Source: an uncultured Bacilli bacterium (GTDB lineage: Bacteria > Bacillota_I > Bacilli_A > RF39 > UBA660). From it: a stretch of 52,319 nt of DNA. The stretch covers positions 1 through 52,319 of the forward strand of contig CALVKO010000002.1 of the NCBI GenBank assembly GCA_944332725.1. Reading direction: 5' to 3'. How positions within the stretch are numbered: the first letter of the stretch is position 1; each line of letters begins with the position of its first letter. The position numbers and the translations under genes are program-made. Below, in pieces: positions 1 to 52,319 of the stretch. Under the pieces are notes generated by a model, which saw nothing but the letters and a program-made list of their open reading frames with translations, was not told the origin of the DNA and made no database searches.

Positions 1-77
1 TTTTATTTATGTAACATTTTCACTAATTATTAGTTATTAAAAAATGTAACATTTTTACTAATTATTCATAACTTTTT
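1..77. repeat. Left arm of a ~75-bp inverted repeat at the window termini, with two 23-bp units at 9-31 and 44-66
   Basis: Units are ATGTAACATTTTCACTAATTATT (9-31) and ATGTAACATTTTTACTAATTATT (44-66). Reverse complements lie at 52283-52305 (23/23) and 52252-52271 (20/20). Weaker similarity continues about 11 bp inward. Confidence 0.85.
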
Positions 78-157
78 CTAAACAAAATATATACTTTTTT
101 TATTATTTAATAAGTTCTATTTTATCTCAATAATCATTTTTTTATATATTATTTCCC

Positions 158-634
158 CTAAAATTGAACATCATAAAAATCTTGATATCCTATTGTTTCA
201 TAATTATCTCCACATTTAATATATGCGTTATAAATTATTTTCTCATCATCATTGATGAATATTGCGTACCCAGAACAAACAATACTTTTATCTTTAATAT
301 CATTAATTTCACCAATTAATTTTTCTTCTTGTAAGTTTTTAAGAGTTACACTTATTTTTTCACCATCCAATATATCACTATAATATTCTTTTTGATACTT
401 TTTTGCAGCACTTAAAATTGAATTTTCTATTTCTTCATATGATTTATACTGGCTCTTATCTTCGTCATTTTTGTTACCATCATTTTCAGTTTGATGGTTT
501 TCATTATTAATTGGTCCCATTATATTATTAAATGTATTTTGAATTAATACAGCAATTATTACTAAAGCAATCATTAATACTAATACTCCTACTAACATTG
601 CTTGTAATCCCCAACCACGATTATTTAATTTCAT
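158..634 (-). CDS. Membrane-anchored protein with a degenerate prepilin-like N-terminus
   Basis: The N-terminus KLNNRGWGLQAMLVGVLVLMIALVII resembles the K/R-G-F-T-L-x-E-L signal of the two clear pilins in this window but lacks Glu at +5. The C-terminal part resembles the small pseudopilin at 31294-31650. TAG stop. Confidence 0.45.
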   Translation of the reverse strand: MKLNNRGWGLQAMLVGVLVLMIALVIIAVLIQNTFNNIMGPINNENHQTENDGNKNDEDKSQYKSYEEIENSILSAAKKYQKEYYSDILDGEKISVTLKNLQEEKLIGEINDIKDKSIVCSGYAIFINDDEKIIYNAYIKCGDNYETIGYQDFYDVQF

Positions 635-636
635 AG

Positions 637-1308
637 TTAAAATATGTTCCTTTCTTCAATTTCTTCATTAAATCGATATAATTTTGCTGGTCTTCCCATA
701 TATCCTTCATTGACATCTCCAGTATCAATAACATAACCTAAATTTATCATTTTTTTTCTAAAATTTCTTCTATCCATTTTAATATTTAAAACATCTTCAT
801 AAACTTTTTGTAATTCTGGTAATGTGAAATCACTAGGAAACAATATTTTTAAAATGTTACTATTTATAATTCTTTTTCTAAAATAATCTAATAATTTGTT
901 TAATATTTTTTCATGATCATATCCCATTTTTGGAATAGAATTTATATCAAACCAAGATAGTTCTACATCATCTTTTTCTTGTCTTTTTAACACTAAAGTA
1001 ATATTATCTATTAATCCTATAAACGAAGTCGCTACTACTCTATTATCAGGATCTCGATTTAAATTACTAAATGTATAACATTGTTCAATATACATTGTTG
1101 GTAAGCCCAACTTGTCACAAACCACATCCGTTACATTATCTTCTAATGTTTCATCACTATTTAAAACCGAACCAGGTAAAATCCAATATCCTTTATATGG
1201 TTCTGTTTTTTTATGCATCAATAATACCTTTATTTTACCTTTGTCGACTGTAAAAATACCAATTAATGTTTCTAATAATTGATTTTTTTCTTTCTTTGTA
1301 CTACTCAT
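637..1308 (-). CDS. Nudix hydrolase / NrtR-like regulator (Nudix domain plus C-terminal winged helix)
   Basis: Nudix-fold segment GYWILPGSVLNSDETLEDNVTDVVCDKLGL. C-terminal FTLPELQKVYEDVLNIKMDRRNFRKKMINLGYV...GRPAKLYRF is typical of the NrtR wHTH. Start moved to the ATG at 1308, which follows AAGGAG. Confidence 0.6.
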   Translation of the reverse strand: MSSTKKEKNQLLETLIGIFTVDKGKIKVLLMHKKTEPYKGYWILPGSVLNSDETLEDNVTDVVCDKLGLPTMYIEQCYTFSNLNRDPDNRVVATSFIGLIDNITLVLKRQEKDDVELSWFDINSIPKMGYDHEKILNKLLDYFRKRIINSNILKILFPSDFTLPELQKVYEDVLNIKMDRRNFRKKMINLGYVIDTGDVNEGYMGRPAKLYRFNEEIEERNIF

Positions 1309-1385
1309 ATAATTTACTCCTTTGTGTTTAACGTACACTCATTTTACATTAAAAAATAATTTTTGTCAAATTAAAAACTTGGATA

Positions 1386-2462
1386 TTAATTATCCAAATA
1401 ATCTCTTAATTTGCGAGAACGAGATGGGTGTCTTAATTTTCTTAAGGCTTTTGCTTCAATTTGTCTTATTCTTTCACGAGTAACACCGAATAGTTGTCCA
1501 ACTTCTTCTAATGTTCTTGCTTTTCCATCTTCTAATCCAAATCTTAATCTAATTACTTTTTCTTCTCTTTCAGTTAAAGTTAATAAAATATCACTTATTT
1601 CATCTTTTAACATTTCATTAGTTGCATATTCTTCAGGACTCATATTGTGTTCATCTTTAATAAAATCGCCTAAATGAGAATCATCTTCTTCACCAATTGG
1701 AGTTTCTAAACTAACTGGTTCTTGACTTATTTTATAAATTTCTCTTATTTTGTCAACTGATATATTCATTTTTTTTGCTAATTCCTCTTCAGATGGTTCT
1801 CTATTCAATTCAAGTGTCAATTGTCTTTGAATACGGGCTAATTTATTTATTGTTTCAACCATGTGTACTGGAACACGAATAGTACGTGCTTGATCGGCAA
1901 TTGCCCTTGTTATAGCTTGTCTAATCCACCAAGTAGCATAAGTTGAAAATTTATAGCCTTTAGAAACATCAAATTTTTCAACTGCTTTCATTAATCCAAT
2001 GTTACCTTCTTGAATTAAATCCAAAAACAACATTCCTCTTCCAACATATCTTTTAGCAATACTTACAACTAATCTTAAATTGGCTTCTGCTAAAGTTTTT
2101 TTAGCCTCTTCATCATTTTCTAATATTCTATCTGCTAATTCTAATTCTTCTTCATTTGTTAATAATTTAATTTGGCCGATTTCTTTTAAATACATTCTAA
2201 CTGGGTCATTAATATTTAAATCTTTTGTTAAAGTATTATCATCTAATAATATTTTCTCAGAGCCACCGTCTGTTTCCTCTTCTGACACAACAGGTATATT
2301 ATTTTCATTAAATATATTATATAAATCATCTAATGAATCAGCATCTAACTCTAATCCTTTTAAGGCTAGCGCTAAATTTTCATAAGTTAAATAACCTTGT
2401 TCTTTCCCTAATTTTACTAATTCTTCTTTTCTTTCTGTAAACGATTTAATTTCATTAAACAT
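1386..2462 (-). CDS. rpoD: Primary RNA polymerase sigma factor (sigma-70/SigA)
   Basis: Region 2 [27 protein letters not shown] and region 4.2 [30 protein letters not shown]. Overlaps the dnaG stop, the classic dnaG-rpoD operon arrangement. Confidence 0.95.
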
Positions 2463-4182
2463 TTTTCTCTCTCCTTACCACTAATTCTAATATTCTTTGT
2501 CCTAATTCAGCTTTTTTTTCTAAATCTGTTTCTTCATTCATTAATTTAGTTAATCTGTTACATTCATCATCGATATTTTTTTCTTCAATAGCATCAAAAT
2601 AATCGATTATTAAATTGTTACTATAATTTTCATTTAAATTTAAAGATTCTATTTTACCTACCACCGAAACTAATTCACTATCTAAATCTGATAAGAAATC
2701 AGCTTCATTTATATAATTATTATTTTTATAAAAATAACTTATTTCGTGGGCTAACATTCGATATTCCTTAGTTGGAAAATAGATTGTCCTATTGTCGAAC
2801 ATTTTAATAACTTCACCACTTCGTAACATATAAAATAATAATCCTAATTGCGCCATATCGTATTTATTAGTTTGAACAATTTTTGGTTTATTTATTTTAA
2901 CAGGTTCTTTTTTTACTAATTTATCTTTTAGAAAATCAACATCTAAATCTGTTTCTTTGCTTAATTTTTTTAATGTTACTTCTCTTAAAATATCATCATC
3001 AATATTATTTAATTGTTCGATTACTTCTTTAGCATATTTTGCTTTATCTACCGTTTGACTTAAATCTTTATTATTTTTTAAATAATTTAATTTAAAATCC
3101 ATTACACTCATTGGATTATTTATTTTTTCAATAAATTTATCTTTACCATATTTTAAAATATATTCATCGGGATCTAAATCTTCTTCTAATCTAACTATCT
3201 TAGGTATTATGTTATGTTCTAATAATATGTCACTACAAGCCATCGTCGCTTTGGCCCCTGCTTTATCGCCATCAAAACATATAATGATGTTACTCGCTAA
3301 GCGTCTAATTATATTAGCGTGTTCTTTAGTAAAAGCGGTTCCTAGTGTGGCTACAACATTTTTTACTCCAGCACTATATGCTCTAATGACATCCATAAAT
3401 CCTTCCATAATAATAACGGTATTTTTCATTCGACATTCATTTTTGGCTCTAGCATAATTATAAACAAATTCACCTTTTTTAAACAATATGTGTTCCTTAC
3501 TGTTGACATATTTAGGGGCATCAATATTTGTATATATTCTACCACTATAACCAATTACTTTATTATTTATATCGTGTAAAGGAAACATAATCCGATCATA
3601 AAAGAAATCGTGAAATCCTCTTTCATCTTTTACTATTAAACCACTATCGATTAAATCTTTTTCTTTAAATTGTTTTTTTTCTAATAAATTAGATAATGCT
3701 TTACTATTTCTAATAGCTAGTCCAATTTCAAATTCTTTAATTAAATCATCGGTTATCTTTCTTTTATATAAATATTCTTTAGCTTCTTTTCCAAACTGTG
3801 TATTTATATTATTAACATAAAATTTTTGACCAATATCATATATTTTATATATATCATTATTTTTTATTGTCTTTGTACTCTTAGTATCTATAGCAATATT
3901 AATACCCGCCATATCAGCAACCATTTTAACTGCTTCGATAAAAGAAACGTGTTCGTACTCTTTGATAAAACTAAAAACATTACCAGCAGTATGACAAGAA
4001 AAACAAGAAAATATCTGTTTATCTGGTGAAACACTTAAAGATGGATCACTATCTTCGTGAAATGGACATACACCAAAATAATTTTTTCCTTTTTTGGTAA
4101 GAGGAATATATTTTGATACTACATCAACAATGTCAACACTATTTCTTATTTCATTTATTTGTTCCTGTGATAATGTTTGCAT
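2455..4182 (-). CDS. dnaG: DNA primase
   Basis: Zinc-ribbon [34 protein letters not shown] and TOPRIM motifs [10 protein letters not shown] and CFDGDKAG. Confidence 0.95.
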
Positions 4183-4287
4183 ATTTATCTCCCCTATTTA
4201 TTAATATACGACAAAAATTAACAATTTCCTTTTTTTTTACATATTTTTTTTAAATTTTTTCATATTATTTAATAAGGAGTGAACAAA

Positions 4288-4818
4288 ATGAGTTTAAAAA
4301 CAATTAAGATTATTGGATTTTTTGCTATTTTTCTATTATGTTTTTTATTTCATTTTTTATATGATTGGTTTCCTAATTCTTTATTTAGTATATTCTTTCC
4401 GGTTAACGAAAGTATTTGGGAACATATGAAATTAATTTATACATCTTATATATTTTATGGTATATTTGACTACATTTTATTAAGGAAAAATAAAATAAAT
4501 AATTTTTTTATTCAATTATTTTTAATACCAATTATTAGTATAATTTTATATTTAATTATTTTTATTCCCATTTATAAAATGATTGGTGAAAATATGATAA
4601 TAAGTATTGGATTACTCGCAATCATAATAATAATTGAACAAATATTAAGTTATTTTATATTACAATATAAAGAGATAAAATATCAAAATTTTATTGGAAT
4701 AATTGGCATTATATTAGTGTATATTATATTTGGTTATTTAACTTATAATCCAATCGAAAACTATTTATTCTATGATACTGTCAAAGATAAATATGGTATT
4801 AATATATATATAAAATAA
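4288..4818 (+). CDS. Polytopic membrane protein, unknown function
   Basis: About five hydrophobic helices. AAGGAG sits 8 nt before the ATG at 4288 (the ORF-track GTG at 4279 lies inside the RBS). Followed by a terminator. Confidence 0.6.
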   Translation: MSLKTIKIIGFFAIFLLCFLFHFLYDWFPNSLFSIFFPVNESIWEHMKLIYTSYIFYGIFDYILLRKNKINNFFIQLFLIPIISIILYLIIFIPIYKMIGENMIISIGLLAIIIIIEQILSYFILQYKEIKYQNFIGIIGIILVYIIFGYLTYNPIENYLFYDTVKDKYGINIYIK

Positions 4819-4843
4819 AAAGGGCTAAAAACCCTTTTTATTT
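4817..4843 (+). terminator. Rho-independent terminator
   Basis: AAAAAGGG-ctaaaaa-CCCTTTTT followed by a T-rich tail. Confidence 0.75.
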
Positions 4844-4994
4844 GGAATTAATTCCATCTATATTAAACGCTAAATAGCATTAGCGTACCACTATATAACA
4901 AGTATACACTTGTTAATATCTATATTCAGTATATCCATTTATATATTTTTTATTCATTTATAATATATACTTTTTTTTAAAATTGGTGTAGGTT

Positions 4995-5876
4995 TTAAAC
5001 TAATTCATATTCCTTTGATATAATTCTTTTATCACTACAATATTCCATAATAAATTTATTATCTTTTTTACATATAATTATTCCAATTGTTTTATCTTGT
5101 GTTATTTTTTTTATTGTTTTATCGATATAATTCATATATACTTCTATTTGTCCTATATATTCTTTTTTTAGTTCTGTTATTTTTAATTCTACTACTACAT
5201 AACAATTAAATTCGATGTTATATAATAATAAATCTATATAATTATATCTATTTCCTATTTTTATTTTATATTCATTAGCTATATAACTAAAATTATTACC
5301 AAGTTCTAATAAAAAATTATCTATATCTTCTAATATTAATTGTTTTAATATTTTTTCTGATATTTCTTCATAATTATGACTATTTTTAATCAATATAGGA
5401 TTCTTAATCATATCTGTTATTTCAAATTTTTCTTCAACAATTATTTTTAATTTTGTTTTGTTATCTAATCTTTCATATTCTTTGTTTTTTATTTTTTCTC
5501 GTAATTGTCTAACTGATAAATTATTTTGTTCTGTTATCTTAATATAATAATTTATTTGATCATCTTCAAGCCAAATTATTTCACAATAGTGTGAGAACGT
5601 CAATTTATCCGACATTGTCGGACATTTTGAAAAAAATTCATAAAATTTTCTAAAATACCTTAATCTAGTTTGAGTAAAGCCTTTACCAAACTCATTAGTT
5701 AACTTAATAGAATATTCTTTTATTATTCCTTCACCATAATGTTTTCCGGCTTCTTTTAATAATTTTCCTACATTGTAATATGTATCTAAATCACTTTTAT
5801 TTTTACTATAATCTTTTACTTTTTTAGTTATTTCATTATTTATTATTTGTTCTTTTATTTCGTTATAATAATTCAT
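4995..5876 (-). CDS. PD-(D/E)XK nuclease, YhcG/DUF1016-like (intact copy)
   Basis: N-terminus MNYYNEIKEQI...YYNVGKLLKEAGKHYGEGIIKEYS and C-terminal nuclease core YIDLLLYNIEFNCYVVVELK. Start taken at MNYYNE. Confidence 0.75.
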   Translation of the reverse strand: MNYYNEIKEQIINNEITKKVKDYSKNKSDLDTYYNVGKLLKEAGKHYGEGIIKEYSIKLTNEFGKGFTQTRLRYFRKFYEFFSKCPTMSDKLTFSHYCEIIWLEDDQINYYIKITEQNNLSVRQLREKIKNKEYERLDNKTKLKIIVEEKFEITDMIKNPILIKNSHNYEEISEKILKQLILEDIDNFLLELGNNFSYIANEYKIKIGNRYNYIDLLLYNIEFNCYVVVELKITELKKEYIGQIEVYMNYIDKTIKKITQDKTIGIIICKKDNKFIMEYCSDKRIISKEYELV

Positions 5877-5887
5877 AACCACTCCTT

Positions 5888-6454
5888 TTATTGTACACAT
5901 TTTTTAATTTCTATTTCTTTTTTTAGTTTAAATCTAATACTACCATTAATATCAGTTCTGTAAATAATACTATCTTTTAAATTATCCAACACTTCAGTGT
6001 TAGGATGACCATACCAATTATTTTTACCAACTGATATAGCTGAATATTTTGGATTGATTTTGTTTATAAAAACTTCACTACTACTCGTTTTACTTCCGTG
6101 ATGCCCAACTTTTAGTATATCTATGTTACTTAAATTATAATTATTTAATATATTCTTTTCTACCTCTATTCCAGCATCACCCATTAATAGTGATTTAATA
6201 CCATTTATTTTGAAATAAATTACACTTGAATTATCGTTTTCATTAGTATATAAGGAATTATTTAAAAAATATAATTTGTTATTATATATATTTAATTGTT
6301 TTAAGCCTTTAAAATAATTAATGTTTTTAAATTCTAATACTTCAATTAAACTAAGTTCTAAATCATTATAATTGTTATGATTAAATATAACATTATCTAT
6401 TTTAAAATCATTAATTAAATTAATACTTTCACCCATATGATCATAATCACCATG
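5888..6454 (-). pseudogene. Detached 3' fragment of comEC (metallo-beta-lactamase domain only)
   Basis: About 60% aa identity to the C-terminus of the full comEC (GDAG..E..., VGHHGSKTSS, YGHPN, YRTD.NGS). A 21-nt identical run at 6434-6454 equals 8615-8635, after which the similarity stops. No 5' part of the gene is present. Confidence 0.8.
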
Positions 6455-6551
6455 TGGTGATTGTCAAAAAGTAAGTCGAATCAATATAATATATCAATTA
6501 TGAAGTAAATGTTATAATAATGATATCTAATTATAAGGAGGTGATTTTGTA

Positions 6552-7121
6552 ATGTATTTATTAATAATGCTAATACCAATATTAATAATATATCCGTTTT
6601 TCATTTCTAAATATATAGATAAACATACAATAACTAAAGAACCAAGCATAAAGCAAATAACAAAAAATATGGGCCTAATATCCTTGATATCTATAATATC
6701 TATAATTGTCATTAGTTATTTATTGAATATATATTATAGTTTAATACCAAGTTCAACTTCTAGCTTATGTACAAACACTGGTGGTTGGACCTATTCTTGC
6801 CAAGGAGACACACATACCGCCCCAATATTGCTAGCTGCAATAGGCCTAGTAATAATTACTTATCATTTTCTTTCACAAAAATTCGTATATAAAATCTTTG
6901 AATATAGTAAGGGAGTTTTTAAATACATTTATATGTATATCCATATGTTTATTATATATTTCTTAAATTTTTGGCTTTTATTGTACTTATATGGTTTATT
7001 TATTTCAGTACACTATGACTCAGTACTAATTGAACTATTAAGATTTTTCGTATTTATTTCTCCAACTTGCCTCTTTATTATTTCAACATTAATATATGTG
7101 CATAAAAACAAGAACAACTAA
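6552..7121 (+). CDS. Polytopic membrane protein, unknown function
   Basis: AGGAGGTG RBS, several hydrophobic helices, and a Cys-containing loop CTNTGGWTYSCQGDTH. Ends inside a terminator hairpin. Confidence 0.55.
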   Translation: MYLLIMLIPILIIYPFFISKYIDKHTITKEPSIKQITKNMGLISLISIISIIVISYLLNIYYSLIPSSTSSLCTNTGGWTYSCQGDTHTAPILLAAIGLVIITYHFLSQKFVYKIFEYSKGVFKYIYMYIHMFIIYFLNFWLLLYLYGLFISVHYDSVLIELLRFFVFISPTCLFIISTLIYVHKNKNN

Positions 7122-7135
7122 TTCTTGTTTTTTTT
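7106..7135. terminator. Bidirectional hairpin terminator
   Basis: AAACAAGAA-caactaa-TTCTTGTTT followed by a T-run. Lies between the convergent genes 6552-7121 (+) and 7134-8023 (-). Confidence 0.7.
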
Positions 7136-8023
7136 ACACTAATTCATATTCTCTAACTGCAATTCTTTCATCTGAACAATATTCTATTACAAACTTGTTT
7201 TCTCTTTTACATATCAAGATTCCCATTGTATTGTTATTACTTACTTGTTTGATATTCTTATCAATATAATTCATATACTTCTGAACTTGTGAAATATATT
7301 CTACTTTAAACTCAGTTACTTTTAGTCAACAGCGACATAGCAATTGTATTTTATATTAAATAATAACAAATCAATATAATGGTTTCTATCACCTATTTTA
7401 ATTTTGTATTCACTACCAATAAAACTATATGAATCACCAAGTTCTTTCATAAATGATTCAATATCTTCCAAAATCAACTTTTGTAAAACCTTCTCAGATA
7501 TAATTTCATAATTATTACTATTTTTAATTATTATTGGATTAGGTACTAAATCTTTTATTTCGATTTTATCTTGGATTTTAAGTTTGGTTTTAGTATCTTC
7601 TGGCAGTCTTTCATATTCTTTAGCTTTTATTTTCTCTTGTAATTGTCTTTGAGTTAGATTATTATTTTTAGATATATTTATATAATATAGTATTTCATCA
7701 TAATCATCTAATGGTAATAAAAGTAAATAATGTGACCAAGTTAATTGTGTCAACATTGTTGTCACTTTTTTATTACTAAATACACTATAGAATTGCTTCA
7801 TCCTAAATAAAGTTCTTCTATTATATTGTTTACCTACTTCAATAACTAATTTTTTAGAATATTCATCTATAATATTATCCCCATATTTGCCACCAGCTTC
7901 ATTTAATAATTTACCTATCTCAAAATATGTGATTCCTTTCTGTCTTTCTTTTGAATAATCTTTTACTCTTGAATATATTTCGTTATCTATTAATCTATTC
8001 TTTATCTCATTATAATAATTCAT
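7134..8023 (-). pseudogene. YhcG/DUF1016-like PD-(D/E)XK nuclease, frameshifted copy
   Basis: The ORF stops at ...NCYVAVD* (7322). The homologous C-terminus LKVTEFKVEYISQVQKYMNYIDK...EYCSDERIAVREYELV continues in another frame to the stop at 7134. Consistent with a 1-nt deletion near 7325. Confidence 0.75.
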
Positions 8024-8065
8024 ATTTACTCCTTTCATAATTATGTCGCCAGTGGTGACACTTTT

Positions 8066-10051
8066 CTATGGACTACAAGTCTCAATCTTTAATTTATTAT
8101 TTTTAATCTTAAACATAACACTTCCATTCTGGTCTGTTCTATATATTTTTGAATCACTTAAATTATTTAATACTTCCTTATTTGGATGACCATATCTATT
8201 ATTCTTACCAACACTAATAATAGAGTATTTTGGATTTATTTCATTAATAAATTCTTTACCACTACTTGTCTTACTTCCATGATGACCTACTTTTAATACA
8301 TCTATATCTTGTAAATTATATTTTTCAATCAAGTCTTCTTCTACACCTACTCCAGCATCTCCCATAAATAGAAACTTGTGATTATTTAATTTAGTATAAA
8401 TAACTGATGAATTATCATTCTCATTACCATAATCTTTATTATTTAAAGAGTATAGTTTGTTATTATCAACATTTAATTCTTTAACACAAGAATAATATGG
8501 TATCTTCTTTTTATCCAATACTTTTATTAGTTCTTGTTCTAGTTCATTAAACTCACCACAATTAAATATTACTTTTTCTACTTTAAAGTTTTCTACTAAA
8601 TTAATTGCTTCACCCATATGATCATAATCACCATGAGTTAAAATTAAATAATTTATTTTTTTAATACCTAATGATTTAAAATATGGAATTAATTTATTTT
8701 TAGCCATATTATAATCGCTAAACATATCCCCTCCAGTATCAATTAAAATAGATTTATCTTTAATTTCTAATAAAATAGAATCACCTTGTCTAACATCAAT
8801 CATAGTTAAATAACTATTTTGATTAAAATATTTTATATTATTATGTAATATTAATATTATTATTAAAATATAAAAATACTTAGGTTTAACAAATATTAAG
8901 GTAATAATTAAATAATAAAATATAAATACCAAATAATTCATCTTAGCCATTATTAAATTAATATTAAATTGATTACAAAATAAAGTTAAAGATTCCATTA
9001 TACCAGTTAAGAAATATAATAAATTATCTAATATAGGAAATATTAAAGTTAATAAAGATAAAGGAAAAATAATTAAAGATATCAAAGGAACAAATATTAA
9101 ATTAATAAAAGGACTAATTATATTTATATAATAAAAGTTATTAATCATAATTGGAATACTTGCTACAAAACAAATAGTAGAAGTAATAAATAATTTAACA
9201 AAATAATTATTAAATTTATTACTTAATTTACCAAAATAAATCAAATAAAAACTTATTACAAAACTAAATAAAAATCCCACATTATAAATGTAATAAGGAT
9301 TATAAAATAACATAAAACTAGCAATTAATAAAATTAAATATTTCTTATCTATTTTATTAAAAACATAAAGAAATACTGCCCTTAAAACCGATGGCGTAAA
9401 ACTAGTTAAAAAAGCATAAAATATTAAAAAAACACTTATTATAAAATAACTATATTTAAATTTTTTTAACATTTTTGATAATATAACTGTTAATAAAGAA
9501 ATATGCATACCCGATATAGCCAGTAAATGACTAACCCCATTTTCTTGATAACTACTTAATATTTCATCATTTAAATCTTGTTTATCGCCCAAAACAAATG
9601 TTTTAACATATTCTTTACTTTTCAAATTATTTATTTTTTCATATATTTTATTTTTTATTTCATACAATATATTTTTATTATCCTTTACTTTTTCAATCTT
9701 ATCAGCATATAAAATAAAATATATTTTATTACTTAATAAATATTTACGATAATTAAATAAATTAAAAACCGTATTATCATAAGGAATATTTAAAGTACCA
9801 CTTATTTTTACATAATCTCCTAATTCGTAATTTAAATTACCATAATATGATACTTTTATTTTTTCTTTGGCTTTAACTATTAAATCAGTTTTATTATCAC
9901 TATAAGTTATATTAATTATTTTACCAATTAATGTTATATCTCCCTCATTATAATTAGTTTTATAAATTAAACTATTAGTAATTAAAAAAGTATATGAAAT
10001 AGCAATAATTAAAATTATTTTAGATAGTAAGTCGATCTTTAATTTTTTCAT
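8066..10051 (-). CDS. comEC: DNA internalization competence protein ComEC/Rec2
   Basis: N-terminal OB-like region, a polytopic competence domain, and a C-terminal metallo-beta-lactamase domain (ILTHGDYDHMGE, VGHHGSKTSS). Confidence 0.9.
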   Translation of the reverse strand: MKKLKIDLLSKIILIIAISYTFLITNSLIYKTNYNEGDITLIGKIINITYSDNKTDLIVKAKEKIKVSYYGNLNYELGDYVKISGTLNIPYDNTVFNLFNYRKYLLSNKIYFILYADKIEKVKDNKNILYEIKNKIYEKINNLKSKEYVKTFVLGDKQDLNDEILSSYQENGVSHLLAISGMHISLLTVILSKMLKKFKYSYFIISVFLIFYAFLTSFTPSVLRAVFLYVFNKIDKKYLILLIASFMLFYNPYYIYNVGFLFSFVISFYLIYFGKLSNKFNNYFVKLFITSTICFVASIPIMINNFYYINIISPFINLIFVPLISLIIFPLSLLTLIFPILDNLLYFLTGIMESLTLFCNQFNINLIMAKMNYLVFIFYYLIITLIFVKPKYFYILIIILILHNNIKYFNQNSYLTMIDVRQGDSILLEIKDKSILIDTGGDMFSDYNMAKNKLIPYFKSLGIKKINYLILTHGDYDHMGEAINLVENFKVEKVIFNCGEFNELEQELIKVLDKKKIPYYSCVKELNVDNNKLYSLNNKDYGNENDNSSVIYTKLNNHKFLFMGDAGVGVEEDLIEKYNLQDIDVLKVGHHGSKTSSGKEFINEINPKYSIISVGKNNRYGHPNKEVLNNLSDSKIYRTDQNGSVMFKIKNNKLKIETCSP

Positions 10052-10685
10052 AAGTTGCGGTACCTATTCCATCTACTTCTAATATTTCTTCAATTGATTT
10101 AAAACTATGTTTTTTTCGATATTCAATTATTGCTTGAGCCTTTTTTTCACCAATACCATCTAATGTCATCAATTCATCTAAACTAGCATTATTTAAAGAT
10201 ATCTTGCCATTTGTTGAACTAGAATTATTATCTAAAACATTATCGATACTATTTTCAATACAAGCATCATTTTCTAATTTTGGACAAATACATTCTTTTT
10301 CAATATATTTTATACTTGTGCTTCCTTTTTTCATTTCTTCAATTTCATCTTTAGTATAAATAATAATAACCATTTCATCAATAACATTTTTACTTAAATT
10401 AATTACACTAGTATCAGCTTCATTCGTTAATCCACCACTTATATCAATTACATCACTAACTCGACTATTTTCTTCTACTTCATATACTCCAGGATTTTTT
10501 ACAGCACCTTTAATATCAACCTTAACTATTTCTGAAACTATTTTTTCTTCTTCTAAAATGTTTTCTTCAGTTTTAATTATTTCTTCTTCTAATTGAATCT
10601 CTTCACTATCTTTGTTAAAAATTATAAATACAATTACTAATAGAACAATTATAATTATCCATATGTATTTTTTTAAATAAAACAT
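10020..10685 (-). CDS. comEA: Competence protein ComEA (DNA receptor)
   Basis: N-terminal TM helix, SLBB-like VDIKGAVKNPGVYEV, and tandem C-terminal helix-hairpin-helix LDELMTLDGIGEKKAQAIIEYR...ILEVDGIGTATYEKIK. Confidence 0.85.
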   Translation of the reverse strand: MFYLKKYIWIIIIVLLVIVFIIFNKDSEEIQLEEEIIKTEENILEEEKIVSEIVKVDIKGAVKNPGVYEVEENSRVSDVIDISGGLTNEADTSVINLSKNVIDEMVIIIYTKDEIEEMKKGSTSIKYIEKECICPKLENDACIENSIDNVLDNNSSSTNGKISLNNASLDELMTLDGIGEKKAQAIIEYRKKHSFKSIEEILEVDGIGTATYEKIKDRLTI

Positions 10686-10691
10686 AATTCA

Positions 10692-10771
10692 CCTCCTACT
10701 AGTTATATACGACAAAAGCAGGATAAAATCCTGCTCATATATGAAAAAAATTGTAATTTCTTACAATTTTA
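10692..10771. repeat. ~80-bp intergenic module, copy A (ftsZ stop to comEA RBS)
   Basis: Aligns with 50724-50802. CCTCCTACTAGTTATATACGACAAAAG is identical in both copies, and TGTAATTTCTTACAATTTTA is identical at the other end. Contains the hairpin GCAGGAT-aaa-ATCCTGC. Confidence 0.8.
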
Positions 10772-11824
10772 AAATCCTCTATTTCTTAAGAATGATGGCA
10801 CATCAGCATCATCTGAATCATCAGTATCCTCATTTTTATTATAACTTTGAGTATTATATGAATGAAGCGCTGGTTTTTCATCTTCAAAACCGGTAGCAAT
10901 TACAGTAACAATCAATTCATCATTTAAATTTTCATTAATTACGGCCCCAAAAATTGTATTGATATCTGTATTAGCACTTTGTCTAATGACTTCTGCTGCT
11001 TCTTCTACTTCAAATAAAGTTAAATTAGCACCGCCAGTTACATTAATAATAGCATCTGTTGCTCCACTAATACTAGTTTCTAATAATGGACTTGATACGG
11101 CTTGTAAGGCTGCTTCAGTGGCTCTACCTTCGCCAACACCCATACCAATACCGATTAAAGCGTTACCTCTTTTTTCCATAACGGCTTTAACATCAGCAAA
11201 GTCCAAGTTAATTAATCCAGCAACAGCAATCAAATCACTGATTGATTGAACACCTCTTCTTAAAACATTATCAACTTCTTTAAATGAGTCTAATAAAGGC
11301 GTTGTTTTATCAATAATTTCTCTTAATCGATCATTAGGTATTACAATCAAAGTATCCACGTGTTTCTTTAATTCCTCTAAACCAGTTATGGCTTGTTGCA
11401 TTCTTTTTCTACCTTCAAAAGTAAATGGTTTTGTAACGATACCAACAGTTAGTGCTCCTAAACTTTGCGCAATATCAGCAATAACTGGAGCAGCACCGGT
11501 ACCAGTTCCACCACCCATGCCGCAAGTAACAAATACCATATCGGCGCCTTTTAAGGCTTCTTCAATATCGTTTTTACTTTCTAAAGCAGCTTCTTTACCA
11601 ATTTGGGGATTAGCACCAGCCCCTAACCCATTAGTTAAATCTGTACCAATTTGTATTTTAATCGGCGCCTTAGAATTTTTTAAAACTTGTAAATCAGTAT
11701 TAGCAACGATAAATTCGACACCTTTTACTCCTGATTCAATCATACGGTTGACAGCATTATTACCACCGCCACCAACTCCGATAACTTTTATATTAGCTAA
11801 TTGATCCATTTCTAATCCAAACAT
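10769..11824 (-). CDS. ftsZ: Cell division GTPase FtsZ
   Basis: [17 protein letters not shown] and the tubulin signature [24 protein letters not shown]. Confidence 0.97.
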
Positions 11825-11836
11825 GTATATCCTCCC

Positions 11837-13072
11837 TTATTCGCCAAAGAAATATCCAAATACTTTACCTAACATCGAATCATTTGTGTTCTTTCTAGGT
11901 GTTGATAAAACTTCCATTTCATCATTACTTATCATTGAATAATCTTTTCCTTTTAGTTTAAGTTTATTTACAAAATAAATTATGTTACCAATTGCAGAAG
12001 AAAACTTATTGTTTCTTAAACCAATTAGATTAACACTTCCTATTATAGCACATTTTCCTAATTTTTCTCTACAAATTTGTTGAAAATTAATCATATTTGT
12101 AATTCCGCCAGTTATAAAGATAAAATTTGGTTTATGTGAAGTTAATGTATTTAATTCTTGATTAACTAAAGACAGAATTTCATCAAGTCGAGAAATTACT
12201 ATTTCACTTAATTCATATTGATTAATTTTAATAATTTCGCCATCTTTATTCTTAGCCTCTTTAAATTCATTTAAAGACGAACTACTCTTTTGAGTAAGCG
12301 CAAATTTTTCTTTTAATTCTCTTGAAGTTTCCATATTAACTTTATACATATAAGCAATATCGTGATCAACACTTTTACTTCCCATATTAACAATACCATG
12401 TTTTACAATTATACCTTTATTATATAAAGATACTTCTGTTTTTTCTGACCCAATATTTACAACTGCACTTATTGTATTAACAACATTATCATCCATAAAT
12501 GTATTGATATCTCCAATTGCCCCAAAAGATATATCGATAACTTCAATACCTAAAGCGTTCAATAAATTAACAACCGAATATATATTTTTTCTAGGCGCAG
12601 TAGCAAGTATTCCTCTTGTTTTTAAAACTGTACTAACCTTACCTAAAGGTTCAGTTGTAACTTCATTATCTAATCCAAAATCTATAGGAATTATTGTTAC
12701 CATTTCTTTGGTATCATCAAGATGATTTTTCATAGCTGTCTGTAACACTTTAACAATATCTTCTCCAGTTATTTTTTCACCTTTAATATCTATTTCACCT
12801 TTTATCATCGTAAATTCTGCAAAGTAACTAGGAATTATCGCAATAACTTTTTTTATTTTAAAACCAAGCATCGATTCAATTTGTTCAAAGCCTTTTTTAA
12901 CACAGTTTTTAGCCTCATTAACATCGGTAATCAATCCCTTTTTAATTCCTTTAGATTTGATAGTAGCTGTCGCTAAAAGATTATATCGTTCGTGATATAA
13001 TTCACATACAACTATTTTAATACTATCAGAACCAATATCTATGCAAGAATAAATATGTCGCAATATACTCAC
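11837..13072 (-). CDS. ftsA: Cell division protein FtsA
   Basis: Actin-like ATPase (CIDIGSDSIKIVV, ITGGITNM) located upstream of ftsZ. The start is GTG at 13072 or TTG at 13063. Confidence 0.9.
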   Translation of the reverse strand: MSILRHIYSCIDIGSDSIKIVVCELYHERYNLLATATIKSKGIKKGLITDVNEAKNCVKKGFEQIESMLGFKIKKVIAIIPSYFAEFTMIKGEIDIKGEKITGEDIVKVLQTAMKNHLDDTKEMVTIIPIDFGLDNEVTTEPLGKVSTVLKTRGILATAPRKNIYSVVNLLNALGIEVIDISFGAIGDINTFMDDNVVNTISAVVNIGSEKTEVSLYNKGIIVKHGIVNMGSKSVDHDIAYMYKVNMETSRELKEKFALTQKSSSSLNEFKEAKNKDGEIIKINQYELSEIVISRLDEILSLVNQELNTLTSHKPNFIFITGGITNMINFQQICREKLGKCAIIGSVNLIGLRNNKFSSAIGNIIYFVNKLKLKGKDYSMISNDEMEVLSTPRKNTNDSMLGKVFGYFFGE

Positions 13073-13121
13073 CTACTATCTATTAAACATTATACAATAT
13101 TTTTTTATAAAAGAAAAGATA

Positions 13122-13793
13122 TTATTCAATAATTTCAAAATTATTTCCATAGTCTAAATACAAAATACCATTTTTATCTGGTAAACTTTCTAAAATAGTA
13201 ATATATTTATTTAATTTATTAAAAGTAGAAATATTAACATAAACATAATTGCCATCATTCATCGTAAGAAAAAATCTATTATCATCAACTTCATTAGGAT
13301 AAAATTTAATTTCTGAAATTCTGCTTAAAATTTGCTTGTCCAATTTACTCATTTCCGTAACAAAGTCATCATAACATGAATCGGTTATATAATTTATTAC
13401 GGTTGGAACGCTGTATTTATCAGACACTGTTTGTCCATCTAAAAGAACAGTTTTACTATTATATTCGTAATAGAATAATGGACGATTTTCTTCTACTTCA
13501 ATATAAACTTTCGTAAAACCTTTTTTTACTACTTTTGAATCTTTAATCAATATATCATTTTTTAGTCTTTCAATAATCTGAAAACTCAAATTTTGTAATG
13601 TACTAGGATAATCACTAATACCAGCAATTTCAATTATTTGTTGCTCAGTTAAATATTCATTACCAGATACATATATATTTGATATTTTAATATTTAAAAT
13701 ATAAGTAAAACATAGCACAATAAAAACTATAATTCCTAAAAAAATTATAATTCTATCATACCTAATTTTTCTTTTTTTTGTTTTACTTTTCAT
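13122..13793 (-). CDS. divIB: Cell division protein DivIB/FtsQ
   Basis: Single N-terminal TM helix, a POTRA-like segment ISNIYVSGNEYLTEQQIIEIAGI, and a position between murB and ftsA. Confidence 0.7.
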   Translation of the reverse strand: MKSKTKKRKIRYDRIIIFLGIIVFIVLCFTYILNIKISNIYVSGNEYLTEQQIIEIAGISDYPSTLQNLSFQIIERLKNDILIKDSKVVKKGFTKVYIEVEENRPLFYYEYNSKTVLLDGQTVSDKYSVPTVINYITDSCYDDFVTEMSKLDKQILSRISEIKFYPNEVDDNRFFLTMNDGNYVYVNISTFNKLNKYITILESLPDKNGILYLDYGNNFEIIE

Positions 13794-13802
13794 AAAATAC
13801 CT

Positions 13803-14693
13803 CTAATCTACAAATTCTTGTTCTACTATTAATTCAATTCCATATTTTTCTTTTACTTTTTCTTTAATTTCATTAATTAAATTTCTAATATCACTAGCAG
13901 TAGCATGATCTTTATTTATTATAAAATTAGCATGTTTTTCTGATACATATGCTCCACCTATATTTTTTCCTTTATATCCTAGTTCTTCAATTAATCTACC
14001 AGCGTAATCATTTTCTGGATTTCTAAATACACTACCTGCTGAAGGATATTCTAAAGGCTGTGTCAATAATCTCCTTTGTTTTCTATCAGCTATTACTTCC
14101 ATTATATTATTAGCATCACCATGTTTTAAAACCAATTTTGCTTCTAAGCATATATAATCTCTATTTTTTTGTAAAAAACTAGAACGATAATGAAAATCTA
14201 AATCCTTGTTATATAAAGTTTTAATTGTCATTTCAGGAGTTAATACCTTTACTTCACTTACAATATAACTCATATCCATTTTATAGGCTCCAGCATTCAT
14301 AAATACTGCTCCACCTATAGTTCCTGGAATACCAGAAGCAAATTCTAAACCAGATAATCCCATTCTAGCCGTTTTTAAACTTAATTTTACTAAATTATAT
14401 CCAGAACCAACAGTAACAACTGTATCATTTATTTCTAAATTATTAAATTCACTTAATTTAATTAATACTCCTTCATATTTTTCATCACTAAAAATTAAAT
14501 TAGAACCATTACCTAATATTTTAAATTTTATCTTATTTTCTTTTAAATAATTTAATAATTTAATTAAATCTTCAATGTCATTAGGATAAACAATGGCTAA
14601 AGCATTGCCACCAACTTTATATGTTGTATAATCACTCATTTTAGGATTGACTATAACCTTACCAACTTTTAACTTTTTTAATTTTTCAATCAT
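13803..14693 (-). CDS. murB: UDP-N-acetylenolpyruvoylglucosamine reductase
   Basis: FAD-binding N-terminus YTTYKVGGNA...GNGSNL and C-terminal PSAGSVFRNP. Confidence 0.9.
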   Translation of the reverse strand: MIEKLKKLKVGKVIVNPKMSDYTTYKVGGNALAIVYPNDIEDLIKLLNYLKENKIKFKILGNGSNLIFSDEKYEGVLIKLSEFNNLEINDTVVTVGSGYNLVKLSLKTARMGLSGLEFASGIPGTIGGAVFMNAGAYKMDMSYIVSEVKVLTPEMTIKTLYNKDLDFHYRSSFLQKNRDYICLEAKLVLKHGDANNIMEVIADRKQRRLLTQPLEYPSAGSVFRNPENDYAGRLIEELGYKGKNIGGAYVSEKHANFIINKDHATASDIRNLINEIKEKVKEKYGIELIVEQEFVD

Positions 14694-14697
14694 CTTT

Positions 14698-15777
14698 TTA
14701 CTTCCTATCTATTAATTTTTTTAAATTATCATAAATTATAGTTGCGCTATTATTAACTTGCATTTTGCTTAAATTATTTTTAATAGTATTTATTTTATCT
14801 TTGTCATTTAACAATTCATCAATAGCTCGAACTAATATATCTCCCTTTAAATTCTTTTCTTCAATCATAATACCAGCATTTTGATTTACCAAATCTATAG
14901 CATTTTTGTATTGATGATTGTTTGGAACATAAGGACTTGGAATTATAATACTTGGAAGCTTTAAAGCAATAATCTCACTTAAAGTACTAGCCCCTGCCCT
15001 AGTAACAATTATATCAGTTTTCTTCATTACTCTTGTAATTTTTTCAATATATGGTACAACTTTAACATTTTTAGGAAAATTAATTTGCTTTATTTTATCA
15101 TAATCATTTTTACCAGTTACATATAAAATTTCATAATTTTTATTATTAAATAAAGACATTGTTTTAATTAAAAAATCATTTACTTTACTAGCACCTAATG
15201 AGCCCATAACAAATAAAATTAAAGGTTTATCAGATAAATTAAATTCTTTTTTATCACATTCTTTAACATTTATTGCATCTTCACTACAAGGGTTACCAGT
15301 TAAAATAACTTTATTCTTAGGAAAATAGTTTTTACTTGAATTAAATGATACTCCAATTAAATCAACAAAATTACTTAAATAAGTATTGGCCTTACCGGGT
15401 ACTGAATTTTGCTCGTGAATGAATGTTTTATAACCTAATTTTTTAGCTGTTTTAATAACTGGTACTGTAACATATCCTCCAACACCAATTACAATATCCG
15501 GATTAAAATCTTTAATTAATTTTTTACATTTTTTATTGGCTTTTAATAAACAATCGATCGTTTTAAAATTTTTAAATAAATTTTTTCTATTAAATCCATA
15601 TATTTCAATTTGTTCAAAAGGAATATTATACTTAGGAACAATATCTTTTTCCATTCTATCATGAGTTCCAATATATAAAAATTCACTATTTGGTTCTTTC
15701 TCTTTTATTTTATTAATAATGGCTAAAGCAGGATAAATATGACCCCCAGTTCCTCCTGCACTTATAACTACTCTCAT
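14698..15777 (-). CDS. murG: Lipid II-forming GlcNAc transferase MurG
   Basis: GGTGGHIYPALAI motif and GT28 architecture. Start taken at MRVV, which follows AAGGA. Confidence 0.9.
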   Translation of the reverse strand: MRVVISAGGTGGHIYPALAIINKIKEKEPNSEFLYIGTHDRMEKDIVPKYNIPFEQIEIYGFNRKNLFKNFKTIDCLLKANKKCKKLIKDFNPDIVIGVGGYVTVPVIKTAKKLGYKTFIHEQNSVPGKANTYLSNFVDLIGVSFNSSKNYFPKNKVILTGNPCSEDAINVKECDKKEFNLSDKPLILFVMGSLGASKVNDFLIKTMSLFNNKNYEILYVTGKNDYDKIKQINFPKNVKVVPYIEKITRVMKKTDIIVTRAGASTLSEIIALKLPSIIIPSPYVPNNHQYKNAIDLVNQNAGIMIEEKNLKGDILVRAIDELLNDKDKINTIKNNLSKMQVNNSATIIYDNLKKLIDRK

Positions 15778-15855
15778 AAACCACATCCTTATTGTTAATT
15801 ATACCATAATTATATGATTTTTTAAATAATTAAATGAAACATTATAAGACTTAAT

Positions 15856-15884
15856 TTGACAAATACCAAAATATTATCTATAAT
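15856..15884 (+). promoter_or_regulatory. Consensus sigma-A promoter for mraZ
   Basis: TTGACA (15856-15861), 17-nt spacer, TATAAT (15879-15884). Confidence 0.7.
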
Positions 15885-15910
15885 ACTTCACTATTAAAGG
15901 GGGAATTAAT

Positions 15911-16306
15911 ATGTTTGGGGAAATACCTATTTTTGGTAATAGTGAAAATAAAATTGATAATAAAGGAAGACTATTCGTACCTAAATTTACTGGCGTCGAA
16001 GAAAATGATCAATTGATTATTCAAAAAGGCCATGGCAATTATTATGTTATTATTAATTATAAAGAAATTGAAGATAAATTAAGACAATTAAAAAGTAATA
16101 ATCAAGAAAGAAAAATAGAAATTTTAACTAGTTCTATTGTATCTTTAGTAAAAGTAGATAAACAATGTAGAATTATTTTTCATCCTTATGAATCATTTGC
16201 TGTTAATAGAAAAGTTTTTATTCACGGAAATTATGACTCTATTCAAGTGTTTCCTTCAGAAAAAGATTACATAAATCATATTCAAGAATTAGAAAAGAAC
16301 CGTTAA
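15911..16306 (+). CDS. mraZ: Transcriptional regulator MraZ (two SpoVT/AbrB-like repeats)
   Basis: Duplicated D-x-x-G/C-R motif (IDNKGRLFVP and VDKQCRIIFHP) and a length of 131 aa. Confidence 0.75.
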   Translation: MFGEIPIFGNSENKIDNKGRLFVPKFTGVEENDQLIIQKGHGNYYVIINYKEIEDKLRQLKSNNQERKIEILTSSIVSLVKVDKQCRIIFHPYESFAVNRKVFIHGNYDSIQVFPSEKDYINHIQELEKNR

Positions 16307-16318
16307 TTGGTTCTTTTT
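16293..16318. terminator. Bidirectional terminator between mraZ and the permease gene
   Basis: AAAAGAACC-gttaatt-GGTTCTTTT. Overlaps both stop codons. Confidence 0.7.
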
Positions 16319-18593
16319 AGTATATTTTTATGACATCTGCTATATTATCTTTTTTTATTTTATGAGTAGCAATTAAGAATGATAAATAAACAATTACTAT
16401 TACACCTACGATACAAATTAATAATGGCGTTAAATAAATATTTAATGGTATTTTTAATAAATTTTCAAAAGTATCATTATTAATCATCGTTATTTTAATA
16501 AATATACTTACAATTAATATAAATAATAAAATACCAAATAATAAAGATTTTAAACTCAACATTAGACTTTCATAAAAAATCATTTTATTAAATTGTTTAT
16601 TAGATAAACCTATACTTTTTAAAATAGCAAATTCTTTTCTTCTTAAATTTAAACTTGCACTTATTGTACCAATAATACTAAAAATTGTTATGAATGTAAT
16701 AAAACCTAAAGCAAGATAAATAACTAATTTCACACAATTAATTAAAACAATACTATTATGATTTATAACATAAGTATTAGTGTAATAAATACTATCACTT
16801 TCAATAATTGGTGTAATTTCTTGATCTAATTTTAAATAATCATTTGTTCTTATATAAATATTAATCGTGTTATCTATATTTTCATCATATTTACCAATTA
16901 TTGTTGGCATACTAAAACTTTTAAAAATATCACTATATTCTGTAGTTAAGAAACTAATATCATTAATTGTATTTAAAATAAGAGACTCTTTTATTTCATC
17001 AGTTTCATAATCTAATAAATCTAAAGTAACAACTTCATCATCAAATACTGATTGTCCGTGAAATAACGTATTTACTAATAAATTATCAGTTTTATAATGA
17101 TTAATTATTTTATTGTAATTATCTTCATCAACATAAAAGTAAATAAGATAATTACTGATAAGATTATTAAAATTATTTTTTGTTTCAAATTTATAAATAC
17201 TATCGGTATAATAAACGATTTCAGAAACTGAATCTAAATTTTTAATACTATTTATTATTTCTTCTTTAGTGTTATTCTTTAAATCACTTGGTCTAAAATT
17301 AACCCTAATAAATTCATCATATTTATTTTTATCGACATCATATAATAATATCGATAACAAAGTAGTGGCCACTAAAAATAAAATAATTCCTATTACAACC
17401 GATATAGTCGTTATCCGATATTTAGCCCTATCTCGTGTCACATTATTAGCCGATATTAAACACTCAATTCCTAATAATTTTTTAATTAATTTATTTGATT
17501 TACGATATTTAAACTTTTTAGTTTGTTTAACTTCATCGATAATATTTATTTTACTTGCTATTCTAGCCACTGAAAAAGTCGCAAATAAAGTACTTAATAA
17601 AATAAATATTAAAGAAATAAATATAAATAATGGATATATTTCTAATGTGAAAACATTGGATATAATACCTTCTAATAAATTATTTATGATAAATAAAATT
17701 AATGATACAAAACCTAAACTTAATAAAAATCCTAATGGTATAGCTATAATTAAAACAATTAATGATTCTAGAAATACTGCATATAATATTTGTTTAGGAG
17801 TAGCTCCAATACTTTTATACATTGCATATTTCTTTTTCTTTTCATTAACTGATATTGAAAATGCATTATAAATTATAAAGAAAATTATAAAGGCTAATAT
17901 TAAACAAATAAACATCGTTAATAACATATACACTTGATTTTCTGGTGAATCATCTGATTTATCTAGATAATTTATCAATGCTTCATTTTTATGCAGTGAA
18001 GCAATTTCAAATTTACTAACTAACAAATCCAAATCTAAATTCATATCATTATAAGAATTTAAATAGATAAAAAACATCGCATAATTATCATTTTCCGTAT
18101 CTTTAGTTAAAATAATATTATCTAAAGTAAAATTTAAAAAACTTTTTTGATATATTCCTACTACTTTATAATCCTTATCATTTAAGTTTAAATTTGACCC
18201 TATTTTTAGTTTTAAACTATCAGCATACATCGAATCAATAAGTACTTCGGTATTATTAGTAGGCATACTACCTTCTATTTTCATATCAAAATTATCACTA
18301 ATACCATATAAATTATCTTCTATTTGATATATATAATAATATTTTTTAACTATATCATTTTCTAAATTACTTTTTTCACTTACTTTACCATGATCTATAA
18401 TTGCGTGAAAATCACCAAAATCATCAATTATACTATTAATTTGATTTTGTCTTACAGTCGAAAAAGCCAAGCCAACAGTAAAAAGTAAGATACAAGATAA
18501 TAAAACACTTACAAAACATAATATAAATATTTTCTTATCTTTTACTAATTCCTTTAATGTTAACTTGGTCATTATTTTCATATCATTCACCAT
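16317..18593 (-). CDS. ABC transporter permease, FtsX/MacB type with two FtsX modules
   Basis: Two 4-TM modules, each preceded by a large extracytoplasmic domain. FtsX-type loops KKKYAMYKSIGATPKQI and RRKEFAILKSIGLSNKQF. No ATPase gene is adjacent. Confidence 0.8.
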   Translation of the reverse strand: MVNDMKIMTKLTLKELVKDKKIFILCFVSVLLSCILLFTVGLAFSTVRQNQINSIIDDFGDFHAIIDHGKVSEKSNLENDIVKKYYYIYQIEDNLYGISDNFDMKIEGSMPTNNTEVLIDSMYADSLKLKIGSNLNLNDKDYKVVGIYQKSFLNFTLDNIILTKDTENDNYAMFFIYLNSYNDMNLDLDLLVSKFEIASLHKNEALINYLDKSDDSPENQVYMLLTMFICLILAFIIFFIIYNAFSISVNEKKKKYAMYKSIGATPKQILYAVFLESLIVLIIAIPLGFLLSLGFVSLILFIINNLLEGIISNVFTLEIYPLFIFISLIFILLSTLFATFSVARIASKINIIDEVKQTKKFKYRKSNKLIKKLLGIECLISANNVTRDRAKYRITTISVVIGIILFLVATTLLSILLYDVDKNKYDEFIRVNFRPSDLKNNTKEEIINSIKNLDSVSEIVYYTDSIYKFETKNNFNNLISNYLIYFYVDEDNYNKIINHYKTDNLLVNTLFHGQSVFDDEVVTLDLLDYETDEIKESLILNTINDISFLTTEYSDIFKSFSMPTIIGKYDENIDNTINIYIRTNDYLKLDQEITPIIESDSIYYTNTYVINHNSIVLINCVKLVIYLALGFITFITIFSIIGTISASLNLRRKEFAILKSIGLSNKQFNKMIFYESLMLSLKSLLFGILLFILIVSIFIKITMINNDTFENLLKIPLNIYLTPLLICIVGVIVIVYLSFLIATHKIKKDNIADVIKIY

Positions 18594-18628
18594 ATTAATT
18601 ATATAATATTTATTTTAATTTGACAATA

Positions 18629-20569
18629 TTAATATATATCAGTTAAATATTTCATTATTTTTTTATATTCGCTTGAATCATTTTCACTACTAATTAAATC
18701 TAAACATTTATTATATTCTTTCAAATACTTCTTACTAATATTTGAAGGTCTATCATCTTGTATTCTTGCTTTTAATTCTTTTAAACTTTCTATTTCTGAC
18801 TTTGATTTATCTACTGAAATAGTTCCAGCACTGCTAATAACCATGTCATATTCTTGTGAGTCAACTATATATCTTTCGACGCTAAATTTTAATTCATATA
18901 ACTGTTTTAATATCATAACTTCAAGAATTAAATTTTCACTTGTTAAACCTATTTCACTGCTAAGATTTTTAACTATTTCACTTGTATTTCTATTACTTAA
19001 AATACCATTCCAATAACACAATATAAAAATTATTTTATTACTTACGATTTCTTTAATTGTAGAATCTAAAATATTGTTTCCTAACAATTGATTTATTTCT
19101 TTTATTAATTCAATTATAGAGCCCTTTTCAGCTATTTCTTTACCATTTATAACTTTAGCACCATTAAAAAGCTGATTATATATTTTTTTATTTTTTGAAT
19201 TAAATGGAACTATTTTATTTAATCTTTCTAAAATTGAATGTAATTCTTTACGAAAATTTAATTCAATTTCATCTGATGATAGACCATCAAACTCATTTTC
19301 TTTTAATTTCAAAATATTTTCCTTTAATATGTCTATATAGCTTTCTTTTAATTTTTGATATTCACTATTTAATTCATCTTTTGATTTACCTATTAATTCT
19401 GAAAAAATATCTTCTAATTCTCTTAATTCTTTTGATAAAGATATTCCATTTTCATGTTCTTCTAATGCTTTTAATAAATTTAAATATGGTTTTAATTTAT
19501 CATTTAAACCTATTACTTCATTATATATATTATTTAATTCTTCTTTAAAATAAGTTTCAATATCATATTTTTTTAATGTTAAATTAATTACATATTCGTC
19601 ATCTAAATTTTCTAATATACTTTTTTTTATTTTTTCAAATAATTCACTTAATTTATCTATATATTTAGTTTCACCTATTGATTTTGACAAATTAATTATA
19701 TCTTTTATTTTTAAAAATGTTTCATCATTTTCAATGTTTATTTCTTTACCTAATAAAAATTGTTGGTATTGATTAATTTTCTCACTTAAATTTATTATTT
19801 TGCCTTTAGTATTTAAATTTTGAATAATCATTTCTAAAGAAAATATCAAATTATTTCTTAATGCTTTAGGAGAAGTATCTTCAATTGTTAAACTTGAATT
19901 ATTATCCATATTAAATTGTGGTTTAGATTTTTCTAATTTTGTTTGATATTCATTTATTAAAGATTCAATTTTATCTATAATTACTTGTTTAGATTTATTA
20001 TCCAATAATTCAATCATACTATATATTTTTGATAATAATTCATTTACTTCATTATCTATATTTTCTGTATTTGTTTCATGATTTATAAATTCATCTAAGT
20101 TGATATTTTGTAAAACATTAATGTTAATTTTCGAATATTTGGATGAAATATATTTTATTTTTAATTTTTCAATTAAATTTAATTTATCATTTACAATATT
20201 AATTTCTTTAATACCTAAAAAATGATCAAATTTATACTGTCCACTAGTAACTCGTTTAAACAAGATGAATAAAAATTTATAATCACAATCAATTATTGTT
20301 ATTTTTTTTATATTTCCGCCAAAACAAAAACTACAAAATTCAGCTCCATTATTATAAAATATTACCTCTGTTAACGGATTCAAATGAAAAGCACCTGCAT
20401 CTATTTTTTTTATACTTTTAGGAAGATATAACTTTTTTATATTATTTCTTCTAAATGCACCTCGGCCAATATAAAGTATTCCTTCTTCTAAAATTAAATT
20501 TTCTATATCTTGCCCATCATATTTATAATCACTAATTGCATTCTCCTTTACAACTAAAGTCTTTCCCAT
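18629..20569 (-). CDS. Hypothetical protein: N-terminal BspA-type leucine-rich repeats plus a long helical/coiled-coil region
   Basis: LRR-like LILEEGILYIGRGAFRRNNIKKLYLPKSIKKIDAGAFHLNPLTEVIF, followed by about 480 aa of K/E/L/N-rich helical sequence. No signal peptide. Start taken at MGKTLVV, which follows AGGGTGA. Confidence 0.55.
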   Translation of the reverse strand: MGKTLVVKENAISDYKYDGQDIENLILEEGILYIGRGAFRRNNIKKLYLPKSIKKIDAGAFHLNPLTEVIFYNNGAEFCSFCFGGNIKKITIIDCDYKFLFILFKRVTSGQYKFDHFLGIKEINIVNDKLNLIEKLKIKYISSKYSKININVLQNINLDEFINHETNTENIDNEVNELLSKIYSMIELLDNKSKQVIIDKIESLINEYQTKLEKSKPQFNMDNNSSLTIEDTSPKALRNNLIFSLEMIIQNLNTKGKIINLSEKINQYQQFLLGKEINIENDETFLKIKDIINLSKSIGETKYIDKLSELFEKIKKSILENLDDEYVINLTLKKYDIETYFKEELNNIYNEVIGLNDKLKPYLNLLKALEEHENGISLSKELRELEDIFSELIGKSKDELNSEYQKLKESYIDILKENILKLKENEFDGLSSDEIELNFRKELHSILERLNKIVPFNSKNKKIYNQLFNGAKVINGKEIAEKGSIIELIKEINQLLGNNILDSTIKEIVSNKIIFILCYWNGILSNRNTSEIVKNLSSEIGLTSENLILEVMILKQLYELKFSVERYIVDSQEYDMVISSAGTISVDKSKSEIESLKELKARIQDDRPSNISKKYLKEYNKCLDLISSENDSSEYKKIMKYLTDIY

Positions 20570-20713
20570 AAATATCACCCTTTTTTGATTGGAGTATTAT
20601 ATCACAAATAATACTTTACAGCAAGTTCTTCACAAATATAATCGTTTATAACTTGATTAATACTTATTATCACAGAATAATCAAACAAAATCAATCACAG
20701 TTGAATAAATTAC

Positions 20714-20742
20714 TTGTAAATTATAAATAAATATGCTATAAT
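20714..20742 (+). promoter_or_regulatory. Promoter of the candidate antitoxin sRNA
   Basis: TTGTAA (20714-20719), 17-nt spacer, TATAAT (20737-20742), with a TGc extended -10. Confidence 0.55.
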
Positions 20743-20748
20743 GTATAT

Positions 20749-20862
20749 AGATGAGAAATTCTCATATAATAAAAAGGAATACCTAATGCGCTTTTTTAGG
20801 TACTATCCCTTGTATTTATTTTGGATTAAGTACCGACTTATACAGTTGGTACTATTTTTATT
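20749..20862 (+). ncRNA. Candidate cis-antisense sRNA (type I antitoxin-like), about 115 nt
   Basis: No ORF. Hairpins ATGAGA/TCTCAT and TACCTAA/TTAGGTA, and a terminal stem AGTACCGAC/GTTGGTACT followed by ATTTTTATT. Ends over the stop codon of the convergent 30-aa ORF. Confidence 0.45.
20765..20809 (-). terminator. Putative terminator of the toxin mRNA
   Basis: Minus-strand hairpin GGGATAGTACCT...AGGTATTCC followed by TTTTTATTAT. Confidence 0.4.
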
Positions 20863-20930
20863 AGCATAATTAAAATTATGACAATAAGGAGAATAATGAT
20901 TAGAAAAAGACATTTTTCTGCTTGTTTCAT
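20838..20930 (-). CDS. 30-aa hydrophobic peptide, candidate type I toxin
   Basis: GGAGG sits 8 nt before the ATG. Product MKQAEKCLFLIIILLIVIILIMLIKIVPTV has a single TM helix. Too short to appear in the ORF track. Confidence 0.5.
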   Translation of the reverse strand: MKQAEKCLFLIIILLIVIILIMLIKIVPTV

Positions 20931-20991
20931 TATATCAACCTCCTTTCACATTAAGAGAAAGGAATAGTACCTCATTAAGTATTCCAAAATA

Positions 20992-21020
20992 ATTATAACA
21001 TATAATTAATTTAAAGTAAA
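20992..21020 (-). promoter_or_regulatory. Promoter of the candidate toxin mRNA
   Basis: On the minus strand, TTTACT (21020-21015), 17-nt spacer, TGtTATAAT (-10 at 20997-20992). Confidence 0.55.
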
Positions 21021-21024
21021 CATT

Positions 21025-21048
21025 AAAACTCTCAATAACGAGAGTTTT
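21025..21048 (-). terminator. Terminator hairpin after the small membrane-protein gene
   Basis: AAAACTCTC-loop-GAGAGTTTT. Confidence 0.55.
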
Positions 21049-21051
21049 ATA

Positions 21052-21207
21052 TTACATCATTTCTTCTAATTCTTTATTCATTTTTTTCTTAGTTTTATTA
21101 ATAAATTTTTCCATTTCTTTCATAACCGGCTTGTTATATTTTTGATACATCATAGTAGCGCCGACACCAAGACCTATTAACATCATACTCTTGATAGTAT
21201 TCTTCAT
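21052..21207 (-). CDS. Small membrane protein (51 aa)
   Basis: AGAGGTGA RBS before MKNTIKSMMLIGLGVGATMMYQKY..., with one TM helix and a K/E-rich tail. Confidence 0.5.
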   Translation of the reverse strand: MKNTIKSMMLIGLGVGATMMYQKYNKPVMKEMEKFINKTKKKMNKELEEMM

Positions 21208-21263
21208 ATAAATCACCTCTTTATTAGAAAAAACGAAGGTATGTATAAACATACATTATTATT

Positions 21264-23459
21264 CTAACCTTTATTTAAAATATTATTCTTTAATTGTTCT
21301 AATAAATTAGTCTTCCTTATTTTTTCGTTATTATTGTTAATTGCATATAAAAATGCATCAGGTTCACCTATCAAAATTAATTTTTTCTTAGCACGTGTAA
21401 TACCAGTATATATTAATTTTTTGTAAAGCATCCTTTTATAACTATTAGAAATTAACATAATAACCACTTCAAATTCACTACCTTGTGATTTATGAATCGA
21501 TATAACAAATCCATGAGTTATTTTATTTAAATCTTTTGTTTCATATTTTACTAAATTACCATCAAAATCGATATAAATAAATGTTTTATTTTCTATTTTA
21601 ACAATATTTTTAATAGCGCCAATATCACCATTATAAACATTTTCTTCAGGTAAATTTACTAATTGTAATACTTTATCATTTTCTCTATAAATAACATCGC
21701 CATATTTAATCTCATTTTGATTAGTTTTGGGATTAAATATATCTTGTAATTCTTTATTTAAATTATCAATTCCATTAACACCAGCATACATTGGTGCCAT
21801 TATTTGAACTCTTTTATAATCATATCCTTTATCGATTAATTGTAGACATAATTTTTTTAAATTATCTTTAATCGAATGACATTTTAAAAATGTATAATCA
21901 CTTTTAGTTTCTAAAAACGAATCACTTAAATCATTATTTTTTATTTCGTGGGCTAAAGTAGTTATATATGAATTTTCATCTTGTCTATATAATGTATCTA
22001 AGTAAATAGTATCAATTAATTGACTTTCAATTAAATCTTTTAAGATATTTCCAGGTCCTACTGATGGTAATTGATGATGGTCACCGACTAAAATTAACTT
22101 AATATTTTTAGTTAAACCTTTAAATAAATTATTTAATAAATTTAAATCGATCATACTAACTTCATCAATTATAATTAAATGATGAGTATTTTTATTATAT
22201 TCATTAACAGAAAATTCATTAGTTTCTTTATTCCATTTTAAAAATCGATGAATTGTACTTGCTGGCAAATTGGTAGATTCACTCATTCTTTTGCTTGCTC
22301 TACCTGTTGGTGCAAGTAAGGCTATTCTATTAGTTAATTCTTCATAAGATAAATCAAATATATTTTGATATAATTCACAAATGGCTTTAATTATAGTTGT
22401 TTTTCCTGTTCCTGGTCCACCAGTAATAATAGTAATATTATTTTCTAATGATTTTTTTATTGCTTCTTTTTGCTTATCATTATATTTAATATTATTAACA
22501 CGTTCTAATTCTTCTATTCTATTATCTAAATATAATCTATCAATTTTTTTATTTTCTAAATATTTAATTGTATTAACTATATTAATTTCCGAATCATACA
22601 TTTCTTTTAAATAATACTTATCATCTACTAAAATTATTTTATTTTCATTTATTAATTCTTCTAAATATAAATCAAAATCATCAATATTTAAATCACTTTT
22701 TAAATAATTAAAAACACTTTCTAAAATTTCATCATATTCTAAATAAGTATCACTATTAGTAAATAATAATTTATTCATCATATAAATAATACAAGCCTTA
22801 ATTCTTCTTTCATCTAATATATCAACATTTAATTTTAAAGCAATTTCATCAACCTTTAAAAAAGATATAAATTCTGTTAAACAATAAGGATTATGTTCAA
22901 TATGAATTATTGTTTCACTTTTAAAATTATTATATATTTCTAAAGCATCTTTCATATTGAATCCCAATTCATTTAAATAGACTATTATTTGGTGACTTTC
23001 TTCATATTTCATTAATGTTTCATATATTTTATGGGCTTTTTTATTAGTCATTTTAGGAACTAATAACAAACATGATTCATCTTTTAATATTTCGTCTAAT
23101 ACATTTTTACCTAAAACATCAACTATAGATTGAGCTAATTTCTCGCCAATTCCTTTAAATAAATCACTAGATAAAAAGGCAACTAATCCATCTTCATCAT
23201 CTGGTTTAAGTCTTTCATATTCTAATACATTAAATTGTAATCCATATTTAGGATGATCGACTACATTTCCTTTAAAACAATACAAATCATCAATATTTAA
23301 TTCATGAAAATAACCAGTAAATGTTATTATTTTATTAATATATATTTTTAATTCTTCATTATCAGTTTCTTTTAATTTAAACAAACCAATAACATAACCT
23401 TTATCCGATTCAAAAATAGATTTGCGATAAATTCCTTTAATAAATGTCATATATGTCAC
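21264..23459 (-). CDS. recD2: RecD2-type SF1 5'-3' DNA helicase
   Basis: Walker A ITGGPGTGKTT, Walker B IIIDEVSMID, LVGDHHQLPSVGPG, ISIHKSQGSEF and YTGITRAKKKL. Confidence 0.9.
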   Translation of the reverse strand: MTYMTFIKGIYRKSIFESDKGYVIGLFKLKETDNEELKIYINKIITFTGYFHELNIDDLYCFKGNVVDHPKYGLQFNVLEYERLKPDDEDGLVAFLSSDLFKGIGEKLAQSIVDVLGKNVLDEILKDESCLLLVPKMTNKKAHKIYETLMKYEESHQIIVYLNELGFNMKDALEIYNNFKSETIIHIEHNPYCLTEFISFLKVDEIALKLNVDILDERRIKACIIYMMNKLLFTNSDTYLEYDEILESVFNYLKSDLNIDDFDLYLEELINENKIILVDDKYYLKEMYDSEINIVNTIKYLENKKIDRLYLDNRIEELERVNNIKYNDKQKEAIKKSLENNITIITGGPGTGKTTIIKAICELYQNIFDLSYEELTNRIALLAPTGRASKRMSESTNLPASTIHRFLKWNKETNEFSVNEYNKNTHHLIIIDEVSMIDLNLLNNLFKGLTKNIKLILVGDHHQLPSVGPGNILKDLIESQLIDTIYLDTLYRQDENSYITTLAHEIKNNDLSDSFLETKSDYTFLKCHSIKDNLKKLCLQLIDKGYDYKRVQIMAPMYAGVNGIDNLNKELQDIFNPKTNQNEIKYGDVIYRENDKVLQLVNLPEENVYNGDIGAIKNIVKIENKTFIYIDFDGNLVKYETKDLNKITHGFVISIHKSQGSEFEVVIMLISNSYKRMLYKKLIYTGITRAKKKLILIGEPDAFLYAINNNNEKIRKTNLLEQLKNNILNKG

Positions 23460-23479
23460 CTTTTCAATTATATCAAAAA

Positions 23480-23499
23480 AAGATAGAAATTTCTATCTT
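23480..23499. repeat. Perfect 20-bp palindrome just upstream of recD2
   Basis: AAGATAGAAATTTCTATCTT. On the minus strand it is followed by TTTTTTGATATAAT, that is, a T-run and a -10-like TATAAT. Confidence 0.7.
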
Positions 23500-23582
23500 G
23501 TAAATGTTAAAATGAAAACTGATAAAAATGTTTGTAAATGTTAAAATATATAAATGTTAAAATAAAAATTGATAAAAATGTT
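23500..23582. repeat. Short direct-repeat array
   Basis: The 32-bp unit TAAATGTTAAAAT-n6-TGATAAAAATGTT occurs at 23501-23532 and 23551-23582 with 2 mismatches. An extra GTAAATGTTAAAAT lies at 23534-23547. Confidence 0.75.
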
Positions 23583-23605
23583 AAAGTTAAAAAGTCATAA
23601 ATTTA

Positions 23606-23650
23606 ACACCAGTATTAGATATTCAATCGAATACTGGTGTCTTTATTTGT
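23606..23650. terminator. Strong hairpin, terminator-like
   Basis: An 11-bp stem ACACCAGTATT/AATACTGGTGT, a 13-nt loop, then CTTTATTTGT. Confidence 0.55.
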
Positions 23651-23771
23651 TCTACTTTCTTTTAGCAATGTAACACCACTATTGTTAGGAGCTTGTCAAG
23701 TATAGTGTGTAAATTTATTTAATAATTATAAAAATTAATATATAAAATTGTCAAAGAGCATAGTTAACATA

Positions 23772-25013
23772 TCAATCTAAATTGATATGTTTTTCATATC
23801 TATCACCAAATAACTCTATAAGTTGTAATTGTATAGTTTTAAAATTCATAATAGGTTTATACCATTTTTCTTTTAATTCTTTTATTCTTAAGAATAGTAT
23901 TTTATAAACTGATTCTTCATTAGGAAATGCCCCTTTCCCTCTAGTTACTTTTCTTAATGCAGAATTTACTGATTCTACAGCATTTGATGTATATATGGCC
24001 TTTCTAATTTCTGTAGGTAATTCAAATAATGGATCTAAATATTGCATAAAATTTTCAACTTTTTTAACTACTGAATTAAGACTAGAGAATTCTTTTTTAA
24101 AATCTTCTAGTATTAAATATGCTTTTTCTTTATCAGAACTTGTATATATTTTTTTCCAGAATTGAATAACCTTATTTGCTTGCTTTTTAGGACATATACT
24201 ATATATATTTCTAGTCAAATGTACAACACATCTTTGGGATTGAGTTTTAGGAAATACAAGTTCTAAAGAGCCTTTAAATCCTGCTATCCCATCACTAGAC
24301 ATATATAATATATCTTCAACACCTCTTGATTTCAAATCTTCAAATACATTAGTCCAAAAACTAGCAGATTCATTTTTATCAATCCACATACCTAATATAT
24401 CTTTGTATCCTTGAGCATCTACTCCTATGATTACATAAATGGCTTTTTTTTGACTGTTTATATTATCGCCTTTAATTGGAATATATAAACAATCAGCATA
24501 AGTAAAAATGTAAAGAGGTTTTAGTTTTCTATTTCTAAACTTTTCAACTTCTTCATTAACAGCAGAAATTAATCTCGTTATTTCATCTTTACCAATATTA
24601 ACACCATAAAGATCTTTTAATATTTTCTCAATATCTCTTAAACTAACGCCTTTAGCATATAAAGAAATACATTTATCTTCAAAACCAGTAAGTTTAGTTT
24701 GTCCTTTTTCTATTATAGCAGGCTTAAAACTACCTTTTCTATCACGTGGAGTTTTTACTTCAATAGAACCATATTTAGTTTCAACTTGCTTACTTTTACA
24801 ATAACCATTTCTACTATTATCACTTTTATTACGTTCATATTTAGAATATTCTAAATGATTATCTAATTCAGTATCAAGTAGTTTTTGCATAAGAGGTTCT
24901 AATAAAGAGTCAATAAAATTTTCAACATCCAAACTATTTTTAATTTCTCCATTTTTAAATTTATTAACTGCTTCTTCTATAATCATATCATTTAAAGTTT
25001 TCTCTTTTTTCAT
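23772..25013 (-). CDS. IS256/Mutator-family transposase
   Basis: Core motifs FTYADCLYIP, YMSSDGIAGF and YTSNAVESVNSALRKVTR. Length of 413 aa is typical. Confidence 0.9.
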   Translation of the reverse strand: MKKEKTLNDMIIEEAVNKFKNGEIKNSLDVENFIDSLLEPLMQKLLDTELDNHLEYSKYERNKSDNSRNGYCKSKQVETKYGSIEVKTPRDRKGSFKPAIIEKGQTKLTGFEDKCISLYAKGVSLRDIEKILKDLYGVNIGKDEITRLISAVNEEVEKFRNRKLKPLYIFTYADCLYIPIKGDNINSQKKAIYVIIGVDAQGYKDILGMWIDKNESASFWTNVFEDLKSRGVEDILYMSSDGIAGFKGSLELVFPKTQSQRCVVHLTRNIYSICPKKQANKVIQFWKKIYTSSDKEKAYLILEDFKKEFSSLNSVVKKVENFMQYLDPLFELPTEIRKAIYTSNAVESVNSALRKVTRGKGAFPNEESVYKILFLRIKELKEKWYKPIMNFKTIQLQLIELFGDRYEKHINLD

Positions 25014-25024
25014 AATACTGCTCC

Positions 25025-25795
25025 TTAAATTAATTCTAAATCTGGATAAAGTTGAATAATATCATTTAGCATTAGAATCCATTCATTCTTTTTAAATGAA
25101 GTAAAGCCAAAATAATCATCCATACCACCAAGTTTTTCATAAACTTCTTCTAAATTATTAACATAACTTTTTTGACTGTTAAAACTTAATCTTATTCTAT
25201 CATATAAATATATATTAGCGGAATGCCTAAATAATAATTTTCTAATATTAACACTATATTTGTATAAAGATTCGATATTAGTTAAATACTTTTCAATTAA
25301 TTTTTGATGAATAACATTATTGTATCTTTCTTTAAATTTTTTAAATTGCTCTTTAAAGTCAGTTAAAGTTTTTTGTACATATAAATTATGAAGTTTACTA
25401 CCGATTTCTCTAGCATTTTTTTCATAAGAAAATTTATAAAACTTAGGCATAATATCAGTAATAGAATCTATAAAAGTTATAGTAGGGAATGAAACTTTAG
25501 CAGCCTTTTTAATATTTTTATTATCATCAACAGAAAGAAATAATATATTTTTAATACCTCTAACTTTTAAATTTTCAAAACAATCAAGCCAATATCTATT
25601 ATTATTTTTTCTATCAGTATAAACATTAATTAGAGTTCTAAAACCTTTTTTATCAATACCAACTAAAGTATAAATATCTTCTTTTTCTATATATTCACCT
25701 TTTTTAATATTTATTTCATTTTTAATAGCATAAACAACCAAATAAGTATCTTCTAATCTTCTTTTTGGACAATCTGTTATAGTTAATTCTTTCAT
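25025..25795 (-). CDS. Truncated, probably inactive paralog of the IS256 transposase core
   Basis: Aligns to the core of the downstream ORF (LVGIDKKGFRTLINVY...YWLDCFENLKVRGIKNILFLSVDD). The first Asp position reads AIK, and the Glu position reads HSANIYL rather than TSNAVES. Confidence 0.6.
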   Translation of the reverse strand: MKELTITDCPKRRLEDTYLVVYAIKNEINIKKGEYIEKEDIYTLVGIDKKGFRTLINVYTDRKNNNRYWLDCFENLKVRGIKNILFLSVDDNKNIKKAAKVSFPTITFIDSITDIMPKFYKFSYEKNAREIGSKLHNLYVQKTLTDFKEQFKKFKERYNNVIHQKLIEKYLTNIESLYKYSVNIRKLLFRHSANIYLYDRIRLSFNSQKSYVNNLEEVYEKLGGMDDYFGFTSFKKNEWILMLNDIIQLYPDLELI

Positions 25796-25965
25796 CTCTT
25801 ATCCTCTCCTTTTTTCCACAAATAAAAATCTAGTATGTTTTTTTATTTACACACTAGATTATACACTATCATTGTTAGTTATACTATCTTGCCCCTCTTT
25901 TGGCCACACGACTTCGCGTGCGGCTTATAAATCCCTTCGGGATTTTACGCAATTAGTATCTTTTG

Positions 25966-27120
25966 CTAACTTGCTCCAACGACATCGTCTGGGTTTACAT
26001 ACTCTAGGGCCTCTAATTTAGAAAGGATGTTAGATTCATAGATATGGATAACTGGGCGCACGCCAACGCTGCCAGAGTAAACCACGTCGTCGCGGATGAG
26101 GATGCCGCGGTCACTCACGTACCACGCGTAATCAGGGTCAGACACAACACTGTAATTCATTGGTGTTCTTGTCCAATATCCATATCCTGCACTGTTATCT
26201 CCTGTTGTTTCTAAATTTATTGTTGCCCATTCTGGTAATAAATACTTTTCTCCTCCTGCTGCTGTTATTGCTTCTCGACATTCGCTTCCACTACTACAAT
26301 TTTGAATGCTTTCATTTTCCATATATAACGTGTTAAACTCTGTTGAATATTCACTTTCCCAATTCGCTGTTTCTCCGCTTGACTCTAATTCTTTGTAATA
26401 TTCTGTTAGTTTCAACATTTCTTCTGCTTCTGGCATTTCTATTTTATTTACTTTATTCCAATTACTTGTTCTTTCATTCATTGCTGCTAATGCTGTTATT
26501 GGGCCAAATTCATATAAATTTTGATTTTTTACTTCATCTGAATCACTATTCCAATTGCCTCCGGCACTATTATAATCTGCTTCACTTATCCACGCTACTG
26601 TTACTCCTGGTAAATTTCTATCTAATATTCCTACTATTTCATCACCATTTACTTCTAATACATAGATATTTTGCGTTTCACTATCACTTACTTGGACTTT
26701 TAATAAATCTCCTACGGCATATTTTGCTTCTGGTTTATCTAAATCTCCTTCTACCATTGCATTATCTTGTAAACTATAGATATGTCCATTACTTTTTACT
26801 TTTAGCCAAGTTAATTTATCGCTATATTCTATTTCTATTACTTTCGCATTTCCTAAGTTGACCATTGTTGGTACATTTTCTTTTGTCATACTTGATGTAC
26901 ATATTTTTGTATAATTATTATCTAATTGATATTTTACATCTTCTGTTGCACAATAGTTATTTATTCCACTATATATCATATTTGCTTCGGATAATCCTGC
27001 ACTCTTTCTTGCATCTTCTACTACGTCTAATATTATTGGGGTTGCAATAAGGGCAACTATAGCAAGTATAATTATTACTGCTAATAATTCGATTAGCGTA
27101 AATCCTCGTTTTAAATTCAT
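25966..27120 (-). CDS. Type IV pilin-signal protein with a large C-terminal lectin-like/adhesin-like domain
   Basis: Prepilin cleavage/methylation motif MNLKRGFTLIELLAVIIILAIVALIA. C-terminal GYWTRTP...YAWYVSDRG...GSVGVRPVI resembles DUF1566/DUF6273-type domains (assignment from memory). Confidence 0.8.
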   Translation of the reverse strand: MNLKRGFTLIELLAVIIILAIVALIATPIILDVVEDARKSAGLSEANMIYSGINNYCATEDVKYQLDNNYTKICTSSMTKENVPTMVNLGNAKVIEIEYSDKLTWLKVKSNGHIYSLQDNAMVEGDLDKPEAKYAVGDLLKVQVSDSETQNIYVLEVNGDEIVGILDRNLPGVTVAWISEADYNSAGGNWNSDSDEVKNQNLYEFGPITALAAMNERTSNWNKVNKIEMPEAEEMLKLTEYYKELESSGETANWESEYSTEFNTLYMENESIQNCSSGSECREAITAAGGEKYLLPEWATINLETTGDNSAGYGYWTRTPMNYSVVSDPDYAWYVSDRGILIRDDVVYSGSVGVRPVIHIYESNILSKLEALEYVNPDDVVGAS

Positions 27121-27202
27121 TATAACTCCTCCTCATATTTATAACTTACCTTGTTATATATATTATACCATATTTTTAAAAAAATATTTTTTTGAAAATT
27201 AC

Positions 27203-27718
27203 TTAATAAGTGTCATTAGGGCTAAATATACCATTATTTAGTGATTTTCTTTTTCCTTGTGTAGCACCATTATCTTTCTTATCACTAACTAAAATATCAC
27301 GATATTTTTTTAATTCAACTACTTTTTCATCTTTATCAAATGATTTTTGTAATCCTAATTGTGACATTTGATCTGGAGTAATAAAATCAGACATTGATTT
27401 TTTATATTCTTGTTTTTTAATACTTTTTTCTTTTTCAATTTCTAAAGCCAATTGATGTACTCTTTCTCTTTCTTCTTTAAAGTTATTATACATTTGCTTA
27501 GCAAAAAATACAGCACAAAGAGCAAAAATACCAGGTACCAATTTTATTTCATCATTAGATGATAATTTACCAGCAATATCCATATTTCTAATAATTCCCC
27601 AAACTATGCCTGTAGTAGTTAAACAACCGACAAAACCACCAAAACTTTTTAAAGTTTCAGAAAAATTATCACTTATAACTTCTACATAACTCTTTCTTTG
27701 TAATGAATATCGTTTCAT
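27203..27718 (-). CDS. Hypothetical membrane protein
   Basis: AGGGTGA RBS before MKRYSLQ, two hydrophobic segments and a K/E-rich C-terminal half. Confidence 0.5.
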   Translation of the reverse strand: MKRYSLQRKSYVEVISDNFSETLKSFGGFVGCLTTTGIVWGIIRNMDIAGKLSSNDEIKLVPGIFALCAVFFAKQMYNNFKEERERVHQLALEIEKEKSIKKQEYKKSMSDFITPDQMSQLGLQKSFDKDEKVVELKKYRDILVSDKKDNGATQGKRKSLNNGIFSPNDTY

Positions 27719-27765
27719 AATTATCACCCTATTTAAAGTATATTATATATAACATTTAATGTCAA

Positions 27766-29031
27766 TCACTCATTTACAATACCTATACAATACGGATACT
27801 CTATATTTATTATTTTAACTGAAACAATTTTATTAATTAAATCTTTATTTCCTTTTAATTTTATATTTAAATAATTACCGGTATGACCATATAAATAACC
27901 ATCTTTATAAGTTTCAGGAATAAATTCTAAATTTTTATTAATAAAATTATTCATATAATCTAACTCCAATTTTTTAGATAAATCAATTAAAATATGGGCT
28001 CTTTCTTTTTTAGTAACATTATCAACCTGATTATCCATTAAACTTGCTTTAGTACCTTCTCTTAATGAATAAGGAAAAACATGCAATTTAGAAAATTTAA
28101 TTTTTTTTATATTTTCTATTGTTTCTTCAAACAATAATTCTGTTTCATTAGGGAAGCCTACTATAACATCCGTTGTAATAGACATATTAGGTCTAATACT
28201 TCTTAATTTATTAATTTTATCTATAAAATAATTAATATCATATTTTCTATTCATTAGTTTTAATATTTCATTAGAACCAGATTGTAAAGGAATATGCATA
28301 TGATCTACTAATACATCATTATTATCTATTATATCCATTACGCGATCATTTATTTCAGTTATTTCAATTGAAGATATTCTTAATCGTTTTAAATCCTTTA
28401 TTTTAACTATATCGCTTAATAAATCAGCAAAATCATATTCACCATCATGATAATTTCCTGTATGAATTCCTGTTAAAACGACTTCTTTATGCCCATTTTT
28501 AACTAAATTATTTATTTCAGTTAAAACATCTTCTCTTTTTTTGCTTCTTATATTACCTCTAGTATATGGAATTATACAATAAGAACAAAAATTATTACAA
28601 CCATCTTGGATTTTAACAAAAGCCCTTGTTTTATCAAAATTATTTAATTGCATATCTTCAAATTCAGTATTAGATAAATCATAAATTTTACTAATTTTTT
28701 CTTTATAATTATTAATATAATCAATTATTCTAGTTTTATCTTTATTACCTAATACAATATCAACACCATCAATATCTAATACTTCTTCAGATTTCATTTG
28801 GGATAAACAACCACAAACTATAACTAATTTATGACTTCTTTTAATAACTTTGTGAATCATTTGAAAAGATTTGTGCTCAGCAACATTAGTGACAAAACAA
28901 GTATTGACAATGTATATATCTGCATCATCAATACTTCCTTTAACATAACCATTATTATCAAGTAAATCACTCATAACTTTTGCTTCATAAGCGTTTACTT
29001 TACATCCTAAATTAATTATATAATATTTCAT
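27766..29031 (-). CDS. mtaB: tRNA methylthiotransferase, MtaB/MiaB family (radical SAM)
   Basis: MTTase N-terminus YIINLGCKVNAYE, radical-SAM cluster CNNFCSYCIIPYTRG, and a TRAM-like C-terminus. Confidence 0.85.
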   Translation of the reverse strand: MKYYIINLGCKVNAYEAKVMSDLLDNNGYVKGSIDDADIYIVNTCFVTNVAEHKSFQMIHKVIKRSHKLVIVCGCLSQMKSEEVLDIDGVDIVLGNKDKTRIIDYINNYKEKISKIYDLSNTEFEDMQLNNFDKTRAFVKIQDGCNNFCSYCIIPYTRGNIRSKKREDVLTEINNLVKNGHKEVVLTGIHTGNYHDGEYDFADLLSDIVKIKDLKRLRISSIEITEINDRVMDIIDNNDVLVDHMHIPLQSGSNEILKLMNRKYDINYFIDKINKLRSIRPNMSITTDVIVGFPNETELLFEETIENIKKIKFSKLHVFPYSLREGTKASLMDNQVDNVTKKERAHILIDLSKKLELDYMNNFINKNLEFIPETYKDGYLYGHTGNYLNIKLKGNKDLINKIVSVKIINIEYPYCIGIVNE

Positions 29032-29546
29032 AAATTATTTCTAAAATCCTTTAAATCTTTTAAAAATTTATCATTATTATCTTTGCCAAACACAGGTGAT
29101 ATAAATTCACTATTTTTAAACTTTGTTTCTTTTTGTGGTTCTTCGTCAATCTTAATTTCTAAATTGTCCTTTATTTCTGGTTGTTCAATTTCTTCAATAT
29201 TTATTAATTCTTGTGGAACTTGCGGTTCAGCTTTTTTGATTGGTTCAACACCTTGTAATTTTTTTTCTTGGACTGCTTTAACTAATTCTTGATAACTAAT
29301 TATAGCATTTGCTTCTTGTTCTTCTTCAAATGTTGTCATAACGCGTTCTTGCTTATTTTCTTCTAACGCTTCAATGACTTTTTCAATATCTGTTTTTTCT
29401 TCTTTAACATCATCGATAGTTGTTTCAATAGGTTTAATTTTTTTAGGTTTTAATATAATTAATAAAATTATAATTAATAAAATTAAAGAAAAAGCAATTA
29501 TGAAAACATATTTATATTGTATTATATTTTCTAAAATTGTATCCAT
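29028..29546 (-). CDS. Hypothetical membrane-anchored acidic protein
   Basis: One N-terminal TM helix, an E/K/Q-rich body and a C-terminal EFISPVFG motif. ATGA overlap with mtaB. Confidence 0.5.
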   Translation of the reverse strand: MDTILENIIQYKYVFIIAFSLILLIIILLIILKPKKIKPIETTIDDVKEEKTDIEKVIEALEENKQERVMTTFEEEQEANAIISYQELVKAVQEKKLQGVEPIKKAEPQVPQELINIEEIEQPEIKDNLEIKIDEEPQKETKFKNSEFISPVFGKDNNDKFLKDLKDFRNNL

Positions 29547-29551
29547 TTACA

Positions 29552-30247
29552 TCACTCCATCAATTCATAATTTAACACGCTTAACAAATAAATTGGCACT
29601 GTTTCTACTCGTAATATATTATTTCCTAATGTTACTAGTTTAAATCCCATATTTACTAATTTATCTTCTTCTAGTTCTGTTAATCCACCTTCTGGACCTA
29701 TTAACATAATTATTGTATCACATTTTAAATTATTTTTTAATACTTTTTTTATTGTATTATCTTTTTCTCTTGTACTACAAACTATTTTTAATCCATCATA
29801 ATCTAATTGTTCGATTTTTTTCACATTTGTTATAAATGGAATATCTAATCTTTTTGATTGTTCACTTGCTTCCTTACAAATTTTATTCCATCGTTCAATT
29901 TTTTTATTTTCTTTACCATCTATTTTAACCATACTTCTTGTAGTTAAAAACGGAACTATTTCGTCTACTCCTAATTCTGTTGCTTTTTGTAAAACAAAAG
30001 ACATCTTTTGTTCTTGCAAAAGTGGTACACATAAAATATATTTATATTTTTTTTCTTTTTTTGCTACTACTATTTTTTCAATTACCGCATTATAATCTTT
30101 GTCTAATTTACAAATGTGTAATTGATTATTATAAACAACCTCAATATAATCTTCTTTCATCCGCATAACAGTTTTAATATGATATAAATCATCTTTAGAA
30201 AGAATTAACATATTATCTTTTTTTAATTCAGAAAAATATCTTTGCAT
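29552..30247 (-). CDS. rsmE: 16S rRNA (uracil1498-N3)-methyltransferase
   Basis: MQRYF N-terminus and the SPOUT C-terminal motif LIGPEGGLTELE. Confidence 0.85.
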   Translation of the reverse strand: MQRYFSELKKDNMLILSKDDLYHIKTVMRMKEDYIEVVYNNQLHICKLDKDYNAVIEKIVVAKKEKKYKYILCVPLLQEQKMSFVLQKATELGVDEIVPFLTTRSMVKIDGKENKKIERWNKICKEASEQSKRLDIPFITNVKKIEQLDYDGLKIVCSTREKDNTIKKVLKNNLKCDTIIMLIGPEGGLTELEEDKLVNMGFKLVTLGNNILRVETVPIYLLSVLNYELME

Positions 30248-30248
30248 T

Positions 30249-30554
30249 TTATCGATTATTATCTATCCATTCATTTAATAAAGGTTCTGCCAAAAAACCA
30301 ATTTTTTTATCAACAATTTGACCTTTTTTAAATAAAATAAGAGTTGGAATAGACATTACTCCATATGTTCTAGCCAGTGATTCAAATTTATCAACATCAA
30401 CTTTTATAATTTTAATATTATCTCTATTTGAAGAGACACTTTCTAATACTGGTCCCATCATTTTACAAGGTCCACACCAAGTTGCAAAAAAATCAACTAA
30501 AGCATACTCACTATTAATTATTTCATTAAATTCTTTTTCATTTTTAATTTCCAT
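30249..30554 (-). CDS. trxA: Thioredoxin
   Basis: WCGPCK active site. Length 101 aa. Confidence 0.95.
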   Translation of the reverse strand: MEIKNEKEFNEIINSEYALVDFFATWCGPCKMMGPVLESVSSNRDNIKIIKVDVDKFESLARTYGVMSIPTLILFKKGQIVDKKIGFLAEPLLNEWIDNNR

Positions 30555-31275
30555 TTAAATCTCCTCCATATGTTCTTATTAAATCGCCATAATTATCAAA
30601 AGTATCAATTTTTCCTTCATCAATCAATTTTTTTAGTGATTCTGGCGTTATTATTTCATATTTTAGAAATAATTCTATTGCTTGATAATTAAATTCACTT
30701 TCGCTAATCGTTTTATCACTATAATTATCTTTTAAAACGATAAATTCATTTATTACGTTGACACTCTTATCAGCGAAAGATGATAATATTGGTGTTTTAT
30801 CTAAAATTTTATCTTTATATTTTGAATCATCAATAAAATCAACATCATAAATAGTTAGTGATACAACATATAAAGCAATAAAAACAAATACATAATGGTA
30901 TAATATGCCTACTATTGCACCGGCTATTTTAGAAGGTAAACTAAGTATAATTGTAGCATTAATTATTTTTTCAAAAACTGATGTTATTGTCAATAATACC
31001 TTTAACACAATAGATAATAAAATAACGCAAATGATAAAGGCTATTCCTTCATATACTAATATATTTAATATTTCAACATTCTTTAGTAATCCGATTTTAA
31101 AGAACGGCAAATATTCATACATAATTACAGACAAAGGATTTTTTAAAAAGTAAGCAATAATTACAACGACTACAAAACCTAACGCTTCAACTACTTCTTT
31201 AGTAAAGCCTCTCTTAAATCCTAAAACGGCACCAAATAATATAAAAATTATAATTATTATGTCTAAAATATTCAT
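30544..31275 (-). CDS. cvpA: CvpA-family membrane protein
   Basis: N-terminus MNILDIIIIIFILFGAVLGFKRGFTKE and four TM helices. Confidence 0.7.
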   Translation of the reverse strand: MNILDIIIIIFILFGAVLGFKRGFTKEVVEALGFVVVVIIAYFLKNPLSVIMYEYLPFFKIGLLKNVEILNILVYEGIAFIICVILLSIVLKVLLTITSVFEKIINATIILSLPSKIAGAIVGILYHYVFVFIALYVVSLTIYDVDFIDDSKYKDKILDKTPILSSFADKSVNVINEFIVLKDNYSDKTISESEFNYQAIELFLKYEIITPESLKKLIDEGKIDTFDNYGDLIRTYGGDLNGN

Positions 31276-31293
31276 AAATCACCTCATTATATT

Positions 31294-31650
31294 TTATTCG
31301 ATAACTTCATATTTATAATTGTTATCAACTTTTGTTATTTTAACTTGCAAATCATTACTAAATAATTCATTTGTTTTAGGATTAGTTATATCATTTTCAA
31401 CGAATCCTGCTTGTTTTAATTGTTCTAAAGTTAAAGTAATTGATTCTCCATCATTTTCTGGTAATTCAAAAACATGACTACTAGCCCAAGTTTTCGCACC
31501 TACTATAATGTTATCAATTTGAATATTATATAAATTTTCTTTATTTTCTTTCATTATATTAGTAATTGATGTAATTGATATTAATGCAATAACTGCTAAA
31601 ACAATTAAAACTCCTAACAATTCTGCTAATGTAAAACCTTTATTTTTCAT
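31294..31650 (-). CDS. Small pseudopilin (ComGC-like, prepilin N-terminal methylation domain)
   Basis: MKNKGFTLAELLGVLIVLAVIALISI. Length 118 aa. Its start overlaps the dnaE stop by 11 nt. Confidence 0.8.
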   Translation of the reverse strand: MKNKGFTLAELLGVLIVLAVIALISITSITNIMKENKENLYNIQIDNIIVGAKTWASSHVFELPENDGESITLTLEQLKQAGFVENDITNPKTNELFSNDLQVKITKVDNNYKYEVIE

Positions 31651-34468
31651 TGTCCACCTTCTTCATTCTACTAATTACAATTTGGTATTTGTCAAACCTT
31701 TTTTCAACTCTACCCTCTACTATATATACACTACTTATAATTATATCACAAATTGTATCAGAAAACAAAATAAATTCTAAATTATTTGTTTCATCGCTTC
31801 CTGTTATAAAGTACATATCTTTGTTATTCTTAGTTTTTACCTTTTTTATATTTTCTATCAAAATAATCGCAATAACTTTTTTATCATAATATTTACCTAT
31901 ATCTATCAAATTAATTGCTTTGTATTTCCTTTTTAAATTAGTTACAGGATGACCACTTAAATAAGTACCAAACGCCTCTAATTCTCTTTTTAGTAATTCC
32001 TGTTTACTATATTCTTGCATATTAATTAATTCGGGTTTTAAATTATCCTCTAATAAACCACCTAATTCACTATAATTAATTATTAAATCTATATTATTAT
32101 CGAATGTTTTTTGATTAAGAAATTTTTCAAAGCAACCAGCTTTATTTAAATTCTCTAAAATATTTTTATTTAATTTGTTTCGTGAAACAAAATCAAATAT
32201 ATCTTCATATTTATGTTTATTTCTTTCATTTATAATTGAAGATGCTATAGCATTACCAATACTTTTAATATTTGTTAAAGGATAAACTATATTGTCATTA
32301 TATATTATATAATCTAATTCACTGATATTAATATCCGGCTTTAAAACATTAACTTTACAAATATTAATATATTCTCGAGTTTTTATTTCACTTCCTATTA
32401 CCATAGATAATAAATTTTTCATAAATATTTTATAATAATGAGCCTTTAAATAAGCCATTTTATAAGCAATCATTGCATAAGAAACAGAATGAGCCTTATT
32501 AAAACCATAAGACGCAAATTTTAAAATCAAATCGTATATTTTAGTTGCAACATCTTTACTATAACCATTAGAAATACTCTGATTAATAAATTTATCCTTT
32601 TCTTTTAATAATATATCTTCTTTCTTTTTACTCATTGCTTTTCTTAATAAATCGGCTTCCGCTAATGAATAATTTGCCATCACATTGGCTATCTGCATTA
32701 TTTGTTCTTGATAAATAATAATACCATAAGTGCTTTTTAATATAGGAATTAAACTATCAGTAATATAATCAATTTTTTCTATATTATTTTTCCTTTTAAT
32801 ATAACTATCAATGTTATTCATAGGACCAGGTCTAAATAAAGCAATAGCCGCTACGATATCATCAAAATTAGTTATTTTAAATTTATTAATAAAATTAATC
32901 ATACCACTAGATTCAAATTGAAAAATACCAATTGTATCCGCTTTATTAAATATATCAATAGCTTTATTATCGTTAAGTGGAATATCATCAAATTTTAAAT
33001 TAATTTCTTTTAAAATGTTATTTATTAAAGTTAAATTCTTTAATGCTAAAAAATCCATTTTTAATAACCCTATATCTTCTAAATATTCCATTGAATAACT
33101 AGTTATATATAAATTATCGTGATAAGTTAAAGGAATGATTTCATCCAAATCATATCTAGACATTACTACACCAGCAGCATGAACAGAAGTATGCCTTTTT
33201 AATCCTTCTAATTTCAAAGAAATTTTATATAGTTTTTTTAATTCATTATTATTTAAATAATTTTTGATTCTCGGATAATTATCATATAGACTTAATTTTG
33301 CGTCGATTAATTTAACAAAACTATCAACCATATCAGAACTAATATTTAATATTTTACCCACATCTCTTATTACTTGTTTACTACCTAAAGTACCAAAAGT
33401 AATAATAGGCGCTACTCTTTTAATTCCATATTTATTAATACAATAATTTATAACTTCATCTCTTTTAGTAAATTCGAAATCAATATCAATATCAGGCATA
33501 CTGATTCGTTCAGGATTTAAAAATCTTTCAAATAATAAATTATATTTAATAGGATCAATTGATGTTATTTCTAAGCAATATGAAACTAAAGAACCGGCGG
33601 CACTTCCTCTTAATCCAACTAATATATTATTATCTTTAGCATATTTAACATAGTCCCAAACAATTAAAAAATAATTACAAAATCCCATTTTATTTATAAT
33701 ATTTAATTCATATTTTAATCTATCTAAATATATTTTATTTACTTTATCACCAAATAACTTTTTTAACCCATTTATAACCAACTGTTTTAAATAAGAATAA
33801 CTATCTAAATTATTTGGACATTTATATATTGGGAGTAAATCTTGTTTAAGGGGTAAATCTAAATTACATAATTCAATTATTTCTTCATTACAATCATCAA
33901 CATATAATTGATAACTTAATAAATAATTATCATGCTTATTTAGACTAATTTCATTAATACTTGTACTTTTTTTTATAGCATATAGATATTTTAAATATTC
34001 TTTATCCTTTTCTTCTAAATATAATACTTCATTTAAATAAACTAATTTACCACTTAAACTTCTTCTTTCGTCTAAACTAGTATACCCTTTATATAAATAT
34101 TTATAAAATTTATAATCATCATAATTATCTAAATTACTATATGGCACAATACATATTAAGTCATCACTATATTTAATTAAATCTTTTAAATCTACTTTAT
34201 CTTTTGAATTTATTGTACTTAATTTAATTAAGTTTTTATATCCATTATAATTAATAGCATATAAAACAATATTATTTATTTCCAATCCAATAATTGGTTT
34301 AATATTATTTTTTTTACACTTTATATAAAATTCTAAACAGCCATACATCGAATCATCAGTAATAGTTAAAACTTTTATATTGTTTTTTAAAGCATAATTT
34401 ATTAAATCATCAATTTTAATCAAACTACTTAATAAACTATTATCTGTCTTTATATAAAGTGGTCCCAT
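31640..34468 (-). CDS. dnaE: DNA polymerase III alpha subunit (DnaE type)
   Basis: PHP N-terminus, RGSAAGSLVSYCLEITSIDP, MPDIDIDF and HAAGVV. Start taken at MGPLY, which follows GGGTGA. Confidence 0.9.
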   Translation of the reverse strand: MGPLYIKTDNSLLSSLIKIDDLINYALKNNIKVLTITDDSMYGCLEFYIKCKKNNIKPIIGLEINNIVLYAINYNGYKNLIKLSTINSKDKVDLKDLIKYSDDLICIVPYSNLDNYDDYKFYKYLYKGYTSLDERRSLSGKLVYLNEVLYLEEKDKEYLKYLYAIKKSTSINEISLNKHDNYLLSYQLYVDDCNEEIIELCNLDLPLKQDLLPIYKCPNNLDSYSYLKQLVINGLKKLFGDKVNKIYLDRLKYELNIINKMGFCNYFLIVWDYVKYAKDNNILVGLRGSAAGSLVSYCLEITSIDPIKYNLLFERFLNPERISMPDIDIDFEFTKRDEVINYCINKYGIKRVAPIITFGTLGSKQVIRDVGKILNISSDMVDSFVKLIDAKLSLYDNYPRIKNYLNNNELKKLYKISLKLEGLKRHTSVHAAGVVMSRYDLDEIIPLTYHDNLYITSYSMEYLEDIGLLKMDFLALKNLTLINNILKEINLKFDDIPLNDNKAIDIFNKADTIGIFQFESSGMINFINKFKITNFDDIVAAIALFRPGPMNNIDSYIKRKNNIEKIDYITDSLIPILKSTYGIIIYQEQIMQIANVMANYSLAEADLLRKAMSKKKEDILLKEKDKFINQSISNGYSKDVATKIYDLILKFASYGFNKAHSVSYAMIAYKMAYLKAHYYKIFMKNLLSMVIGSEIKTREYINICKVNVLKPDINISELDYIIYNDNIVYPLTNIKSIGNAIASSIINERNKHKYEDIFDFVSRNKLNKNILENLNKAGCFEKFLNQKTFDNNIDLIINYSELGGLLEDNLKPELINMQEYSKQELLKRELEAFGTYLSGHPVTNLKRKYKAINLIDIGKYYDKKVIAIILIENIKKVKTKNNKDMYFITGSDETNNLEFILFSDTICDIIISSVYIVEGRVEKRFDKYQIVISRMKKVDNEK

Positions 34469-34521
34469 AATATCACCCATAAATATTTTACTATATTTTG
34501 TATATTTTTTAAAGAATTTAT

Positions 34522-34550
34522 TTGACTTATTTAAAATATTATAGTAAAAT
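34522..34550 (+). promoter_or_regulatory. Putative rpmB promoter
   Basis: TTGACT (34522-34527), 17-nt spacer, TAAAAT (34545-34550). Confidence 0.5.
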
Positions 34551-34580
34551 GTAGTAGCGAAGAAAACAAGGAGGAATATT

Positions 34581-34751
34581 ATGGCTAAAAAAATAACAAG
34601 TAAAAAACCTTTAACTGGTAATTTAAGATCTCATTCTTGTAAAGCTACTAAACATGCAAGAAAACCAAATTTACAAAAAGTAACATTAGATAATGGGCAA
34701 ACAGTAAGAATGAGCGCAAGAGAATTAAGAACATTAAATAAAGCAGCATAA
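34581..34751 (+). CDS. rpmB: 50S ribosomal protein L28
   Basis: AAGGAGG RBS. Product MAKKITSKKPLTGNLRSHSCKATKHARKPNLQKVTLDNGQTVRMSARELRTLNKAA carries the L28 signature GN.RSH....K....PNLQKV. Too short to appear in the ORF track. Confidence 0.85.
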   Translation: MAKKITSKKPLTGNLRSHSCKATKHARKPNLQKVTLDNGQTVRMSARELRTLNKAA

Positions 34752-34755
34752 TTCT

Positions 34756-34787
34756 AAAAATGTTAGTTAATATTACTAACATTTTTT
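34756..34787. terminator. Bidirectional terminator between rpmB and the oxidoreductase gene
   Basis: A 12-bp stem AAAAATGTTAGT/ACTAACATTTTT. Confidence 0.7.
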
Positions 34788-34803
34788 ATGAATGTTAAAA
34801 AAG

Positions 34804-37800
34804 TTAAACTTCATCGTTTAACTTTTTATAATATTCATAAGTTTTAATAGCATTTTCTTTATTTAATTTTAATAATTCTTTAGAATCATCATTTAATTTA
34901 TCTAACATGGTATACCTTGTTTGTTTCGTTAAAAATTCTTCATAAAGATTAAAATCAGGATTGCAATCTAAAGTAAACTTAGTTAATGGGTTTCTTCTAA
35001 AAATTGGAAAATAACCGCATTTAACAGCCTCTTTTTCCATATCGATACTATTAACCATACCACCTTTAATACCATGAGATATACAAGGAGCATAAGCAAT
35101 TATAATAGCGGGGCCATTATAGTTATTAGCCTCATTAAATGCTTTAATTAATTGCATTGGATTAGCACCTAATGATACTTGAGCAACATAAACATCAGGA
35201 TAACTCATCATCATTCTCGCTAAATCTTTTTTATTTGTTTGCTTACCAGCACTTGCAAACAAAGCAACACTACCTTTTGGTGTAGCCTTACTTGCTTGAC
35301 CGCCAGTGTTAGAATATACTTGAGTATCAAGAACTAAAATTTTAATATTTTCACCACTTGCTAAAACGTGATCAATTCCAGAAAAGCCAATATCATAAGC
35401 CCAACCATCACCGCCGATAGCCCAAATACTTCTTTTAACAATATAGTCTTTATAAGGTAACAATTCTTTATATTTATTAAAATCAATTGTATCATAATAT
35501 TTTTTTGTTATATTGTAATCATCAATATTATTAATATATTCATCAAATTCTTTATATTTACTCATAATATTAACAATCTTCTGTTTATTTATTTTATCCG
35601 CTTGTAAAAATCCAAATCCATATTCAGCATTATCCTCAAATAATGAACTTGCCCAAGGTATGGTATAAGGTGTAGAAGGTGCACTAGCCCCATATATTGA
35701 AGAACAACCAGTTGCATTTGATATTATCATACTATCACCAAACAATTGCGTTAACAATTTGATATAAGGTGTTTCTCCACATCCAGCACAAGCTCCACTA
35801 AATTCAAATTTAGGTTGTTTAAATTGAGTATTTTTAACATTATTTAAATTATTTTCTTTGCAAGTTATATTTTTAGATAAATAATCAAATACTTTTTGTT
35901 CTTCCTCTACATCAATCAATTCTTTAAATTCTAATGATTTTTCTTTAGACATACATGATTTAATACATAATCCACAACCTGTACAATCTTTAACACTAAT
36001 ACCAATTATATATTTATCAATACATCTTTCTTTTATATAATCTGGAGCTTTTTCATATTCTTCATCAGATAGTTGAAACGGTCTAATTACGCCATGTGGA
36101 CAAACAAACGAACACATATTACATTTAATGCAATTACTACTTATCCAAGAAGGTACAAAATCAGAAATACACCTTTTTTCATCTTTACTAGTTCCGGCAT
36201 TAAATGTCCCATCAGGCATATTTTCGAAACTAGACACCTTTAATTCATCACCTTTGCGATGACGCATTGCTAAATAAACATCAACATATTTTGGTCTTTC
36301 TTGATATTCATAATCATCATCTAATTTAACTTCTTTTAAATATTTGATAGCATTATCAATAGTAAATATATTAGATTTAACTATTTCTTCACTCTTTAAA
36401 TCAAATCTATTTTTAATGTCATCTTTTAATTGTTTAACAATATCATCATTTAAAAAATTAGTTAAATGTAACATTACAACTTCCATAATCGTACTTATTT
36501 TGTTTTTAATACCTGCTTTAGACGCTAATTCATAAGCATTGATAATATAAAATTTAATATTTTTGTTTTTTATAATATATTTAACATCACTAGGCAAAAA
36601 ATTAATTACTTCTTTTTCATTTTTTACTGTATTTAATACAAATATGCCATTGTCTTTAATTTTATTCAATATTTCATAATCATTTAAATAAGTATCTTTA
36701 GTGACTACTATCAATGATGGATGCTCAACATAATAAGTTGATTTAATTTTATTATCACTAAATCTTAAATGACAATTAGTTACACCACCAGATTTTTTAG
36801 AGTCATATTGAAAATATCCTTGGACATACTTATTAGTATTTTTTCCAATTAATTTTATTAATGATTTAGAAGCACTTACCATACCGTCAGACCCGTAACC
36901 ATATACTAACATTTCTAAACTATTATCTAATTTATAATCTGTTTCTTTTAAACTCAAATTAGTTACATCATCATTAATACCAATAGTAAAATTAGAAACA
37001 GGATTATCTAACATATCATATACGGCTTTTATTTGACTAGGTGTTGTATTTTTACTAGATAATCCATATCTTCCACCTACTACTTTAATATTTTTATCTT
37101 TTAATACATTTACAACATCTAAATATAAAGGTTCGTTATTAAATTCTTTAGTTCGATCCAATACTGCAATACTTTCAACTGTATTAGGTAAAATGTTTAA
37201 AAAATACTTACTAGAAAACGGACGATATAAATGAACTTCAATTAGACCGTATTCTTTTAAATCATCGATTACTTCTTTAATAGTCTCACAAACTGAGCCC
37301 ATTGCAACAATAACCTTTTTGGCTTCTCTATTACCATAATAATTAAATGGTTTATAATCGCTATTAGTTATCTTATTAATTTTTTCCATATAACTATTAA
37401 CTATATCAGGAACTTTATCATAATATTTATTTCTTATTTCAGTAGCTTGAAAATAAACATCATCACTTTGACTAGTACCATAAGTTTTAGGATTATTAAT
37501 ATTAATAGCTTTATTTCTAAATTCATTTAATTTATCATAATTAATTAAATTTTTAACATCATCACTCTCTAAAATATTTATTTTTTGTAATTCATGTGAT
37601 GTTCTAAATCCATCAAAAAAATGCATAAATGGTAAACTAGATTCAATTGCTGATAAATGGGCTACTGCTCCTAAAAAATTAGTATCATTTACATTAGAAG
37701 ATGCCAACATATTAAATCCTGTTGCTCTAGTTGCATAAATATCCTGATGATCTCCTAAAATAGATAAAGCATGAGTTGATAAACTTCGTGCTGCTACATG

Positions 37801-38136
37801 CATAACGCAAGGTAACATTTCACCCGCTATTTTATACATATTAGGTATCATTAATAATAATCCTTGACTTGCTGTAAAAGTCGTAGTTAAAATACCTGAT
37901 CTAAGTAAGCCATGAACTAAACCACTAGCCCCTGCTTCACTTTGCATTTCAATTACTTTCACTTTATTACCAAATATATTAGTAAAACCTTTATTTGACC
38001 ATTTATCAATATGTTCGGCCATTGGACTAGAAGGTGTAATTGGATAAATACCTGCTGCTTCTGTAAATAAATAAGCTATATTACTACATGCTTCATTACC
38101 GTCAATAATAACTTTTTTCAATTTAATCACCTTCAT
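34804..38136 (-). CDS. nifJ: Pyruvate:ferredoxin (flavodoxin) oxidoreductase, single-chain
   Basis: Ferredoxin motifs CIKCNMCSFVCPHG and CTGCGLCIKSC, plus the TPP motif GGDGWAYDIG. Length 1110 aa. Confidence 0.95.
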   Translation of the reverse strand: MKVIKLKKVIIDGNEACSNIAYLFTEAAGIYPITPSSPMAEHIDKWSNKGFTNIFGNKVKVIEMQSEAGASGLVHGLLRSGILTTTFTASQGLLLMIPNMYKIAGEMLPCVMHVAARSLSTHALSILGDHQDIYATRATGFNMLASSNVNDTNFLGAVAHLSAIESSLPFMHFFDGFRTSHELQKINILESDDVKNLINYDKLNEFRNKAININNPKTYGTSQSDDVYFQATEIRNKYYDKVPDIVNSYMEKINKITNSDYKPFNYYGNREAKKVIVAMGSVCETIKEVIDDLKEYGLIEVHLYRPFSSKYFLNILPNTVESIAVLDRTKEFNNEPLYLDVVNVLKDKNIKVVGGRYGLSSKNTTPSQIKAVYDMLDNPVSNFTIGINDDVTNLSLKETDYKLDNSLEMLVYGYGSDGMVSASKSLIKLIGKNTNKYVQGYFQYDSKKSGGVTNCHLRFSDNKIKSTYYVEHPSLIVVTKDTYLNDYEILNKIKDNGIFVLNTVKNEKEVINFLPSDVKYIIKNKNIKFYIINAYELASKAGIKNKISTIMEVVMLHLTNFLNDDIVKQLKDDIKNRFDLKSEEIVKSNIFTIDNAIKYLKEVKLDDDYEYQERPKYVDVYLAMRHRKGDELKVSSFENMPDGTFNAGTSKDEKRCISDFVPSWISSNCIKCNMCSFVCPHGVIRPFQLSDEEYEKAPDYIKERCIDKYIIGISVKDCTGCGLCIKSCMSKEKSLEFKELIDVEEEQKVFDYLSKNITCKENNLNNVKNTQFKQPKFEFSGACAGCGETPYIKLLTQLFGDSMIISNATGCSSIYGASAPSTPYTIPWASSLFEDNAEYGFGFLQADKINKQKIVNIMSKYKEFDEYINNIDDYNITKKYYDTIDFNKYKELLPYKDYIVKRSIWAIGGDGWAYDIGFSGIDHVLASGENIKILVLDTQVYSNTGGQASKATPKGSVALFASAGKQTNKKDLARMMMSYPDVYVAQVSLGANPMQLIKAFNEANNYNGPAIIIAYAPCISHGIKGGMVNSIDMEKEAVKCGYFPIFRRNPLTKFTLDCNPDFNLYEEFLTKQTRYTMLDKLNDDSKELLKLNKENAIKTYEYYKKLNDEV

Positions 38137-38200
38137 TAATTATATCATAAATTTGCTTTTTTTTACTAAAATGCTATAATATTTTAGAGGAGTTGATTTT

Positions 38201-38953
38201 ATGAATTTTAAAAAAGTCAATCATAAAAAAATTATTTGTATATTATTATCAGGTTTTATTATTGTTACTATATCTGGATGTTCTAAAACAGATTCTAGTT
38301 TAACTAATATTCATGAAGAAAGTAATGAATTTAAAATGCCAACAAATAATAATCAAGTAGTAGATGGTCAACCTGAATTTAATGAAAATATTCCACAACA
38401 TGAAATAGAAAACAATGCCCAAATTGAAACTCAAAATTATAGTCAAAATGATGAAACTGCTATTGCCACATTTAACAATATTGAAGAAGAAGTAGACACA
38501 ATTTTAGATAGTGAAAATATTTCTAACGCTAAAGAAAAGGTAAAAGGAACATTTATAACAATCGTTGATTTTATATTTTATGATAGCGAAATAAATGGCG
38601 TTACATTTGATAAATTAACAGATTCTGGTAAACAAAAGGTTTTGGAAATTGCTAACAAAATAGATAATAAGATCGAAAATAAATTTCCTAATTATAAAGA
38701 CACTATTTCTGATACTACAAAAAAAGCTTTTAATAAAGCTAGTGAACTAATTAAAAAAGGTGCTGAAAATGTAAGTGAATTTTCTAAAGAAAAATTAGGC
38801 GAAGAAAATTATAATGCTATTATAAATGCTAAAGATGAAATAATTGATTATACCAAAGAAGCAATTGAAATTATTGGTGATGTTGGTAGTGATGTATTTA
38901 ATAGTGGAAAAGAATATATCAAAAACTGGTATGAAAATTTAAAAAGAGATTGA
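38201..38953 (+). CDS. Putative lipoprotein
   Basis: Signal peptide with lipobox IVTISGC, and an N/E/K-rich mature part. Confidence 0.6.
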   Translation: MNFKKVNHKKIICILLSGFIIVTISGCSKTDSSLTNIHEESNEFKMPTNNNQVVDGQPEFNENIPQHEIENNAQIETQNYSQNDETAIATFNNIEEEVDTILDSENISNAKEKVKGTFITIVDFIFYDSEINGVTFDKLTDSGKQKVLEIANKIDNKIENKFPNYKDTISDTTKKAFNKASELIKKGAENVSEFSKEKLGEENYNAIINAKDEIIDYTKEAIEIIGDVGSDVFNSGKEYIKNWYENLKRD

Positions 38954-38961
38954 TTCTCTTT

Positions 38962-39696
38962 TTATTTTGTAAAATTTTCTTCCATTTCTTTATCAAATAT
39001 CGCACTATTATTTTTACCATTTTTTTTGACATAATATAAAGCAACATCTGCTTCTTTAATTGCTTTGGTAATCCTTTTACTTCCATCATATAAAGATAAT
39101 CCTGCAGAAAATGATAAATTTAAATTTTCAGTTTGCATATTAAAATCTCGATTAATTTTATCAATCCTTAATTTTACTGATTCAATATTATCAGTATCAA
39201 ATATAATTAAAAATTCTTCTCCGCCATATCTTCCTGCAAAATCTTTTTCACGAATATTTTTTTTAATAATACTTCCTAATAAATTCAAAACTTGATCACC
39301 TACTGGATGGCCATAATTATCGTTAACTTTTTTAAAATCATCTATATCACATAGTACAAAAATACTCGTTTTTCTTAATTTTGCAATATAATCTTCCAAA
39401 TCCTCTCTTGTTGCTAACCCTGTTATTTTATCCTTCTTTAAGGCTAAAACAAATTCAATATACTTTGTTACATCTTCTAAATAAGAAACCCTACATTCAA
39501 TCCCGTCAAGTATAATAGTTTTTTCTTTACATTTGTAATAATTATTTTCATATTGAAATGTATCTTCATAAATCATTTTTTTTGTTAATTCATTATATTT
39601 ACCACTTACTATAACTTGACTATCATAAATTATTTTATACTCCCAACCGAAACTAGATAATAATTGTTTTAAAATTTCTAAAGTCAAAATAATCAC
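38962..39696 (-). CDS. GGDEF-domain diguanylate cyclase
   Basis: DIDDFKKVNDNYGHPVGD and the active site GRYGGEEFLIIF. Confidence 0.85.
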   Translation of the reverse strand: MIILTLEILKQLLSSFGWEYKIIYDSQVIVSGKYNELTKKMIYEDTFQYENNYYKCKEKTIILDGIECRVSYLEDVTKYIEFVLALKKDKITGLATREDLEDYIAKLRKTSIFVLCDIDDFKKVNDNYGHPVGDQVLNLLGSIIKKNIREKDFAGRYGGEEFLIIFDTDNIESVKLRIDKINRDFNMQTENLNLSFSAGLSLYDGSKRITKAIKEADVALYYVKKNGKNNSAIFDKEMEENFTK

Positions 39697-39737
39697 CTCT
39701 AGAACAATTATAAATTATTATTAAAAAAAAGTCAAAA

Positions 39738-40283
39738 TTACATAATTTCAACTTCATCATCATTTTTAAGTAAAAAAGCATTAGCGTCATCTGTGTCTAA
39801 ATGTATTTCAAAATATGCTTCTTCACTCGCTTTAACATTAACCTCAACAACGCCTGGTTTGATACCGCCTATTTTAACTAATATTTTATCTGGCATATTA
39901 TATCTTTCTTTGTCTTGATAGGTTATATGCAGATGTCTATCAGCAATAATACAGCCGTTAGTTTTAATACTACCTTTAGGTCCGATTATTGTAACTACTT
40001 CACTATCTTCTAAATCTCCTGATGTTCTAACGGGTGGATTTAAACCTAATTTATATGCATCAGTTTTAGATATTTCTATTTGTGTATAATTTCTAACTGG
40101 GCCTAAAACTCTTACGTTATTAATTTCCGACTTATCAGTTTTAATTGTTACAGTTTCATTAGAAGCAAATTGACCTGGTTGATTTATTTTATTTTTAATT
40201 GTTAAATTTTTTCCAAATAAAATATCTAAATCACTTTGTTTTAAATGAACATGTCGATTAGAAATTCCTACTTTTACTTTCAT
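39738..40283 (-). CDS. pduL: Phosphate acyltransferase PduL
   Basis: GISNRHVHL, QPGQFA, VRVLGP, TQIEISKTDA and a second ADRHLH motif. Start taken at MKVKVG. Confidence 0.85.
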   Translation of the reverse strand: MKVKVGISNRHVHLKQSDLDILFGKNLTIKNKINQPGQFASNETVTIKTDKSEINNVRVLGPVRNYTQIEISKTDAYKLGLNPPVRTSGDLEDSEVVTIIGPKGSIKTNGCIIADRHLHITYQDKERYNMPDKILVKIGGIKPGVVEVNVKASEEAYFEIHLDTDDANAFLLKNDDEVEIM

Positions 40284-40354
40284 TTTTATCACCAAAATAA
40301 TTATATCATATTTTTAACATTTTTTAATATATTTTATTATGAGAGGAGAATATT

Positions 40355-40696
40355 ATGAATTATTATAATCAATATAATGGGCAAATGTATGTAAAACCAA
40401 CGCCGCCCGGTAATACTAATTATCAGCAAATGGCACTTCCTGCAGAACAATCTTATATCGAAAATATTTTGCGATTAAACAAAGGTAAAAAAGTTAGAAT
40501 TCATCAAACTTTTCCTGATTCTAATGAATGGCGTGATTTAGAATTTACTGGAATAATTGAACAATCAGGTCGTGATCACATTATTTTAAGTGACCCAACA
40601 AATGGAGTTTGGGAATTATTATTAATGATATATGTCGATTATATATCATTTGATGAACCTGTAAATTACGATCCAGATTTTTATTCAACTAATTGA
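40355..40696 (+). CDS. gerQ: Spore coat protein GerQ-like
   Basis: SYIENILRLNKGKK...GIIEQSGRDHIILSDP...LLLMIYVDYISFDE matches the conserved GerQ C-terminal domain as I recall it. Confidence 0.7.
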   Translation: MNYYNQYNGQMYVKPTPPGNTNYQQMALPAEQSYIENILRLNKGKKVRIHQTFPDSNEWRDLEFTGIIEQSGRDHIILSDPTNGVWELLLMIYVDYISFDEPVNYDPDFYSTN

Positions 40697-40738
40697 TATT
40701 TTACAAAAAATTTGTTATAATAAATACGGTGAATGTAG

Positions 40739-41284
40739 ATGAGTGTATTTTTTATAACATTAATAATTATTATTTTTATTTGTTTAATTTTAGTTTGGTA
40801 TGTAAATACTTATAATAAATTTCAAGGATTTATTATTAGAATAAATGAAGTAGAAGCAAATATCGATACAACATTAAGAAAAAGATTTGATTTACTTAAT
40901 AAATCAATTAACATCATTAAAGGTAATATTAAAACTGAAGAAGATGTTTTAGGATTAATAGTAAAATTAAGGAGTCGCAAATTATCAAATTTTGATTTAG
41001 ATCGACAATTATATGATGCAATTAACGAATTTAACTATTACAAAGATAATTATCCAGAATTAAATGAAAGCGATGCTTTATTAAAGATAGATATCTCTTT
41101 AAATGAAAGTGAACATGAAATAACAGCATTAAGAAAATATTATAACGATATAATCACCGATTATAATAAATTAGTTAGAAAATTTCCAAGTAATTTAGTA
41201 GCTATTATAGCAAAATACAAAGAAAAAACTTATTACGATGGCAAAAATATGAACGACGATATTACAAACGATTTTAAATTATAA
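40739..41284 (+). CDS. lemA: LemA-family protein
   Basis: N-terminal TM helix, then YNKFQGFIIRINEVEANIDTTLRKRFDLL and YYNDIITDYNKLVRKFPSNLVA. Confidence 0.85.
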   Translation: MSVFFITLIIIIFICLILVWYVNTYNKFQGFIIRINEVEANIDTTLRKRFDLLNKSINIIKGNIKTEEDVLGLIVKLRSRKLSNFDLDRQLYDAINEFNYYKDNYPELNESDALLKIDISLNESEHEITALRKYYNDIITDYNKLVRKFPSNLVAIIAKYKEKTYYDGKNMNDDITNDFKL

Positions 41285-41294
41285 AAAGAGAAAA

Positions 41295-41702
41295 TTATTT
41301 TTTCTCTTTTTTTCTTATTTTTATTATAATAACTAAAAATATTAAAATTCCAATCCCGATTATCAAATAATAATTGTTATTATTTTGAACATTATTTACA
41401 ACTGGAGTATTATTTTCTATTTTTAATACAATTTCACCATCTTCAGAATATAAATAATTTTCTTTTGCATATCTAACAACATATTCAGGATCATTTAATT
41501 TTTGAATTTCTATTTTTAAATTTGCTTTTTTATCTTGTAAAGAAACTAATTGATTTTTTAAGTTTGTTTCTTCATTTTTTAAGGAAATGTAATTATAAGT
41601 ATAACCAATTAAAGTAACAAAAAAATACCCTATTGCAATAATAGAAAGAATTCCAAATATCATCAATCTTCTTTTAGACTTTTTTGAAACTTTTTTCCTC
41701 AT
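41295..41702 (-). CDS. divIC: Septum formation initiator (DivIC/FtsB family)
   Basis: TM helix followed by the coiled coil LKNEETNLKNQLVSLQDKKANLKIEIQKLNDPEYVVRYAKE. An extra C-terminal TM helix is present. Confidence 0.65.
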   Translation of the reverse strand: MRKKVSKKSKRRLMIFGILSIIAIGYFFVTLIGYTYNYISLKNEETNLKNQLVSLQDKKANLKIEIQKLNDPEYVVRYAKENYLYSEDGEIVLKIENNTPVVNNVQNNNNYYLIIGIGILIFLVIIIKIRKKEKK

Positions 41703-41725
41703 ATCTATCCTCCTAGAAGATTATA

Positions 41726-42007
41726 TCACTTTTTTTTAAATAATACAATTTGTTTAATATATTTCTTTATTATAATATGTAAAAAAAAGCCAATTATAAA
41801 AGAAATAATATAATAAGGATGAATAATTGCATTATTTATTTTTAATAAGGTTAAAAAATAAATAAAAGTGAAAATTATAATAAATAGGAAAGAAAATATA
41901 ATATTTATTACTTTTTGCTTATAAATCAAATCGATAAAAAAAGAAAAGATGAATCCAAATAAAATTGAAATTACAAATGTTTTAATTTGTATATCTAATG
42001 TCATCAT
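41726..42007 (-). CDS. yabQ: Spore cortex protein YabQ-like
   Basis: Small 3-TM protein immediately downstream of, and overlapping, yabP. Confidence 0.6.
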   Translation of the reverse strand: MMTLDIQIKTFVISILFGFIFSFFIDLIYKQKVINIIFSFLFIIIFTFIYFLTLLKINNAIIHPYYIISFIIGFFLHIIIKKYIKQIVLFKKK

Positions 42008-42282
42008 TTAAATAATTTGCTAAAAACTCCTTCTTCTTTTTTAATACTATCATAAGTTAAACTATTTATAGTTCCTTTTATTGATACAGTACCTTGATAA
42101 GTGTCTAATTTAATTATTTCTAATTCTGTACCTTTTATAACAATATTCCCCATTGTTGTTTCTAATAAAAATTCTTCATTATCAAAACTTTCTATTTTTT
42201 TTACACCACTTATAATTATATTTTTTCTTTCATTTATTGTCACATTATGATTTAAATTATTTAATGAATCTATCTTGTCCAT
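42004..42282 (-). CDS. yabP: Sporulation protein YabP
   Basis: ISGVKKIESFDNEEFLLETTMGNIVIKGTELEI matches the YabP core. Confidence 0.75.
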   Translation of the reverse strand: MDKIDSLNNLNHNVTINERKNIIISGVKKIESFDNEEFLLETTMGNIVIKGTELEIIKLDTYQGTVSIKGTINSLTYDSIKKEEGVFSKLFK

Positions 42283-42336
42283 AAATTGCCTCCTTTATAA
42301 ATATATATGAAAAAAATATAACTTTTATGTTATATT

Positions 42337-43326
42337 TTAAATCCAAACTCCCCATAGTATTGCAATAGCCGCTAAAACGATGCCAAAAAACCAGAATGTT
42401 TTAACAATATCTAATTCATGCCATCCTAATTTTTCAAAATGATGATGTAAAGGAGTCATCAAAAATACTCTTTTACCAAAAAATCTAACTGATAATCTTT
42501 GAATAATACATACTAGAGTTTCAACTACAAATACGCCTGCTACTACAATTAAAGTTAATTCATGGCTTGATACTATTGATACTGCTGCTAATGTGCCACC
42601 TAGGGCTAAAGAACCAGTATCACCCATAAATACTTTAGCAGGATAAGTATTAAAGAAACAAAACGCTATTAAAGCTCCAACTAATATAAAACAAAATACA
42701 CCAATATCTTCATTACCAGCTATTCCGAGTGAGGCCCACGCTATCATACCAAAAGCTAAAAATGCAATTGCTGATAAACCACCTGCTAAGCCATCTAAAC
42801 CATCAGTTAAGTTAACTGCATTTGTAGTTGCTACTAACATAAGTAATATTAATAACCAATAAAAATTGCCTAAAGGAATTGTTAAATTAAATGTATATAT
42901 CTCTAATACCGGTTCTCTTCCACCCGCTCTAAATAAAATAAAAAATATAAATGCTATGAATATTTGACCTATTAGTTTTTGTAATTCACTTAATCCAATA
43001 TTATTATGTCTTTTTATAATTAAATAATCATCAATAAATCCTAATAAAGCATAGGCTAAAAAAACAAACATCACAATTCCTAAATTATAAGTCATTTCTA
43101 ATTTATTCGTCAATAATAAAATAACAACAGACAAAATAGTAGGAATTATAAAAATTAATCCCCCCATCGTTGGAGTTCCCTCTTTGTCTTTATGTTTAGA
43201 CAAAAAAATACTTACAGATTGTTTTACATTCATTTTTCTAAGTATTGGTATCAAGACAACTCCAAATATAATTGATAATATAAATCCTATCATAAATGCT
43301 AGTACAGCTTTTGCTAAAATTAACAC
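42337..43326 (-). CDS. mraY: Phospho-N-acetylmuramoyl-pentapeptide transferase
   Basis: GFIDDYLIIKR, NAVNLTDGLDGLAGG, MGDTGSLALGG and PLHHHFE. Confidence 0.95.
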   Translation of the reverse strand: MLILAKAVLAFMIGFILSIIFGVVLIPILRKMNVKQSVSIFLSKHKDKEGTPTMGGLIFIIPTILSVVILLLTNKLEMTYNLGIVMFVFLAYALLGFIDDYLIIKRHNNIGLSELQKLIGQIFIAFIFFILFRAGGREPVLEIYTFNLTIPLGNFYWLLILLMLVATTNAVNLTDGLDGLAGGLSAIAFLAFGMIAWASLGIAGNEDIGVFCFILVGALIAFCFFNTYPAKVFMGDTGSLALGGTLAAVSIVSSHELTLIVVAGVFVVETLVCIIQRLSVRFFGKRVFLMTPLHHHFEKLGWHELDIVKTFWFFGIVLAAIAILWGVWI

Positions 43327-43340
43327 ATAATCATCTCCAC

Positions 43341-44645
43341 TTATATATTTTTCATTACTATTTCCTTATCATCAAAATGATATTTTACTCCATTTATAAT
43401 TTGATAATTTTCATGTCCTTTTCCTAGTACTAATAGTATATCATTTTTTTCTAACATTTGTATACCCTTTATAATGGCTTTTTCTCTGTTTAAAATAATT
43501 TCATAATTAAATTTGTCAAGATTATGTAACATATCACTAATAATATTATTAGGATTTTCACATCTAGGATTATCATTAGTAAATATGACATAATCACTAT
43601 TAGAACAAGCTATATTACTCATAATTGGTCTTTTAGAACTATCCCTATCTCCACCGCAGCCAATTATTGTTATTACTTTATTATGTTTTAATTCTTTAGT
43701 AGAATTAATTATTTTATTAACCGCATCAGGTGTATGAGCATAATCAATAATTATTAAATTATTATCTTTATTTACTATATCCATTCTTCCTGGAGGACAA
43801 GTTAAATCTTCTACTACTTTTGTATCTAATTTCAATTCACTTAATAATGCTATTACAACTAATAAATTATATATATTATGTTTCCCAATTAAATTAGTTT
43901 TATAAGTTATATTATTAACTTTAAATGTTCGATTATTTAAATCAATATCTGATAATTTATAATCACCATTTATTCCATAAGTTATGGTGTTATCTCTAAT
44001 AAAATAATCTTTATATTCATCATCGCTATTAACTAATGTCTTAATCGTTACTTTATCAAATAGTTTTTGTTTCGCTTTAATATAATTTTCGATTGTCTTA
44101 TGATAATCTAAATGATCTATAGTTAAATTAGAAAAAATACCATATTTAAACTCCAATTTATCTAATCTATGCATATCTAAAGCGTGACTACTACATTCCA
44201 TTACAACATATTCAATATTATTATCAACGCATTCCAATAATAATTCATATATTTCTAAAATGTCTGGAGTTGTATTATTTAATGATTTTATTTTTTTATC
44301 TAAATAAAAACCAATTGTTCCGATATACGCACACTTAATGCCTAATTTGTTTAATGCTTGATAAATTAAAAAACAAGTTGTCGTTTTACCATTAGTACCT
44401 GTCATGCCAATTAGTTTTAAATCTTTAATTTTATTGTAGTAATTATCATATAAATAATCGACTAAATATTTATGAGTATCATCAACTTTTATAGTTTCAA
44501 CATCATAACTTCCTTCTTCCACTACTACTCTATTAGCACCATTTTTTATAGCATCTAACACATATTTATGACCATCATTTACTTTTTTTAAAGCAACAAA
44601 GATATCACCTTTTACTACTTTCCTCGAATCATCTTTTATATTCAT
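43341..44645 (-). CDS. murE: MurE ligase, canonical motifs (DNPR, meso-DAP type)
   Basis: GMTGTNGKTT, ECSSHAL, GCGGDRDSSKRP and TNDNPRCENP. Start taken at MNIKDD. Confidence 0.9.
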   Translation of the reverse strand: MNIKDDSRKVVKGDIFVALKKVNDGHKYVLDAIKNGANRVVVEEGSYDVETIKVDDTHKYLVDYLYDNYYNKIKDLKLIGMTGTNGKTTTCFLIYQALNKLGIKCAYIGTIGFYLDKKIKSLNNTTPDILEIYELLLECVDNNIEYVVMECSSHALDMHRLDKLEFKYGIFSNLTIDHLDYHKTIENYIKAKQKLFDKVTIKTLVNSDDEYKDYFIRDNTITYGINGDYKLSDIDLNNRTFKVNNITYKTNLIGKHNIYNLLVVIALLSELKLDTKVVEDLTCPPGRMDIVNKDNNLIIIDYAHTPDAVNKIINSTKELKHNKVITIIGCGGDRDSSKRPIMSNIACSNSDYVIFTNDNPRCENPNNIISDMLHNLDKFNYEIILNREKAIIKGIQMLEKNDILLVLGKGHENYQIINGVKYHFDDKEIVMKNI

Positions 44646-44687
44646 AAAAAAACACCTCACAATATTTTATGAGAATGTTTTTTTGTG

Positions 44688-46064
44688 TCAACTACATTTT
44701 TGTTTAATATAATCTAAAATTATATCTTTTTCAATAAAAGGAACTTTTTCATGTTTTTCATTTATTAATACTTCTTCGTGACCATGACCTAATATTAATA
44801 AAGAATCATTTTCTTCTAATAAATCAATTCCACGATAAATAGCTTTTTTTCTATCTAAGATAATTTCATAGTTTTTATTTTTTAATCCTTCCAACATATC
44901 TTTTATTACATTCATTGGATCTTCTTTAAAAATATGATCATTAGTTACGATTGCATATTTAGCCAAATCTGTGGCTGCTTGCATCATTCCTTTTCTTCTT
45001 CCAATATCTCTATTAGCCCTACAACAAAATACTACATAAGTGTTACCTTTAGTAACTCTTTTTATAGTACTTACAACTTTTTTTAAGCCATCGGGAGTAT
45101 GAGCATAATCAATATAAATATTATTAGTTTTATATTTAATTCTTTCAATTCTTCCTTTTGGTGGATCTAATTTAGAAATTATCTCAACTATTTTATTTTG
45201 ATTAATTTTCATATCTTCTAAAATAATGATAATTGGCATTAAATTTAAAGCATTATATTCTCCTAATAATTTAGTATGAATATTTACATTTTTATCATTG
45301 TGTTTATAGGTAAAAGTACTTCCTTCAATATTCATTTTAAAATCAGTTATTTGATAGTCACTTTTATTAAAACCAAAAGTTATATTATTATTATCTAATA
45401 AGAAATAGTGACTATTTATATCATCAATATTAACGATAGCCTTACCTTCTTTTTTAACTCTTTTAAACATTAATTGTTTTGCTAAAGCATAATTTTCAAA
45501 AGTCTTATGAATATCTAAATGATCTCTTGTTAAATTAGAAAATATAGCATAATCATATTCGATTCCTTCTAATCTTCGATCTGATAATCCCTGACTGCTT
45601 GCTTCTAAAGCAACTACTTTATGACCTTCGTTATATGCATTAATAATTAATTCATATGTGTCACAAATATCTGGAGAAGTATTAGCAAGATAACACTTTT
45701 TACCTTCTTTAGTAAAATAGCCAATTGTTCCAATAGATGCAGTAGGAATTCCTAATAAATTAAGTGCTTGATAAATTAAACTAACTGAAGTTGATTTACC
45801 ATTAGTACCTGTAAAACCAATAATAGTCATTTCATCTAAATATTTTTTATAATTTTTTATCAAATATTCTTCTAAATATTTTCTAGTATCTTCAACTATA
45901 ATTGTTTCAACGGAATAGCTTCCGTGATTAGCAACTATTTTGCTAGCACCATTTTCAATTGCTTTTGAAATATAATCATGCCCATCACCTTCAGCGGTTT
46001 TTAAAGCAACAAAAATATCTCCTTTTTTTATTTTTCTTGAATCTGTTTTTATGTTAAAGTTCAT
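44688..46064 (-). CDS. Divergent MurE-like Mur ligase paralog
   Basis: Same fold and N-terminus as murE (KGDIFVALK, GFTGTNGKST), but with EASSQGL, CCRANRDIGRRK and TNDHIFKEDP in place of the canonical motifs. Start taken at MNFNIK, which follows GAGAGGTGA. Confidence 0.8.
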   Translation of the reverse strand: MNFNIKTDSRKIKKGDIFVALKTAEGDGHDYISKAIENGASKIVANHGSYSVETIIVEDTRKYLEEYLIKNYKKYLDEMTIIGFTGTNGKSTSVSLIYQALNLLGIPTASIGTIGYFTKEGKKCYLANTSPDICDTYELIINAYNEGHKVVALEASSQGLSDRRLEGIEYDYAIFSNLTRDHLDIHKTFENYALAKQLMFKRVKKEGKAIVNIDDINSHYFLLDNNNITFGFNKSDYQITDFKMNIEGSTFTYKHNDKNVNIHTKLLGEYNALNLMPIIIILEDMKINQNKIVEIISKLDPPKGRIERIKYKTNNIYIDYAHTPDGLKKVVSTIKRVTKGNTYVVFCCRANRDIGRRKGMMQAATDLAKYAIVTNDHIFKEDPMNVIKDMLEGLKNKNYEIILDRKKAIYRGIDLLEENDSLLILGHGHEEVLINEKHEKVPFIEKDIILDYIKQKCS

Positions 46065-46068
46065 ATTA

Positions 46069-47658
46069 TCACCTCTCGTTAAAAATATCTGGTAGATCAT
46101 TTTCTAATAATATATATACTTCTCCTTTAAAATATGTTTGTGCGATTGCTATAGCATCTTTTACATCATTTACTACTTTTAACTTATCTAAATCATATTT
46201 TTTAGATATTAATCCTTCTTTAATTGGTATAGTTTGCTTTTCACCAACTAAAATAGTTAAATCTGCAACATCAGCAATATATGTTCCAAAATTATAATTA
46301 TATTCATATTGTTTATCTGCTAATTCAATCATTCCTGGTGTTATAACTATTTTTTTGCCAGGCATTAAGTTAAGAACATCTAGAGCCATTTTAGAGCCAA
46401 TAGGATTAGAATTATACGCATCATCAATATAATTAATATCACCATATTTTTTTAATTGTAGCCTATGTTCAACTGGTACTATTTTTAATACTCCTCTTTG
46501 CATTTGTTCAATACTAACGCCTAACTCTTTAGCCAAAGTAATACCAGCTAAAATATTATATATATTAGCAGTACCTAATATTTTAGTCTTAAATTCATAT
46601 TTTTTATTTTCAATTGTTACATTAAAACTCATACCATTACTAGAATATTCTATATCACTTGCAACAACATCAGCATCTTTATTTTCAATACCGTACCAAC
46701 ATATTTTACAATTATTGTTTATTTGATAATTTACTTGTATTTTATCATCTTTATTTAAAATAGCTATGCCATCACTTGGTAAAGATTCAATTAAATCAAA
46801 TTTTTCTTTAGCTATATTTTCAATTGTTTTAAATGAATCTAAATGGGCAGTACCTATCGTTGTTAATATACCATATTTAGGTTTAACAATACTTGCTTCT
46901 GTTTTAATATCATTTTTCTTTAGTGTACCCATTTCCGCAATAAAATAATCATTATATTTATCAATATATTGATTAATTGTTCTTATTAATCCATAACTTG
47001 TATTATAGTTTAATGGAGTCTTAAAAACTATATATTTTTCATTTAAAATATCATATAAAAAATTTTTTGTACTAGTTTTACCATAACTACCAGTGATACC
47101 TATAACTTCCATATTAGATAATGATTTTAGTTTTTTATTAGCCTTCCTTTTAAAACTTAAATAAACATATTTTTCAACTGGTATATTAATTATATTAGCT
47201 AAATAAACCATAAAATAATTTAAATATATTAATAAATATAAAATTAAAAGATAATAATTAATATATTTCTCATTATAATTAATAAAAATAATTAAAAAAT
47301 AAACAAAATATATAATAAATATAGTTGCCCATAATCTTTTTATTCTTGCTGTATTAACAAGTGGTTTTTTTACTTGTTCTTTTTTTAAATAATTTCTAAA
47401 ACTTATTATCAAATAAATATTAAATAATATACTTATTATTAAAATAATATTTATATCACCAAAATAACTTAATAAAAATATTAAAATAAATAAAAATATT
47501 GGTCTTACAAAAACAATTCTTTTATTTTTAGAAATCCATTTTAAATATCTATTATCTTCATTATATCTATTTTGTTGTAAATTATGTAATATTTTTTTTA
47601 TATCTATAATGTTGTAAATCATTAAAATTAAAATATTAATTATTATTAATGCCATCAT
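46069..47658 (-). CDS. murF: MurF-like D-Ala-D-Ala-adding Mur ligase with a polytopic N-terminal membrane domain
   Basis: Residues 1 to ~165 are hydrophobic (about five helices). They are followed by GITGSYGKTSTK, AEMGT, TTIGTAHLDSF and DDAYNSNP. Confidence 0.8.
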   Translation of the reverse strand: MMALIIINILILMIYNIIDIKKILHNLQQNRYNEDNRYLKWISKNKRIVFVRPIFLFILIFLLSYFGDINIILIISILFNIYLIISFRNYLKKEQVKKPLVNTARIKRLWATIFIIYFVYFLIIFINYNEKYINYYLLILYLLIYLNYFMVYLANIINIPVEKYVYLSFKRKANKKLKSLSNMEVIGITGSYGKTSTKNFLYDILNEKYIVFKTPLNYNTSYGLIRTINQYIDKYNDYFIAEMGTLKKNDIKTEASIVKPKYGILTTIGTAHLDSFKTIENIAKEKFDLIESLPSDGIAILNKDDKIQVNYQINNNCKICWYGIENKDADVVASDIEYSSNGMSFNVTIENKKYEFKTKILGTANIYNILAGITLAKELGVSIEQMQRGVLKIVPVEHRLQLKKYGDINYIDDAYNSNPIGSKMALDVLNLMPGKKIVITPGMIELADKQYEYNYNFGTYIADVADLTILVGEKQTIPIKEGLISKKYDLDKLKVVNDVKDAIAIAQTYFKGEVYILLENDLPDIFNER

Positions 47659-48551
47659 AATCTCCTTTTTATTTCTTCTAAATTAGAAATACCAAAATTT
47701 AATTGTTCATTTACTGCGTTTAAACTAAACCTATACCAACTATTCCAAGCATCATCAGTTTTTTCGATAACTATTTTTCTTAAATTTTCTCTATAACTTC
47801 TACGCATCATTAAAAAACTTTTCGACATATAAAGAGCAGGTAGATTAATATTTGTTAAATTAAATTTTCTGCTTAAATCCCATATTTTTAATTGATGTAC
47901 TAATCTTGCTAATCTTGTATTACCATCAGGAAATGCTTGTAATATAGCAATTAAAGCATGAGCATTAAATGGTTTTAAAAATATTTCTTCTTCTTTTGTA
48001 GCCTCAGAATTAATAAATTTACATATTAAATTCATTGCTTCAGGTATTTCTTCTTTTCTAATTGGTATAAAATGTATATCTCTTGCTCCACCTTCTATAC
48101 CTTCAACAACTTTATCATCTTTAGTTCTATATCCTAAATTTATACCTTCTTCTTCTGTTCCTTCCATAATTTTATCATGTAATTCTTCTAGATCATTAGG
48201 AGTTAAAATATGGTTTTTATTTAATTTAGAAACACCCAAATCAATTGAATTAGATGAATCTAATGTTCGATATAGCTCTAATAAAAACATATTTTCATGT
48301 TCTGCTTTTTGATTATGTTTTATTTCATTTTTTCTTAAAGTTTCTAAAAATCCTTGTTTTATTTTTTCTGGTAAAGATGAAATTAAATCTAAATATTTTC
48401 TATAAATTTCAAGAGTTTCATTTATATATTCTTTATTATCATTTGAAACATTTATTGAATTTATTCTCTTCACATCTTCTAATGTTACAACTTCGTACAA
48501 ACCAGAATTTATTAAATCTATTACTCTTTTTTCCGCATCTAAATAAGTCAT
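47655..48551 (-). CDS. Fic-domain protein with a non-canonical motif (His replaced by Gln)
   Basis: AHALIAILQAFPDGNTRLARL compared with the canonical HPFx(D/E)GN(G/K)RxxR. Its TGA stop overlaps the murF ATG (ATGA). Confidence 0.75.
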   Translation of the reverse strand: MTYLDAEKRVIDLINSGLYEVVTLEDVKRINSINVSNDNKEYINETLEIYRKYLDLISSLPEKIKQGFLETLRKNEIKHNQKAEHENMFLLELYRTLDSSNSIDLGVSKLNKNHILTPNDLEELHDKIMEGTEEEGINLGYRTKDDKVVEGIEGGARDIHFIPIRKEEIPEAMNLICKFINSEATKEEEIFLKPFNAHALIAILQAFPDGNTRLARLVHQLKIWDLSRKFNLTNINLPALYMSKSFLMMRRSYRENLRKIVIEKTDDAWNSWYRFSLNAVNEQLNFGISNLEEIKRRL

Positions 48552-48559
48552 ATTACCTC

Positions 48560-49057
48560 CTAAAACATATCTATTATTTTATCTAATTTATCAATAACTG
48601 GAAATCCTTTATCCTTAGTTAAATCACGAGAAAATTGTATTCCAATTCCTCCTTCTGATTCCCATTCTTTTAAATTACCGGAATAATCATCAATTAAAAT
48701 TGCATCTTTACTTAAGCATATTTTTGTTTTTGAAATTTCCCTTGGTACTGGTATTATTGTTACATCTTTAAAATATTTCCTAATATGGTTTATTTTAGCG
48801 ACTGCTTCATCTAATGAATTTACATGTGTCAATATGGCTACATTAAATTTGTTTGAAGCAAATATTTTTTTTAAACAATTAAAACCATCATTAATAATAG
48901 GTGTCAAAGTTAATAATTGTTTCCAATTTAAATTAGAGTAAAATTCTTTCATTTTTTCTGGATCTTTTCGATCTACTTCTAATCGATCTAACATGTCATA
49001 AGTAACACCAATAGTATCCATAATTACACCATCAAAATCTATATATAAATTTTTCAT
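48560..49057 (-). CDS. HAD-superfamily hydrolase, 5'(3')-deoxyribonucleotidase-like
   Basis: Motif I YIDFDGVIMDT and motif IV LIDDY. Length 165 aa. Confidence 0.55.
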   Translation of the reverse strand: MKNLYIDFDGVIMDTIGVTYDMLDRLEVDRKDPEKMKEFYSNLNWKQLLTLTPIINDGFNCLKKIFASNKFNVAILTHVNSLDEAVAKINHIRKYFKDVTIIPVPREISKTKICLSKDAILIDDYSGNLKEWESEGGIGIQFSRDLTKDKGFPVIDKLDKIIDMF

Positions 49058-49079
49058 AACATCACCTTTAAATATTATA

Positions 49080-49793
49080 TCATATCTTAAATATATTAGT
49101 GTATTTCTTTATAATTATTATCAAAATTAAACAAATCAAAAATACACTATAGTTAATTACAAAATTATTTTGAATTAAAATTGGCAAAAATAAAGTAGTT
49201 GTTATATTACTAGTCATATGTAATATAATTGGTGCTTTAATATTCTTATATTTTTCATAAACAAATATCAAAATAAAACCAATTGCTAAAGCATATAAAG
49301 TTTGAATTATATTAAAATGAATAATAGCAAAAAAAATCGTTGTTATTAATATTGCTTTCATATTTTTATATTTACTTTTTAATTCATTATAAATAATACC
49401 TCTAAACATTAATTCTTCAATAATTGGGCCTATTAATCCTGCAGATATTAATGTAATTATTAAATTATTATTATTGTCAAATAAAGATGTTTTTAATAAA
49501 AAATTAAGATAATAAGCAAAAATATTATAAATTAAACTTAATATAACTCCTAATATAATTAAATTAAAATAACTGATTTTAATTTTTTTATCATTTTGAT
49601 ATTTTTTATAATCTTTTATTAATAAAGGAATAAATATAATAGCAACAATCAAAATTATATATATTTGTTTAGTTTTCAAATATTCATTAAATAAATTTGT
49701 ATCATTACCATTCGTAATAAAATTATAGGCTAACAAAATTATTATAATAAATTGAAACAAAAAATATATTAATGGCCACTTTATAACTTTCAT
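49080..49793 (-). CDS. CPBP-family intramembrane glutamic endopeptidase (Abi/CAAX protease-like)
   Basis: GPIIEELMFRG, FAIIHF and HMTSN motifs in a polytopic protein. Start taken at MKVIKW. Confidence 0.8.
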   Translation of the reverse strand: MKVIKWPLIYFLFQFIIIILLAYNFITNGNDTNLFNEYLKTKQIYIILIVAIIFIPLLIKDYKKYQNDKKIKISYFNLIILGVILSLIYNIFAYYLNFLLKTSLFDNNNNLIITLISAGLIGPIIEELMFRGIIYNELKSKYKNMKAILITTIFFAIIHFNIIQTLYALAIGFILIFVYEKYKNIKAPIILHMTSNITTTLFLPILIQNNFVINYSVFLICLILIIIIKKYTNIFKI

Positions 49794-49855
49794 ATCATTC
49801 ACCATATTAATTATATAATAAATTAATAAATAAAACAATAAAAAAAGATTGTTTA

Positions 49856-50716
49856 TTATAACAACATATCTTTAATTTTTTTTACTGATAATCCTGTTAA
49901 TTTTGATATTGTTTCGATATTCATATCAGCTTCTAACATATTTTTAGCTGTTTGTAATAATCCTTCCAAAATTCCTGCCTTTTTGCCTTCAACGATGCCT
50001 ACTTTTTTACCTTCAACTATACCTTTCTTCATCCCTTTTTCTTCGGCTTCACTCCTTATATAATTTTCTCGCATTTCCCTTTCTTGTTCTGGACTAAACC
50101 ATTTTACTACTAATTCATCTTTGTTTGCTTCTTCTACACTTTTTTTAAATTCTTTCACTATCTCATTCCTTTCACTTAATTTATTTAATTCCTCTAATTC
50201 TAATCCTAACATTACATATATCTCTTCTTCTTTTGTTAACTTATAATTATTATAATACTTTTTAACATAAAAGTCTATATTTAAATTCTTTATTTCTATT
50301 TTTGTTGTTATTTTTTTATTAGTCATTAAATTTACTATTGCTATATCTTCAATGCCTTTACTTTTTCTTCCAAAATTAATATTTATTTGTCTTACTTTTC
50401 CTTTTAGAGTTTCTTTATATTTTTCACTTTTATCTAAACATAGTTTAAAGACATATAATAAATTTCTTTCTTTTACATATTTATTATATTTGGAATTTAA
50501 TTCAACATTTATATATTCATCATCGGCTTTAATTAATAAATCTAATTTTTGACCGATATTATAAATATTATCTTTAATTAAATTAGGATTTAATATTACA
50601 AATTCATTATATTTTCTATTTAATATTTGTTCAATTATTTGTTTTATTACTTGCTTATTTTTTACTACTGCATACATAAATATAACTTCGTATTTAGCAG
50701 TTAATATTTTTTTCAT
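49856..50716 (-). CDS. Rpn-family PD-(D/E)XK recombination-promoting nuclease / putative transposase
   Basis: GQKLDLLIKADDEYINVELNS core and the C-terminal repeats KGIVEGKKVGIVEGKKAGILEG...ISKLTGLSVKKIKDM typical of Rpn/YhgA-like proteins. Confidence 0.7.
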   Translation of the reverse strand: MKKILTAKYEVIFMYAVVKNKQVIKQIIEQILNRKYNEFVILNPNLIKDNIYNIGQKLDLLIKADDEYINVELNSKYNKYVKERNLLYVFKLCLDKSEKYKETLKGKVRQININFGRKSKGIEDIAIVNLMTNKKITTKIEIKNLNIDFYVKKYYNNYKLTKEEEIYVMLGLELEELNKLSERNEIVKEFKKSVEEANKDELVVKWFSPEQEREMRENYIRSEAEEKGMKKGIVEGKKVGIVEGKKAGILEGLLQTAKNMLEADMNIETISKLTGLSVKKIKDMLL

Positions 50717-50723
50717 AAAATTG

Positions 50724-50802
50724 CCTCCTACTAGTTATATACGACAAAAGTAAGTAGAAATCCTGCAAAATATAAAAAAAACTGTAATTTCTTACAATTT
50801 TA
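50724..50802. repeat. ~80-bp intergenic module, copy B (rplT stop to rpn RBS)
   Basis: See copy A at 10692-10771. The central hairpin is degenerate in this copy. Confidence 0.8.
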
Positions 50803-51309
50803 TTTTAATGCTTCTAATAATTCATTTTTTTTCATAGTTGAATAACCTTCAACATTTTTTTCTTTAGCTAATTCTCTTAATTCAGCAACTGTTTTACTAG
50901 ATAAATCACTTTTTACTTCTTTAATTTCTTTTTTTGCAGTTTTAGTTACTTTTCCTTCTAAAGCATCTTTTGCGACTTTAACTAATTCTGTAAAAGATGA
51001 TGGATTATCGATAGCTATTTCACTTAACATTTTACGATTAATATCAATTTCGGCTTTAGTTAAACCATTAATAAATTTTGAGTAACTAATATCATTTTGT
51101 CTACAAGCTGCATTAATTCTTGTAATCCATAATTTACGGAAATCTCTTTTCTTTTGTTTTCTATCACGATAAGCATATTTGCCTGAATGCATTACTTGTT
51201 CATTAGCACTACGATATAATCTATGTTTGCTACCAAAGTAACCTTTAGCTTGTTTCATTACTTTTTTATGTCTAGCACGACTAATAGTTCCGCCCTTAAC
51301 TCTTGCCAT
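50800..51309 (-). CDS. rplT: 50S ribosomal protein L20 with a ~50-aa C-terminal extension
   Basis: [17 protein letters not shown]...[14 protein letters not shown] is the L20 core. It is followed by a K-rich linker and [31 protein letters not shown]. Confidence 0.95.
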
Positions 51310-51319
51310 AATTTACCTC

Positions 51320-51508
51320 CTATATTAAATCCTTAATTCTTTTGTAATCGCTATTACTTAATGTAGATGCTGTTCTACCTACTCTATTACTTGCAGCATT
51401 TTTCTTTCCAGTATTATGTCTTGTTCCTGGATGACCAATTTTAATAGTTCCACCTGGTCTTACTTTACATACTTTACTAGTACCTTTATGTGTTTTCATT
51501 TTTGGCAT
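51320..51508 (-). CDS. rpmI: 50S ribosomal protein L35
   Basis: MPKMKTHKGTSKV... Length 62 aa. Lies between infC and rplT. Confidence 0.95.
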   Translation of the reverse strand: MPKMKTHKGTSKVCKVRPGGTIKIGHPGTRHNTGKKNAASNRVGRTASTLSNSDYKRIKDLI

Positions 51509-51520
51509 AAATAATTCCTC

Positions 51521-52054
51521 CTATTTTTCTTTCTTTGGTCCTAAAATTAGTGACATAATTCGGCCATCTAATTTAGGTTGTTGTTCAATAATCGCTACAC
51601 TTTCCTGTGCAGTAGCAAAGCGCATTAAAACATCTTTTCCTAATTCTGGATGAGCCATTTCTCTTCCTCTAAATCTTATCGTTGCTTTAACTTTATGTCC
51701 TTTTTCTAAATACTTCGCACTATTTTTTACACGAGTATTAAAATCATGAACATCGATAGTTACTGATAAACGATATTCTTTCATTTCTAAGTTTGCTTCT
51801 CTTTGTTTTTTTAAATTCTCTTTAGTTCTTTTTTTATTTTCATATTTAAATTTATTGTAATCCATTATTTTACAAACTGGCGGATTACCATTTGGATTAA
51901 TTAAAACTAAATCGAATCCTGCATAACTAGCTAAAGTTAAGGCATCCTTAATATTTTTTGTTCCTAATTGTTCACCCTTAGGACCTATTACCATAACCTC
52001 TTTAGCCCTTATTTGTTCGTTAATTAATGAATCTTTTGATTTATTTGCGATAAT
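51521..52054 (-). CDS. infC: Translation initiation factor IF-3, probable ATT start
   Basis: IANKSKDSLINEQIRAKEVMVIGPKGEQLG... is the IF-3 N-terminus. GGAGGTG precedes the ATT at 52054. The ATG at 52111 would add a non-homologous hydrophobic extension. Confidence 0.85.
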   Translation of the reverse strand: MIANKSKDSLINEQIRAKEVMVIGPKGEQLGTKNIKDALTLASYAGFDLVLINPNGNPPVCKIMDYNKFKYENKKRTKENLKKQREANLEMKEYRLSVTIDVHDFNTRVKNSAKYLEKGHKVKATIRFRGREMAHPELGKDVLMRFATAQESVAIIEQQPKLDGRIMSLILGPKKEK

Positions 52055-52064
52055 TGACACCTCC

Positions 52065-52183
52065 AACAATAAAAAAGTAGACACGAACAGTATCCACCTA
52101 TATAAACGCAAAAAATAATGGCTTATAAACCCATAGCTAATGTGCTATCAGGTGGAGAATACTCGCTTTCCTTCTTCATTTCG
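52065..52183 (-). promoter_or_regulatory. Structured 5' leader of infC-rpmI-rplT (L20-leader-like)
   Basis: About 120 nt between the promoter and the RBS, relatively G+C-rich for this genome (GGTGGAGAATACTCGC, GCTATGGG). This position matches the L20 autoregulatory leader of Bacillota. The fold was not verified. Confidence 0.45.
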
Positions 52184-52189
52184 AATATA

Positions 52190-52217
52190 ATTATACCATT
52201 TATTATATGTTTGTCAA
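52190..52217 (-). promoter_or_regulatory. Promoter of the infC operon
   Basis: On the minus strand, TTGACA (52217-52212), 16-nt spacer, TGgTATAAT (-10 at 52195-52190). Confidence 0.65.
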
Positions 52218-52242
52218 GCATTTTTATTAACTTTGGATTTAA

Positions 52243-52319
52243 TTTGTGAAAAATTAGTAAAAATGTTACATCATTAAAAATAAATAATTAGTGAAAATGT
52301 TACATAAAAAATATTAATG
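52243..52319. repeat. Right arm of the window-terminal inverted repeat
   Basis: 52252-52271 and 52283-52305 are reverse complements of 44-63 and 9-31. Confidence 0.85.

Follow-up and report, generated by a model that had tools for sequence, protein, structure and literature searches.

Islands that grow by accretion at the target of a serine recombinase have been described for the ssrA islands of Dehalococcoides (PMC3146451) and for SCC composite islands, in which pseudo-SCC elements that lack ccr genes sit at rlmH (10.1101/336396, PMC12648241). CIMEs, reviewed together with the accretion and cis-mobilisation of ICEs and IMEs, can be co-excised through outer att sites, leading to gene capture (PMC5704250). 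Serine integrases follow strict pairing rules (PMC3783163). The competence gene comEC is the insertion site of several streptococcal prophages and transposons with serine recombinases (phi1207.3/Tn1207.3, phi10394.4 and Tn1207.1; PMC4260502), and it has been suggested that mobile elements disrupt competence genes and so escape chromosomal curing (PMC12637031).

Two copies of a comEC 3′ module

We analyzed a 52,319-nucleotide stretch of DNA from an uncultured Bacilli bacterium (the window), in which a sequence-only reading had noticed that the 3′ end of comEC and a DUF1016 gene recur downstream of the intact gene in the same order and orientation. A blastn comparison of 4800-6700 with 6900-8900 bore this out, returning one collinear match of 4993-6454 to 7132-8635 (69.0% nucleotide identity over 1,525 columns, E 2.75e-162). 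The similarity ends as sharply as had been claimed, stopping at 6454/8635. However, the identical run at this edge, put at 21 nt, measures 27 nt (6428-6454 = 8609-8635); on the minus strand it reads CATGGTGATTATGATCATATGGGTGAA and encodes HGDYDHMGE. Amino acid identity between the copies, estimated earlier at about 55-60%, is 57.8% over 301 aa for the DUF1016 proteins (after repair of the frameshift in the proximal copy) and 65.7% over 175 aa for the C-terminal parts of comEC. Three further observations of that reading were reproduced: a plus-strand membrane-protein gene separates the copies, the distal copy leaves a headless comEC fragment, and the distal DUF1016 gene, with both Pfam domains, is the intact one. 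The features of the locus are, from comEC onwards:

8066-10051, minus strand: intact comEC, 661 aa, an ORF with Pfam matches, chimeric as judged from incongruent N- and C-terminal identities to relatives
8609-8635, minus strand: core in the expressed gene (attB-type), CATGGTGATTATGATCATATGGGTGAA, an exact 27-nt repeat of 6428-6454, with the shared CATGG at 8631-8635
8066-8635, minus strand: foreign comEC 3′ end (HGDYDH motif through stop, 190 codons), from amino acid identities to relatives
6455-8635, minus strand: probable acquired module, 2,181 bp, absent from L013, L004, L006 and L007 and present in L224
7134-8038, minus strand: module-borne DUF1016/YhcG gene, disrupted, Pfam DUF1016_N and a truncated YhcG_C, with the remaining frame read from the sequence
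7107-7129, no strand assigned: A+T-rich inverted repeat AACAAGAA / TTCTTGTT, read from the sequence
6552-7121, plus strand: membrane-protein gene, module cargo, an ORF of 189 aa, 100% identical in L224
6455-6481, minus strand: P half-site of a phage attP, ATTCGACTTACTTTTTGACAATCACCA, the single exact match in the window (0 expected by chance)
6428-6481, minus strand: putative attR-type junction (P half-site, shared CATGG, comEC B′ half-site), from att-site comparison
5888-6454, minus strand: displaced resident comEC 3′ end, headless and still an open frame, from identities to relatives
4995-5900, minus strand: resident DUF1016/YhcG gene, intact, Pfam DUF1016_N and YhcG_C
4279-4818, plus strand: DUF6512 membrane-protein gene, followed by dnaG, from Pfam and synteny

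The distal copy is the resident one and the proximal copy is foreign

The expressed comEC is a single open frame with the domain set of ComEC/Rec2, matching DUF4131 (OB fold, PF13567), Competence (PF03772) and Lactamase_B (PF00753); its translation contains the HGDYDH and GHHG motifs. comEA is likewise intact. A resident 5′ part (8636-10051) is joined in frame to the foreign 3′ part, and the two have different relatives. Empty sites, for which the sequence-only reading had proposed a comparison of related genomes, exist in L013, L004, L006 and L007; two copies are not the rule in every relative. The nearest of them, L013, lacks the insert. Its ComEC N-terminus and that of the window are 91% identical, and its expressed comEC 3′ end plus DUF1016 aligns to 6456-4994 at 90.4% nucleotide identity. 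The closest relatives express the distal-type end, which shares 77-83% of its amino acids with the expressed ends of L004, L005, L006 and L013 and with the terminal headless copies of L001-L003; the resident-type end is the terminal headless copy both in the window and in L001-L003. Because the insert-free L013 expresses the matching comEC end, we take the distal copy to be the resident one.

This displaced end is still an open frame. Its ORF spans 5888-6436, with in-frame comEC-like reading from 6454, and 189 stop-free codons would arise by chance at this base composition with a probability of ~4e-10. The DUF1016 protein behind it (E 2e-24 for DUF1016_N and 6e-37 for YhcG_C) is 94% identical to the first of two tandem DUF1016 gene products in L013. 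It also matches models of the PADLOC candidate family PDC-S02 (E 9e-62), although a defence role of this PD-(D/E)XK nuclease is a candidate annotation only. Relatives show the synteny comEC-DUF1016-DUF6512(-)-dnaG, and the conserved DUF6512 gene marks the end of the variable region.

By contrast, the proximal comEC end is only 62-70% identical in amino acids to the empty-site relatives L004, L006, L007 and L013. It reaches 85-91% in genomes that share only 35-45% of the N-terminal 470 residues, and since its nearest ends belong to genomes with such divergent N-termini, it is foreign. An almost identical module is present in the distant genome L224, at 99.5-100% nucleotide identity over 8399-8200 and 7400-6602 and 71-95% in the remaining 200-nt windows, against roughly 60-65% in the comEC context otherwise. 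The same contrast appears among the proteins: the membrane protein is 100%, the comEC C-terminus 92% and DUF1016 82% identical between L224 and the window, compared with 40% for the ComEC N-terminus and 45% for ComEA. At the right edge, identity drops from 100% to ~75% directly past the P half-site and CATGG. These identities indicate that the module has moved horizontally. The insertion into comEC of foreign DNA with its own comEC 3′ end, as the sequence-only reading had proposed, is therefore supported by the empty sites, the foreign identities and L224.

The module contains the foreign comEC 3′ end, the frameshifted DUF1016 gene, the membrane-protein gene and the P half-site. No recombinase lies within its 2,181 bp, tblastn over the 52-kb window found no integrase homologue, and neither a P′ half-site nor an integrase homologue (by tblastn) was found in the window or in loci L001-L080. 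One A that is missing between 7326 and 7325 disrupts the proximal DUF1016 gene: here the L224 module, which is intact, reads GTTGAACTAAAAG and the window reads GTTGACTAAAAG; the missing A is either a real frameshift or a sequencing error. The 189-aa membrane protein has no Pfam, PHROG or PADLOC match, and its gene is unrelated to the DUF6512 gene at 4279-4818. A decayed module copy in L065 carries this membrane-protein gene at ~87% nucleotide identity to the window. Between the convergent DUF1016 and membrane-protein genes sits the inverted repeat at 7107-7129, likely a two-way terminator judging from its bases; it was missed by a terminator scan that demands G+C pairs.

The junction of the headless copy matches a phage attachment site

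Directly upstream of the headless copy, on the minus strand, 6455-6481 matches, at 27/27 positions, the half-site that adjoins the serine recombinase gene on a phage contig (L082/L088); contigs carrying attP beside a large serine recombinase gene were taken from IMG/VR. The recombinase (L082:3540-4961, 473 aa) has Resolvase (PF00239), Recombinase (PF07508) and Zn_ribbon_recom (PF13408) domains, and its best match in a cultured-phage collection is 36% identical. The attP begins ~6 nt past its stop codon and forms an imperfect palindrome of ~50 bp around the central dinucleotide, with outer arms ATTCGACTTACT / AGTAAGTCGAAT. In each of two phage types the attP palindrome has its center at the CA of CATGG, the only sequence common to attP, attB, attL and attR. 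Other genes on the phage contig code for a CI-like repressor and an Erf-like protein.

Phages related to this one were met in each state, free and integrated. Free attP occurs in L088-L092 and attL in L083-L087; in the genome loci L083-L086, attL abuts a comEC 5′ part ending at about residue 470. An attR occurs in L245, where the P half-site has tail genes and an endolysin gene before it and a comEC 3′ part after it, and the junctions of L083 (attL) and L245 (attR) share one contig. Because the half-site is that of a phage attP and related prophages occupy comEC at the same codons, 6428-6481 is, by this comparison, an attR junction.

Headless comEC ends accumulate behind P half-sites in related bacteria

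Using an anchor independent of the junction, we found 198 distinct comEC 3′ ends in the sample examined, 110 with native upstream sequence and 88 headless. A P half-site, with 0-10 mismatches, precedes all 88 headless ends, where conservation sets in abruptly ~28 nt ahead of the core, the sequences being of two types. Stacks occur in many related gut bacteria, with arrays reaching at least six headless copies. The 63 distinct modules between successive cores range from 1,048 to 3,946 bp (median 2,089), and the gene after the swapped comEC part encodes a DUF1016 PD-(D/E)XK nuclease or a Bro-N protein. A census of module cargo returned no recombinase of a module's own; its sole transposase-like gene is part of an insertion sequence in L040. 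The recombinase was seen only in full phages and never in the sampled arrays. In a species-representative genome collection, 84 stretches show this architecture, every junction having a half-site specific to the element. L002 equals L001 with one additional module in front: identity starts at the core, and the first module of L001 is the second of L002. As read from this pair, arrays grow at their comEC-proximal end, with older modules farther away.

Proposed origin and route of transfer

We consider it highly probable that 6428-6481 is the attR of a phage large serine recombinase and that 6455-8635 is an acquired, integrase-less module that displaced the resident comEC 3′ end. A temperate-phage recombinase would integrate into comEC by a crossover inside CATGG, at the His-Gly codons of the HGDYDH metal-binding motif, and 6455-8635 would be bounded by two such crossover sites. 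Arrival of the module would have re-created an intact, chimeric comEC and pushed the resident 3′ end and DUF1016 gene downstream as the headless second copy. The relatives used for this reading are all metagenome-assembled genomes. Of two routes suggested from sequence alone, a comEC-targeting element that restores the gene agrees with the junction, where the attP of a serine-integrase phage is represented by its P half-site; homology-facilitated integration does not explain that half-site.

The most likely transfer route, we infer, is site-specific accretion with cis-mobilisation. A comEC-specific phage would first integrate at the attB of a donor already holding the module, and excision pairing attL with the farther attR would capture the module. 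Integration by attP x attB in a new host, followed by exit through attL x the nearer attR, would then leave the module before the old 3′ end, and repetition of this cycle may have built the arrays of relatives. Near-identical modules are present in distant hosts. Among the phage contigs searched, none carried a module beside its attP. L259 and L257 hold a module followed by a complete attP (P-CA-P′), and beyond this L259 retains what is left of a headless copy, preceded by an old attR. This arrangement is a possible intermediate of accretion; the L259 type does not result from a simple alternative-attR cycle, and needs either attL x a foreign attR or homologous Campbell-type integration.

A Campbell-type event could also have produced the arrangement in the window. 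With the same att-site origin, transducing or circular DNA (P half-site - core - comEC 3′ end - cargo) would have integrated by a single crossover in the conserved core or comEC 3′ region, homologous recombination replacing alternative att-site pairing. We regard this as possible, if clearly the less probable course. The two window cores are identical over 27 nt, with the proximal copy turning module-type only afterwards, and the module plus full attP of L259/L257 is expected from Campbell integration of a module-bearing phage. The left edge relative to L224 is not sharp, as the window and L224 diverge over the first ~30 nt past the core, and identity across the DUF1016 region forms a mosaic (71-88%); homologous recombination has therefore also shaped the module. 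Between distant hosts, however, usable homology is confined to the short core and to a 3′ end of 60-80% identity. Hybrid copies would be expected from crossovers at other points of the 570-bp repeat, but the right edge lies precisely behind CATGG. The 27-nt identity is also weak evidence: the motif is invariant, its synonymous codons here are those that an A+T preference favors, and L002 has the same 27-mer in its expressed core.

Whatever their origin, headless copies might now act as a silent-cassette reservoir for the C-terminal half of ComEC, used by gene conversion as in pilE/pilS. In the first 80 loci, 17 of the 56 headless copies keep their whole length uninterrupted by stops or frameshifts; the cores of headless ends are preserved to the same degree as in expressed genes, and mosaic module sequences show that recombination happens; in addition, type-1 junctions form TTGACA-16-TATGAT and type-2 junctions give an in-frame ATG. 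Most headless copies are nevertheless truncated or broken, no switching was seen within populations, and open frames may reflect merely recent displacement, which makes this role doubtful.

Still less plausible is the uptake of foreign chromosomal DNA by homology-facilitated illegitimate recombination during natural transformation. With comEC and comEA intact the organism may be transformable, and the 27-nt run could act as an anchor. But an event without a site-specific recombinase is contradicted by a junction that is not random, copying a phage attP half-site at 27/27 positions, and by 88 of 88 headless copies with a half-site at the same position in place of arbitrary microhomology.

An old tandem duplication in situ, inherited vertically and diverging in place, can be given almost no weight: the order, the orientation and a unit of ~2.18 kb would fit, but the empty sites and L224 contradict it. 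The insert is missing from the closest relatives, and the module is shared with L224 at up to 100% identity; no relationship links the two membrane-protein genes, the affinities of the proximal copy lie with distant genomes and those of the distal copy with close ones, and a pseudogene would not hold 189 codons open at 66% identity. Equally hard to credit is a joining of two strain variants of the comEC end in one contig, for although most comparison genomes are metagenome bins and the L017 and L081 contigs break exactly at the core, the architecture with its element-specific half-sites recurs in assemblies of many studies and L224 reproduces this very module.

Comparison with known systems

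The process that emerges is tandem accretion at a serine-integrase site and belongs to a known kind, that of SCC islands, Dehalococcoides ssrA islands and CIMEs; at this locus accretion replaces 190 codons of ComEC. As in the ssrA and SCC islands, modules are stacked downstream of a single target gene, repeats of the target sequence delimit each of them, the recombinases belong to the large serine family, and some modules have none. Dehalococcoides islands also have a conserved element-side motif just upstream of each repeat that cannot be aligned with the target gene, corresponding to the P half-site here, and repeats of ~20 bp (PMC3146451). In contrast to both, the crossover at this locus falls on a catalytic motif within a protein-coding gene, 570 bp inside it, and each module must therefore bring ~190 replacement codons. 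Displaced ends of the gene accumulate as long headless fragments, and species exchange half of an enzyme domain. The modules are very small (median 2.1 kb), and the recombinase is a phage integrase.

Like the modules here, CIMEs lack an integrase and keep att sites; they lie in tandem with autonomous elements (PMC5704250). CIMEs, however, involve tyrosine integrases and conjugation, whereas here co-mobilisation would depend on a temperate phage with a serine integrase. The streptococcal elements share comEC as a specific target of serine recombinases, whose integration interrupts the gene. They leave comEC disrupted, whereas in the window a replacement 3′ end has restored the gene and no prophage is left; the integrase here is no close relative of theirs. 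An integron was rejected, as no tyrosine recombinase or attC-like sites were seen and the boundaries are serine-integrase half-sites.

At loci with orphan CdiA-CT/CdiI and Rhs-CT modules, a conserved motif marks the start of a variable C-terminal part, and C-terminal fragments that have been displaced collect behind the main gene, each followed by a small gene. The comEC loci resemble them in both respects. Polymorphic-toxin orphan modules are nonetheless ruled out by the Lactamase_B remainder, the DUF1016 or Bro-N gene that follows and the phage half-sites. Unlike CdiA-CT/Rhs-CT loci, the comEC modules hold no toxin/immunity pair: what is swapped is the remaining portion of the metallo-beta-lactamase domain of ComEC, and a phage att half-site, absent from those loci, stands at every junction.

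Two copies of a comEC 3′ end in the window

The window is very A+T-rich (G+C of about 23%). Its genes around comEC are, in order:

10020-10685, minus strand: comEA
8066-10051, minus strand: comEC, the expressed copy
7134-8038, minus strand: proximal DUF1016/YhcG gene
6552-7121, plus strand: membrane-protein gene
5888-6454, minus strand: headless comEC 3′ fragment
4995-5900, minus strand: second (distal) DUF1016 gene
4279-4818, plus strand: DUF6512 gene
then dnaG and rpoD

The sequence-only reading had described a diverged second copy of the comEC 3′ end and its DUF1016 gene, and this observation holds: blastn aligns 4993-6454 with 7132-8635 in a single collinear match (69% identity, 1,525 columns, E 2.75e-162), and the headless fragment is open over 189 codons, for which the chance probability is about 4e-10 at the window's base composition. 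The comEC-end proteins of the two copies are 65.7% identical and the DUF1016 proteins 57.8%. Similarity stops sharply at 6454/8635, as had been claimed, although the identical run ending there, which codes for HGDYDHMGE, is 27 nt long and not 21 nt. Just past this core, the proximal copy continues from 8608 downward with GCAATTAATTTAGTAGAAAAC and the distal copy from 6427 downward with AGTATTAATTTAATT. The distal DUF1016 gene is intact; the proximal frame is apparently broken by one A missing between 7326 and 7325. A plain tandem duplication with a third repeat member was rejected, as the membrane proteins encoded at 6552-7121 and 4279-4818 share no BLASTP similarity.

The expressed comEC carries a foreign 3′ end

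To place the two copies, we used the 80 loci (L001-L080) returned by a ComEC scan of species-representative genomes; all comparisons rest on assembled metagenome bins. Every locus comes from uncultured gut Bacilli or Mycoplasmatota, e.g. Candidatus Faecisoma, and in 35 of the 80 at least two comEC C-terminal matches lie downstream of comEC (seven in L050).

Across these loci, identity to the window's ComEC is incongruent along the gene. For 65 distant loci, the N-terminal 470 aa have a median identity of 41%, whereas the expressed end matches the window's proximal end at a median of 78.5% (up to 90.6%) and its distal end at about 63%. For 15 close loci, the corresponding medians are 81% for the N-terminal 470 aa and 66% for the expressed end against the proximal end; in the close loci L004-L007 and L013, the expressed end matches the window's distal end at 73-83%. 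The terminal headless copies of L001-L003 likewise match the window's distal copy (77-82%). The nearest relative, L013 (91% identical in the ComEC N-terminus and 96.5% in DnaG), lacks the insert, and window 6456-4994 aligns with its expressed comEC end and DUF1016 gene at 90.4% nucleotide identity. The same empty site is present in L004, L006 and L007. Together, the empty sites and incongruent identities identify the distal copy as resident and the proximal copy as foreign. The expressed ComEC is thus a chimera, its last 190 residues having been acquired from a distant lineage. The nuclease domain of ComEC has a separate, horizontal history in its C-terminal half, and comEC phylogeny or function prediction in these organisms must allow for chimeric ends.

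Several relatives carry two or three DUF1016 genes in tandem right after comEC with no comEC fragment between them (L013:11971-13768; L005:11972-13774; L009:11957-14243), indicating that DUF1016 multiplies by some other route too.

The junction corresponds to a phage attachment half-site

All headless copies begin with the His codon of HGDYDH. Upstream of it, a stretch of roughly 28 nt is conserved across distant genomes, with a sharp rise of conservation at about position -28, and falls into two types of what we call the P half-site: AAATTCGACTTACTTTTTGACAATCACCA (type 1) and AAATTCGTATGCATAAACGTATGTCACCA (type 2). Type 1 occurs once in the window (6455-6481, minus strand; 0 expected by chance) and is present in two IMG/VR phage contigs. 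In phage contig L082/L088 it forms one arm of an imperfect palindrome, ATTCGACTTACTTTTTGACAATCACCA-CATGG-AGGTATGTGGTTAGTAAGTCGAAT, that begins just past the stop codon of the gene for a large serine recombinase (473 aa); the contig also codes for a CI-like repressor and an Erf-like annealing protein. A tRNA-like or structured reading of the conserved 27-mer was dropped on this match to a phage attP.

Using integrase relatives 65-100% identical, we found further att states. Free attP is seen in L088-L092. In genome loci L083-L086 (attL), the integrase gene and P′ half-site adjoin a comEC 5′ part ending at about residue 470, and a matching attL lies at the end of viral contig L087. The corresponding attR is in L245, which shares a contig with L083: the P half-site there has tail genes, a reverse transcriptase gene and an endolysin gene ahead of it and a comEC 3′ part behind it. 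CATGG is the only sequence common to attP, attB, attL and attR, and the CA within it lies at the centre of the attP palindrome in two phage types; we infer this CA to be the crossover dinucleotide. At the level of sequence comparison, these states show that the HGDYDH codons of comEC are where a phage family integrates, via a predicted serine integrase, and that each headless copy has the structure of an attR. Window 6428-6481 is by the same comparison an attR junction, and we regard its origin from an att site as very probable. Foreign DNA entering comEC, as the sequence-only reading had proposed, is therefore upheld and sharpened: the data fit a site-specific route but not plain homology-facilitated insertion.

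Searches of the window and the 80 comEC loci found neither an integrase nor a P′ half-site. The type-2 P half-site, as an exact pattern, had 0 matches in viral contigs; related half-sites were found through the integrase relatives. A CdiA/Rhs-like toxin/orphan model, suggested by the arrays, was set aside because the junctions are phage half-sites and no toxin/immunity pair fits.

Several further observations concern these junctions. At L245:4004-5062, the prophage in comEC (contig CAKOKU010000003.1) codes for a reverse transcriptase (phrog_1423, E 1e-112) flanked by tail-protein and tail-fibre-assembly genes, which looks like a diversity-generating retroelement. Two contigs stop exactly at the core, genome contig L017 at ComEC residue 472 and viral contig L081 at ...CACCACATGG, as expected if integrated and empty forms coexist in sampled populations and break assembly. 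At L195:27-2899, a different large serine recombinase (at least 439 aa, running off the locus edge) and a 194-aa gene lie directly upstream of a comEC remnant (MIDVDQGDS..., the start of the metallo-beta-lactamase domain) that begins at about residue 416 of the window's ComEC; a second comEC site in the clade thus seems to be hit by another element.

The half-site may also carry expression signals. In a promoter scan of 4800-8800 (4 kb), the two best sigma-70-like matches both overlap it: TTGACA-16-TATGAT (minus strand, 6467-6440), directed toward the headless copy and resident DUF1016 and present in the attR form only, not in attP, and TTGTCA-18-TATAAT (plus strand, 6461-6490), directed toward the membrane-protein gene. 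Because the total count of matches equals the shuffled expectation, these remain a lead only. Type-2 half-sites supply in-frame ATG codons, such that the headless copies read MHKRMSP-HGDYDH... and are called as predicted ORFs (L195:4962-5429; also L028, L032, L058 and L079).

Half-sites divide comEC ends across the clade

The inner P half-site joined to the comEC core matched 84 stretches of the genome collection, all from the same clade; this exact attR pattern had 0 matches in viral contigs. A second census, anchored inside the C-terminal coding region and so independent of the junction, yielded 198 distinct comEC ends. Native sequence lies upstream of 110 (13-21 mismatches to the P half-site) and the P half-site upstream of 88 (0-10 mismatches), a split close to clean, with only four ends at 10 or 11 mismatches. 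Plain illegitimate recombination cannot yield such a division. The window is therefore one instance of a clade-wide pattern rather than a single-genome oddity. Cores of retained headless copies are kept as well as native cores, and this lack of a differential signal led us to drop the idea that the P half-site is more strongly conserved than the core beside it.

Modules are shared between species

The segment from core to P half-site (6455-8635 in the window), which we term a module, recurs in L224, a locus from a different species.

Amino acid identity of L224 to the window
ComEC N-terminus: 40%
ComEA: 45%
Module-borne comEC end: 92%
DUF1016: 82%
Membrane protein: 100%

Nucleotide identity is 99.5-100% over 8399-8200 and 7400-6602, compared with only 60-65% in the comEC 5′ half and about 75% in the headless copy, and it ends immediately past the P half-site and CATGG. 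On the left the boundary is more blurred, with differences in the first ~30 nt, and the DUF1016 region is a mosaic; homologous exchange has thus acted on the module as well. In other module pairs from different species, the 400 nt preceding the P half-sites show 97-100% identity, and L002 equals L001 plus one extra module at the comEC-proximal position. These comparisons show modules lying between two predicted crossover sites, moving between species and entering beside the intact gene.

The 63 distinct modules measure 1,048-3,946 bp (median 2,089 bp; 2,181 bp in the window), and none of the modules examined has a recombinase of its own. The sole transposase-like gene among them belongs to an insertion sequence within the L040 array (L040:14458-17226; a 419-aa transposase-like ORF and a 273-aa ATPase-like ORF on the opposite strand). 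Cargo genes are diverse, and nearly all share the orientation of comEC. Immediately after the comEC end (n=181), DUF1016 is found in 45% and a Bro-N/DinD-like gene in 24%, matching the PADLOC candidate defence families PDC-S02 and PDC-S13, respectively. About 70% of comEC ends thus directly precede one of two candidate defence genes, and the comEC site may act as a small defence hotspot. Searched as possible phage morons, module ORFs had no matches in the phage loci collected. L065, considered as a native chromosomal home of the membrane-protein gene, proved to contain the window's module in decayed form: L065:12822-14060 holds a DUF1016 end, a terminator, the membrane-protein gene (87% nucleotide identity) and a degenerate P half-site, directly before DUF6512 and dnaG and with no terminal headless copy behind.

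Possible routes of module transfer

As the specific transfer route we favour accretion with cis-mobilisation, albeit tentatively and at slightly under even chances. A phage integrated ahead of an existing module would excise by attL x the farther attR, take the module to a new host, integrate there by normal attP x attB, and leave by attL x the nearer attR, regenerating an intact comEC with the module's 3′ end. The pairings of all four steps are ones allowed for serine integrases (PMC3783163), and such accretion has been described for CIMEs, SCC composite islands and Dehalococcoides ssrA islands (PMC5704250, 10.1101/336396, PMC3146451).

A phage carrying a module was not found in our viral-contig searches (single-sequence scan, profile scan and exact attR pattern), and the single-sequence scan detected no phage contig with a comEC 3′ end or attR-type junction. 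A comEC C-terminal profile gave 189 distant MBL or comEC matches in IMG/VR (29-49% identity; L093-L172 among them), most of which are complete MBL-fold or comEC genes and not headless ends; no more than one or two are possibly headless, none from this clade. In L096, from an unrelated host, the match may be a headless end that lies at the edge of the contig.

A related state occurs in two metagenome contigs, L257 and L259. In L259, comEC, DUF1016 and a small gene are followed by a full attP (P-CA-P′), 1.8 kb without an integrase gene, a decayed attR and the remnant of a headless copy. This arrangement would be explicable by attL x a foreign attR, or by Campbell-type homologous integration of a module-bearing phage. 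Within it (L259:5590-7460) are modules that open with a P′ half-site in place of a comEC end, in the order [P-CA-P′], esterase, [degenerate P-P′], XRE-type membrane protein, [degenerate P-B′], headless-copy remnant; they look like integrase-less mini-elements with a normal attP.

A less likely alternative is that comEC in this clade hosts att-site gene capture, in which tiny integrase-less modules, each bringing cargo (often candidate anti-phage genes) and a substitute for half of ComEC's nuclease domain, are parasites of the att sites of serine-integrase phages that target comEC. A module x attL event would then repair comEC and strand the prophage between attP and attR, as arranged in L259. 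If so, modules would be a counter-measure in a phage-competence conflict, and would also carry part of an enzyme domain from one species to another.

Comparison with known systems

In streptococci, serine-recombinase elements (phi1207.3, phi10394.4 and Tn1207.1) reside in comEC at a GA dinucleotide (PMC4260502), and they agree with the proposal that mobile elements escape chromosomal curing by disabling competence (PMC12637031). Here, a phage family with a predicted serine integrase targets the catalytic motif of comEC, yet many sampled genomes hold a restored comEC followed by a series of displaced gene ends, which preserves a history of recurrent insertion and repair at a single site. The data supply natural attP/attB pairs for several related serine integrases, and similar arrays in other DNA can be located simply by the half-site beside each displaced end.

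Tandem island arrays at a serine-recombinase target are known, including ssrA islands with a conserved element-side motif beside each repeat (PMC3146451). In our literature search, neither a link between comEC and DUF1016 nor arrays of comEC 3′ ends turned up in any paper. Tandem accretion at such a target is not new; the comEC form, which we found undescribed, differs from known arrays in three respects. The crossover position forces each module to bring 190 replacement ComEC codons, small integrase-less modules far outnumber intact prophages, and half of an enzyme domain is exchanged across species.

What the first reader, a model, noticed from the sequence alone, without database searches (positions are those of the whole stretch)
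20714..21020. Unannotated type I toxin-antitoxin-like locus: 30-aa hydrophobic peptide with a convergent overlapping sRNA
The ~470-bp spacer between the LRR gene and a small membrane-protein gene has no ORF in the track but is densely organised.

Minus strand:
- Promoter TTTACT-17-TGtTATAAT at 21020-20992.
- GGAGG RBS 8 nt before the ATG at 20930.
- ORF MKQAEKCLFLIIILLIVIILIMLIKIVPTV.
- Then a hairpin and T-run at 20809-20765.

Plus strand:
- Promoter TTGTAA-17-TGcTATAAT at 20714-20742, facing the peptide gene.
- No ORF downstream, several hairpins, and a terminator stem AGTACCGAC/GTTGGTACT+ATTTTTATT at 20829-20862 that sits on the peptide stop codon.

The two predicted RNAs would be perfectly complementary over about 100 nt at their 3' ends. 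This is the architecture of Bacillus txpA/ratA and bsrG/SR4. Both RNAs also carry a related GGAATAC.TAATG...GGTACTAT(C/T)CC hairpin.
Basis: partly seen in the sequence, partly recalled or inferred. Interest (0 to 1): 0.75.

Follow-up and report, generated by a model that had tools for sequence, protein, structure and literature searches.

The report
New type I toxin–antitoxin-like family
The spacer holds a real, previously unannotated gene pair: a 30-residue membrane peptide and a convergent antisense small RNA, built like a type I toxin–antitoxin module and belonging to a large undescribed family scattered through uncultured gut and rumen bacteria.

Summary
Comparative data show it is functional and not chance. 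The module (about 330 bp, promoter to promoter) is conserved in close relatives. It occurs inverted at the same locus in a distant relative (L044). A metagenome scan found 103 copies in at least 94 genomic contexts, some in tandem arrays of 2–4.

The peptide ORF shows coding constraint: codon-position entropy is 0.75/0.34/0.91, and SD, start and length are conserved. The sRNA has a conserved extended −10 promoter (74 of 85) and three co-varying hairpins.

All 56 unique mRNAs fold with the extreme 5′ end paired to their own 3′UTR, which is the region the sRNA covers, and with the Shine-Dalgarno buried. Both helices are supported by covariation.

No Rfam, Pfam, NCBIfam or PADLOC family matches, and no annotated protein resembles the window's peptide. 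The peptide gene is often decayed or deleted while the sRNA side persists. No toxin-side copy lacks an sRNA side.

Best reading: a new type I TA family with the Bacillus-type 3′-overlap layout plus a hok/AapA1-like 5′–3′ lock. Toxicity and transcription are untested.

The parts
20992..21020 (-). Promoter of the peptide mRNA: -35 TTTACT (21020-21015), 17-nt spacer, extended -10 TGtTATAAT (21000-20992)
   Evidence: TGnTATAAT sits at the same position in most family members.
20765..20985 (-). Predicted peptide (toxin) mRNA, about 221 nt. The transcription start is predicted, not measured: G at 20985, 7 nt after the -10.
   Evidence: Fold -62.4 kcal/mol, z = -7.0. Homologous mRNAs have median z = -8.2.
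20961..20985 (-). 5' element GGAATACTTAATGAGGTACTATTCC: a weak local hairpin that pairs with the mRNA's own 3'UTR (27 bp with the terminator region 20809-20776)
20939..20962 (-). Anti-SD (CCUUUC / UUCCUUUC) paired with GAAAGGAGG. The SD GGAGG is at 20943-20939, 8 nt before the ATG.
   Evidence: P(SD unpaired) is 0.03-0.13. The SD is buried across the family by several different anti-SD solutions.
20838..20930 (-). ORF for the 30-aa peptide MKQAEKCLFLIIILLIVIILIMLIKIVPTV: charged N-terminal head and one hydrophobic helix
   Evidence: in-frame 3-nt deletion in L011; codon-position entropy 0.75/0.34/0.91 in 42 unique homologous genes.
20829..20853 (-). 3'UTR hairpin 1 of the mRNA, spanning the last codons and the stop. 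It is the complement of the sRNA terminator, and its 5' arm is the second partner of the mRNA 5' element.
20765..20809 (-). Terminator of the peptide mRNA: GGGAUAGUACCUAA..UUAGGUAUUCC plus the U-run UUUUUAUUAUA. It is the complement of sRNA hairpin 2.
   Evidence: The 3' arm plus T-run was the conserved block used for the metagenome scan.
20714..20742 (+). Promoter of the antisense sRNA: -35 TTGTAA, 17-nt spacer, extended -10 TGcTATAAT
   Evidence: Extended -10 in 74 of 85 modules and -35 TTGnnA at fixed spacing with a variable spacer.
20749..20862 (+). Predicted antisense sRNA (antitoxin candidate), about 114 nt with no conserved ORF: hairpin 1 (20751-20765), A-rich linker, hairpin 2 (20776-20809), linker, terminator (20829-20853) plus U-run
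   Evidence: Fold z = -4.0. Hairpin 2 covaries with 0 broken pairs in 67 sequences and carries a U.G pair valid only on the sRNA strand in 50 of 67. Hairpin 1 covaries. The terminator stem exists in at least 6 complementary versions.
20765..20862 (.). 98-bp region where the two RNAs are perfectly complementary (whole mRNA 3'UTR plus the last codons)
   Evidence: Coordinates. Cofold ddG is -93 kcal/mol.

Best explanation
This is a type I toxin-antitoxin-like module of a previously undescribed family.

The minus strand gives a roughly 220-nt mRNA for a 30-aa single-helix membrane peptide, the presumed toxin. The plus strand gives a roughly 114-nt convergent sRNA, the presumed antitoxin, which is perfectly complementary to the last codons and the whole 3'UTR of that mRNA (98 nt).

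On its own, the mRNA is predicted to fold into a closed, poorly translatable form. Its extreme 5' end pairs with its own 3'UTR, and the Shine-Dalgarno is held in a helix with an anti-SD.

The following steps are inferred by analogy with B. subtilis txpA/RatA, bsrG/SR4 and bsrE/SR5, and with the 5' 'upstream helix' of fst RNA I. The sRNA first contacts the 3'UTR hairpin loops. It then zips into a roughly 100-bp duplex. That duplex is cut by RNase III and also displaces the mRNA 5' end from its protective partner, so the toxin message is destroyed. If the sRNA supply falls, the stable closed mRNA persists and can give peptide, which would damage the membrane.

Shown here: anatomy, conservation, coding constraint, covariation of the helices, dispersal and tandem copies, and toxin-side decay.

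Inferred: transcription of both RNAs, toxicity, the RNases involved, and the direction of the regulatory effect.
For: Anatomy is verified.

Conservation: the module is conserved in relatives at 89-98% RecD2 identity, with the ORF kept open, including an in-frame deletion. A homologous module sits inverted at the same locus in L044, at 55% RecD2 identity.

Distribution: there are 103 true modules in metagenomes, in at least 94 flanking contexts, with tandem arrays of 2-4.

Coding: about 63 of 78 unique complete modules keep an SD-preceded 24-37-aa ORF. Codon-position entropy is 0.75/0.34/0.91, and K3, L7, I15, L18 and L21 are invariant.

Promoters: both are conserved as extended -10 types.

sRNA hairpins covary, and some G.U pairs are valid only on the sRNA strand.

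mRNA structure: 56 of 56 unique mRNAs pair the first 12 nt with the 3' end (P = 0.99), with SD P(unpaired) 0.15. Cognate 5'/3' duplexes average -32.1 kcal/mol, against -26.9 for non-cognate (0 of 5000 permutations) and -12.4 for shuffled. The formal count gives 91% of cells paired against 30-47% when slid, and covariation 0.140 against 0.083 (0 of 500). Its C-G/U.G alternation fits only the mRNA strand.

Cis pairing beats trans pairing with the sRNA in 56 of 56 modules.

Decay asymmetry: 92 of 93 toxin-side copies are paired with an sRNA side and the last is cut by a contig end, while 7 sRNA sides have no toxin side. Toxin genes are decayed by start-codon loss, frameshift, truncation, or an AbiE insertion.

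Layout: it matches what reviews give for all Gram-positive type I families (PMC8594479, PMC6562991).
Against: There are no transcript data: both transcription starts and both 3' ends are predictions.

Toxicity is untested. The peptide lacks the charged C-terminal tail typical of Gram-positive type I toxins (PMC6563280), and most family members end hydrophobic.

The predicted effect of sRNA binding on SD accessibility is small and inconsistent: 0.03 to 0.13 in the window, and no change in L044. Translational control by the sRNA is therefore not supported.

The decay asymmetry comes from a sample ascertained through the sRNA side.

At least one member (L138) keeps the ORF while its sRNA promoter region is rearranged.

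The RNase III signature was not found in the held fragments, which is uninformative.

Because hairpin arms are palindromic, the covariation alone cannot fully separate the cis 5'-3' pairing from trans pairing with the sRNA.
Confidence: 0.7

Rival explanations
1. It is a non-toxic small membrane protein whose expression is tuned by a cis-antisense RNA. The gene pair would be an ordinary regulated small-protein gene, not a toxin-antitoxin pair.
For: The coding constraint and RNA features show function, not toxicity. The peptide lacks the charged C-terminal tail usual in Gram-positive type I toxins (PMC6563280). No toxin family matches it.
Against: Housekeeping small proteins are normally single-copy and syntenic. 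This module sits in at least 94 contexts, forms tandem arrays of diverged paralogs, is patchily present among close lineages, and often loses the peptide gene while keeping the sRNA side. Constitutive SD burial together with a 5'-3' lock is characteristic of toxin mRNAs (PMC7472228, PMC6733600).
Confidence: 0.15
2. It is a miniature mobile DNA element (MITE-like). The inverted promoter-plus-hairpin arms would be terminal inverted repeats, and the ORF and 'sRNA' would be incidental.
For: The unit is short (about 330 bp), dispersed and multi-copy, with inverted-repeat arms (I1, I2, I3, I10, I15) in many intergenic contexts.
Against: Homology ends exactly at the two -35 boxes. The ends are the least conserved part and the interior the most conserved. 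The ORF shows codon-level constraint, with SD, start and length conserved. Helices keep pairing through G.U pairs that work only on one RNA strand. There are no matches in the phage, plasmid or viral collections. No transposase is associated with the unit itself.
Confidence: 0.05
3. The similarity between the mRNA 5' hairpin and sRNA hairpin 2 exists because the mRNA 5' element pairs in trans with the sRNA (as in par DRa/DRb or SprA1/SprA1as), or because both hairpins bind one protein. It would not reflect the mRNA closing on itself.
For: Hairpin arms are palindromic, so the covariation also fits pairing with the sRNA terminator 5' arm. In Fst/RNAII and SprA1/SprA1as the functional interaction lies outside the overlap (PMC8594479).
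Against: The cis duplex is stronger than the trans duplex in 56 of 56 modules (-32.1 against -21.2 kcal/mol) and is intramolecular. The outer 12-bp helix is contiguous only in cis. The local 5' hairpin is weak at -3.8 kcal/mol, which makes it a poor protein-binding or stabiliser hairpin. The variable bases of the inner 5' element track the 3'UTR hairpin 1 stem, not sRNA hairpin 2.
Confidence: 0.1

Closest known systems
Bacillus subtilis txpA/RatA, bsrG/SR4, bsrE/SR5, yonT/SR6 (3'-overlapping type I TA systems)
   Same: Convergent promoters. [quoted passage not shown] The toxin is small and hydrophobic. The SD is partly sequestered. The sRNA is a chain of hairpins ending in a terminator whose loop can start the interaction.
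   Different: There is no sequence or profile similarity in peptide or RNA. The peptide is shorter (24-37 aa), with the charge at the N-terminus and no lysine-rich C-tail. There is no prophage association. The sRNA barely enters the ORF. The mRNA has a conserved 5'-3' closing helix whose 3' partner lies inside the sRNA target.
Enterococcus faecalis par (fst RNA I / RNA II) and the Fst/Ldr family
   Same: Convergent promoters. An intramolecular stem-loop hides the SD. An intramolecular helix sequesters the extreme 5' end of the toxin mRNA (5'-UH), which contributes to its stability (PMC7472228).
   Different: par RNAs share one bidirectional terminator and interact through the direct repeats DRa/DRb at their 5' ends. 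Here there are two separate terminators and a 98-nt overlap, and the repeats are inverted, so the two RNAs carry same-sense copies. Fst toxins have a PXXXG motif, a conserved Trp and a charged tail, and these peptides have none of them.
hok/Sok (plasmid R1) and Helicobacter aapA1/IsoA1
   Same: A long-distance 5'-3' interaction locks the full-length toxin mRNA in a stable, translationally inert fold (PMC6733600, PMC9841398).
   Different: In those systems the antitoxin binds the 5' part of the mRNA and is fully overlapped by it, and 3' trimming activates the message. Here the antitoxin targets the 3' partner of the lock itself. The taxa differ (Gram-negative there) and there is no homology (HokA 12 bits against a cutoff of 89).
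Clostridioides difficile type I TA modules (e.g. CD2517.1/RCd8)
   Same: Low-GC Firmicute lineage. Convergent overlapping toxin and antitoxin genes, previously unannotated small ORFs, and multiple copies per genome (PMC6563280).
   Different: The C. difficile toxins are 34-59 aa with a lysine-rich C-terminus and lie next to CRISPR arrays or in prophages. None of that is seen here.

Membership tests
Type I toxin-antitoxin systems (the kind) | Small (under 60 aa) hydrophobic peptide with one predicted membrane helix, encoded on a short mRNA | tested here: met
   30 aa in the window and 24-37 aa across the family. The ORF shows coding constraint.
Type I toxin-antitoxin systems (the kind) | Antisense RNA gene with its own promoter and terminator, complementary to the toxin mRNA | tested here: met
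   This holds at sequence level only. The extended -10 promoter is conserved (74 of 85), the hairpins covary, G.U pairs are strand-specific, and there is 98 nt of perfect complementarity. Transcription was not observed.
Type I toxin-antitoxin systems (the kind) | Peptide is toxic when over-expressed | not testable with these tools
   The only evidence is indirect: the peptide gene is frequently decayed or lost while the sRNA side is kept, and no toxin side lacks an sRNA side. That sample is biased.
Type I toxin-antitoxin systems (the kind) | The RNA represses toxin synthesis (mRNA decay and/or translation block) | not testable with these tools
   The duplex is very favourable (ddG -79 to -93 kcal/mol). 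The predicted effect on the SD is small.
TxpA/RatA and BsrG/SR4 families | Convergent genes with a 100-140-bp overlap at the 3' ends | tested here: met
   98 bp in the window and 93-98 nt in the three members measured: window, L011, L044.
TxpA/RatA and BsrG/SR4 families | Sequence homology of the toxin or the antitoxin RNA to the family | tested here: not met
   No Pfam or NCBIfam hit beyond noise. No Rfam hit even at E up to 10 that is shared by two members.
Fst/RNAII (par) | Shared bidirectional terminator and direct repeats DRa/DRb giving 5' complementarity | tested here: not met
   There are two separate terminators. The repeats are inverted, not direct. Trans pairing of the 5' element with the sRNA is weaker than cis pairing in 56 of 56 modules.
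Fst/RNAII (par) | Fst toxin motifs (PXXXG, conserved Trp, charged C-terminal tail) | tested here: not met
   These are absent from all peptide types.
Fst/RNAII (par) | Intramolecular helices hiding the SD and the extreme 5' end of the toxin mRNA | tested here: met
   This is met by analogy of function, not by homology.
hok/Sok and AapA1/IsoA1 | 5'-3' long-distance interaction closing the full-length mRNA | tested here: met
   Predicted in 56 of 56 mRNAs, with covariation support.
hok/Sok and AapA1/IsoA1 | Antitoxin binds the 5' part of the mRNA and is fully overlapped by it; toxin homology | tested here: not met
   The sRNA covers the 3'UTR. HokA scores 12 bits against a cutoff of 89.
MITE-like mobile element | Best-conserved terminal inverted repeats at the very ends of the unit | tested here: not met
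   Information content falls to background at the -35 boxes, and the interior is the conserved part.
MITE-like mobile element | Target-site duplications; empty-site alleles | not tested
   The AT-rich flanks and the lack of close empty sites made this impractical.

The most novel reading that the evidence does not exclude
The toxin mRNA carries at its 5' end a built-in copy of the antitoxin's second hairpin. That copy occupies the antitoxin's own target on the mRNA 3'UTR. The message would then be a self-locked, nuclease-protected and sRNA-resistant reservoir, and the sRNA would work by strand-displacing the 5' end and exposing it, not by touching the ribosome-binding site. This would combine the hok/AapA1 'fold-back lock' with the Bacillus 3'-overlap design. 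It would also be the first type I TA family described in the reduced-genome, Mycoplasma-related gut Bacilli.
Probability: 0.35. Interest if true: 0.7.

Novelty: new variant of a known kind. Interest (0 to 1): 0.58.

Why it matters
Type I toxin-antitoxin loci are hard to find because both genes are tiny and evolve fast, and catalogues rest on a few cultured model species. This locus anchors a family of more than 100 sequenced members in uncultured, reduced-genome gut and rumen Bacilli (RF39 / Candidatus Faecisoma-like, Mycoplasmatota). None of the searches run here found a type I system reported for that group.

The family offers unusually rich natural covariation for two questions that are normally approached only by mutagenesis. 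The first is how a toxin mRNA is kept stable but silent. The second is how a 3'-binding antisense RNA communicates with the 5' end.

It also supplies ready search patterns and profiles for annotating these genes in metagenome-assembled genomes. If toxic, the very short peptides (27 aa) could serve as counter-selection tools.

Tried and rejected
- **Peptide too short.** It was rejected by the search for homologous proteins and the search for related loci.
- **Exact-sequence look-ups.** The peptide and RecD2 gave nothing. The 51-aa neighbour gave only same-strain contigs, which say nothing about conservation.
- **Exhaustive HMMER search with the peptide.** It returned one spurious transmembrane hit.
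- **Viral, plasmid and phage searches.** Three pattern scans of viral contigs and blastn against plasmids and phages found nothing.
- **Rfam.** Nothing real at gathering or permissive thresholds.
- **RNAalifold on a plain MAFFT alignment.** It recovered only hairpin 2, because indels misalign hairpin 1 and the terminator. I used anchored fixed-geometry constructs and cognate versus non-cognate tests instead.
- **Terminator-arm extraction.** It picked the best-matching arms and is therefore biased, so it is used descriptively only.
- **First peptide filter.** It missed GTG starts and GAGGYGG SDs, and my first inner-arm regex was too narrow. An nhmmer profile replaced them.
- **False positives.** About 25 metagenome hits were one recurrent chance match inside a protein-coding gene and were discarded.
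- **RNase III signature.** Searching the held fragments found nothing, which is uninformative.
- **ORF on the sRNA.** The plus-strand ORF 20741..20869 starts inside the -10 box and is not conserved in L044, so it was rejected.
- **Translational switch by the sRNA.** Predicted SD accessibility hardly changes, so this is not supported.
Full report
**1. The observation**

- Minus strand: a promoter TTTACT-17-TGtTATAAT (21020-20992); GGAGG 8 nt before the ATG at 20930; a 30-codon ORF (MKQAEKCLFLIIILLIVIILIMLIKIVPTV); and a hairpin plus T-run at 20809-20765.
- Plus strand: a promoter TTGTAA-17-TGcTATAAT (20714-20742), with no credible ORF downstream; and a terminator (20829-20853 plus T-run) lying on the peptide's stop codon.

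The two predicted RNAs overlap by 98 nt. The shared hairpin motif occurs exactly twice in the window, against 0 expected.

Promoter-like matches by themselves mean little in 23% GC DNA (11 found, 9.6 expected). Terminators (2 found, 0.1 expected) and fold z-scores (sRNA -4.0, mRNA -7.0) are above chance.

**2. Organism and orthologous loci**

Nothing in the window reaches an Rfam gathering score. The adjacent RecD2-like helicase retrieved 65 orthologous loci from uncultured gut Bacilli/'Tenericutes' MAGs, including Candidatus Faecisoma merdavium, which NCBI places in Mycoplasmatota.

The module is present in relatives at 89-98% RecD2 identity. There the ORF stays open, with an in-frame 3-nt deletion in L011. 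The hairpins are nearly invariant, while the linkers between them vary and carry indels.

It is absent from relatives at 57-81% identity, which keep only the small protein. It reappears in inverted orientation at the same place in L044, a sheep rumen MAG at 55% RecD2 identity.

L044 differs at about 40% of positions, yet it has all the same features:
- both extended -10 promoters;
- an SD 8 nt before the ATG;
- a 27-aa hydrophobic peptide;
- three sRNA hairpins;
- the same mRNA fold (z = -7.75).

In L022 an AbiEi/AbiEii type IV TA pair has replaced the peptide gene's promoter, 5'UTR and N-terminal half, leaving the sRNA gene intact.

**3. A large family**

I scanned metagenome contigs with a block conserved between the two clades: the mRNA terminator 3' arm plus T-run. 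A profile search separated 103 true modules from 25 chance hits, most of them one recurrent coding-sequence match.

About 63 of 78 unique complete modules carry an SD-preceded ORF at a fixed distance upstream. There are three main peptide types:
- 27 aa, M-x-KKDFLI followed by a hydrophobic body (44 members);
- 31 aa (7 members);
- the window's 30-aa type (8 members).

In 42 unique 27-codon genes, per-site entropy by codon position is 0.75/0.34/0.91. K3, L7, I15, L18 and L21 are invariant, and K4 and D5 each differ in one peptide. This is the signature of selection on a peptide.

No protein family matches any type. That covers Pfam, NCBIfam and PADLOC; the best hit is HokA at 12 bits against a cutoff of 89. 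An exhaustive HMMER search of 1.84 billion representatives with the window's 30-aa peptide found only a spurious transmembrane stretch. The motif appears in no paper of the library.

**4. The antisense RNA**

Across 85 modules the plus-strand promoter keeps a TG-extended -10 in 74 and a TTGnnA -35 at fixed spacing, while the spacer sequence varies freely.

- Hairpin 2 has two positions with full compensatory exchange (C-G 57 / U-A 10; U-A 49 / C-G 13 / U.G 5), with no broken pair in 67 unique sequences. It also has a U.G pair in 50 of 67, which would be an A.C mismatch on the other strand.
- Hairpin 1 lies outside the search pattern. Its 3' arm exists in 10 versions and is fully complementary to its own 5' region in 50 of 79 sRNAs, against 6% for non-cognate pairs.
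- The terminator stem exists in at least six mutually complementary versions, almost all followed by a T-run (descriptive only).

Permissive Rfam searches of the window locus and of L044 gave only unrelated chance hits.

**5. The mRNA lock**

I folded each of the 56 unique full-length mRNAs independently. In all 56, the first 12 nt pair with the 3'-terminal region:
- mean pairing probability is 0.99;
- nt 13-27 pair with the 3'UTR with probability 0.75;
- the SD is mostly paired (P unpaired 0.15);
- median z is -8.2.

The anti-SD solution differs between subfamilies: CCUCC-GAAA-GGAGG, CCUUC...GGAGG, CUUC...GAAGGGAGG.

The 5' element's duplex with its own 3'UTR averages -32.1 kcal/mol. That compares with -26.9 for non-cognate 3'UTRs (0 of 5000 permutations reach the observed mean) and -12.4 for shuffled 5' elements.

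I ran a formal pair count on anchored, ungapped constructs:
- 91.2% of cells are paired, against 30-47% when partners are slid;
- the covariation score is 0.140, against 0.083 for shuffles (0 of 500);
- the outer 12-bp helix is 98.9% paired, and its only variation is C or U opposite G, which fits only the mRNA strand;
- the inner helix of about 10 bp has real double changes (G-C 11, C-G 7, A-U 6, U-A 1 at one position).

Hairpin arms are palindromic, so the same covariation could reflect trans pairing with the sRNA. But the cis duplex is stronger in 56 of 56 modules (-32.1 against -21.2 kcal/mol) and is intramolecular, and the local 5' hairpin is weak at -3.8.

In effect, the mRNA 5' end is a same-sense copy of sRNA hairpin 2 that occupies the same target on the 3'UTR.

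**6. Population behaviour**

- The 103 modules lie in at least 94 different flanking-gene combinations (124 flanking-protein clusters). RecD2 is the neighbour only in the window clade, L147 and L044.
- Several contigs carry tandem arrays at 300-350-nt spacing, up to four copies in L097, with diverged paralogous peptides.
- Homology falls to background exactly outside the two -35 boxes. The unit is therefore promoter-to-promoter, and its ends are its least conserved part, which argues against a MITE.
- There are no matches on known plasmids, phages or viral contigs.
- Decayed peptide genes are common: start codon lost, frameshift or premature stop, 5' truncation, internal deletion, or complete loss.
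- With independent toxin-side and sRNA-side profiles, 92 of 93 toxin sides have an sRNA side next to them, and the remaining one is cut by a contig end. Seven sRNA sides with ample room have no toxin side. The sample was ascertained through the sRNA side, so this is suggestive only.

**7. Mechanism**

[quoted passage not shown] In B. subtilis such antitoxins pair over 100-140 bp and promote mRNA decay, usually starting with an RNase III cut. Only SR4 also tightens SD sequestration (PMC6562991). [quoted passage not shown]

By analogy I propose the following. The closed mRNA is stable and poorly translated. The sRNA zips onto the 3'UTR, creating an RNase III substrate and displacing the protective 5' partner, and so triggers decay.

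ViennaRNA predicts very favourable duplex formation (ddG -79 to -93 kcal/mol). It predicts only a small, inconsistent change in SD accessibility. I therefore favour decay over translational control. All of these steps are inferred. Transcription, toxicity and the RNases involved were not testable here.

**8. Comparison and novelty**

The module works like the Bacillus 3'-overlap systems and shares the 5'-end lock idea with fst, hok and aapA1. It fails the membership tests of each family:
- no homology of peptide or RNA to any of them;
- no bidirectional shared terminator or DRa/DRb direct repeats;
- no PXXXG motif or charged C-terminal tail;
- the antitoxin does not bind the 5' part of the mRNA.

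T1TAdb's text lists 24 families and mentions no Tenericutes or Mollicutes. The ranked lists returned by literature searches combining type I TA with RF39, Mollicutes or Mycoplasma showed no paper holding both.

I therefore class it as a new family: a new variant of a known kind.

**9. Verdict**

My confidence that it is a type I TA-like module is 0.7. Interest is 0.58: a solid new family with an unusually well-supported RNA architecture, but within a known class and without functional data.

Noticed in passing
L022:7504-8959: An AbiEi (PF13338) / AbiEii (PF08843, E = 4.5e-35) type IV TA pair is inserted exactly where the peptide gene's promoter, 5'UTR and N-terminal half should be. The sRNA gene and the ORF's 3' half are left intact. 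This spot downstream of RecD2 behaves like a TA/defence hotspot.
   Followed up: partly
window 21052-21207 (-), and downstream of RecD2 in L021, L023, L025, L026, L033, L038, L040-L042, L044, L045, L054: A roughly 50-aa protein with one hydrophobic helix and a conserved C-terminal ...ELEEMM / LEDMM end follows RecD2 across this whole lineage, down to about 50% RecD2 identity. There is no significant Pfam or NCBIfam match (DUF3918 at E = 0.17), so its function is unknown.
   Followed up: partly
L070, L090, L098, L101, L105, L126, L131, L159, L186 (sRNA promoter regions): In a subset of modules the sRNA promoter has an intrinsic-terminator-like hairpin plus T-run embedded between the -35 and -10 (e.g. 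GAACTTgcaaaAAGTTCTTTTTTATGcTATTAT). The stems show compensatory variation. It may insulate the sRNA promoter from upstream read-through. The window's promoter lacks it.
   Followed up: no
L097:2960-4230; L149:1510-2070: Tandem arrays mix the 27-aa peptide type with a shorter 24-aa variant (MKKEISFLKLVIIILLIIIVMILV; MKKDIFFLKLIITLLLIIIILLIV). This suggests diversification of paralogs within arrays.
   Followed up: no
window 23772-25795 (-): Two ORFs (413 and 256 aa) lie just upstream of RecD2. In the same-strain contig L001 the corresponding genes carry Transposase_mut (PF00872), so an IS256-type element or its remnants lie close to the locus.
   Followed up: no
window 20615-20642 (+): The best-scoring promoter-like site in the spacer (TTTACA-16-TATAAT, 11 of 12) lies about 100 nt upstream of the sRNA promoter on the same strand, inside the LRR gene's own promoter region. 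It might give a longer antisense transcript or be chance.
   Followed up: no
L024:8523-8642: A different 39-aa, very hydrophobic SD-preceded ORF (MLVVSVMTLLIIIFGLLALMVRYVYMIILALLIIMEKIW) lies downstream of RecD2 in a lineage that lacks the module. It may be another small-membrane-peptide locus.
   Followed up: no
L138 (module downstream region): One family member keeps an intact 27-aa ORF, but its sRNA promoter and the 5' arm of hairpin 1 are replaced by unrelated sequence. It is a possible exception to the 'toxin never without antitoxin' pattern, or it may use another promoter.
   Followed up: no
window 1-52319: GC skew is negative in 25 of the 26 2-kb bins (cumulative -7.0), and nearly all long ORFs are on the minus strand. 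The window therefore lies within one replichore of a very AT-rich (about 23% GC) chromosome.
   Followed up: no

Follow-up and report, generated by a model that had tools for sequence, protein, structure and literature searches.

A pilin-like gene with a composite 3' end

We analyzed a stretch of 52,319 nucleotides (the window) that constitutes a whole contig from an uncultured bacterium of the Bacilli. On its minus strand lies a gene for a type-IV-pilin-like protein, followed by structured 3' sequences that are split by a mobile element. The features of the locus are the following:

25966..27120, minus strand: probable target gene of a diversity-generating retroelement (DGR, a known type of targeted hypermutation system), encoding a type-IV-pilin-like protein of 384 aa whose C-terminal domain is variable (ORF, Pfam N_methyl)
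27043..27120, minus strand: prepilin-type signal and N-terminal hydrophobic helix, residues 1-26, MNLKRGFTLIELLAVIIILAIVALIA
25969..26718, minus strand: C-terminal globular domain of 250 aa with a predicted DUF6273-like fold, the VR lying near its end (AlphaFold and Foldseek)
26052..26151, minus strand: variable repeat (VR), 100 nt (100 bp), about 60% G+C, AGTGTTGTGTCT...GGCGTGCGCCCAG, encoding SVVSDPDYAWYVSDRGILIRDDVVYSGSVGVRP (gapless alignment to template repeats, entropy, composition)
25966..26051, minus strand: invariant C-terminal coding tail, VIHIYESNILSKLEALEYVNPDDVVGAS plus stop, conserved across paralogs, about 40% G+C
25929..25945, minus strand: 3'-UTR hairpin 1, AAATCCC-GAAG-GGATTT on the sense strand, plus-strand string AAATCCCTTCGGGATTT; both hairpins about 45% G+C
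25903..25924, minus strand: 3'-UTR hairpin 2, GCCGCACG-CGAAGT-CGTGTGGC on the sense strand, plus-strand string GCCACACGACTTCGCGTGCGGC
23689..25870, minus strand: IS256-family insertion of 2,182 bp that splits the conserved 3' cassette of the target gene
23498..23688, minus strand: distal portion of the 3' cassette, which the insertion has displaced, with a hairpin at 23606-23640 and TAAATGTTAAAAT-type repeats

The protein begins with a class III signal, MNLKRG↓FTLIELLAVIIILAIVALIA (arrow, cleavage), composed of a basic leader, a G↓F(T/S)LxE cleavage/methylation motif and a hydrophobic helix. It matches Pfam N_methyl (E = 1.7e-7), the TIGR02532 prepilin domain (E = 5e-8) and the N-termini of pilins in PDB (down to E = 7e-10), with weak matches to ComGC/GspG. 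More than 3,000 homologs were retrieved, dozens of which have the same architecture. In the window only ComEA and ComEC were detected, with neither a prepilin peptidase nor an assembly platform or ATPase. At a related locus (L019), a homolog directly follows T2SSF and Peptidase_A24 genes. The protein may be carried on a fiber resembling a type IV pilus.

The C-terminal domain was modeled with AlphaFold (pLDDT 90.8), and the model has a DUF6273-like fold. With the C-terminal 250 residues, Foldseek returned phage DUF6273 proteins (E = 2.5e-5, prob 1.0) and the T. ramosa IgA peptidase 9qa6 (E = 9.7e-5), whose N-terminal domain is a DUF6273 (PMC12402451). C-type lectin structures were matched directly only weakly (CD94, E about 0.5-1.4). 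In Pfam, the score of the window protein for DUF6273 stays below threshold; sister proteins of the pilin family match this entry (PF19789). DUF6273 is a published target domain of DGRs, C-type-lectin-like and carrying the VR on its surface (PMC10743442).

A G+C-rich, adenine-poor island coincides with a variable repeat

The interval 26051-26150 contains 61 G+C by base count, exactly the number originally reported. In a sliding-window scan this was the highest value among all 52,219 100-nt windows of the stretch (mean 23.7, sd 6.3). The coding strand has 13 adenines in the same interval (T on the plus strand), close to the 14 or so noted before. This is the minimum of the stretch (mean 41.5, sd 6.8), and only two windows reach 13 or fewer. 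The original prediction had described a single 268-bp patch. The G+C-rich zone is real, but it is not one unit: it is composed of the VR, the invariant tail and the 3'-UTR hairpins. The VR should not be merged with the other two, since its homology to the template repeats (TRs) recovered from related contigs stops at CGCCCAG, window position 26052.

We conclude that 26052-26151 on the minus strand is the VR of a DGR target gene, a reading to which we assign a probability of about 0.9. The VR corresponds to residues 324-357 of 384 and thus lies where DGR targets carry theirs, at the 3' end of the ORF and within a lectin-like domain. The 100-nt TR of one related contig (L038) aligns to it with no gaps, and 17 of the 25 mismatches fall at TR adenines; for the TR of another (L009), the corresponding figure is 15 out of 21. 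These two nearest TRs show 6-8 non-adenine differences from the window VR, mostly at synonymous third positions and at the 3' end, and the G+C-rich 3' end of the VR (GGCGTGCGCCCAG) is kept in the TRs. Relative to the closest recovered TR, 17 of 31 TR adenines are changed in the window.

The same signature is found among homologs. An alignment of 43 of them showed discrete variable positions between YWT and GVRPVIHI. Codons with A at TR position 1 or 2 have a mean entropy of 2.83 bits (n = 17), compared to 0.75 bits for the others (n = 16; p = 4.7e-6, Mann-Whitney test). Counted by nucleotide, variation occurs at 29 of 31 TR-A positions versus 27 of 74 non-A positions (p = 2.6e-8). Hypervariability is therefore concentrated at TR-adenine codons, as is characteristic of DGRs.

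The cognate TR of the window VR was not found in the window, in reference genomes, in IMG/VR or in JGI metagenomes. We infer that this copy of the VR was written by a TR of the recovered type, for which the predicted sequence is AGTGTTGTGTCTAACCCTGATAACGCGTGGAACGTGAATGACAACGGCAACCTCAACAACGACAACGTGAATAACTCTGACAACGTTGGCGTGCGCCCAG.

Templates, reverse transcriptase and Avd occur in related contigs

A relaxed blastn search of 25850-26260 against all 52 kb returned no TR in the window. Motif scans detected neither a reverse transcriptase (RT) nor Avd there, Pfam assigned only housekeeping genes among 30 ORFs, and Rfam gave no matches at gathering thresholds. One candidate A-biased TR/VR pair, 18571-18637 and 49783-49849, turned out to be a 5' leader common to two genes. 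Because the window holds neither TR nor RT, its gene would be a remote target, one among several dispersed paralogs; in one related genome, at least five such target genes are dispersed.

We extended the search to relatives of the window gene. No RT was present within 10 kb of eight target homologs (P0002, P0072, P0037, P0055, P0095, P0008, P0089 and P0102), and the ninth one examined (P0014) led to contigs with RT, TR and target. Scans of all loci for RT and Avd motifs were negative, and about 12 target loci lacked an RT. A scan for the TR pattern returned only the L009 contig among reference genomes, nothing in IMG/VR, and nothing in JGI metagenomes apart from one unrelated, isolated TR-like segment found later (L039). 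The antisense ORF that crosses the TR had no match in a protein search, and a tblastn search of a phage collection with the C-terminal domain had no match.

In the relatives, TRs lie at L009:131-233 and L032:609-711; both are noncoding and rich in AAC, and a paralogous target follows each of them after about 190 nt. Both cognate TR-VR pairs differ at every TR adenine (19/19 in L009, 21/21 in L032) and at 0 non-A positions. In L032 and L033, an RVT_1 ORF with IGNMTSQ and YMDD motifs is located directly upstream of the TR. L038 contains avd, a 100-nt TR and an RT that spans the full length of its homologs but in three frames; its avd-like ORF (590-913) is 47% identical to the Avd of L034. L034 and L037, from Hadza gut metagenomes, are canonical target-VR/TR/bAvd/RT cassettes. 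Their RTs (P0123 and P0128) are ORFs of 284-301 aa with 55-62% identity to the RT remnant, and bAvd matches Pfam PF22296 in both. The L034 Avd also matches NF033474 (E = 1.7e-16), under the curated cut-off of that model (60 vs 80 bits), and the C-terminus of the L034 target is homologous to the window protein. The original prediction had called for a genome-wide search for an A-richer template of about 100 bp and an RT: neither is in the window, and both are in related contigs, where an AAC-rich TR lies beside a DGR-type RT.

The RTs next to TRs of the window-VR family are all damaged. The copy is deleted in L009 and 5'-truncated in L032 and L033, and the one in L038 has two frameshifts, both within poly-A runs, in a low-coverage single-run assembly where such frameshifts could be errors. 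Among 5.8 billion proteins, no intact RT more than 62% identical to the recovered copies was found.

The 3' cassette is shared by dispersed targets and split by an IS256-like element

The TR departs from the VR right after CGCCCAG. Since the invariant tail begins where TR/VR homology ends, it occupies an IMH-like position. The hairpin strings lie where the original prediction had placed them (25903-25924 and 25929-25945). Their stems measure 7 and 8 bp with GAAG and CGAAGT loops, and they begin about 107 nt past the end of the VR, spanning about 107-150 nt from it. The 96-nt 3' UTR folds at -29.2 kcal/mol (z = -3.9 vs shuffles). Hairpin 1 is kept downstream of paralogs at other loci, with compensatory changes, for example AAATTCC/GGAATTT in L008; overall, 4 of the 15 pairs in the two hairpins show compensatory changes.

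Among 185,579 reference genomes, the hairpin 2 pattern was detected at seven loci in three MAGs, all downstream of target genes, and the sole other match, in a high-G+C Variovorax MAG, is presumed to be due to chance. Apart from that match hairpin 2 occurs only after target genes, and we discarded the possibility that the hairpins are a generic genome repeat. They are not classical intrinsic terminators either: no T-run follows them and a terminator scan did not call them. The tail and the two GAAG-loop hairpins are common to all dispersed target genes of one related genome. Mean pairwise identity among paralogs is 0.84 for tail plus UTR and 0.85 for the gene body, and because these values match we claim no excess conservation of the former. 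The cassette may mark the homing site or may stabilize the 3' end of the mRNA.

The neighboring element has the hallmarks of the IS256 family, namely a mutator-type DDE transposase (Transposase_mut, E = 5.7e-99), inverted repeats (about 23694-23714 and 25845-25865) and a target duplication of 8 bp (ATTGTTAG; 23681-23688 and 25871-25878). It carries an extra partial transposase ORF, which is atypical. The original prediction had placed it about 35 bp from the G+C-rich patch; the element ends at 25870 and its duplication at 25878, 25-33 bp from hairpin 2. The insertion point is fixed by comparison with L009, L021 and L006, where the cassette is uninterrupted. On the other side of the element, 23498-23688 corresponds to what comes after hairpin 2 where the cassette is intact (L009, L021, L006 and L014).

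Proposed origin of the island

We propose that a TR of about 100 nt, located elsewhere in the genome, would be transcribed; it would be rich in AAC codons and G+C-rich at all non-adenine positions. A compact DGR RT together with Avd would copy it into cDNA, misincorporating opposite template adenines, and the mutagenized cDNA would then take the place of the VR in the 3' part of the pilin-like gene (retrohoming). About 17 codons of the lectin-like surface would thereby be randomized, while the scaffold codons would stay fixed. The tail and the two hairpins do not derive from the TR, being part of the 3' cassette common to all targets. Within a genome of 24% G+C, the VR would reach 61% G+C with 13% A because it keeps the G/C/T scaffold of the TR with many of the adenines changed.

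Of the two explanations originally offered for the patch, a special mutational regime is the one borne out: related contigs hold an AAC-rich TR beside a DGR-type RT, and cognate pairs differ only at adenines. The patch is overwritten from a donor in a loose sense, by retrohomed mutagenized cDNA and not by horizontal transfer.

Present-day activity is doubtful

The strongest alternative accepts the VR and concerns its present state. A DGR may have written the patch in the past and be dead in this lineage now, leaving the VR as a frozen, slowly decaying footprint; we put this at slightly short of an even chance. All four RT copies beside TRs of the window-VR family are defective, and the best intact RT relatives are just 55-62% identical. 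The window and L001 have identical VRs and 33 differences elsewhere, and three 90% clusters show 0 VR differences versus 2-9 elsewhere. In both L009 and L010 the VR is out of frame, the 3' cassette is disrupted by an IS both in the window and in L010/L025, and in more distant orthologs the VRs have decayed to 36-40% G+C.

Several observations point the other way. Cognate pairs have 0 non-adenine differences in about 72 positions, which implies that homing last occurred recently on the time scale of neutral drift, and the G+C spike is still intact under strong AT pressure. In six 90% clusters, 124 of 267 VR columns are variable compared to 281 of 2,008 outside. Moreover, the poly-A frameshifts of L038 could be assembly errors, and a contig with an intact RT could have escaped assembly or binning. 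The VR is unchanged between the window and L001 and within three 90% clusters, which show no sign of ongoing diversification; taken with the six variable clusters, the indirect evidence is mixed. The damaged RT copies, together with identical VRs in near-identical strains, make present-day activity of the system doubtful as judged from sequence. That many dispersed targets persist while every RT recovered with their TRs is damaged could offer a natural example of DGR decay or switch-off.

A more elaborate possibility is that the damage is regulatory. One compact avd-RT-TR unit would diversify in trans the dispersed type IV pilin-anchored lectin-like adhesins (at least five loci per genome) of these small-genome gut Bacilli and would find its targets via the distant twin GAAG-loop hairpins (about 107-150 nt). 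On/off switching, instead of decay, would then be the meaning of the poly-A frameshifts in the L038 RT and of the IS256-like elements inserted within or next to the hairpins (window; L010/L025). We consider this unlikely.

Other explanations of the composition

The original prediction had also suggested a mosaic, in which the C-terminal module and its 3' UTR were recombined in from a much higher-G+C foreign organism. The abrupt jump from about 30% to 61% G+C and the adjoining mobile element would fit such a transfer, which we nevertheless regard as very improbable. The spike is limited to the 100 nt with TR homology, the tail having only 40% G+C. It recurs in every TR-matching paralog, at different chromosomal loci: all homologs whose VR matches recovered TRs have it, at 54-70%, and it keeps the same register in all paralogs and orthologs with a TR-like VR, in genomes of about 24% G+C. 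The nearest relatives are AT-rich Bacilli MAGs, the donor TR belongs to the same low-G+C lineage and the phage collection had no match. Furthermore, the differences track template adenines, and the IS arrived in the 3' cassette later, producing a target-site duplication of its own. The G+C spikes of L017 and L018 turned out to be tRNA genes.

Constraints of amino acid sequence or RNA structure alone, with no retroelement, fare slightly worse still. Scaffold residues (V, S, P, A, W, G, R) do take G/C-rich codons, and local stems are possible, one terminator-like stem being listed inside the VR. However, the P0072 and P0037 orthologs, which have the same scaffold and no TR match, encode it at 36-40% G+C (P0072 is invariant in at least 80 contigs), so amino acid constraint, also raised by the original prediction, fails to explain the composition. 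It would also leave unexplained both the hypervariability at exactly the TR-adenine codons and the very existence of the TR.

An assembly chimera or sequencing artifact at the composition junctions, conceivable in a metagenomic contig because repeats (TR/VR pairs, IS copies) often interrupt assemblies or join them wrongly, has a negligible chance of being correct: the patch is not chimeric because L001, from a different sample and assembler run and 99.84% identical over 21 kb with the same flanks, is identical through both junctions, the ORF is open through the patch, and dozens of homologs share the architecture.

Comparison with known DGRs

The DGR reading accounts for a striking composition anomaly by a known mechanism. 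In the prototype, the DGR of Bordetella phage BPP-1 (mtd VR/TR/avd/brt), the gene of a ligand-binding protein likewise carries a VR of about 100-130 nt at its 3' end, the TR is AAC-rich and TR-to-VR differences occur only at adenines, as in the cognate pairs of the relatives. Also shared are the G+C-rich 3' end of the repeat with TR/VR divergence directly after it, Avd and an RT with IGNxxSQ and YMDD motifs (here in the relatives), and G+C-rich hairpins downstream of the VR (PMC3240598). The phage hairpins have a 7-10 bp stem and a 4-nt GRNA loop and lie 4-34 bp from the VR (PMC3240598), whereas there are two hairpins here, about 107-150 nt away, with GAAG-containing loops. Unlike BPP-1, the element is chromosomal, the target is remote from TR and RT and one of at least five dispersed, the RT is compact and the gene order is avd-RT-TR-target. 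The predicted C-terminal fold resembles that of the DUF6273 DGR targets of gut phages and prophages (tentaclins; a Faecalibacterium prophage; prob 1.0), but the anchor is a type IV prepilin N-terminus instead of phage tail or Ig domains.

Multiple or remote targets characterize some cellular DGRs, such as those of Treponema denticola, Legionella pneumophila, Trichodesmium and bacteria of the candidate phyla radiation. As in these, one TR/RT apparently serves several scattered VR genes whose products are surface or secreted proteins. The present system differs in its host, an uncultured gut Bacilli with a small genome of about 24% G+C, in its pilin-like targets and in that all RTs recovered beside the TRs are defective. 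Remote targets are acknowledged, and large DGR surveys state that they miss them (PMC8144416). In an AT-rich genome, a sharply bounded island rich in G+C and poor in adenine can reveal a DGR VR even when template and RT are distant. GspG-type pilin domains were only rare VR holders in a 2024 survey (PMC11661182), and the type-IV-pilin-like proteins of uncultured, reduced-genome gut Bacilli add a poorly documented class of targets.

The L034 and L037 cassettes are also close to this system. Their targets adjoin TR, Avd and RT, that of L034 bears an ordinary signal peptide instead of a prepilin signal, and their downstream hairpins are not homologous to those of the window. They have the same RT family and similar TR ends (GGxGTTCGCCCA), and in L037 the sequences flanking the TR are common as well, TTATAGGG..AATGC upstream and TTTCTATAAAACT..GAAGATATAGAAAACAAG downstream.

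Composition of the G+C-rich patch

The reported compositional anomaly is real. On recount, 26051-26150 contains 61 G+C, equal to the highest 100-nt count (start 26046) in a window of 23.7% G+C (100-nt windows: mean 23.7, sd 6.3), and 13 coding-strand adenines, the minimum (mean 41.5). Both hairpin strings lie where the original prediction placed them, in a 3' UTR with strong predicted folding (z = -3.9). The 268-bp patch is indeed G+C-rich, but it is not the single unit proposed: it is a composite of three parts, all associated with one gene:

25966-27120 (-): target gene, 384 aa, prepilin N-terminal methylation motif
26052-26151 (-): G+C-rich core, 100 nt, about 60% G+C
coding tail of the target gene: invariant, about 40% G+C
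3' UTR of the target gene: two hairpins

The core as a variable repeat

A database search returned more than 3,000 relatives of the target protein, and alignment of 43 close ones showed good conservation save at discrete sites between YWT and GVRPVIHI. On a contig of a related MAG (L009), a noncoding second copy of this segment (AGTGTTGTGTCT AAC CCT GAT AAC GCG TGG AAC GTG AAT GAC AAC...) precedes a paralogous gene by approximately 190 nt and is, judged by its sequence, a textbook AAC-rich template repeat (TR) of a diversity-generating retroelement (DGR). The protein columns that vary correspond to the TR codons containing adenine (mean column entropy 2.83 bits, against 0.75 for the others; p = 4.7e-6). 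Cognate pairs of TR and variable repeat (VR) differ at 19/19 (L009) and 21/21 (contig L032) TR adenines, and at none of the approximately 72 non-adenine positions in each. The window VR (100 nt) and the 100-nt TR of a third contig, L038, can be aligned with no gaps, with 17 of the 25 mismatches at adenines and the remaining eight mostly at synonymous third positions and in the last codons. These eight imply that the actual template is closely related to the L038 TR but not identical to it; the cognate TR was recovered neither in the window nor in the sequence collections searched. One of the two origins first proposed, a special mutational regime with an A-richer template and a reverse transcriptase (RT), is thus borne out, since TR and RT are found in related contigs and the differences fall at TR adenines. 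We consider it very likely (probability about 0.9) that the core is a remote DGR VR in a pilin-like gene. Systems of this kind are already known, and the window VR adds another case.

Reverse transcriptase and accessory genes in relatives

No RT or accessory protein (Avd) was found in the window or at eight target loci inspected in relatives. A ninth target, P0014, is represented by two short contigs (L032 and L033) with the order RT fragment (HNIGNMTSQVFGIFYLNDLD...YYCRYMDDG), TR, target, and a search with this fragment returned a family of compact RTs. L038 carries avd, a TR and an RT that spans the full length of its homologues, yet in three frames, while contigs L034 and L037 hold canonical cassettes of target-VR, TR, bAvd and RT. 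The window protein is homologous to the C-terminus of the L034 target, the L034 Avd matches NF033474 (E = 1.7e-16, under the curated cut-off of that model), and the conserved TR flanks are also present in L037. Component by component, therefore, the system matches an ordinary DGR.

The L038 RT (L038:898-1971) has two 1-nt shifts, both within poly-A runs, which may reflect errors of assembly, decay, or expression that depends on slippage. In L034:5774-6855 and L037:1572-2705, the RT is called as ORFs of 57-66 aa and 284-301 aa; the N-terminus matching the short ORF is in a single continuous frame in L038. Because the split of RT P0123 is present in 18/18 contigs read, RTs of canonical cassettes may be naturally split or need recoding. 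Direct repeats of 53 nt (L034:3039-3091 and 6872-6924, 96% identical) flank the entire target-TR-avd-RT cassette, which suggests that the L034 DGR was mobilised or inserted whole. L037 has two TRs with conserved flanks (905-1066 and 2774-2889), one on each side of avd-RT, and its target VR is closer to the second (75% versus 68%). An isolated noncoding TR/VR-like segment (...NSNGNLNNDNVNDTLGLRP...) on an unrelated metagenome contig (L039:11900-12030, minus strand) has no RT within 14.8 kb.

Present-day activity

Activity of the DGR today is doubtful, and there is slightly less than an even chance that the window VR was written by a system now dead in this lineage. All four RT copies beside TRs of the window VR family are defective, being deleted (L009), 5'-truncated (L032, L033) or interrupted by two poly-A frameshifts (L038), and the protein collection searched contained no intact close RT. 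Near-identical strains also share the same VR, and two VRs are out of frame. However, the cognate TR-VR pairs show zero non-adenine drift, and across six 90% clusters variable columns number 124/267 in the VR versus 281/2,008 elsewhere, both of which speak against a relic.

In MAG BRZ_DM__bin25, two paralogues have VRs of 101 and 99 nt (L009:1408-1508 and L010:6129-6227), which are therefore out of frame; this points either to pseudogenes or to consensus artefacts from mixed VR populations. The window and an independent assembly (L001) show 33 differences, 31 of them in three short patches, a clustering that gene conversion between paralogous copies fits better than point mutation:

L001:10518-10564: mid target gene
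L001:11113-11160: tail and UTR start
L001:12416-12725: IS transposase

Origin of the G+C richness

TRs of the window VR family (L009/L032, L038) contain about 30% A, with G+C making up about 73-75% of the non-A positions (genome average roughly 40%). The window VR, in which 17 of the 31 adenines of the closest recovered TR are changed, would take over the G+C-rich non-adenine scaffold of its TR. All homologues with a VR that matches these TRs show a G+C spike of 54-70% at that VR. The same scaffold is encoded at 36-40% G+C, enriched in T, in fixed (P0072, at least 80 contigs) or otherwise diverged orthologues, which looks like decay under AT pressure. Because of these orthologues, amino-acid constraint is ruled out as the sole cause; selection against new adenines only partly accounts for AAC over AAT in the TR, and for G/C at synonymous scaffold sites, in a genome of 24% G+C. 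The other origin first proposed, replacement by foreign high-G+C DNA, is contradicted by a spike that coincides exactly with the TR-homologous 100 nt and recurs at many loci of AT-rich relatives. An assembly chimera at the composition junctions is excluded because L001, 99.84% identical over 21 kb, has no difference through the patch.

On another contig, L029:16050-17794 reaches 71% G+C in 100-nt windows within a 30% G+C scaffold; foreign DNA or scaffold chimerism could account for this.

The 3' cassette and its insertion sequence

The homology between TR and VR stops at CGCCCAG (26052), and the tail and 3' UTR are common to paralogues at different loci. The hairpins show compensatory changes in 4/15 pairs (9 sequences), and across 185,579 reference genomes the pattern of hairpin 2 was confined to sequence downstream of these targets, bar one presumed chance match. 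No T-runs were found after the hairpins, which are no more conserved than the gene body. The G+C-rich hairpins that BPP-1 requires for retrohoming are similar, but those of the targets lie approximately 107-150 nt from the VR and have GAAG loops, whereas phage DGR hairpins lie 4-34 bp from the VR and have GRNA loops (PMC3240598). By analogy, a function as a homing cis-element would be plausible but is unproven.

23689-25870: IS256-like element, 2,182 bp; 8-bp duplication ATTGTTAG at 23681-23688 and 25871-25878
25025-25795 (partial) and 23772-25013 (full): its ORFs, Mutator-family transposase
23498-23688: rest of the divided 3' cassette
23498-23606; also L009:19-77, L006:1406-1452 and L014:8828-8865: AT-rich repeated motif

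The IS256-like element is a later insertion that divided the 3' cassette in two. In a related MAG (L010 and L025, duplication AGGGATTT), the same IS has inserted into hairpin 1 of a different target. Copies in or beside target 3' hairpins occur at two independent loci, and a similar IS-like end adjoins the TR cassette at L038:2240-2272, suggesting a possible preference for inserting at these structured, G+C-rich sites. Several targets have the AT-rich motif (TAAATGTTAAAAT... / TTAAATTTATGACTTTTTAACTTT[A/G]ACATTT) after their 3' cassette; in L009, where it stands upstream of the TR in place of the RT gene, it may be a recombination substrate that deleted that gene.

The target protein family

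At its N-terminus, the target protein has a type IV prepilin signal followed by a helix. The model of its C-terminal 250 aa (pLDDT 90.8) matches phage DUF6273 proteins (prob 1.0) and also the T. ramosa IgA peptidase, of which DUF6273 is the N-terminal domain (PMC12402451); DUF6273 has been described in the literature as a C-type-lectin-like target domain of DGRs (PMC10743442). In this large family, one pilin N-terminus is joined to many different C-terminal modules. A single MAG has at least five genes with the window VR type, on separate contigs, and on contig L019 a homologue lies downstream of T2SSF and prepilin peptidase genes.

Proteins P0074-P0118 combine one conserved pilin N-terminal module of approximately 130 aa with a wide range of unrelated C-terminal modules. 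Other VR-like motifs (WWLRS...GVAPAFRIG; YWTMTP...GLRPVIVIKSDV) form the ends of several of these, and P0085 and P0095 are examples with two domains of this type. A G+C spike is absent from the DUF6273-type ends in L029-L031.

Other features of the window

A near-identical leader (TATTATATAATTAATATGGTGAATGATATGAAA; 18571-18637 and 49783-49849) precedes two genes and is probably a common promoter and ribosome-binding region. Neighbouring YhcG/DUF1016 PD-(D/E)XK nuclease paralogues occupy 4995-5900 and 7322-8038, the latter with a truncated nuclease domain (profile positions 17-77 of 157).
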